A DNA stretch of 28,603 nucleotides, from IMG/VR virus record IMGVR_UViG_3300011334_000063, positions 1-28,603 of that record. One strand, given 5' to 3'. The notes beneath the pieces are model-generated. The model was given only the letters and a program-made list of their open reading frames with translations. It did not search any database and had not been told where the DNA came from. The stretch's first letter is position 1, and each line of letters opens with the position of its first letter. Source of the DNA: a virus (taxonomy: Duplodnaviria; Caudoviricetes). The translations under genes were made by a program, and so were the position numbers. Below are positions 1-28,603 of the stretch, piece by piece.

Positions 1-71
1 AGAAAGCAAAAGTATAGTTTCCTGATTCGTTCTGCTGGTGTATGCTAAATTGGTGTCAATATATGCAAAAG

Positions 72-101
72 TAGAGTCAACCTATACTATACTTGACTCT
101 A
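72..101. repeat. 9-bp inverted repeat TAGAGTCAA-N12-TTGACTCTA, each arm containing a GANTC site
   Basis: Read directly: arms 72-80 and 93-101. Confidence 0.6.
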
Positions 102-162
102 GCCCAGCCGCCCTGTTTTTTGCGAACGCAGCCGATTCGGCCTGCCCCTAGGTAGTGCTAAT

Positions 163-177
163 TTAAAATTATATTAA
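163..177. promoter_or_regulatory. CtrA-box-like motif TTAA-N7-TTAA
   Basis: TTAA aattata TTAA, intergenic, adjacent to CGATTCG (180-186). Matches the alphaproteobacterial CtrA consensus; function inferred. Confidence 0.45.
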
Positions 178-213
178 GCCGATTCGTTGCCATTGTAAAG
201 CGGAATCTTTCCA

Positions 214-280
214 GCCCTGATAGTCTGGCCGATAGCCCTGCCCTGATAGTCTGGCCGATAGTCTGCCCTGATAGTCTGGC
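214..280 (+). repeat. Tandem repeat, 25-26 bp unit GCCCTGATAGTCTGGCCGATAG(YC)CT, about 2.6 copies
   Basis: Units start at 214, 240 and 265 (third truncated). Confidence 0.9.
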
Positions 281-314
281 GCGCAAAATTCTTTGCTGGC
301 AACAAAAATAAGGC

Positions 315-342
315 TTGCGGATTCTGGCGGGGGCTTTATAAA
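315..342 (+). promoter_or_regulatory. Putative sigma70-type early promoter TTGCGG-N16-TATAAA
   Basis: Lies about 35 nt upstream of the first ORF of the small-gene operon; GANTC sites at 320 and 344. Confidence 0.5.
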
Positions 343-378
343 CGAATCAAGGAAGCACCAAAACAAGGAATCAACGTC

Positions 379-573
379 ATGACACTGGAAAAGTTTATGT
401 CTCACAATCCGACTCTGTTAATGACAATTTGCGACTTTAACCTGTGGGAACATCCTTTGCGCGGCGATGAAGCCCCAATTTATATGACAACATTAGATGG
501 ACGTTTAATAAACACGGGCTTTTATGATTTGGGCGACTTTGATCTTGCCCTTTGCATTGAGCTTTCTGCATAA
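379..573 (+). CDS. Small hypothetical early protein (64 aa)
   Basis: ORF with SD AAGGA; first of a tightly packed co-directional series. Confidence 0.75.
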   Translation: MTLEKFMSHNPTLLMTICDFNLWEHPLRGDEAPIYMTTLDGRLINTGFYDLGDFDLALCIELSA

Positions 574-606
574 CTAACAATCAACCAAACAACGAGGAAT
601 CAAAAT

Positions 607-762
607 ATGACAATCGCAATTTATGGCCTAGCAATCGAAAAGCCCCATTCAGTCCAAGCCTTGCCGCTTGCCCCTATGACATTAGCGCAAGCCGAATCCG
701 CTCGCGATAAGTTAGCCTTTTGGGGCAAAACTGTTTTAGTTATCAATTTGCAAGCGCAATAA
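607..762 (+). CDS. Small hypothetical protein, 51 aa (MTIAIYGLAIEKPH...INLQAQ)
   Basis: Translated by hand; SD GAGGA; stop abuts the SD of the next gene. Confidence 0.7.
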   Translation: MTIAIYGLAIEKPHSVQALPLAPMTLAQAESARDKLAFWGKTVLVINLQAQ

Positions 763-775
763 AGGAATCCTTATT

Positions 776-1528
776 ATGTCAAAAAATCTAACGCATATTA
801 TATACGAAGGCCCAAGTTTGATTGATGGGCAACCAATCGTTGTTTTGTTTCAATCTGGCAGCACAAACCGAAAAACTGGCAATATGGCGCAAACATATAT
901 CCTTCACGCTGATATCGATCCCATAACGGCATCACGCACTGGCAAGGATTCGGCAATCTGCGGCGATTGCATACATCGCGGGCAAGCGCATGACGGGGAA
1001 ACAGGACAGGCAAAGAATCGTTCTTGCTATGTTACGTTAGCGCATGGCCCATTGGGAAAGTTTAAAGCATATAAATCGGGAAAGTACCCTTGCGAGTCGG
1101 GCAATGCTAATCTTGCGGCGCTTGGCGCGGGTCAAATTGTCCGCCTAGGAACCTATGGCGATCCTGCCGCCGTTCCTAGTTATATTTGGTCAAGTTTACT
1201 GTTAGACGCTGCAGGGCATACAGCATACACACACGGCGCGGTGAATCCTATGCCGCAACAAATCATGACAAGCGCAGATAGCTTGCCGCAAGCACAATCA
1301 GCTTGGCAACGCGGGGAAAGAACCTTTCGCGTCATCGCTGACTTAGCGCATATCACGAAACAAGAGGTATTGTGTCCCGCCAGTGAAGAGGCAGGCAAAA
1401 GGTCTACTTGCGAATCCTGCAAACTTTGCGCGGGCGCATCGGTAAAGGCCAAATCAGTCGCCATTGTAGCGCATGGCACAAGTAAACGAGCGGCGCTATC
1501 AAATATCAATAAACTAGAAGGGGTTTAA
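776..1528 (+). CDS. Cys-rich phage protein, GP88-like / radical-SAM-related metal-binding protein
   Basis: SxNxKTG, CGDC...SCY, RLGTYGDP and CPA...TCESCKLC motifs; SD AAGGA. Family assignment from recall only. Confidence 0.55.
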   Translation: MSKNLTHIIYEGPSLIDGQPIVVLFQSGSTNRKTGNMAQTYILHADIDPITASRTGKDSAICGDCIHRGQAHDGETGQAKNRSCYVTLAHGPLGKFKAYKSGKYPCESGNANLAALGAGQIVRLGTYGDPAAVPSYIWSSLLLDAAGHTAYTHGAVNPMPQQIMTSADSLPQAQSAWQRGERTFRVIADLAHITKQEVLCPASEEAGKRSTCESCKLCAGASVKAKSVAIVAHGTSKRAALSNINKLEGV

Positions 1529-1531
1529 GAT

Positions 1532-1672
1532 ATGGTACGCATCTACAGGAATTTTACTATTCAACGCGCGTTGCAAGGGGGGTGGATTGTTACGTATAAA
1601 GACAGTTCGCATAGTATTCATAGGACTCTACAAGGCGCGCGCGATGCAATTGACAGGGCAATAGGGATCTAA
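1532..1672 (+). CDS. Small hypothetical protein, 46 aa (MVRIYRNFTIQRALQGGW...)
   Basis: Translated by hand; starts 3 nt after the upstream stop; SD GGGG. Confidence 0.65.
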   Translation: MVRIYRNFTIQRALQGGWIVTYKDSSHSIHRTLQGARDAIDRAIGI

Positions 1673-1674
1673 TC

Positions 1675-1842
1675 ATGGAAAAGAAATACCACGTTATTTT
1701 GACCGACGAACTTGGCGAAGAGTTTAGCGTTGAATTGATAGCGTCAGATATGCAAGCCGCTTGCGATATGATCAAAGCAGAATATACCGAATCCAGCATT
1801 GCCAGTATCCGCGAATTGAAACCTTACAATAGGGAATATTGA
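1675..1842 (+). CDS. Small acidic hypothetical protein, 55 aa (MEKKYHVILTDELGEEFSVE...)
   Basis: Translated by hand; 2-nt gap after the upstream stop; SD AGGGA. Confidence 0.7.
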   Translation: MEKKYHVILTDELGEEFSVELIASDMQAACDMIKAEYTESSIASIRELKPYNREY

Positions 1843-1844
1843 TC

Positions 1845-2012
1845 ATGATTTACGAAACAACCCGTCACGCAACCAAATCTGAGGCAATGGCCTATGGCGA
1901 AGCTTTCAATGCAAACTGGGGCTTTGGTTATGGGCCTAGCTATCAAGTCTATAAAGACAATATGACGGGCGATTGGGTATGTTACACCACCCGCTATTCT
2001 TCTTGCGATTGA
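1845..2012 (+). CDS. Small hypothetical protein, 55 aa (MIYETTRHATKSEAMAYG...)
   Basis: Translated by hand; 2-nt gap after the upstream stop; SD AGGGA. Confidence 0.7.
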   Translation: MIYETTRHATKSEAMAYGEAFNANWGFGYGPSYQVYKDNMTGDWVCYTTRYSSCD

Positions 2013-2024
2013 AGGGACAGACCT

Positions 2025-2108
2025 ATGCGATACCTTAACCATGCCTTGGATATTGTCGGTTTTGTTGCCCTATTCTATGCTATCTTCTATATAGCTATGG
2101 CGCTATAG
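2025..2108 (+). CDS. 27-aa single-pass membrane peptide (MRYLNHALDIVGFVALFYAIFYIAMAL)
   Basis: SD AAGGGA, hydrophobic stretch, last ORF before the terminator. Confidence 0.55.
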   Translation: MRYLNHALDIVGFVALFYAIFYIAMAL

Positions 2109-2136
2109 GAACGCCGTTAAGTAAGCCCTAGCATTG

Positions 2137-2166
2137 GCCCTGTGGGTATCACGCCCGCAGGGTTTT
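2137..2166 (+). terminator. Rho-independent terminator of the early operon
   Basis: Stem CCCTGTGGGT/GCCCGCAGGG with G-U pairs, followed by TTTT. Confidence 0.7.
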
Positions 2167-2222
2167 CGTCTATGCAATGGGGCTTGCAATGGCGCTGTGA
2201 CAATGGGGTGTTTTGATACCTC

Positions 2223-2235
2223 AATCAATAGGTTA
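2223..2235 (+). promoter_or_regulatory. IHF consensus site (AATCAATAGGTTA)
   Basis: Perfect match to WATCAANNNNTTR. Confidence 0.45.
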
Positions 2236-2770
2236 ACTGTAGATCAATGCCCTAGTCAAAGCGTTATGTTATAACATTGCAGGATTGCGAATCAGATCGA
2301 GTGGGCAGGGCGCAGCCTTATCCTTTGTCAAGTATTTTCTTTCGTTCTGCATCATTTTATTTGATATCGCCCCTATTCTGTGACATTTACGCAACACTAA
2401 TACTTGTTGCCCATAGTTTTGTTACATTCGATCACATTTTCGTGAGTTATTGTAACATTCGCACAATTCGCTTGACATAGGCGGTCGCATATGCATCGTG
2501 GGACCCCTATTTTATGGCGGGTGATTCGGTGGGGTCTGGGTTTGCACCTATGAATCCAAAACAAAAAAAAGAAAATGGGAATGACACAACCACTAGAGGA
2601 ATACCATTGAATATCCACACGTGAGCAAGAATGGTTACACTGGGCAACGTATCATACCTCTGCAACAACACATCAGAACTACTCACAAGCATAAGAGTAC
2701 TTAAGATTGTAACTTAAAGTTGTTCTGTAACACTCTGTAACAAAAAGTGATCAAACTTTCTTTCCTTATA

Positions 2771-2783
2771 TATCAATAACTTG
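2771..2783 (+). promoter_or_regulatory. IHF consensus site (TATCAATAACTTG)
   Basis: Perfect match to WATCAANNNNTTR with an upstream A/T tract; upstream of terS. Confidence 0.55.
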
Positions 2784-3195
2784 TAAAATAGTTGTCATTT
2801 AGTATGTCTAAGATTTCTCAAAATGAACTTATATATAAGTAGGGGTAGGGGTAAACGTAAGTTTCCTACTATAGCTTCTAATCATATTTTGTATTATACA
2901 GATATTGATTAAAAAATCTTAAGTATCAAACTTAAGTATAGCTTGACTATAGCCAACCAAGACATACGCCTTCAATCAATATACATTATTGGGTATGAGG
3001 TCTTGCTGATGGTTACAAGTCCATAAGCTCTGAAGCTGAACTACCCACTTCAAATTATGTTGCCAGATAGGTAAGCGTACTTGCGCTACCCACTTAAGTT
3101 ACAATGTTGATACACTAACCCTGTTATCGACTAATACTGTACTATTATTGTTGCCTACACTAAGTAGTGCCTAGTCCGAAGGACGGAGAGAGCGT

Positions 3196-3588
3196 ATGCC
3201 AGCAAAACTACCTTATAGTAAACTAGTAGAGAAACACATCCTAGAGTGCATCAAAGGTGGCATTAGCATTCGTCAAATGATAGCCTCTATGCAACACCTA
3301 CAAGATGCCCCTAAGTCTCTTTCCACCATGTATCAAACGTATGGTAATTTTATTGAAGCTGAAAGAGCCAAGATCAATGGTGCTGTTGGTAAGAAAGTTA
3401 TTGACCAAGCATTAGAAGGTGACTTCAAGTCCCAAGAATTGTTCCTTCGTTCCAAAGGTGGTTGGTCGGTTTCCAGCACCAACGTCGAAGTTGAGCAGGA
3501 CATTGATCCAGATGTCGATGAAAGTGCCGTTGATACCCTTATGGCCCTGCTAGGTAAAACCACAGAGGACAAAGATGAGGACGTGTAA
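3196..3588 (+). CDS. terS: Terminase small subunit
   Basis: Position before terL; N-terminal HTH-like region, FLRSKGGW motif, acidic tail; SD GGAG. Confidence 0.75.
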   Translation: MPAKLPYSKLVEKHILECIKGGISIRQMIASMQHLQDAPKSLSTMYQTYGNFIEAERAKINGAVGKKVIDQALEGDFKSQELFLRSKGGWSVSSTNVEVEQDIDPDVDESAVDTLMALLGKTTEDKDEDV

Positions 3589-4087
3589 GAACCATACATG
3601 CGGGGTTGACATCTCACACAAGAAGTCTCACGCACAGTACTGTTCCCGTTCCTGCAAGGATGTTGAATCTAGTCGTAGAAACTACGAACAGAAAGAGTCT
3701 AGGCGCAAAGAGTGGCGAGTGGAAAACCCGGAAAAGGTGCGTCTGTACAAAAAGAAGACTAAAGAGCGTTTTGGAGCAGCCTACAACGCAAAGCGCAGAG
3801 TTTCCAAGACAAGTGCTACTCACGACACTGCAACAACAAAATCTCTGTCCTCCTTAGCGTCACGCATAAACAAACTTACAAAAAGTGAGTTACAGCTTGA
3901 CCATATTGAGCCTGTCGTCCACAAAGATATTTGCGGATTAAATTCAGCGGCCAATTTGCAGCTTCTTGATGCTAAAATAAACAGAGTTAAAAGCAATCGC
4001 AGGGATTACCAAACACCCTTGGAAAAACTTCATGCCAGCACAAACTCGACAAATCACCGCAGATACCCTCAGACAACTTCCAGCTAA
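3575..4087 (+). CDS. Free-standing HNH endonuclease
   Basis: N-terminal C..C / YCSxxC zinc motif; LDHIEP...CGLN..ANLQLL...N..KSN HNH core; overlaps terS and terL. Confidence 0.85.
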   Translation: MRTCKNHTCGVDISHKKSHAQYCSRSCKDVESSRRNYEQKESRRKEWRVENPEKVRLYKKKTKERFGAAYNAKRRVSKTSATHDTATTKSLSSLASRINKLTKSELQLDHIEPVVHKDICGLNSAANLQLLDAKINRVKSNRRDYQTPLEKLHASTNSTNHRRYPQTTSS

Positions 4088-5465
4088 CAAAGTAAAAGAA
4101 CTCTTTGAGGCTCTAGGTCCACAGAAGACAGAAGAACTCAAGCACGACTGGAACTTCTGGGCCAGAGATGAACAACTGGAACCAGAAGGTGATTGGTGGA
4201 ATATCTGGCTGATTAACGCAGGGCGTGGTTTTGGTAAGACCCGCGCAGGTTCTGAGTGGGTAAGGGAACAAGTTAAGCGTGGGGCAAAGCGTATAGCTAT
4301 TGTTACTCGTACTAACGCTGACCATGAAAAAACTGTAGTTTATGGTGAGTCTGGCCTACTAAGCATTTGCTGGGAAGGTGATAAGACATATCGTGGTAAG
4401 AAAATTGGTATGCCAGTTTGGTCCCCAACTAAGAAGACACTAAGGTGGGAAAACGGCGCAACTGCGTATTTCTTCTCTGCGGAAGAACCTGACAACCTCC
4501 GTGGACCACAGTTTCATGTAGCTTGGTGTGATGAACTTGCGGCTTGGAAAAACCAGCAAATGACTTGGGACATGCTCAAGATGGCTGTTCGTCTTCCTTG
4601 GGCAGGTAAGAACAGATACTGCGTCACAACTACACCACAGCCGACTAAACTTATCAGGGAACTTGTCCAGTTATCCAAGGGTAGGGTTTTGCCTGACGGT
4701 ACTAAGATAGAACCAAACGTTAAGATAACCTCTGGTTCTACTTTTGATAACTCTGCTAACCTTACTCCAGAGTTTATTAAAGACCTTCGCGCCACATATG
4801 AAGGCACTCGCATGGGTCGTCAAGAACTCTATGCAGAGATTATGGAAGAAGCACAAGGTGCACTCTGGACGACAGACATGCTGGATAACTGTTCAGTTAA
4901 GCATGAAGACCTTCCCGACTTTACCAGAATTGTTGTTGCACTAGACCCTGCTGTTACCTCTAACGCTGAGAGTGACATGACGGGTATTATTGTTGCTGCA
5001 CTAGATGTGAATGGTATTGCCTATGTTCTAGGTGATTACACAGATCGTCTATCCCCTCAAGGTTGGGCTTCTAAGGCTGTCGAACTCTACCACCGCTATG
5101 GTGCAGATAGGATCGTAGCTGAAAAGAACCAAGGCGGGGATATGGTTAGAACAACTCTTGAAGGTGAAGATGAAACAGTTCCTATTAAACTCGTACACGC
5201 TTCTCGTGGTAAATATGCCCGCGCTGAACCTATATCTGCCCTATACGAGCGTAATCTTGTCAAGCATGTTGCAAACCCACCTGATGGGGCCAGCTTAAGC
5301 GAACTTGAAACACAAATGCGAACATGGGAACCACTGGGTTCTGTAGGTTCTCCTGATAGACTTGATGCCCTTGTGTGGGCCTTAACTGAATTGTCATTGA
5401 ATGGCTACAGTAAACCAAAACTCGCCCTTGTTTACAGCAATTCCAAGGGTCTCCTTAATAAATAA
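4032..5465 (+). CDS. terL: Terminase large subunit
   Basis: Walker A AGRGFGKT, Walker B AWCDE, TTTP motif III, RNase H-like nuclease (ALDPA, SD, PDRLDA). Confidence 0.97.
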   Translation: MPAQTRQITADTLRQLPANKVKELFEALGPQKTEELKHDWNFWARDEQLEPEGDWWNIWLINAGRGFGKTRAGSEWVREQVKRGAKRIAIVTRTNADHEKTVVYGESGLLSICWEGDKTYRGKKIGMPVWSPTKKTLRWENGATAYFFSAEEPDNLRGPQFHVAWCDELAAWKNQQMTWDMLKMAVRLPWAGKNRYCVTTTPQPTKLIRELVQLSKGRVLPDGTKIEPNVKITSGSTFDNSANLTPEFIKDLRATYEGTRMGRQELYAEIMEEAQGALWTTDMLDNCSVKHEDLPDFTRIVVALDPAVTSNAESDMTGIIVAALDVNGIAYVLGDYTDRLSPQGWASKAVELYHRYGADRIVAEKNQGGDMVRTTLEGEDETVPIKLVHASRGKYARAEPISALYERNLVKHVANPPDGASLSELETQMRTWEPLGSVGSPDRLDALVWALTELSLNGYSKPKLALVYSNSKGLLNK

Positions 5466-5484
5466 ATAATGGAAACCTTTAGTC

Positions 5485-6819
5485 ATGGTTAAGAACCTTT
5501 CAGAAACAGAGGCCAAAGTAACTCTTGGGGTCTCTGGTGATAACACTCGTAATGGCCAGATTAGGGCTGACGAGTTTCTCCCAGAACTACGTGGTAGGAA
5601 AGCTGTCCGTAAGTATCGTGAGATGCGAGACAATGATAGCACTATTGGCGCTGTTATGTACGCTGTGGAACAAATCCTACGCGATGTGAACCTAGATGTT
5701 AAGCCAGCTAATGATACCCCTGAAGCTAAAGCTGAAGCTGAGTTTGTTAAAAGTGTCTTGCATGACATGGATCACTCTCTAGACGACCATGTTGCCGAAG
5801 CTCTGTCTTTCTTGTCCTATGGCTTTGCTTGGTTCGAAGTTACCTATAAGCGCCGTGTTGGGCCTAATGAGCGTCTTGACAAAAAGCGTTCCAAGTACAG
5901 CGATGGTCGTTTGGGTGTTCGTAAGATTGCTTCTCGTGCGCCTTGGACTATTAGCAAGTTTGATATTGACCCAGTTACAGGGGATGTCCTTGGTGTAGAG
6001 CAAAGTGTCTCTCGCATAAATGGTAGCAACTATATCCCTGTAAGCAAGTCTCTCTATTATCGTACAACTAGCCTCAATGGTGATGCTTCTGGTCGTTCCA
6101 TTCTTCGTAACGCTTATACGTCTTACGAGTACTTGAATAACCTACAAGCTATCGAAGCTATCGCAGTAGAACGTGAACTTGCTGGTATTCCAGTTGCTCG
6201 TATTCCTTCTGAGTATCTGTCTACTTCTGCTTCTACTGAACAAGCTGGTTTTGTAAATAATCTGCAAACGATCCTTCGTGACGTTAAGTTTAACGAGCAG
6301 GGTTACATCATTCTGCCCAGTGATACTTATCCTGATAAAGATGGTGCGCCTACTAACATCCGTCTTGTCGATGTAGAACTTATGTCTTCTAACGGAAGCC
6401 GTAATATCGACATTAACCCAATCATTAGCCGTTATCAGCATGACATTGCTCGTTCAGTTCTGTCTGAGTTTTTGTTGCTGGGTACTTCTGGTGGGTCTTA
6501 CGCACTATCAAAGTCTAAGACAGACCTCTTTCTACGCGCCCTTGAGAGTTACATTCAAGCTGTAGTGGACGTTCTCAATAAGCAACTGGTAGAGAGGTTG
6601 TGGAAACTGAATGGTCTAGACTATGCCTTGATGCCAACTATCGTAGCTGGTGACGTTGCTCCCCATGATCTTCGTGAGATTTCTTCCTTCCTTCGTAACC
6701 TTAATGGTGCAGGGATTGACGTTAGTAGCCACCCAGAGGTTATTACCGATCTTATGGGAATTGCTGAAATCGAATATGATCCAGAATTGAAAAGTAATCC
6801 AAATGACAACGTGGACTAG
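5485..6819 (+). CDS. Portal protein
   Basis: 444 aa after terL; GRSILR and GSYAL motifs typical of DUF935/Mu gp29-like portals. Confidence 0.9.
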   Translation: MVKNLSETEAKVTLGVSGDNTRNGQIRADEFLPELRGRKAVRKYREMRDNDSTIGAVMYAVEQILRDVNLDVKPANDTPEAKAEAEFVKSVLHDMDHSLDDHVAEALSFLSYGFAWFEVTYKRRVGPNERLDKKRSKYSDGRLGVRKIASRAPWTISKFDIDPVTGDVLGVEQSVSRINGSNYIPVSKSLYYRTTSLNGDASGRSILRNAYTSYEYLNNLQAIEAIAVERELAGIPVARIPSEYLSTSASTEQAGFVNNLQTILRDVKFNEQGYIILPSDTYPDKDGAPTNIRLVDVELMSSNGSRNIDINPIISRYQHDIARSVLSEFLLLGTSGGSYALSKSKTDLFLRALESYIQAVVDVLNKQLVERLWKLNGLDYALMPTIVAGDVAPHDLREISSFLRNLNGAGIDVSSHPEVITDLMGIAEIEYDPELKSNPNDNVD

Positions 6820-7546
6820 ACACCTATATGAACATAATCCTTTAGCAATAGCTAAGGGAGAAGTCAATGGGTATTCAGTCCTAAACGTATTTGGTTATCA
6901 GCCTGTTGTTGGAACGTCTGACATCTGTGTGTGGGAAGATGCTGCTCCTTATGTGTTTCCCACATCAGCCGTAACTATGACTGTTGTTAGCACAAGTGCA
7001 TCTGATGATACAGGCTTAGGTAAAGTCATTATCTCAGGTCTTGATGCAGATTACAACATCTTGGTGGAAGTTGTTGACCTAGACGGGGTAAATCCTGTTA
7101 CGACCACAAATGCCTTCTTGCGTATCAACAATGTCAGATTGTCTGTTGCAGGTCTGAACCAAGTTACCAACATCGGTACGATCACTGTAAGCCACGCTGG
7201 AGTTACTTACGCTAAGATTTTGCCATCTGTAGGTCAAACGCAGATGTCTCAATATACAGTGCCTAATGGGTATAGCTTCTATTTGACCCGTGTCAATAGC
7301 TATGCTCAGCAAAATGGTGGATCGGGCAACTTCAATACCTACAGTGTTGTTGCCTCAAACTCTGTAAGCTACACTGTGCTGCAATCTCCTTACTTCCAAA
7401 TTTATGAAGCTATGCGAGTTGGCCCATTTAAGTACTCAGAAAAAACTAGCGTTCAATGGCGCTCTCGTACCAACACAAATACTTCAGCAGTTGGCATGGT
7501 TATTGAGGGTTATCTAGTCAAAAACACAATTCAAGGCGAACCATAA
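6803..7546 (+). CDS. Hypothetical beta-rich, probably virion-associated protein
   Basis: 247 aa Thr/Ser/Val-rich ORF overlapping the portal stop and coupled to the next gene (TAATG). Confidence 0.75.
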   Translation: MTTWTRHLYEHNPLAIAKGEVNGYSVLNVFGYQPVVGTSDICVWEDAAPYVFPTSAVTMTVVSTSASDDTGLGKVIISGLDADYNILVEVVDLDGVNPVTTTNAFLRINNVRLSVAGLNQVTNIGTITVSHAGVTYAKILPSVGQTQMSQYTVPNGYSFYLTRVNSYAQQNGGSGNFNTYSVVASNSVSYTVLQSPYFQIYEAMRVGPFKYSEKTSVQWRSRTNTNTSAVGMVIEGYLVKNTIQGEP

Positions 7547-8886
7547 TGAAAGTTGGAGCAAAAGTCTCTTGGAACTCCTCTGGCGGAACTGCTCGTGGTA
7601 TCATTCGTGAAATAGTCCGCGATGGTAATGTTCCTAATATCCCAGTAAAGATCACAGGCTCTGAAGACGAACCTGCTGCTCGTATTGAGATTCTGGATGA
7701 TAAAGGTAAACCAACAGGTCAGATGGTAGGTCATAAATTGTCAACGCTTAGCAAAAGATACGAAAACACTGCAAGTCTTCCCAAAGCGGTTAGAGACAAG
7801 ATTAAAGACCCTAAGAAGCTGCGCCAATGGATGCACGTCTTCAATAGCATGATTGCTGAAGGTCGATCTGAAAGTGCAGCTATGGCTGGTGCTTGGTCTA
7901 CAGTCAAAAAGATTGATGTCTTCAAGGCACAATACGCTAATGACATCTTTACGACCCCTGCCGAAGCTATGTCCCGTTCTATGGAAATGGGTCTTGGTGG
8001 TACAATCCATGTGTCAGACTATGAAGGCCAAGCTGTATATCTTCCAGCCGAAGATGAAGAAGCCTACCTAGACTATTACGCACAACTCGCTGGCCTGCCC
8101 ACAGAAGACGATTCTGAGGATGAGGTAGGTGAGGATGAGGAAATGGATAGCGAGGCTGTAGACCCCCGTGTAGAGGCGCTACGGGCCATCGTCCAAGAAG
8201 TCCTAGCTATGGAGACAATCGACAAGGCAGACTATCAGGGTGAAACTGTAACTCTGAATAAACCTCGTCGTATCCAAGGCGGCAACAAGAAATTTGAAGT
8301 CTTTGTTCAAGATGGCGATAGAGTAAAACGTGTAGCTTTTGGCGACCCTAATATGGAAATCCGCAGGGATGATCCAAAGGCTCGTGCTAACTTCCGTTCT
8401 CGTATGTCTTGCGACACAGCTTCTGATAAAACTTCTGCAAGATATTGGTCTTGCCGTATGTGGGAAGCAGATACATCGGTGAGTGAAATGACGAAAGCAG
8501 AATATAGCCTAGAGGGTAAAATCCTTAAAGTCGATAATGAACAACGAATGGTCTATGGTTGGGCCTCTGTGGTCACTGAAAATGGTGTTCCTGTCGTTGA
8601 TCGTCAAGGCGATGTAATTGAAGCCGATACTCTAGTAAAGGCAGTCAATAATTTCATGGAGCATGTGCGCGTAGGCAAGGCGATGCACACAGGGGAACAA
8701 GTTGGTGTTGTTGTACACTCTCTCCCCGTCACTAAAGAAATTTGTGATGCTCTTGGTATCCAATCTGACCGCGAAGGATGGGTTGTCGCATACAAAGTAT
8801 ACGATGATAGTGTCTGGACAAAGGTAAAGAGTGGTGATCTTGCGGCTTTCAGTATTGGTGGCCGTGCTAACAAGGAGGAAATCTAA
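7546..8886 (+). CDS. Multi-domain prohead protease: Tudor/SH3-like + ChaB-like + acidic + unknown domain + C-terminal XkdF-like serine protease
   Basis: C-terminal RMVYGWA..DRQGD..MH..W..VKSG.L.AFSIGG; N-terminal VSWNSSGG.ARG; LP..VR..W..VFN..AW..VKK (ChaB-like). Confidence 0.85.
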   Translation: MKVGAKVSWNSSGGTARGIIREIVRDGNVPNIPVKITGSEDEPAARIEILDDKGKPTGQMVGHKLSTLSKRYENTASLPKAVRDKIKDPKKLRQWMHVFNSMIAEGRSESAAMAGAWSTVKKIDVFKAQYANDIFTTPAEAMSRSMEMGLGGTIHVSDYEGQAVYLPAEDEEAYLDYYAQLAGLPTEDDSEDEVGEDEEMDSEAVDPRVEALRAIVQEVLAMETIDKADYQGETVTLNKPRRIQGGNKKFEVFVQDGDRVKRVAFGDPNMEIRRDDPKARANFRSRMSCDTASDKTSARYWSCRMWEADTSVSEMTKAEYSLEGKILKVDNEQRMVYGWASVVTENGVPVVDRQGDVIEADTLVKAVNNFMEHVRVGKAMHTGEQVGVVVHSLPVTKEICDALGIQSDREGWVVAYKVYDDSVWTKVKSGDLAAFSIGGRANKEEI

Positions 8887-9690
8887 TTGCCAAATCTCCT
8901 GAAAAACTTGCAGCTTGAAGAACTCTCTCTTGTAGACCGCCCAGCTAATGCACAGGCAATGGTTTCCCTCTTTAAGCGCGATAACTCTCAAGAGGATATT
9001 GAGAAAATGGACACTAAAATGAAAGCCAAGGTTAAGGCTTACATGGCAGCTAATGACTGCTCTGAGGCCGAGGCTATGAAGGCTTGTGGGGCTGATATGA
9101 TGAAAGCAGACACTACTGTTTCTGAAATTGATACTCTTAAAGCTGAAAATGAAGCTCTGCGTATTGATAATGAGCGTCTAGTTAAGGCTCTAGATGACGA
9201 GGGTTACGTTGTTAAAGCTGACGTAATCGAAAAGAAAGCTCCAGTAGAGACTATTGAAGTTGGTGGCGTATCCGTTGTTAAAGCTGATATTCCTGCACCA
9301 GTTCTCAAAGCTCTTGAAGAAGCTGAAGTTGCTAAGAAGCAACATGAGATTGAGAAGGCCGACATTGAACTGACTAAGCGCGCAGAAGAAATCCTGCCCC
9401 ATTTCAATGTTAATGTTGCCAAACCTTTGCTCAAATCCTTTGCAGAAGACAAAGCTATCGTAGAAGCACTTAAAGCTGCTGACAATGCCTTTGCTGCTGC
9501 TATGACTGAAATTGGTAAAGCTGATGTAAATGGTCAGTTTTCTACCGCAGCCGAAGAAATGGAAGCCCTTGTTAAATCCTATATGGATGAAAATGGCTTG
9601 AAAAAGAGTGACTACGCCAAAGCCTATGCGGCTGTAGCTAAAACCGATGCAGGTAAAACCCTCATCAATAAATCCTACAAAGGGGAATAA
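8887..9690 (+). CDS. Capsid scaffolding protein
   Basis: TTG start with SD AGGAGG; ELSLVDRPAN N-terminus; Ala/Glu/Lys-rich coiled coil. Confidence 0.8.
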   Translation: MPNLLKNLQLEELSLVDRPANAQAMVSLFKRDNSQEDIEKMDTKMKAKVKAYMAANDCSEAEAMKACGADMMKADTTVSEIDTLKAENEALRIDNERLVKALDDEGYVVKADVIEKKAPVETIEVGGVSVVKADIPAPVLKALEEAEVAKKQHEIEKADIELTKRAEEILPHFNVNVAKPLLKSFAEDKAIVEALKAADNAFAAAMTEIGKADVNGQFSTAAEEMEALVKSYMDENGLKKSDYAKAYAAVAKTDAGKTLINKSYKGE

Positions 9691-9692
9691 TT

Positions 9693-10061
9693 ATGGCCGT
9701 TATGCAATCTCGCGATAACCGCACTTATATCGCTGGCGCTGATCTGTCGGCTGCTCAGTTCAAGTTTGTTAAAATCTCTGGCGCTAACGTAGTTGTCGCC
9801 TCTGTTGCTGGTGAACAGTGCATTGGTGTCTGCCTTGTTGGTGGAGCTTCGGGTGCTGCTGTGACTGTTGTTCGTAGTGGTTCCGTTATGGTGACCGCTG
9901 GCGCAACCATTACTGCTGGTGCAGCCGTTTCTACGGATGCTGCTGGTCTGGCTAAAGCCGCTGCTACGGGCAACATCATCATGGGCTACGCTCGTGAAGC
10001 TGGTGTCAATGGTCAAGTCATCGAGATCGAACTGATCTCTGGTGGTAACGCTTCGGCCTAA
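9693..10061 (+). CDS. Capsid decoration/cement protein (DUF2190-like)
   Basis: Small Ala/Gly/Val-rich protein directly before the major capsid gene. Confidence 0.75.
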   Translation: MAVMQSRDNRTYIAGADLSAAQFKFVKISGANVVVASVAGEQCIGVCLVGGASGAAVTVVRSGSVMVTAGATITAGAAVSTDAAGLAKAAATGNIIMGYAREAGVNGQVIEIELISGGNASA

Positions 10062-10086
10062 TCTTAAGTATTAAAAGGATACTACA

Positions 10087-11094
10087 ATGCCATTTTTGAC
10101 CCCCTCGGCTGTACATGTTGACCAGCCATTGACCAACTTGACTCTGGCTTATATGCAAGAGCAAACGAACTTTATCGCTGACAAAGTGTTCCCCACTGTG
10201 GGCGTGCAGAAGCAGTCGGATAAATACTACATTTATGACCGCGCAAACGGCAATCGTGCTGGCGATGTGAAAGCATTGGCTCCTCGCACTGAAGTTGAGC
10301 GTATCGGCTTGTCCATCTCGAACAGCTCGTACTTTACGGATGTTTATGGTCTGGGCATGGACTTTGACGAGCAGACTTTGGCTAACGAAGATGCTATGTT
10401 GGAAATCCGTTCGGCTGGTGCTACGACCCTTGTAAATCGTCTGTTGATCCATCGTGAGGAGCAGTTTGCTTCGACGTTCTTCGCAGCTTCGGTGTGGGGT
10501 ACGGAATACACTGGTGTGTCGGGTACGCCTTCGACGGGTGAAGTTAAGCAGTGGTCGGATTACACCAATGCAACGCCAATTCGTGACGTGACGACTGCTC
10601 GTCGTGCAATGCAACTGAAGTCGGGTGGCTTTAAGCCTAACACGATGGTTGTGGGTAAAGAAACCCGTGACATTCTGGTCAATCACCCTGACATCTTGGC
10701 TCGTCTGAATGGCGGCGCTACTGTCTCGAACACTGCCCTGATTACCAATGCTAAACTGGCTGAAATCTTTGAAGTAGAGAACTTCTACGTCATGGAAGCT
10801 GTGAAGAACACTGGTGCTGAAGGTTTGGCAGAAAGCAACGCCTTCATCGGTGGTAAGTCGGCTCTGTTGACCTACACGCCTCGCACTGCTGGTCTGATGA
10901 CCCCTGCTGCTGGTGTGACCTTCGCTTGGAATAACCTGCAAGGCGTAAACAACCTTGGTATCACTGTTGAATCGTTCTCGGACGATGCTCTGAAGCGTCA
11001 ACAGATTGCTGAAATGATCCAAGTCAAGATGGCCTACGACATGAAAGTTGTTGGCGCTGACATGGGTGTGTTCTTCAAGACCATCGTTGCTTAA
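10087..11094 (+). CDS. Major capsid protein (HK97 fold, lambda gpE-like)
   Basis: 335 aa; VD..LTN...AY..FIAD..FP.V.V N-terminus, WSD...PI.D; strong codon bias. Confidence 0.92.
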   Translation: MPFLTPSAVHVDQPLTNLTLAYMQEQTNFIADKVFPTVGVQKQSDKYYIYDRANGNRAGDVKALAPRTEVERIGLSISNSSYFTDVYGLGMDFDEQTLANEDAMLEIRSAGATTLVNRLLIHREEQFASTFFAASVWGTEYTGVSGTPSTGEVKQWSDYTNATPIRDVTTARRAMQLKSGGFKPNTMVVGKETRDILVNHPDILARLNGGATVSNTALITNAKLAEIFEVENFYVMEAVKNTGAEGLAESNAFIGGKSALLTYTPRTAGLMTPAAGVTFAWNNLQGVNNLGITVESFSDDALKRQQIAEMIQVKMAYDMKVVGADMGVFFKTIVA

Positions 11095-11110
11095 TCTGCA
11101 ATAAACTAAT

Positions 11111-11143
11111 GGTGTGTCCGAGGTTAATAGCTTTGGACACACC
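11111..11143 (+). terminator. Stem-loop after the capsid gene (mRNA-stabilising or partial terminator)
   Basis: GGTGTGTCCGAGG/CTTTGGACACACC; no U-tract follows. Confidence 0.55.
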
Positions 11144-11188
11144 CAATCATAACAGAACATAATATTGTCCTTACAAGGAATTGTCAAA

Positions 11189-11614
11189 ATGCACCCTTCA
11201 TACTTGGGTTGGCAGGTCGATTGGCCTGTATTTATTAAGATGCCTTTGTCAGCAGATGGCAAAGAGTGGAAACGTGATGAACACTTTAACTGGTTGGAAC
11301 GTGGTATTGAGGCTGATAAAGTATCTATCCTGTACAAATCTGGTTATCTCCATCACAACACAGAACTAGAAATTCAGAATAAAGTTGGTGATCGTCTTTC
11401 AGAGATGAACGGCAGTCAACTAAAAACTCTCGTAAATTTGATTAACGCAGAGGTTAAAAAGCGAACCTCTAGCACCAACGAGTTCGAGAATAAGCGATGT
11501 AAGCAATCTACTCTAGACGATAAGCAACGTGGCCTTATTCGTCGTTTCCTTGTAGGGAACAAGTGGATTATGGATGATTTCTACAAGATGCGAGACACTA
11601 TTCTCGGTGAATAA
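11189..11614 (+). CDS. Hypothetical protein (head module)
   Basis: Start moved to ATG 11189 (SD AAGGA); 141 aa. Confidence 0.75.
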   Translation: MHPSYLGWQVDWPVFIKMPLSADGKEWKRDEHFNWLERGIEADKVSILYKSGYLHHNTELEIQNKVGDRLSEMNGSQLKTLVNLINAEVKKRTSSTNEFENKRCKQSTLDDKQRGLIRRFLVGNKWIMDDFYKMRDTILGE

Positions 11615-11632
11615 ATAATAGGGGACGACTTT

Positions 11633-12088
11633 ATGGCGTGGACATACAATGCCGCTGATCTAAACACTACCACACCTTCTGGTCGTCTCAATACTGTACG
11701 TCTCCTTGTGGGTGATACTGATACCACAGATCAGCAGGTTCAGAATGAAGAAATTACATTCAGCTTAGCTGAGAATAATGACAACACATACCTCTCTGCT
11801 GCTTGGATTGCAAGGGCTATTTCCTCTAAGTATGCTCGTCTGGTTACAACTAAGCTAGATGGCGCTCTTAGTGCTGATTACTCCGATCTTGCTAAACAGT
11901 ACCAAGGTCTCGCTGACCAACTTGAATACAGAGGTAAGACAGACGGGGCTTCTATTGGTGTCCTTGCTGGTGGTATTACCAAGTCTGGCATTGAAGCTGT
12001 AAGAGCGAATACCAATCGAATTGAAGGTAGCTTCCGTAGGGATCGTTTCAAGAACCCACCAAGCTACGATACCCCAGAGTATGAATAA
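11633..12088 (+). CDS. Head-tail adaptor
   Basis: WTY...VRLLVGDTD...QNEEI motif and position. Confidence 0.8.
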   Translation: MAWTYNAADLNTTTPSGRLNTVRLLVGDTDTTDQQVQNEEITFSLAENNDNTYLSAAWIARAISSKYARLVTTKLDGALSADYSDLAKQYQGLADQLEYRGKTDGASIGVLAGGITKSGIEAVRANTNRIEGSFRRDRFKNPPSYDTPEYE

Positions 12089-12098
12089 GGAGTAGGAT

Positions 12099-12455
12099 AT
12101 GTCCTTTCGTTCCTACGACCTTCTTAGGTTGGTGAGAGACTTCGGTAAAGAACTCACTCTTAGAAAGAAGACTACTGCTGGTTCCTATAGTCCATCTACT
12201 GGCACTGTAACAGGGTCTTCTACCACAGATTATACATTCAGTGGTTACTTCTTTAACTTCTCTGTTGGCCTGCCCACTAACGATGAACTTCGTAGGGGAA
12301 CTCGTAGGTGTATTGTCCCTGCCCTTGGTCTTGCTGTTGCCCCTGACGATGGGGATTTGATTGTTGGTCAAGGTGATAATGTAACTATCGTCAAAGTCAC
12401 TACTGTATTCAATTCTGGTACTGCTGTTTGCTATATCTGTGAGGTCTCTGAGTAA
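12099..12455 (+). CDS. Head closure/stopper protein
   Basis: FG...TLR..G.Y.P.TG pattern; synteny. Confidence 0.7.
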   Translation: MSFRSYDLLRLVRDFGKELTLRKKTTAGSYSPSTGTVTGSSTTDYTFSGYFFNFSVGLPTNDELRRGTRRCIVPALGLAVAPDDGDLIVGQGDNVTIVKVTTVFNSGTAVCYICEVSE

Positions 12456-12919
12456 TGACCAATGACCCCATTAGAACTCAAGCAACATTCAAAGCACTTA
12501 AAGACAAGATTGAGAACCTCACAGTAGAAAAAATAGAGACTAGGTTAGAAGAAGTCTCATATTATGCCACTCACACAGCTTTACAAGATGGCGGACTTGG
12601 CACTGGGGTTGACACTGGCGCTTATGTTACATCTTTTTCTTTAGGTGCTGCTGGATTTAGTGGTGGCCGAAAAAGAAGTTCTAGGGGTAAGCCTACTAAG
12701 CAAGATGCTGCTACTAAAAAGCAAGAGGGCTACAGTAACTTGTTGTCGGATATTAAAGGGCTTAATATTAAGCAGATGTTATCTCTTGGCAACATAAAGT
12801 TTACCCTTCGTAATAGATCACCCCATGCAAGAAAAGTCGAAGATGGCTGGACTAGAAAAGATGGGAGTAAACTAGACGGGTATAATGTCTTCCGTAAGAT
12901 TAGGAGCAAGTTTAGATAA
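12455..12919 (+). CDS. Neck/tail completion protein (HK97 gp10-like)
   Basis: VDTGAY..S and N.SPHA..VE.G motifs; synteny. Confidence 0.75.
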   Translation: MTNDPIRTQATFKALKDKIENLTVEKIETRLEEVSYYATHTALQDGGLGTGVDTGAYVTSFSLGAAGFSGGRKRSSRGKPTKQDAATKKQEGYSNLLSDIKGLNIKQMLSLGNIKFTLRNRSPHARKVEDGWTRKDGSKLDGYNVFRKIRSKFR

Positions 12920-13341
12920 TGGCGAGTGTTTATGATGACATTAGGGCCGCTTTGGAAGTCAGACTATCTGCTGTTTCGGGTATCCCTGCTATTGCTTACG
13001 AGAACGTCTCTTTTAGCCCCACTACAGGCACTCCATTCGTTCAACCTAAGTTTATCCCTACCTCTCGTAGACCTGCTGTAAGGGGCGCTAATCCTCAACA
13101 AAGATATGAGGGTGTCTTTACAGTATTCTGCTATGTGCCAGAGGGTAATGGCCCTGCTGCTGCTGACGACCTAGCCGACAAGGTGATTGAAGCCTTCGAT
13201 GCTACAACTGATATTTCTTTCACTAATGCTGCCTCTGAAACAATCATAGTTTCTATTGACTACGCAGAAAGAGATAATGGCTTCATTGACAACCCTTGGT
13301 ATTATGTCGCTGTAAATATCGGCTGGTATCTATATAAATAA
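12919..13341 (+). CDS. Tail terminator protein
   Basis: IAYENV.F.P...P motif; directly before the tail tube gene. Confidence 0.8.
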   Translation: MASVYDDIRAALEVRLSAVSGIPAIAYENVSFSPTTGTPFVQPKFIPTSRRPAVRGANPQQRYEGVFTVFCYVPEGNGPAAADDLADKVIEAFDATTDISFTNAASETIIVSIDYAERDNGFIDNPWYYVAVNIGWYLYK

Positions 13342-13362
13342 TTCCCCACAGGAGACATTAAA

Positions 13363-14274
13363 ATGCCCTTTTCGCAAGGCTCTCGTTCCAGCCTATCGTT
13401 TGTTACAGAAGTAACATTTGGTACTACCCCCGCTGGTAACTTTACTAACCTACCTTTCTCTACCCACTCGCTGAACTTGACCAAAGATCGTGTTGCTGGC
13501 AATGATATCCAAGCTGATCGTATGCCTCGTGTTGATCGTCATGGCAATCGTCAAGTAGCTGGTGACATTGTTGTTGACCTACGTGATGGTGTATATGATG
13601 CCTTCCTAGAATCAGCTATGCTCAATGCTTGGTCTACTAACGTCTTGAAAGTTGGTACTACGCCTAAGTTCTTCTCTATCGAAGATTACGCTGCTGATAT
13701 TGACCAAGCTCGTTTGTTTACTGGTATGTCGGTCTCGACTATGGGTGTCTCTCTGGCCCCTAACCAGATGGTTACTACCACGTTTGGTATGGTAGGTAAA
13801 GACATGACCATCAGTGCTACCCAGAAGACCCAGACAGCCGCTGCCAACAATGCTCCTTTCGATGCTTACTCAGGTGACATTGCCATTGGTAACGTAGGCT
13901 CAAGCTCTGCTGTAGCGATTGTAACTGGCCTTGACTTCACTTTGAACAACTCGTTTGCACCTACCTTTGTGATTGGCGACAGTTCTGCCCCATCGCTTGA
14001 GTATGGTCGTGCTGAGATTGAAGGTACTATCACTGCTTACTTTGAAGATACGGCTCTGATTAACCGCTTCTTGAATGAAACTGAAACAGAACTTGAAGTC
14101 TCTGTGAATGATCCAACTGGAACTAACGCTTACTCGTTCTTGTTCCCACGTATTAAGATTAACAGTGCAGATGTTCCTGTTGATGGCCCAACCAGCCGTA
14201 TCATCAACCTGTCCTTCGTGGCTTTGTATGATGCAACTGAAAACTCCAACTTGGTCATTACTCGTCCTGCATAG
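13363..14274 (+). CDS. Major tail tube protein
   Basis: E.TFG.TP N-terminus, G.ITAYFED, FPRIK; strong codon bias. Confidence 0.9.
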   Translation: MPFSQGSRSSLSFVTEVTFGTTPAGNFTNLPFSTHSLNLTKDRVAGNDIQADRMPRVDRHGNRQVAGDIVVDLRDGVYDAFLESAMLNAWSTNVLKVGTTPKFFSIEDYAADIDQARLFTGMSVSTMGVSLAPNQMVTTTFGMVGKDMTISATQKTQTAAANNAPFDAYSGDIAIGNVGSSSAVAIVTGLDFTLNNSFAPTFVIGDSSAPSLEYGRAEIEGTITAYFEDTALINRFLNETETELEVSVNDPTGTNAYSFLFPRIKINSADVPVDGPTSRIINLSFVALYDATENSNLVITRPA

Positions 14275-14297
14275 TTTACGTAACCCCTAGCTAGGGA

Positions 14298-14409
14298 GAG
14301 GAAGCGTAGGAGTCGGGTCTTACGCTTCCTCACAAATTACCTAATACAGTAAATAACCCGACAAAACAACTACAAACCCCGACAATTTACCTTAAAGGAT
14401 AACCCGACT
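14298..14409 (+). promoter_or_regulatory. Putative cis-regulatory RNA: 14-bp hairpin with GUCGGG loop plus three complementary CCCGAC boxes
   Basis: Stem 14298-14311/14318-14331; boxes at 14357, 14378 and 14403. Confidence 0.65.
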
Positions 14410-14808
14410 ATGGATTTGCTAGACCTGACCCCGAAATCAGAAGAACTTGTTGTTGCCCTTAAGCACCCCGCTACTGGGGACATTCTTAAGAATGAAGATG
14501 GCAGTGACATGAGCATTACAGTATTTGCCCCTTACTCGAAAGAGTATAAAAAAGTCCTGCATGAGATGACCAACAAACGTCTCAAGAAGTTGCAAGGTAA
14601 GGGGGCCAAAGAAATTACAGCAGAAGAACTTGATGAAATCTCGCTAGATAGTTTGGCTAAGACGACTAAAGAATGGAATATCACTTTTAATGGTGAGAAG
14701 CCTAAGTTGTCATTGGCTAAAGCTCGTGAGATTTATGAAAGGGTCTTCTGGATCAAGGCTCAAATCGAAGAAGCCTCGGAGGAAGCTCTGGGTTTTATGA
14801 AAGCCTAA
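14410..14808 (+). CDS. Tail assembly chaperone (lambda gpG-like)
   Basis: Between tail tube and tape measure; LKHPATG motif; slippery G GGT TTT near the end. Confidence 0.9.
   Translation: MDLLDLTPKSEELVVALKHPATGDILKNEDGSDMSITVFAPYSKEYKKVLHEMTNKRLKKLQGKGAKEITAEELDEISLDSLAKTTKEWNITFNGEKPKLSLAKAREIYERVFWIKAQIEEASEEALGFMKA
14790..14796 (+). other. Programmed -1 frameshift site G GGT TTT
   Basis: X XXY YYZ heptamer three codons before the stop; the -1 frame stays open to 15149. Confidence 0.85.
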
Positions 14809-15149
14809 CTTGTGACCTCTGTAATTGGGCTGAACATCAGTTTAAGCTCAATAGACGTGACAAGGATGGCATAACTGAGAGAGAGCATCTTGAGCAAGTA
14901 GAAAGGCAGATTGGACGTAGACCTGAAGCATTGGAACCCCCGACAGATTTCCCAATGTTACTAGGACACGTCTGGTCTGCCTATTGTCGTTTAAGTAACA
15001 GAAGAAACCAAGGTTTCAATGGGCCAGATCGACTTACCCCAACCGCAATTAAAGACTGGTTGGAAATAACAGGTGAGGTATTGAACCCTTGGGAAGTAGA
15101 TGTTATATTTCGACTGGATGATACATACATGAGGTGTATAAATGGTTGA
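14796..15149 (+). CDS. Frameshift extension of the tail chaperone (gpGT-like, about 246 aa in total)
   Basis: The -1 frame reads YESLTCDLCNWAEHQFKL...RLDDTYMRCING. Confidence 0.85.
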   Translation, partial: YESLTCDLCNWAEHQFKLNRRDKDGITEREHLEQVERQIGRRPEALEPPTDFPMLLGHVWSAYCRLSNRRNQGFNGPDRLTPTAIKDWLEITGEVLNPWEVDVIFRLDDTYMRCING

Positions 15150-15657
15150 CGAAAAGTGGTGTAATGATTGCAAAACGTCTCTCCCCATCTTAGACTTCTA
15201 CAAAGATAAAAGCGTGGGCGATGGGTTTGACTACTTCTGTAAGCTGTGTAGAAAAAAGCGGAAGTTGTCACGAAAGACCCACGAGAGTGGCTACCACAAA
15301 GCGTACAGGGACAGTCACCAGAAAAAGCGAGAACAATACTCCCGTCAGTTTAACGAAGAAAATAAAGACTACTTCACAAACTGGAGACAATTAAACAAAG
15401 GTAAGATGAGAGCCTACTCTAAGAAGTACCGCTCTATAAAATCTAAAGCAACGCCACCTTGGTTGACTGAGGCTCAGTATGAGGCAATAGAGTCTTTTTA
15501 CCTATATGCAAGGGATTGCGAAGTGGTCAGCGGCGAAAAATATCACGTAGATCATGTTGTTCCCCTACAAGGTAAAAACGTTTGTGGCCTCCATGTCCCT
15601 TGGAACTTGCAAGTGTTACCCGCTGACATAAATATTTCCAAGTCAAACAAATGGTGA
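15142..15657 (+). CDS. Free-standing HNH homing endonuclease
   Basis: CxxC...CxxC N-terminus; ATPPWL; YHVDHVVPLQG..VCGLHVPWNLQ...N..KSN. Confidence 0.92.
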   Translation: MVDEKWCNDCKTSLPILDFYKDKSVGDGFDYFCKLCRKKRKLSRKTHESGYHKAYRDSHQKKREQYSRQFNEENKDYFTNWRQLNKGKMRAYSKKYRSIKSKATPPWLTEAQYEAIESFYLYARDCEVVSGEKYHVDHVVPLQGKNVCGLHVPWNLQVLPADINISKSNKW

Positions 15658-15812
15658 GCAATAGAAGAAGTATGGGGTTTTCTGGGCCTAACCCAATTAC
15701 CTTTGAGCAGATAAAAGCGTGGAAAGAATTGACTGAAACACCGATAGATACTTGGGAGATACAAGCAATCATTAGGTTAGATGAAGTCTATATGGGGGTG
15801 GCTAATGGCTAA
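15651..15812 (+). pseudogene. Displaced paralogous 3' end of the gpGT gene, still an open 53-aa frame
   Basis: VSNRRSMGFSGPNPITFEQIKAWKELTETPIDTWEIQAIIRLDEVYMGVANG aligns ungapped (24/52 identical) with 14991-15149. Confidence 0.85.
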
Positions 15813-17874
15813 TGACTTAGTTGAAATTGGTATTAACGTAAAAAGCAATGCTGATGCTGCCTATAAAGGTCTTAATACCTTAAATGGAGCGGTTGTAAAT
15901 TCTATCAAATCTGCTGAAAGACTAGAGAAGAATTATGCACTCTTGGACAAAGCTGTTGCAAAGAAAAAGATAACCCTTGAGCAATATGCAAAAGGTGTGC
16001 AACAAACAGATGCTGCAATAGCAAGTCTACAACAACGCATGAATGATAGTTCTGTGGCAGTCCAAAACTACGGAAGGCACGTTAATCAGGCCAAAGGTTA
16101 CACAAATCAGCTAGGCTTGGTTACACAGCAATTTGGTTATCAAGTGGGTGACTTAGCAGTTCAAGTTCAATCTGGGACTAACTTTTTTGTTGCTTTCGGA
16201 CAACAGGCTACCCAGCTTGTCGGTACATTTGCAATGCTATCTCAGTCTACAAAAATGATTGGGGTTTTCACTGCACTTGGGATAGCAATTCCAGTGATTA
16301 CTGGTATCCTTGCCTATATGACTAGGACTAAAGAAGAAACAGTTAAAACTGTAGACGCATTTCAAAAACTACGTGATGCTACTAAAGAACTCAATACTGA
16401 GCGTATGAAACTAAATGATCCGAAGTTTGATGAAAACCTAGTTGGGACAAGAGAAGAACTAGACAGACTAGCAAAAGCCTATGAAGACGCTGCAAAAAAA
16501 GCAGACGAACTAGCCCTAAAACAAAGCCTTTCTTATGGTCGAGGTGGGGCTGGTATTGCTGTTGCATCCATGCAAGCAAAATTAGCACAAGAGGCTGCTG
16601 ATGCTGCTGTAGAAAAGGCAAAAGCTGAACTCCATGCTTATCAACAAGAAGTCGGACTTGCTAAAGCGCGGGAGATGAATAACGCCCGTATTGATGCTCA
16701 AAACGAACAAGGTCTTCGTGACCTAGAAGCAAAGAGAGCTTTGGGCATTTCTATTCTGTCTACTATTATAGAGGAATCAAGAAAAAGGGCGGAGATCGCT
16801 AAGAGCATTGGGGAAGCGCACCTTGATGCACTAGGTCTCTCTACTGTAAATATCGAAGGTGGAATTAACAGGGCAGCAGAAGCAGCTAGAGTTCTTGCTT
16901 CAAATTTGGGCATCTCTTTATCTGCTGCTACAAATATGGTCAATCTGGCTGCTAGTGACAGGTTAAAGCAACTTCAATTTGAGTTTTCCGCTGGCGGACA
17001 AGCCATGCAAAGATATGGCTCTCGTGGTGCTAATGTTGGTGCAGGTATGCCCATGATTGGCCCAGATGGTATCCCAATGTTGCCAAGCACAGGTAACGGC
17101 GGTGGTGGTGGCGGGGGTGTTGCTAGTCCAGATGCTCTTGAAGCACTTCTAAAGAGAGTAGAACTTGAGAAAGAACTGCTTGGTACATCAGAAGCGTATA
17201 AAGAGGTTATGCAAGCCATTAAAGGCTCTGATAGGGAATATTCTGAGGCATCTATTCAAAATGCTGTAGCTCGTCTAGAAGCTGTTAACAAAGAAAAAGA
17301 AGCTCTGCGACAAATGGAGTCTCTGCAACAAAGCGTGGCTGATACTATCGGTGATGGTTTTATGTCTATGGTAGATGGCACAAAGAGTGTCAAGGATGCC
17401 TTTAGAGATATGGCTCGTAACATTATCAGACAGTTGTATGATGTCCTTGTTGTACAGCGTCTTGTTGGTAATGTACAGAGTGGAACTGGTATTGCAGGTT
17501 TCCTTGGTAAACTATTTGCAGATGGTGGCGCTTTCAGTGCTGGTCGTCAAATCCAAGCTTATGCTAATGGTGGTGTTGTTGGTGGCCCTACTTACTTCCC
17601 TATGGCTGGCGGTAAAACTGGTCTAATGGGAGAAGCTGGCCCAGAAGCTATCATGCCACTCAAGCGTGGCAGAGGTGGTAAACTTGGTGTTTCTGTCGAG
17701 GGTGCTTCTGGTTCTGTTGTTGTCAATAATAATATCAATGTAAGTGGTGGCTCTGATCCTGCCGCTATTCGTGCTGAAGTGGCGAAACTTATGCCACAGA
17801 TCACAAGTGCTACTAAGAGTGCTGTTATTGATGCTCGTAGACGTGGTGGACAAATGAAAGCCGCCTTCTCATAA
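15805..17874 (+). CDS. Tail tape measure protein (689 aa)
   Basis: Start at ATG 15805 (SD GGGGGTGG); lambda-type GYQ..D..VQ N-domain and A.GGVV..PT...GLMGEAGPEAIMPL C-domain. Confidence 0.93.
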   Translation: MANDLVEIGINVKSNADAAYKGLNTLNGAVVNSIKSAERLEKNYALLDKAVAKKKITLEQYAKGVQQTDAAIASLQQRMNDSSVAVQNYGRHVNQAKGYTNQLGLVTQQFGYQVGDLAVQVQSGTNFFVAFGQQATQLVGTFAMLSQSTKMIGVFTALGIAIPVITGILAYMTRTKEETVKTVDAFQKLRDATKELNTERMKLNDPKFDENLVGTREELDRLAKAYEDAAKKADELALKQSLSYGRGGAGIAVASMQAKLAQEAADAAVEKAKAELHAYQQEVGLAKAREMNNARIDAQNEQGLRDLEAKRALGISILSTIIEESRKRAEIAKSIGEAHLDALGLSTVNIEGGINRAAEAARVLASNLGISLSAATNMVNLAASDRLKQLQFEFSAGGQAMQRYGSRGANVGAGMPMIGPDGIPMLPSTGNGGGGGGGVASPDALEALLKRVELEKELLGTSEAYKEVMQAIKGSDREYSEASIQNAVARLEAVNKEKEALRQMESLQQSVADTIGDGFMSMVDGTKSVKDAFRDMARNIIRQLYDVLVVQRLVGNVQSGTGIAGFLGKLFADGGAFSAGRQIQAYANGGVVGGPTYFPMAGGKTGLMGEAGPEAIMPLKRGRGGKLGVSVEGASGSVVVNNNINVSGGSDPAAIRAEVAKLMPQITSATKSAVIDARRRGGQMKAAFS

Positions 17875-17887
17875 AAGGATAATTACT

Positions 17888-18472
17888 TTGGCTATTACTT
17901 ACCCATTGACGCTACCTACTTCTATTGGTATTGCTGAAATAACACTGTATGCTAACAATGCCGTTGCAATTAGTCAATCTCCCTTTACTTTCCAGCAGCA
18001 AATTATTCAACATGCTGGTCAAAGGTGGACAGCTTCGGTCTCTATTCCACCAGTACGTAGAGACTTAGCTGAACCTTGGAATGCTTTCTTATTGGCTCTG
18101 AATGGGCCTGTAGGAACCTTCCTCTTAGGAGACCCTAACGCTAAGGCCCCTAGGGGAACAGCCTCTACAGCCACGCTTACAGGGACTGCTGGATCATCTA
18201 GCCCTACGATCACTATGACAGGTACTTTGCTGGCTGGTGACTATATCCAACTTGGTTCTGGCAGTACAGCAACTCTACATAAAGTTCTTGTTGATCGAAG
18301 TGGTAGCGGAACCTTAGAGATTTGGCCTAAACTTCGTTCTTCTGTGACAGGCGCTACTGTAACACTAAGTAATACTGTTGGCAGGTTCCGCCTGTCTAGT
18401 GGTCAGCAATCATTCAGCATCGACAGTGCCAGTAGTTATGGCATTAGTTTTGATTGTGTAGAGGCAGTTTAA
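17888..18472 (+). CDS. Distal tail protein (Dit-like)
   Basis: TTG start with SD AAGGA; SPFT..QQ...G.RW motif; follows the tape measure gene. Confidence 0.75.
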   Translation: MAITYPLTLPTSIGIAEITLYANNAVAISQSPFTFQQQIIQHAGQRWTASVSIPPVRRDLAEPWNAFLLALNGPVGTFLLGDPNAKAPRGTASTATLTGTAGSSSPTITMTGTLLAGDYIQLGSGSTATLHKVLVDRSGSGTLEIWPKLRSSVTGATVTLSNTVGRFRLSSGQQSFSIDSASSYGISFDCVEAV

Positions 18473-18473
18473 T

Positions 18474-19028
18474 ATGAGCAGGGATATTACTACATCAGTA
18501 CTTAATTCCCTTGATGATAGCGTTATTACCCCATTCTTTGCTGTTGACTTAGATTTTGATAGCGCACCCTTGTACGTTTGGTCTGGTTATGGGGATTTGA
18601 TTATTGGGGCTAAAACTTACATTGGAACTGGTGAACTCCTTAACATATCTTCTGTATCAGAGACCACTGAAATGGAAGCTAAAGGTGCAACAATTACTAT
18701 GTCTGGGATACCTTCTAGGTTCCTTTCCTTTGCTTTACAAGAACCTTACCAAGGGCGGGAGTGTCGTATTTACTTTGGGATAACTAACAGTCCATCTGAT
18801 TATGTAGAAGTGTTTTCTGGTGAACTAGACCAAATGAATATAGAAGAACAAGTGGAAACGGCTAATATCTCCGTTACTGCTGAGAACGTATTAGTTAAAC
18901 TAGAACGTCCAGTCGTAAGAAGATTTACTAATGAAGACCAGAAGTCTCGTTTTCCTAGTGATCGTGGCCTAGAGTATGTAGCTTCATTGCAGGATAAAGA
19001 AATCTTTTGGGGGAGAGTAGCTAAGTGA
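18474..19028 (+). CDS. Tail tip/baseplate hub protein (gpL-like)
   Basis: WSG.G...Y.G.G; FSG.LD; DQ..RFP.D.G motifs; synteny. Confidence 0.75.
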   Translation: MSRDITTSVLNSLDDSVITPFFAVDLDFDSAPLYVWSGYGDLIIGAKTYIGTGELLNISSVSETTEMEAKGATITMSGIPSRFLSFALQEPYQGRECRIYFGITNSPSDYVEVFSGELDQMNIEEQVETANISVTAENVLVKLERPVVRRFTNEDQKSRFPSDRGLEYVASLQDKEIFWGRVAK

Positions 19029-19477
19029 TAACATATCAACAAGAATCTTTAGCTACTTGTAAAGCAGACGCTATCCCTTTGTTAGAAAAACATTGGGAAG
19101 AAATAGCTCTTAACAAGGAAAAGATTAAGTTAAATCCAGATTGGAAAGCCTATGCTGATCTAGAGGATGCAGATATACTCAAGATTTTTACTGCTAGAGA
19201 AGACGGAAAAAAACTTGTTGGTTATTTTGTTGTATTTGTAAAAGCCCATATCCACTATAAAGATCACTTGTTTGCTTACAATGATATTCTTTTTGTTGAC
19301 GAAGATTATCGTAAGGGTTTTACTAGTGTCAGACTTATGAAGTTTGCCGAGAAATGTTTGAAAGTAGATGGTGTAGAAGTTATGGTCGTCAACACAAAAA
19401 GACATAAACCTTTTGATTCTCTACTCATTTGGTTAGGGTATAAACACGTAGAAAATCTTTACTCAAAGGTGTTGTAA
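19025..19477 (+). CDS. GNAT-family acetyltransferase-like protein
   Basis: LVGYF strand, D.LFV..DYRKG acetyl-CoA-binding motif A, LGY C-terminus; GTGA-coupled. Confidence 0.75.
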   Translation: MITYQQESLATCKADAIPLLEKHWEEIALNKEKIKLNPDWKAYADLEDADILKIFTAREDGKKLVGYFVVFVKAHIHYKDHLFAYNDILFVDEDYRKGFTSVRLMKFAEKCLKVDGVEVMVVNTKRHKPFDSLLIWLGYKHVENLYSKVL

Positions 19478-22311
19478 TGGCAGTATCAGCAATAATAGCA
19501 GCCCTATCAACTGGGGCAACTGTTTTTACTGGGGGGGCTTTGTTTGGAGGCTCAATTTTAACCACCTTTTTGGTAAGAACTGCTATGGGCGCTGCGCTTA
19601 ATGCGCTTACACCTAAAGCTAAAACTAGTGGTGGTGGTGGCTCTAGCGGTGGCTATAGTTTACGAGGAGACTCTGGATCGGCCCTAGATCATCAAATTAT
19701 TTATGGTGAAACTAAGGTTGGTGGTGTTCGTGTATATGATGCCTCTACGGGTGTTGATAATAAATTCTTACACAGGGTTATTGCTTTTTCTGGACACGAG
19801 ATTGATAGTTATAGACAGATTTATCTTAATGATGAACTTGTAACACTTGATGGTTCGGGCAATGTGACCTCTCCTTCTAGATACAATGGTTATGTACGTA
19901 TTAAGACCTATCTTGGTACAACAACACAAAATGCTGATCCCGATCTTATAGCAGAAACTTCAGGTTTATCTGATGGGGTCTGGACAACGAACCATAGGTT
20001 ACAGGGTATATCTTATATTTATGTTAGGTTTACCTATAATCAAGACGCTTTTCCTAATGGCTTACCTTCTGTATCTGCTACTATTCGTGGGAAAAAGGTT
20101 TATAATCCTGCAACCAATACTACTGCTTGGAGTGATAATCCTGCTTTATGTCTGAGAGATTACCTGACCTCTGCTTATGGATTAAATCAAGACGCTTCTC
20201 GGATTGACGATGAACTTGTAAGTACTGCTGTTACCATATGCGATCAAATAGTGTATGATCAAAAGAGATATACTTGTAATGGAGCATTTATTACAGGTGT
20301 TCAACCAGCCTCAATTCTGAATGATTTGTTGACCTCAATGGGAGGTTTATTGTGGTATGGTCAAGGTAAGTGGCGCATGAAAGCCTCTACTTGGACTGAA
20401 CCAACTGTGTCTTTTGACGAAAATGACTTGCGCTCTGGGATTTCTTTATCAACTAGACATTCTCGCAGAGACAATTTTAATTCTGTAAAAGGTACATTTA
20501 GGGGAGCAGAGAGCGATTGGCAAGCAGCAGACTATCCAGAGGTCAGTGACCCTGTATTTTTGGCCGCTGATAATGGGCTAGTAAACGTATTAGATTTTAC
20601 CCTGCCTTTTACTTCATCTAGTGCTACAGCACAAAGAATCGCTCGTATTGCCCTTAATCGTAATAGAGAACAATTAACCTTTAGTGCTTCTTTTGGTATT
20701 AAAGCCTTTCAAGTTCAAGTTGGGGATTTTGTTTATATCAATAACCAAAGATTTGGCTGGACTAATAAGCCCTTTGAAGTAATAGAGTGGACTTTTGGCC
20801 TAACTGAAGACCTTGATGTTCAAACCCAGATGACGCTTAGAGAGATCAGTCAAGGGGTCTTTACTTCAACAGAACCTTCTGTTTTTGAGAGTAATAACAC
20901 TACCCTTCCAGACCCTTTTACTCCAACTACTGTTGGGGTTTCTTTGAGCGATGAACTCAGGATTATTAACGAACAAGTCTTTGGGGTGCTAAAGATTGAT
21001 ATTACATTTAGCGACCCAAGTGTAGATTATGTAGAGGTCGAGTATAAGCTATCTTCGGACAGTAATTTTGTTAGCCTTGGCAGATTTTCCACAGGAAAGG
21101 CGGAAATTATTGGTGTTGTAGATGCTTTCTACGATGTACGAGCTAGAGCAGTAAACTTTTTTAATGTACGTGGGCCTTGGAATACAATTTCTAACTGGTT
21201 TGTTTCACCATTCATTGACCCTCCATCAGATGTAGAGAACTTCTCTGCTAACGTGGTTGGAAATTCCCTGCACTTAACTTGGACAGCCGCCCCTGATCTA
21301 GACCTTTCTCACTATAGAATCAGATATTCTAAAGAGACCCTTGGGGCAACTTATTCAAATGGTGTGGATGTAACTAGCAAAGTCTCTCGTCCAGCCACAA
21401 GTGTTGTTGTTCCCGCCAAGACAGGTACTTATTTTATTCGTGCTTATGATAAGTTAGGTAATGGGAGTTTAACACCAACCTCTGTTGTTGTCATAACAGA
21501 CACAGCAAACATTGATAATCTTAATGTCGTAGCTACTCTCACAGAAAACCCAACTTTCTCTGGAATTAAGACAAACCTAGCTGTTTCAGAAATCTCTGGT
21601 ATCCCTTCTCTTATTTTAACTAGCGTTACACTTTTTGATAGTACAACTGGAGACTTTGATTCTGCCTTGGGGCTATTTGATTTTGGTAGTGAATTAGTTG
21701 GCTCTGGTTATTATGAGTTTGCTAATTATATTGATCTTGGGGCTAAATATGTATCTCGTGTCTCTACTGATATTGGGCTTACTCTGGCAAGTTATAGTAA
21801 TACGTTTGATACTACAACTGGAGATTTCGATGCTCGTATAGGTCTATTCGATGGTGACCCTAATAACTTTGATAACACTTCTGTAATCATGCAGTTTGCT
21901 TATACAAATGATGACCCTTCTGGTATGCCTAATTGGAGTGCTTGGCAAGATTTCTTTGTAGCAGATGTTACTGCAAGAGCTATCAAATTTAGGGCAAAAC
22001 TTTTATCTTCTGACAATAGTTCAAGCCCTGCAATTACTGGGTTATCAGTGACTGTGGATATGCCTGATCGGGTAGAAGCTCAAAGTGACCTTAGTTTTAC
22101 TGGTACGATTAATATAACATTCCCCAGCCCTTTTAAAGCAGCACCTGCTATTGGTCTTTCTCTAGCTAACCTACAAAATGGGCAAAGGTATGCTATCACC
22201 AGTAAAACTGCTTCTGGATTTTCTCTAACTGTGTATGACAGTGGTGGTACTGTAGCTACAAACACAGTAACACTCGACTATGTGGCTAAAGGCTACGGAA
22301 AAGGACTTTAA
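19477..22311 (+). CDS. Tail tip/central fibre protein (lambda gpJ-like, FN3 domains)
   Basis: IIYGE..VGG, G.KVY.P...WSDNPALC..DYL, FN3-like YDVRARAVN and GTYFIRAYD..GN.S. Confidence 0.9.
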   Translation: MAVSAIIAALSTGATVFTGGALFGGSILTTFLVRTAMGAALNALTPKAKTSGGGGSSGGYSLRGDSGSALDHQIIYGETKVGGVRVYDASTGVDNKFLHRVIAFSGHEIDSYRQIYLNDELVTLDGSGNVTSPSRYNGYVRIKTYLGTTTQNADPDLIAETSGLSDGVWTTNHRLQGISYIYVRFTYNQDAFPNGLPSVSATIRGKKVYNPATNTTAWSDNPALCLRDYLTSAYGLNQDASRIDDELVSTAVTICDQIVYDQKRYTCNGAFITGVQPASILNDLLTSMGGLLWYGQGKWRMKASTWTEPTVSFDENDLRSGISLSTRHSRRDNFNSVKGTFRGAESDWQAADYPEVSDPVFLAADNGLVNVLDFTLPFTSSSATAQRIARIALNRNREQLTFSASFGIKAFQVQVGDFVYINNQRFGWTNKPFEVIEWTFGLTEDLDVQTQMTLREISQGVFTSTEPSVFESNNTTLPDPFTPTTVGVSLSDELRIINEQVFGVLKIDITFSDPSVDYVEVEYKLSSDSNFVSLGRFSTGKAEIIGVVDAFYDVRARAVNFFNVRGPWNTISNWFVSPFIDPPSDVENFSANVVGNSLHLTWTAAPDLDLSHYRIRYSKETLGATYSNGVDVTSKVSRPATSVVVPAKTGTYFIRAYDKLGNGSLTPTSVVVITDTANIDNLNVVATLTENPTFSGIKTNLAVSEISGIPSLILTSVTLFDSTTGDFDSALGLFDFGSELVGSGYYEFANYIDLGAKYVSRVSTDIGLTLASYSNTFDTTTGDFDARIGLFDGDPNNFDNTSVIMQFAYTNDDPSGMPNWSAWQDFFVADVTARAIKFRAKLLSSDNSSSPAITGLSVTVDMPDRVEAQSDLSFTGTINITFPSPFKAAPAIGLSLANLQNGQRYAITSKTASGFSLTVYDSGGTVATNTVTLDYVAKGYGKGL

Positions 22312-22313
22312 AA

Positions 22314-23648
22314 ATGAGCCAACATGACTTCAATATTGCCAACCAAGGCTTCCCAGCTTTTCGTACAGACTTAAACAATGGTCTTACTGCATTGGCAACA
22401 AATTCTTCGGGTGCAACTGCGCCTTCGACTACTTATGCTTATCAGTGGTGGTACGATACTACTACTAATATTCTAAAAATGCGTAATGCGGATAATGATG
22501 CTTGGATTAACTTTGCCAATTTTGATCAAGTTAATGACCTTTGGTCTGTGACCTCTCTTAGAGCTACAACAGAAGTCAGAACTCCTGCTGTTCTTGATGC
22601 TACAGGTGGTAACACAGCCACGATCAACGGCATTCCGCTGCGCCCTGGCGTTCTGGACCCTGAAAACCGCATCATCAACGGGGCCTTCGACTTCTGGCAG
22701 CGGGGGACGAGTTTCACAACTGCGGTGTATGGGGCTGATCGCTGGCTTAATTCGCTAAGCGGCGGCACGGTGACTATGTCGCGTCAATCCTTCACTGTCG
22801 GGGATACGCTGGGCAATAACAGCCCGACATTCTTTCTGCGCCAGTCCACGAGCGGGCAGACACTGGCCTCGCACTTTGCGTTAACGCAGCAACGCATTGA
22901 GGGCGTAAGAGCATATGCAGGCCAAACCATCACGATACTCGGTTGGGCGCGCCGATCATCTGGCACAGGTAATATGGCCATCGAAATGTCGCAGAGTTTT
23001 GGTACGGGCGGCTCTCCTTCCGCCGATGTGACAGGCACTGGCCAGACAGTCACGCTCACGTCATCGTGGGCGGCATTTGCCGTGACCATTGCCGTGCCAT
23101 CCATCACAGGAAAGACGCTAGGATCAAACGGGAATGACTACCTCGCGGCCAATTTCTGGACATCCGCAGGGTCAAACTTTAACGCCCGTACCAACTCCCT
23201 CGGCCTGCAAACTATCGGCGTTGACCTGTGGGGCATCCACATCAAGCAGGGTACGCACACTGTTGCGGCGGCTGATCTTTATCGCCAGCCTGAACTGGGG
23301 ACTGAGTTGGCACGGTGTCAGCGGTATTATACTTCGTGGGGCGGAACCACCGTATATGAAAGGATTGGCTTAGGTCAGGTCGTTAGTAATGTAGCTGCAA
23401 CCGTTTTTCTTACACCACCCATGACTATGCGGGGAACGCCCGCGCTTTCTACAAGCGGTTCGCTTGCGCTTATTGCAGCTAATGGGAGCGTTGCCCCCGC
23501 GACATCAACCGTAGGTGACGGGATAACTCCTTATTTAACTACCATTTTTGTAAATGCGTCTGGCGGGGGCCTTACCGCAGGAAATGCAACGCAATTTGTG
23601 ACGAACAATAATACGACCGCGCGACTGGCGTTGGATAGCGAGCTATGA
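22314..23648 (+). CDS. Tail fibre/receptor-binding protein
   Basis: SQHD..I.NQ.FP.FR.DLN anchor; NRIING.FD.WQRG and ELARCQRYY motifs. Confidence 0.85.
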   Translation: MSQHDFNIANQGFPAFRTDLNNGLTALATNSSGATAPSTTYAYQWWYDTTTNILKMRNADNDAWINFANFDQVNDLWSVTSLRATTEVRTPAVLDATGGNTATINGIPLRPGVLDPENRIINGAFDFWQRGTSFTTAVYGADRWLNSLSGGTVTMSRQSFTVGDTLGNNSPTFFLRQSTSGQTLASHFALTQQRIEGVRAYAGQTITILGWARRSSGTGNMAIEMSQSFGTGGSPSADVTGTGQTVTLTSSWAAFAVTIAVPSITGKTLGSNGNDYLAANFWTSAGSNFNARTNSLGLQTIGVDLWGIHIKQGTHTVAAADLYRQPELGTELARCQRYYTSWGGTTVYERIGLGQVVSNVAATVFLTPPMTMRGTPALSTSGSLALIAANGSVAPATSTVGDGITPYLTTIFVNASGGGLTAGNATQFVTNNNTTARLALDSEL

Positions 23649-23872
23649 CCATGAACACCATCATCTCAGCCCAATACTGCAACGACAGCATTACGGGCCA
23701 ACCGTCCAGCATCCTTGCCACCATCGACGGCATCGAGTGGTCTATCCCCTTGGCGGCAGGCAATCGTCACTATGACGAGATCATGCGTCAGGTTGAAGCT
23801 GGTACGCTCGTAATCCAAGATGCAACACCAACTGAAACGATAAAGCCACCTGAGACGAAACCTTCGCTCTAA
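23645..23872 (+). CDS. Small tail-fibre-associated protein
   Basis: ATGA-coupled to the fibre gene; IP...GNRHY.EI motif. Confidence 0.7.
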   Translation: MTMNTIISAQYCNDSITGQPSSILATIDGIEWSIPLAAGNRHYDEIMRQVEAGTLVIQDATPTETIKPPETKPSL

Positions 23873-23884
23873 GAATACCTAAAC

Positions 23885-23899
23885 TTAACTAAATTTTAA
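23885..23899. promoter_or_regulatory. CtrA-box-like motif TTAA-N7-TTAA abutting the endolysin RBS
   Basis: TTAA ctaaatt TTAA in the 36-bp gap before the endolysin gene. Confidence 0.35.
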
Positions 23900-23908
23900 G
23901 GGGCGATT

Positions 23909-24349
23909 ATGCGTATTAAAAACGTAGAGGCTATCAAAGAGCATGAAGACCTAAGACTAACTTCTTATCTACCAACAAAGAATGATGTTTGGACTATTGG
24001 TTGGGGTCATACAAAAAATGCTAAACCTAATATGACTATCACTGTTGCCCAAGCAGAGCAGTTTCTTAGGGAAGACCTAGCGTGGGTAGAAGACACTATC
24101 GACAGGCTAGTAAAGGTTCCCCTCACACAGAACCAGAGGGACGCTCTAGGCTCTCTGATCTTCAATATAGGTGGTGGGGCCTTCGCTGGGTCAACAGTGC
24201 TTCGTAGGCTAAATTTGGGGGACTACAAGGGGGCTGCTGATGCCTTCCTAATGTGGAACAAACAAAAAGATAAGCAAACTGGTAAGATGCTCCCACTCAG
24301 GGGCCTTACTATACGTAGGAAAAAAGAGAGAGACCTATTCAATGCCTGA
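23909..24349 (+). CDS. Endolysin, GH24 lysozyme
   Basis: HE.LRL..Y...WTIGWGHT, QNQ.DAL.S..FN.G, GL..RR..E..LF. Confidence 0.93.
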   Translation: MRIKNVEAIKEHEDLRLTSYLPTKNDVWTIGWGHTKNAKPNMTITVAQAEQFLREDLAWVEDTIDRLVKVPLTQNQRDALGSLIFNIGGGAFAGSTVLRRLNLGDYKGAADAFLMWNKQKDKQTGKMLPLRGLTIRRKKERDLFNA

Positions 24350-24599
24350 TGAACCTTGGCACTTATCTAAGAGCGTACCCCTAACACTGATCTTTGCCAT
24401 TGCATGTCAAACGGCTGCTATCATTTGGTTTGCCGCTTCTCTTAGAAATGACATTGACTCTAGCGCAGAGGACATTATCCGTCTTGATGCAAGAACCACT
24501 AGCCTTGAAAGCATCGTACAAACTCAAGCTATCACTCTAGCTAGAATAGACGAGAACATCAAGGGGATCAGAGAATATCTTGAAAGAGATAAACCATAG
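24342..24599 (+). CDS. Holin/antiholin-like membrane protein (one TM plus coiled coil)
   Basis: N-terminal TM segment, LARIDENIK coiled coil; within the lysis cassette. Confidence 0.6.
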   Translation: MPDEPWHLSKSVPLTLIFAIACQTAAIIWFAASLRNDIDSSAEDIIRLDARTTSLESIVQTQAITLARIDENIKGIREYLERDKP

Positions 24600-24608
24600 G
24601 TGATAATC

Positions 24609-24806
24609 GTGAGAAAGACATTCAAACGAGAAGTAGCAGTAATCCTTCTGTTATGGCTATTCTACGTTGTAGAGGTAAAAGATGCTAAAATTATTGAAAT
24701 TCTCGTTTGGCCCATCTTCACGTTTGTTACTGCTGCTTTTGGTCTTGACCAGTATAGCAAGCTGCGGGACAAGCCCACTGGGCCTTCTGACGGGAAGGGG
24801 AACTAA
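24609..24806 (+). CDS. Putative two-TM holin
   Basis: KTFKRE, two hydrophobic segments, AAFGLD; start GTG 24609 (or 24600). Confidence 0.6.
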   Translation: MRKTFKREVAVILLLWLFYVVEVKDAKIIEILVWPIFTFVTAAFGLDQYSKLRDKPTGPSDGKGN

Positions 24807-25071
24807 CGTAGCCGCCAATACCCAAGTGGGAAAGACTAATAGCCAGACTATTGGAACAACAAACAATACTGAACAGAAGTTAGAGTTTGATACGGCTGGT
24901 AGGGTATTTCAGTCTACAGACAATAACAGGGTTAAGACGGAATCAGTAGAGAATGTAACTGTCAATGAGACAAACCCTTGGGTGATCCTTCTGCTAGTAC
25001 TTGGTTGGTTGTTGCCTAGTCCCAATGAAATCGGTAGGTCTATCAGAAGTCTGCTCTCCCGTAAGAAATAA
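24682..25071 (+). CDS. Unimolecular spanin (T1 gp11-like)
   Basis: Signal peptide with lipobox IAS-C28, beta-rich periplasmic part (TQVGKTNSQ), C-terminal TM and basic tail. Confidence 0.8.
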   Translation: MLKLLKFSFGPSSRLLLLLLVLTSIASCGTSPLGLLTGRGTNVAANTQVGKTNSQTIGTTNNTEQKLEFDTAGRVFQSTDNNRVKTESVENVTVNETNPWVILLLVLGWLLPSPNEIGRSIRSLLSRKK

Positions 25072-25087
25072 CACTGCAATACAAATG

Positions 25088-25127
25088 AAAAAGCCGCGCC
25101 TAGGATCAAACCTAAGTGCGGCTTTTT
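25088..25127. terminator. Bidirectional intrinsic terminator
   Basis: AAAAAGCCGCGCCTAGG-ATCAAA-CCTAAGTGCGGCTTTTT between convergent genes. Confidence 0.9.
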
Positions 25128-25128
25128 G

Positions 25129-25593
25129 CTATTCTACTTCTTGGATCAGCCAACCTAGATAAACTTGGGCTTTCTTCAAGTCTTCTAGACCATTCTTGTA
25201 GCGCCAGCGATGCAAGTATTTAGCTATGTTACCTCGCAAGTACCCAATGTATTCTTCTTTAGTAAGGGAGTCTTTGATATAGTCGATAGCCTCAATCTTA
25301 CCTTGACCATAGTGTGATGGACTATTCACATTGTCAACAGTATCGTCAATATCTGGATAATTAAAATACCCAAGGTTCATAGCGGGTTCCCCATCATAAG
25401 GCTTAAAATGGTTATCCCATGAATCGAAGTTAGAACTCCACCAAATGTCTCCTTCTGTTAAGAGGGCATAAATAATTTTTCTCGCGCCATCGAGCACCTC
25501 TTTCACAGTGACTACATCTCCCTCGCGCACACTTGCACATAAAGGATAGTCTTCTTTAGCAACCCACAGGCTTCCTACTTCTACTTTACTCAT
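25129..25593 (-). CDS. DUF3310 (T7 gp1.7/SaV-like) domain protein, putative nucleotide kinase
   Basis: DNVNSPSHY...IEAID...GN..KY..R...KNG.EDLKKA..YL; ATGA overlap with phoH gives start 25593. Confidence 0.85.
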   Translation of the reverse strand: MSKVEVGSLWVAKEDYPLCASVREGDVVTVKEVLDGARKIIYALLTEGDIWWSSNFDSWDNHFKPYDGEPAMNLGYFNYPDIDDTVDNVNSPSHYGQGKIEAIDYIKDSLTKEEYIGYLRGNIAKYLHRWRYKNGLEDLKKAQVYLGWLIQEVE

Positions 25594-26303
25594 AGTTTCT
25601 CTCCCATAAATACTTTGACCCACATAGCAGTGACGTCTGATCTGATAATATCACCTACTTCAAACTCTACAATAGAGACAGGAAGCATGTGTTTCTTAGC
25701 TAGGTGAATAACCTTTGTAAGACCATCGGCCTCTTTAAGATCGCTTTGTTGCACATCACCATTAAGAACGATAGTAGAGCCTTCACCAACCCTTGTCAAC
25801 AACATTTTGAGTTCGTGAGTAGTGATGTTCTGTGTCTCGTCCACAATAATAAAGGCGTTCTCAAAAGACCTGCCTCGCATAAGAGCCAGAGGGGCCATTT
25901 CAATGTTACCATTCTTGATTGCAGTTTCCACTGCCCCCTTACCCAGATGCTTCTCTAGGACATCAAGTACAGGTAAAGCCCAAGGCATAGTCTTCTCTTG
26001 TAGATCACCCTTTAGAAAACCCAACTCTTTGCCGACAGAGACCATAGGACGTGTAATAACGATCTTATCAATCTTCTTTAGCGTATATAGGTCTGCGGCA
26101 TAGGTTGCTGTAACGTAAGTCTTACCAGTACCTGCGGGGCCAAGGATAAAGACTTGAGTACTAGACTTCAAGGCATTGATTAAGTCTTGCTGTTTAGCTG
26201 TTTTAGCAACAAGTCCAGAGGTAAGTTTTACATCAGAGTTCTTGTATTTAGTTGTACGACGAGTAGATTTACGAGAGCCTTGAGCTTCATTATCAGGGAT
26301 CAT
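25590..26303 (-). CDS. phoH: PhoH-family ATPase
   Basis: GPAGTGKT, LGFL.G, MRGRSF, DE.QN, LTR.G, GD..QSD motifs. Confidence 0.95.
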   Translation of the reverse strand: MIPDNEAQGSRKSTRRTTKYKNSDVKLTSGLVAKTAKQQDLINALKSSTQVFILGPAGTGKTYVTATYAADLYTLKKIDKIVITRPMVSVGKELGFLKGDLQEKTMPWALPVLDVLEKHLGKGAVETAIKNGNIEMAPLALMRGRSFENAFIIVDETQNITTHELKMLLTRVGEGSTIVLNGDVQQSDLKEADGLTKVIHLAKKHMLPVSIVEFEVGDIIRSDVTAMWVKVFMGEKL

Positions 26304-26533
26304 AGCTTACTTTCTTTATCTTTAAGATATACCTCTAGCTCTGCGTACCCACCAATATAATGGTCTCCATCCCAAATCTGTGGTAGGGTATTCAACTTAG
26401 CTACTTTCATCAACAATTTAGTTAGTGGGTGGTCATGGTACAAATAGTATTTATAGACTTCATTTTTAATCTCTAATAGTTTTGCTGCTTTATCACACCA
26501 AATGCAATCCCAACGCCCAATAATTGTGTACAT
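26300..26533 (-). CDS. Glutaredoxin
   Basis: CIWC, TLPQIW, IGGY.EL. Confidence 0.9.
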   Translation of the reverse strand: MYTIIGRWDCIWCDKAAKLLEIKNEVYKYYLYHDHPLTKLLMKVAKLNTLPQIWDGDHYIGGYAELEVYLKDKESKL

Positions 26534-26575
26534 ATTTTATCCCTTGTGTTGGTTGGCCCGCCCTGAGGGATTTGA
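26531..26575 (-). repeat. Copy of the tRNA 3' end plus downstream RBS/ATG (40/45 identical to 26839-26883)
   Basis: Direct comparison; 308-bp offset. Confidence 0.9.
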
Positions 26576-26788
26576 TTGAGGTGTTAACAATGCGCCCTCA
26601 TTCAGTTTGTTTGCCATGTGGATGGCAAAAGGTTTGGGCATAAACGGCGGGGCGGGCGGAAAATCTTGACCTGTCGCCAGTTTGTATGCCTCGTGCGTAT
26701 CGTTGTAGTCTTTTGGGCTGTCTTTGGTTACATACCAAAACACCCAATCGTCATTTTCATCGGAGGCCGATCTGGCGCGCCAAGTCAC
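26537..26788 (-). CDS. Hypothetical protein (83 aa) on a GC-richer insert
   Basis: GTG start, SD GGAGG; reads through the repeat copy; preceded by an 18-aa ORF at 26785-26841. Confidence 0.6.
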   Translation of the reverse strand: MTWRARSASDENDDWVFWYVTKDSPKDYNDTHEAYKLATGQDFPPAPPFMPKPFAIHMANKLNEGALLTPQSNPSGRANQHKG

Positions 26789-26861
26789 TTCAACCCCTCC
26801 CCTGTTGCTGCTGCCATTACAGCCCTGATTTCACTTGTCATATCTTATCCTCTATGTTGGT

Positions 26862-26937
26862 TGGCCCGCCCTGAGTGATTTGAACACCCGACCTGAGAAT
26901 TAGAAGTTCCCTGCTCTATCCACTGAGCTAAGGGCGG
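26862..26937 (-). tRNA. tRNA-Arg (anticodon UCU)
   Basis: Acceptor CCGCCCT/AGGGCGG + G CCA; D arm GCTC/GAGC; anticodon arm GGGAA-CTTCTAA-TTCTC; T loop TTCAAAT; 76 nt. Confidence 0.95.
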
Positions 26938-26940
26938 TAT

Positions 26941-26973
26941 AAAACCTAGGACAAAAGCTGATTCTGTCCTAGG
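26941..26973 (-). terminator. Terminator-like hairpin between the RNR gene and the tRNA
   Basis: CCTAGGACAGAA/TTTTGTCCTAGG followed by TTTT on the minus strand. Confidence 0.65.
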
Positions 26974-26986
26974 CATTGTAATATGA

Positions 26987-27880
26987 TTACGTCACATCAA
27001 CAATCTCACAAGAGCCTACACAAGCAAAAGTCTGTGATCCAGATGTGTTGTCTTCTACTTCATACTCTGAAAGTTTAGCCCAATCAATGTCTTTCGGCAT
27101 TAGAGCCATAGCTTTATCATAAGTTTCCTTGTCAATCTCTTGATAAGGGGCCTGCTGATAAGTGTGTTCATTGTATGGCAAGAAAGACACGCCAGACATT
27201 TCATCAAGGTGTTTATAGACAAAAGCACCTACATCGAACCATTCGTCTTTTCTGACATTGATCGTGACAGAAGGTTTATGCTCACACCAGCTACGCTGAT
27301 AAGCCAACCACATTTCCAACTGGTCGATAGCACTAAGGTCAGCCGTGACCACTGCACCATCTGGGGCCTTCATTGGGAAGCTAAACACAGTTGTCTGCGC
27401 AGGCTTCATCACATCAGGTTCAGACGGGATACCTTGGTCTTTCATAAACTGTGTCAGAGGGTCTTTGTTGTCCCCACGGACAGTGCGAATATAATAGGCT
27501 GAGTGCCGAGCATGAATACCAGAAGCAGAGTCGACAAGTTGTGATACTGTACCAGATGGTTTGACGCAAGTAATAGCAGCAGAGACAGGGATGCCAAGGC
27601 GTTTAGCCCACTCAGCATTTGTAGTAATAGCCACATTCTTTAGATGCTCCAAGGTTTGAGACAAGCCAGCGTTCTTTGTAGTCATTAGGGGGTTATCCAT
27701 GATCCCCGTCAGAGACACACCTAGCAGACGTTCTTCTTCTGTGTTCTTAGTCCAAATATCCCGCAAGTAAGGAAACTTAGTATAAGTAGATTGGATAGTC
27801 CCCAAGATGGTAGCGAGTCTAACTTTCCTCTCTAGGTCTTTTAGGGTATCTGTTGCACGAATGACGACTTCGGTTAGATT
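26987..27880 (-). CDS. nrdJ: Class II (B12-dependent) ribonucleotide reductase, 3' exon
   Basis: NLTEV, RLLGVSLTG, CVKPSGTVSQL, WCEHKPS, C-terminal CxxxC; begins immediately after the intron terminal G. Confidence 0.92.
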   Translation of the reverse strand, partial: NLTEVVIRATDTLKDLERKVRLATILGTIQSTYTKFPYLRDIWTKNTEEERLLGVSLTGIMDNPLMTTKNAGLSQTLEHLKNVAITTNAEWAKRLGIPVSAAITCVKPSGTVSQLVDSASGIHARHSAYYIRTVRGDNKDPLTQFMKDQGIPSEPDVMKPAQTTVFSFPMKAPDGAVVTADLSAIDQLEMWLAYQRSWCEHKPSVTINVRKDEWFDVGAFVYKHLDEMSGVSFLPYNEHTYQQAPYQEIDKETYDKAMALMPKDIDWAKLSEYEVEDNTSGSQTFACVGSCEIVDVT

Positions 27881-28603
27881 CATTTATGTTCACTGATATG
27901 CGCTAGTTATCAGCGGTAGCGTGTTAAAACCCATTCCGCAAACTTGATTAACTCCTCTGGGGAAGCGTCAACCTTCATCATATTTGCTCGGTGAGAAACA
28001 ACCATTACGTTGCCTTTCACATAACCCTTATTGTTGTCAACACGATCAAGAGCTGGACTATTAGGGTTTCCGCCAGATCGACCTTTGTGGGCAACAAGTT
28101 CAATACCCAATACTGGGCAATGGGTTGGGATGTGGATGTCAGAGAGTTCTAAATCAAACTCGTGTCCACGTTCTTTAGCCCTACCTTTTGCTCTCGCAAG
28201 CATTCTTTTCTCAGGGGCCGCAGATTTAACACGCTCGGAATTACAACTTGGGCAAAGCGTGACTGTCTTGCTTGTGATAGTAAAGATGGTGTTGCAAGTG
28301 CTACTAGAGCATTCACGGGTAACATCTCCAACAAGATTTCCTTCACGATTACGCTTCATCATAACTCCATTCTCCTGCAAGTTTCCATGCAGATCAGACT
28401 ATATCATCACCCTAATGTCAATAGGGGCAAGGCACTTCCACCCGCTTGGGTGTATGGACATTATTGACTGTTCTAGTCTCTCGTCCTAGTCGTTGAACCT
28501 TCCACATCATCCCTGATGGGCTTGGCTGCTGATTACCATATGCTATGCACTTAGGCTTCCCAGCAATTCACCTTGTTTTACTTCTGCTATCTTCTTAACA
28601 GAA
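27881..28603 (-). ncRNA. Group I self-splicing intron in nrdJ (5' end outside the window)
   Basis: P GAATTGCTGGGAA (28557-28569), Q AATCAGCAGCC (28524-28534), R GTTCAACGACTA (28487-28498), S GATATAGTCT (28396-28405); P3 CAAGGTG/TGCCTTG; P9 GAAA hairpin; terminal G at 27881. Confidence 0.93.
27910..28362 (-). CDS. Intron-encoded HNH-type homing endonuclease
   Basis: C..C/CxxC, CPVLG, LDRVDNNKGYVKGNV.VVS.RAN..K; SD GGAG before ATG 28362. Confidence 0.9.
   Translation of the reverse strand: MMKRNREGNLVGDVTRECSSSTCNTIFTITSKTVTLCPSCNSERVKSAAPEKRMLARAKGRAKERGHEFDLELSDIHIPTHCPVLGIELVAHKGRSGGNPNSPALDRVDNNKGYVKGNVMVVSHRANMMKVDASPEELIKFAEWVLTRYR

Follow-up and report, generated by a model that had tools for sequence, protein, structure and literature searches.

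A substitute tail-chaperone gene end and an HNH-motif gene form a phage cassette that probably spreads by intron-less homing

In the window (the whole stretch of 28,603 nucleotides of tailed-phage DNA analysed here) the tail chaperone gene gpGT carries a substitute 3′ end followed by a gene for an HNH-motif protein, both placed before the old gpGT end, and this cassette probably spreads by intron-less homing. The sequence data establish its anatomy and junctions, which copy of the gpGT end is the old one, the joint travel of tail and HNH gene across hosts and the coexistence of both alleles; we infer nuclease activity, a target site, immunity of the occupied allele, drive and function of the chimeric gpGT protein.

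Anatomy of the cassette and its gene context

The window covers a morphogenesis region with genes for terminase, portal, capsid, tail tube, chaperone, tape measure, baseplate and lysin; the features around the cassette are listed in Table 1. The gpG protein has no family match of its own and is 82-97% identical in close relatives. The slippery position reads GG(G/A)TTTT in all 95 scored loci, 6 of them repeat contigs, and the −1 frame that follows remains open to 15149, before the tape measure gene, and matches PF23812. A gpG/gpGT chaperone pair with a predicted frameshift is thus recognizable by its slippery site and open −1 frame. The closest named relative of gpT is that of Roseobacter phage CRP-6 (48%). 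According to the accessible text of PMC4493119, the frameshifted chaperone product is essential in lambda and TP901-1. A 14-bp inverted repeat (93%) is found at 14298-14331, between the tail tube gene and gpG, and a promoter scan gave 2 sites versus 2.8 expected. At the other side of the locus, tape-measure N-termini are highly variable among phages with near-identical gpGT ends (window 15810 onward; L004-L013), and alternative continuations in the reads start exactly at 15810.

Table 1. Features of the chaperone locus and the cassette
Feature	Position	Strand	Remarks
gpG tail assembly chaperone, 132 aa	14410..14808	+	named by synteny, between tail tube (PF18906) and tape measure
Predicted −1 slippery site GGGTTTT into T frame	14790..14796	+	gpG ends just past the site
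Host part (head) of gpT frame	14793..14982	+	189/189 nt identical to empty relative L003
Mobile cassette	14983..15654	+	672 bp in place of 9 bp of the empty allele; window versus L003
Substitute gpGT 3′ end (T-frame codons 64-118)	14983..15149	+	open to its own stop
Predicted Shine-Dalgarno-like GAGGTG for HNH gene	15131..15136	+	within substitute tail; GAGGTG also in L020
Predicted HNH-motif endonuclease gene, 171 aa	15142..15657	+	PHROG 1035 and motif
53-codon ORF over remnant	15651..15812	+	ATG overlaps HNH stop; translation predicted
Old gpGT 3′ end (remnant), predicted right homology arm	15655..15812	+	157/158 nt identical to L003
Predicted Shine-Dalgarno-like GGGGGTG for tape measure	15794..15800	+	inside remnant
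Tape measure gene	15805..17874	+	PHROG tape-measure matches; start as in empty relatives

The HNH-motif protein consists of N-terminal CxxC pairs, a helical linker and a C-terminal segment with D137-H138, N155 and N164, four residues that are invariant in 88 aligned homologues. We take the DH...N...N/H motif to be the signature of HNH (His-Me finger) nucleases, its residues presumably having the usual roles. The protein matches PHROG 1035 ‘endonuclease VII’ (E 1.4e-21), and in its Atlas neighbour cluster PF01844 occurs in 77% of the members (score 0.94). Sequence searches of Pfam, NCBIfam and PDB gave no match confirming the HNH fold; the PDB search yielded only a weak match of Hpy99I to the N-terminal Cys region, and a Pfam ‘Cytomega_US3’ match was discarded as below the cut-off. 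In the AlphaFold model the nuclease domain, including the beta-beta-alpha region, is unreliable (pLDDT <50 for residues 134-171). The dN/dS of about 0.1 relative to L001 indicates a nuclease under purifying selection. Two short HNH pieces of low depth in RNA run X17 are not counted as a sign of expression. Elsewhere in the window there are two further nuclease-like genes, one before the large terminase gene (3575-4087, +) and one at 27910-28380 (−), which adjoins a ribonucleotide reductase ORF that matches only positions 400-699 of a 701-position profile and is possibly a split gene. No flank duplication was found at these two ORFs.

The two copies of the gpGT end (14991-15149 and 15654-15812) are each 159 nt long, align ungapped at an offset of 663 and are identical at 24/52 amino acids and 84/159 nucleotides in pairwise comparison. 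Their BLOSUM62 local score is 133 versus a maximum of 45 in 5000 shuffles, and both exceed the cut-off of Pfam PF23812 Phage_TAC_18 (50.7 and 40.3 bits). With 53% overall identity and a longest identical run of 7 nt, the duplication is visible at the protein level only and was not reported by an exact-seed repeat search. Each copy closes with N-G-stop; the upstream copy runs by 8 nt into the HNH gene (ATG at 15142), and the remnant by as much into the tape measure gene (ATG at 15805). Lengths, offset, identity and overlaps, as recomputed from the sequence, agree with the preliminary description of this DNA.

The borders of the cassette differ from those first proposed. The window is identical to the empty relative L003 up to base 14982, differs from 14983 to 15654 and rejoins it at 15655, so that foreign DNA begins at 14983 instead of the claimed 14991 and ends at 15654. 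The old end, described as intact downstream, is so from 15655 onward, but 9 bp of the empty allele are gone. The HNH stop codon (15655-15657) is built from bases of the old gpGT end. Upstream, 55 codons are replaced by the substitute tail. Thirteen of the 24 residues that are identical in the two tails have a different codon and 28 residues differ, which by alignment makes the substitute tail a diverged protein variant (24/52 aa) rather than a synonymous recoding; the suggested unit of a recoded tail plus HNH gene was correct as to its two parts, but ‘recoded’ is too weak a term. The substitute tail keeps 15 of the 25 columns conserved in at least 85% of 99 native alleles, has a dN/dS of about 0.21 relative to L020, and groups in the tail tree with other cassette tails, apart from host alleles. 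Its GAGGTG motif lies where the native tail has the tape-measure site.

Occupied and empty alleles in relatives and populations

A search with the window T frame gave 19 loci, of which 14 span the whole end, 3 end short and 2 are distant and were left unscored. Thirteen of the 14 full-length loci have no HNH gene at the gpGT site; 12 of these match the downstream copy at 47-51/52 residues and the upstream copy at 25/52, and the 13th at 32 and 26, respectively. When L109 and a further 74 loci obtained by profile scan are included, the downstream copy is the nearer one in 88 of 88 HNH-less loci; the 74 were the top-ranking ones among 410 ordered by similarity to an empty-type sequence and are hence biased toward the downstream type. 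In the tail tree the window remnant nests with local empty alleles. Comparison with these relatives confirms the downstream copy as the old gpGT end, as had been predicted, and among the HNH-less relatives none is nearer to the upstream copy and none has both copies. A profile search with the substitute tail recovered only L001 and L020 from viral contigs, and L020's contig and L109 from metagenome contigs; no HNH-free donor lineage of the tail was found in either set. P0209 was rejected as donor, since it is another HNH-linked allele.

One cassette lineage is present on three host backgrounds, with flanks that in each case correspond to a different empty relative. The HNH protein of L001 is 93% identical to that of the window, and its gpGT head matches L008 at 188/189 and L003 at 168/189 positions; the bases of its remnant are L003-type for about 12 nt past the junction and L008-type thereafter, with a 3-nt deletion. 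Crossovers between the window and L001 are no more than about 20 nt away from either junction. In L020 the HNH protein is 63% identical, the substitute tail also begins with YCRL, the remnant is 41 codons long, and the flanks are 504/505 and 182/183 identical to the HNH-less L109. L270 and L271 have 91-99% of tail and HNH in common and 66-83% of the flanks; about 7 codons of the old end are left in L271. In L270 (1795-1810) the HNH start ATG of L271 reads ATA, and an upstream ATG is still in frame. The window, L001, L020 and L271 have one HNH gene at the gpGT site each, and no tandem clusters were found. Remnants in relatives measure 52, 41 or 7 codons or are fused to the nuclease: the related HNH proteins P0010, P0014 and P0007 end in gpGT residues, which read as fused remnants.

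Trees were calculated from 55 columns each for the head and tail of 93 T proteins, 13 of 106 rows being left out (short head or tail, or the window's own protein). The five cassette-type alleles are scattered in the head tree, where they need 5 changes, versus one long-branch clade in the tail tree (SH-aLRT 93, quick search), which points to discordant phylogenies of the two gpGT halves. P0121 and P0122, for which there is no gene context, come from contigs as long as those of HNH clusters, a hint that they are linked to such clusters. Between the window and L001, dS is 0.34 for HNH, 0.37 for the heads and 0.03 for the tail. As the HNH value is close to that of the heads and the tails are near-identical, transfer was not one clean recent event; this contrast, together with a patch of variant bases within HNH in run X14, indicates that cassettes also recombine internally.

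Of 93 HNH-less loci, 90 have TTT at codon 64, the F of the conserved TGGTCTGCCTTT, and the window, L001 and L020 have TAT there; L270 and L271 keep TTT, so the F-to-Y change is not universal in cassettes. The HNH-less sister of L020, L109 (2501-2530), has cassette-type YCR codons (1 of 93 loci) and could be an immune allele that arose by co-conversion or crossover. The earlier suggestion that recombination between the copies may swap C-termini finds one hint in L109, but the copies have at most 7 consecutive identical bases in common.

Within the HNH family 76 of 78 loci were scored for flank duplication, and only L020, L031 and L095 have the substitute-end layout; most members are ordinary free-standing genes. 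In L031 (949-1615) and L095 (2596-3246) it is the large terminase gene that is duplicated, over its final ~44 codons, again as substitute end plus remnant. Over the first 20 residues the window terminase agrees with the downstream copies at 18/20 positions and with the upstream copies at 12-15/20, and the upstream copies of L031 and L095 have changes in common. Other arrangements were also encountered. In L193 and L198 (1072-1656) an HNH gene is fused behind the duplicated first ~18 portal codons and the full portal gene starts anew where the HNH gene ends, which mirrors the gpGT layout at a 5′ end, and in L010 (2077-2631) a related HNH gene between tail tube and gpG overlaps the gpG start, with no duplication found. 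A prokaryote genome search gave 71 distant HNH loci and 6 viral ones; no junction-adjacent duplication was seen among the top-scoring matches listed.

Eight of the 24 listed sequencing runs were examined. Six DNA runs, each of a different study, contain occupied and empty alleles together; the empty form is seen as a joint in X7, X9, X10 and X14 and, in X4 and X5, as loose ends that carry the empty letters. The joint from 14982 to 15655 with 9 other letters is present in X7, X9, X10, X14, X15 and X17, and one X14 contig spans both junctions by more than 31 letters. These data rule out that the cassette is an assembly artefact and establish that the joined form is DNA. Contig depth, which is a rough guide only, was lower for the occupied than for the empty form, or about the same, in each of the six DNA runs (9 versus 71 in X9; 14.7 versus 15.4 in X14), and gave no sign of a cassette sweep.

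Proposed homing pathway and alternative explanations

In a mixed infection the HNH protein would make a cut or nick in the empty allele close to the conserved W-S-A-F codons, a target site suggested by the clustering of junctions and the conserved TGGTCTGCCTTT. Repair from the occupied genome, in which the gpGT head would serve as the left and the remnant as the right homology arm, would copy the substitute tail and the nuclease gene into the recipient. The recipient's gpGT frame would stay full length, and its old end would become a new remnant that still provides the tape measure gene with its ribosome site and start. Split and altered at the junction, the donor would be immune. Plausibly, an HNH gene first entered where the chaperone and tape measure genes overlap, its entry duplicating a short stretch with the ribosome site, as in L271; later the upstream tail would have diverged, and entries into distant hosts would have taken longer old ends.

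Left junctions occur at the same conserved codons across HNH proteins that are 43-93% identical, crossovers lie close to both junctions, the nuclease is under purifying selection, and the layout recurs at terminase ends. These points make it unlikely that the HNH gene is an ordinary free-standing or inactive one and that the duplication, formed once by illegitimate recombination, has been shuffled without cutting at this site, even though recombination is free within phage populations, occupied alleles do not predominate, and free-standing T4 enzymes cut far from their own genes according to the accessible text of PMC2988022. Far less probable is that the two ends are alternative chaperone modules that benefit the phage and are swapped by recombination. 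Such variants could matter, as the T domain recruits the major tail protein (PMC4493119, text accessible in part), and the HNH-less L109 has the cassette-type codons; however, copies with 53% identity and a common run of 7 nt at most offer little for such exchange, no HNH-less locus with the full substitute tail was found, and remnants shrink to 4-12 codons in relatives. Splicing of the 663-672 nt segment as an intron is very improbable, since the joined form, although seen in one RNA-labelled run (X17), also occurs in DNA runs X7, X9, X10 and X14 and has 9 bases that are absent from the occupied allele and so could not come from its splicing. The insert is coding over its whole length, Rfam gave 0 matches for 14200-16200 up to an E of 1, and the upstream gpGT frame is already full length; the element is very probably splicing-free, as the preliminary description had it.

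Homing would be compatible with a further role of the remnant, namely that it is kept because it lets ribosomes that have reached the HNH stop go on to the start of the tape measure gene, which we consider possible but doubtful. The downstream copy is indeed open and has an in-frame ATG (15651) over the HNH stop, as noted before, with no Shine-Dalgarno-like site upstream of it. An in-frame start over this stop is found at all three right-junction types sequenced (ATG in the window and L001, TTG in L020, ATGA with a 6-codon ORF in L271), the sole indel in the L001 remnant is 3 nt, and the HNH frames of P0010, P0014 and P0007 read into the old end and stop at old-end residues. However, a remnant 157/158 identical to empty alleles is uninformative on selection and too young for its open frame to count as evidence, it holds the tape measure's own Shine-Dalgarno-like site, the ATG in L271 is a native Met codon, and the terminase remnant of L095 has no overlapping start. 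A purine-rich site before AATGG is common in relatives. In lambda only ~4% of ribosomes reach the T stop (PMC3296357, accessible part), and at such a rate the tape measure of empty alleles is unlikely to depend on coupling to gpGT. A relay ORF is possible and not needed.

Relation to known elements and implications

The WHO elements at yeast FBA1 (Osborne, Monnin and Wolfe 2026, 10.64898/2026.08.13.744650; Coughlan et al. 2020, PMC7282813; both accessible in part) likewise combine an alternative 3′ end of an essential gene with an endonuclease gene. They retain the old 3′ end downstream as homology arm, act without splicing and leave gene halves that are phylogenetically discordant; for WHO6 at FBA1 the same architecture was shown to work, including cleavage. 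Unlike the single HNH-motif gene of the phage, WHO elements encode LAGLIDADG-zinc finger proteins, reside in yeast nuclei and form tandem clusters, whereas the phage target is a frameshift-only domain whose last codons hold the start of the next gene. Fungal mitochondrial mORFs, the parallel drawn in the preliminary description, match in the gene hybrids reported in the accessible text of PMC3630166 for Glomus atp6, atp9, cox2 and nad3 and, as cited there, Allomyces atp6: an endonuclease ORF comes with a foreign C-terminus, and the native C-terminus lies downstream and clusters with relatives. The mORFs differ in their LAGLIDADG or GIY-YIG enzymes, their location in organelles and the similarity of the inserted atp6 end (91% protein identity versus 46% here). 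The phage cassette works like WHO elements and mORFs and belongs to neither.

Among phage systems, ‘intronless homing’ by the T4 seg and mob genes is similar in its lack of an intron and in break repair with co-conversion of a resistant allele, but these genes are intergenic and cut hundreds to thousands of bp away (accessible text of PMC2988022); the window insertion lies inside the T frame of the empty allele. In mycobacteriophage Omega lysin A has acquired a new 3′ end through the HNH insertion gp51, and 35 bp were lost (PMC3706429), and in Cluster O an HNH gene lies between tail assembly chaperone and tmp, with no splicing found (PMC4351075); unlike here, a homologous substitute end with a retained old end is not described in the accessible parts of these papers. 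A literature search confined to main texts, mostly of openly available papers, gave no phage paper with this combination, and the accessible parts of PMC10448857, PMC12724721, PMC2248197, PMC7487136 and PMC8393795 do not describe the layout for phages.

A broader reading, which we regard as speculative and rather improbable in its full extent, is that phages harbour a widespread, undescribed class of WHO-like splicing-free homing elements, in which the present HNH clade has specialised on gpGT ends, tail and nuclease evolve together, the tail persisting over long times as an immune allele, and selection has set each remnant length so that ribosomes arrive at the tape-measure start. If this reading is true, the element would repair both the protein and the translation of the operon. 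The cassette itself, in its probable role as a homing unit, adds to introns and inteins a third way of housing a selfish nuclease within an essential phage gene. Its logic is already known from eukaryotes, which limits the surprise. Natural pairs of occupied and empty alleles that differ by the cassette only make target site, immunity and drive directly testable. Such cassettes also account for the fast, discordant evolution of structural gene ends, as in tail chaperone and terminase, and these ends may mislead phylogenies and annotation.
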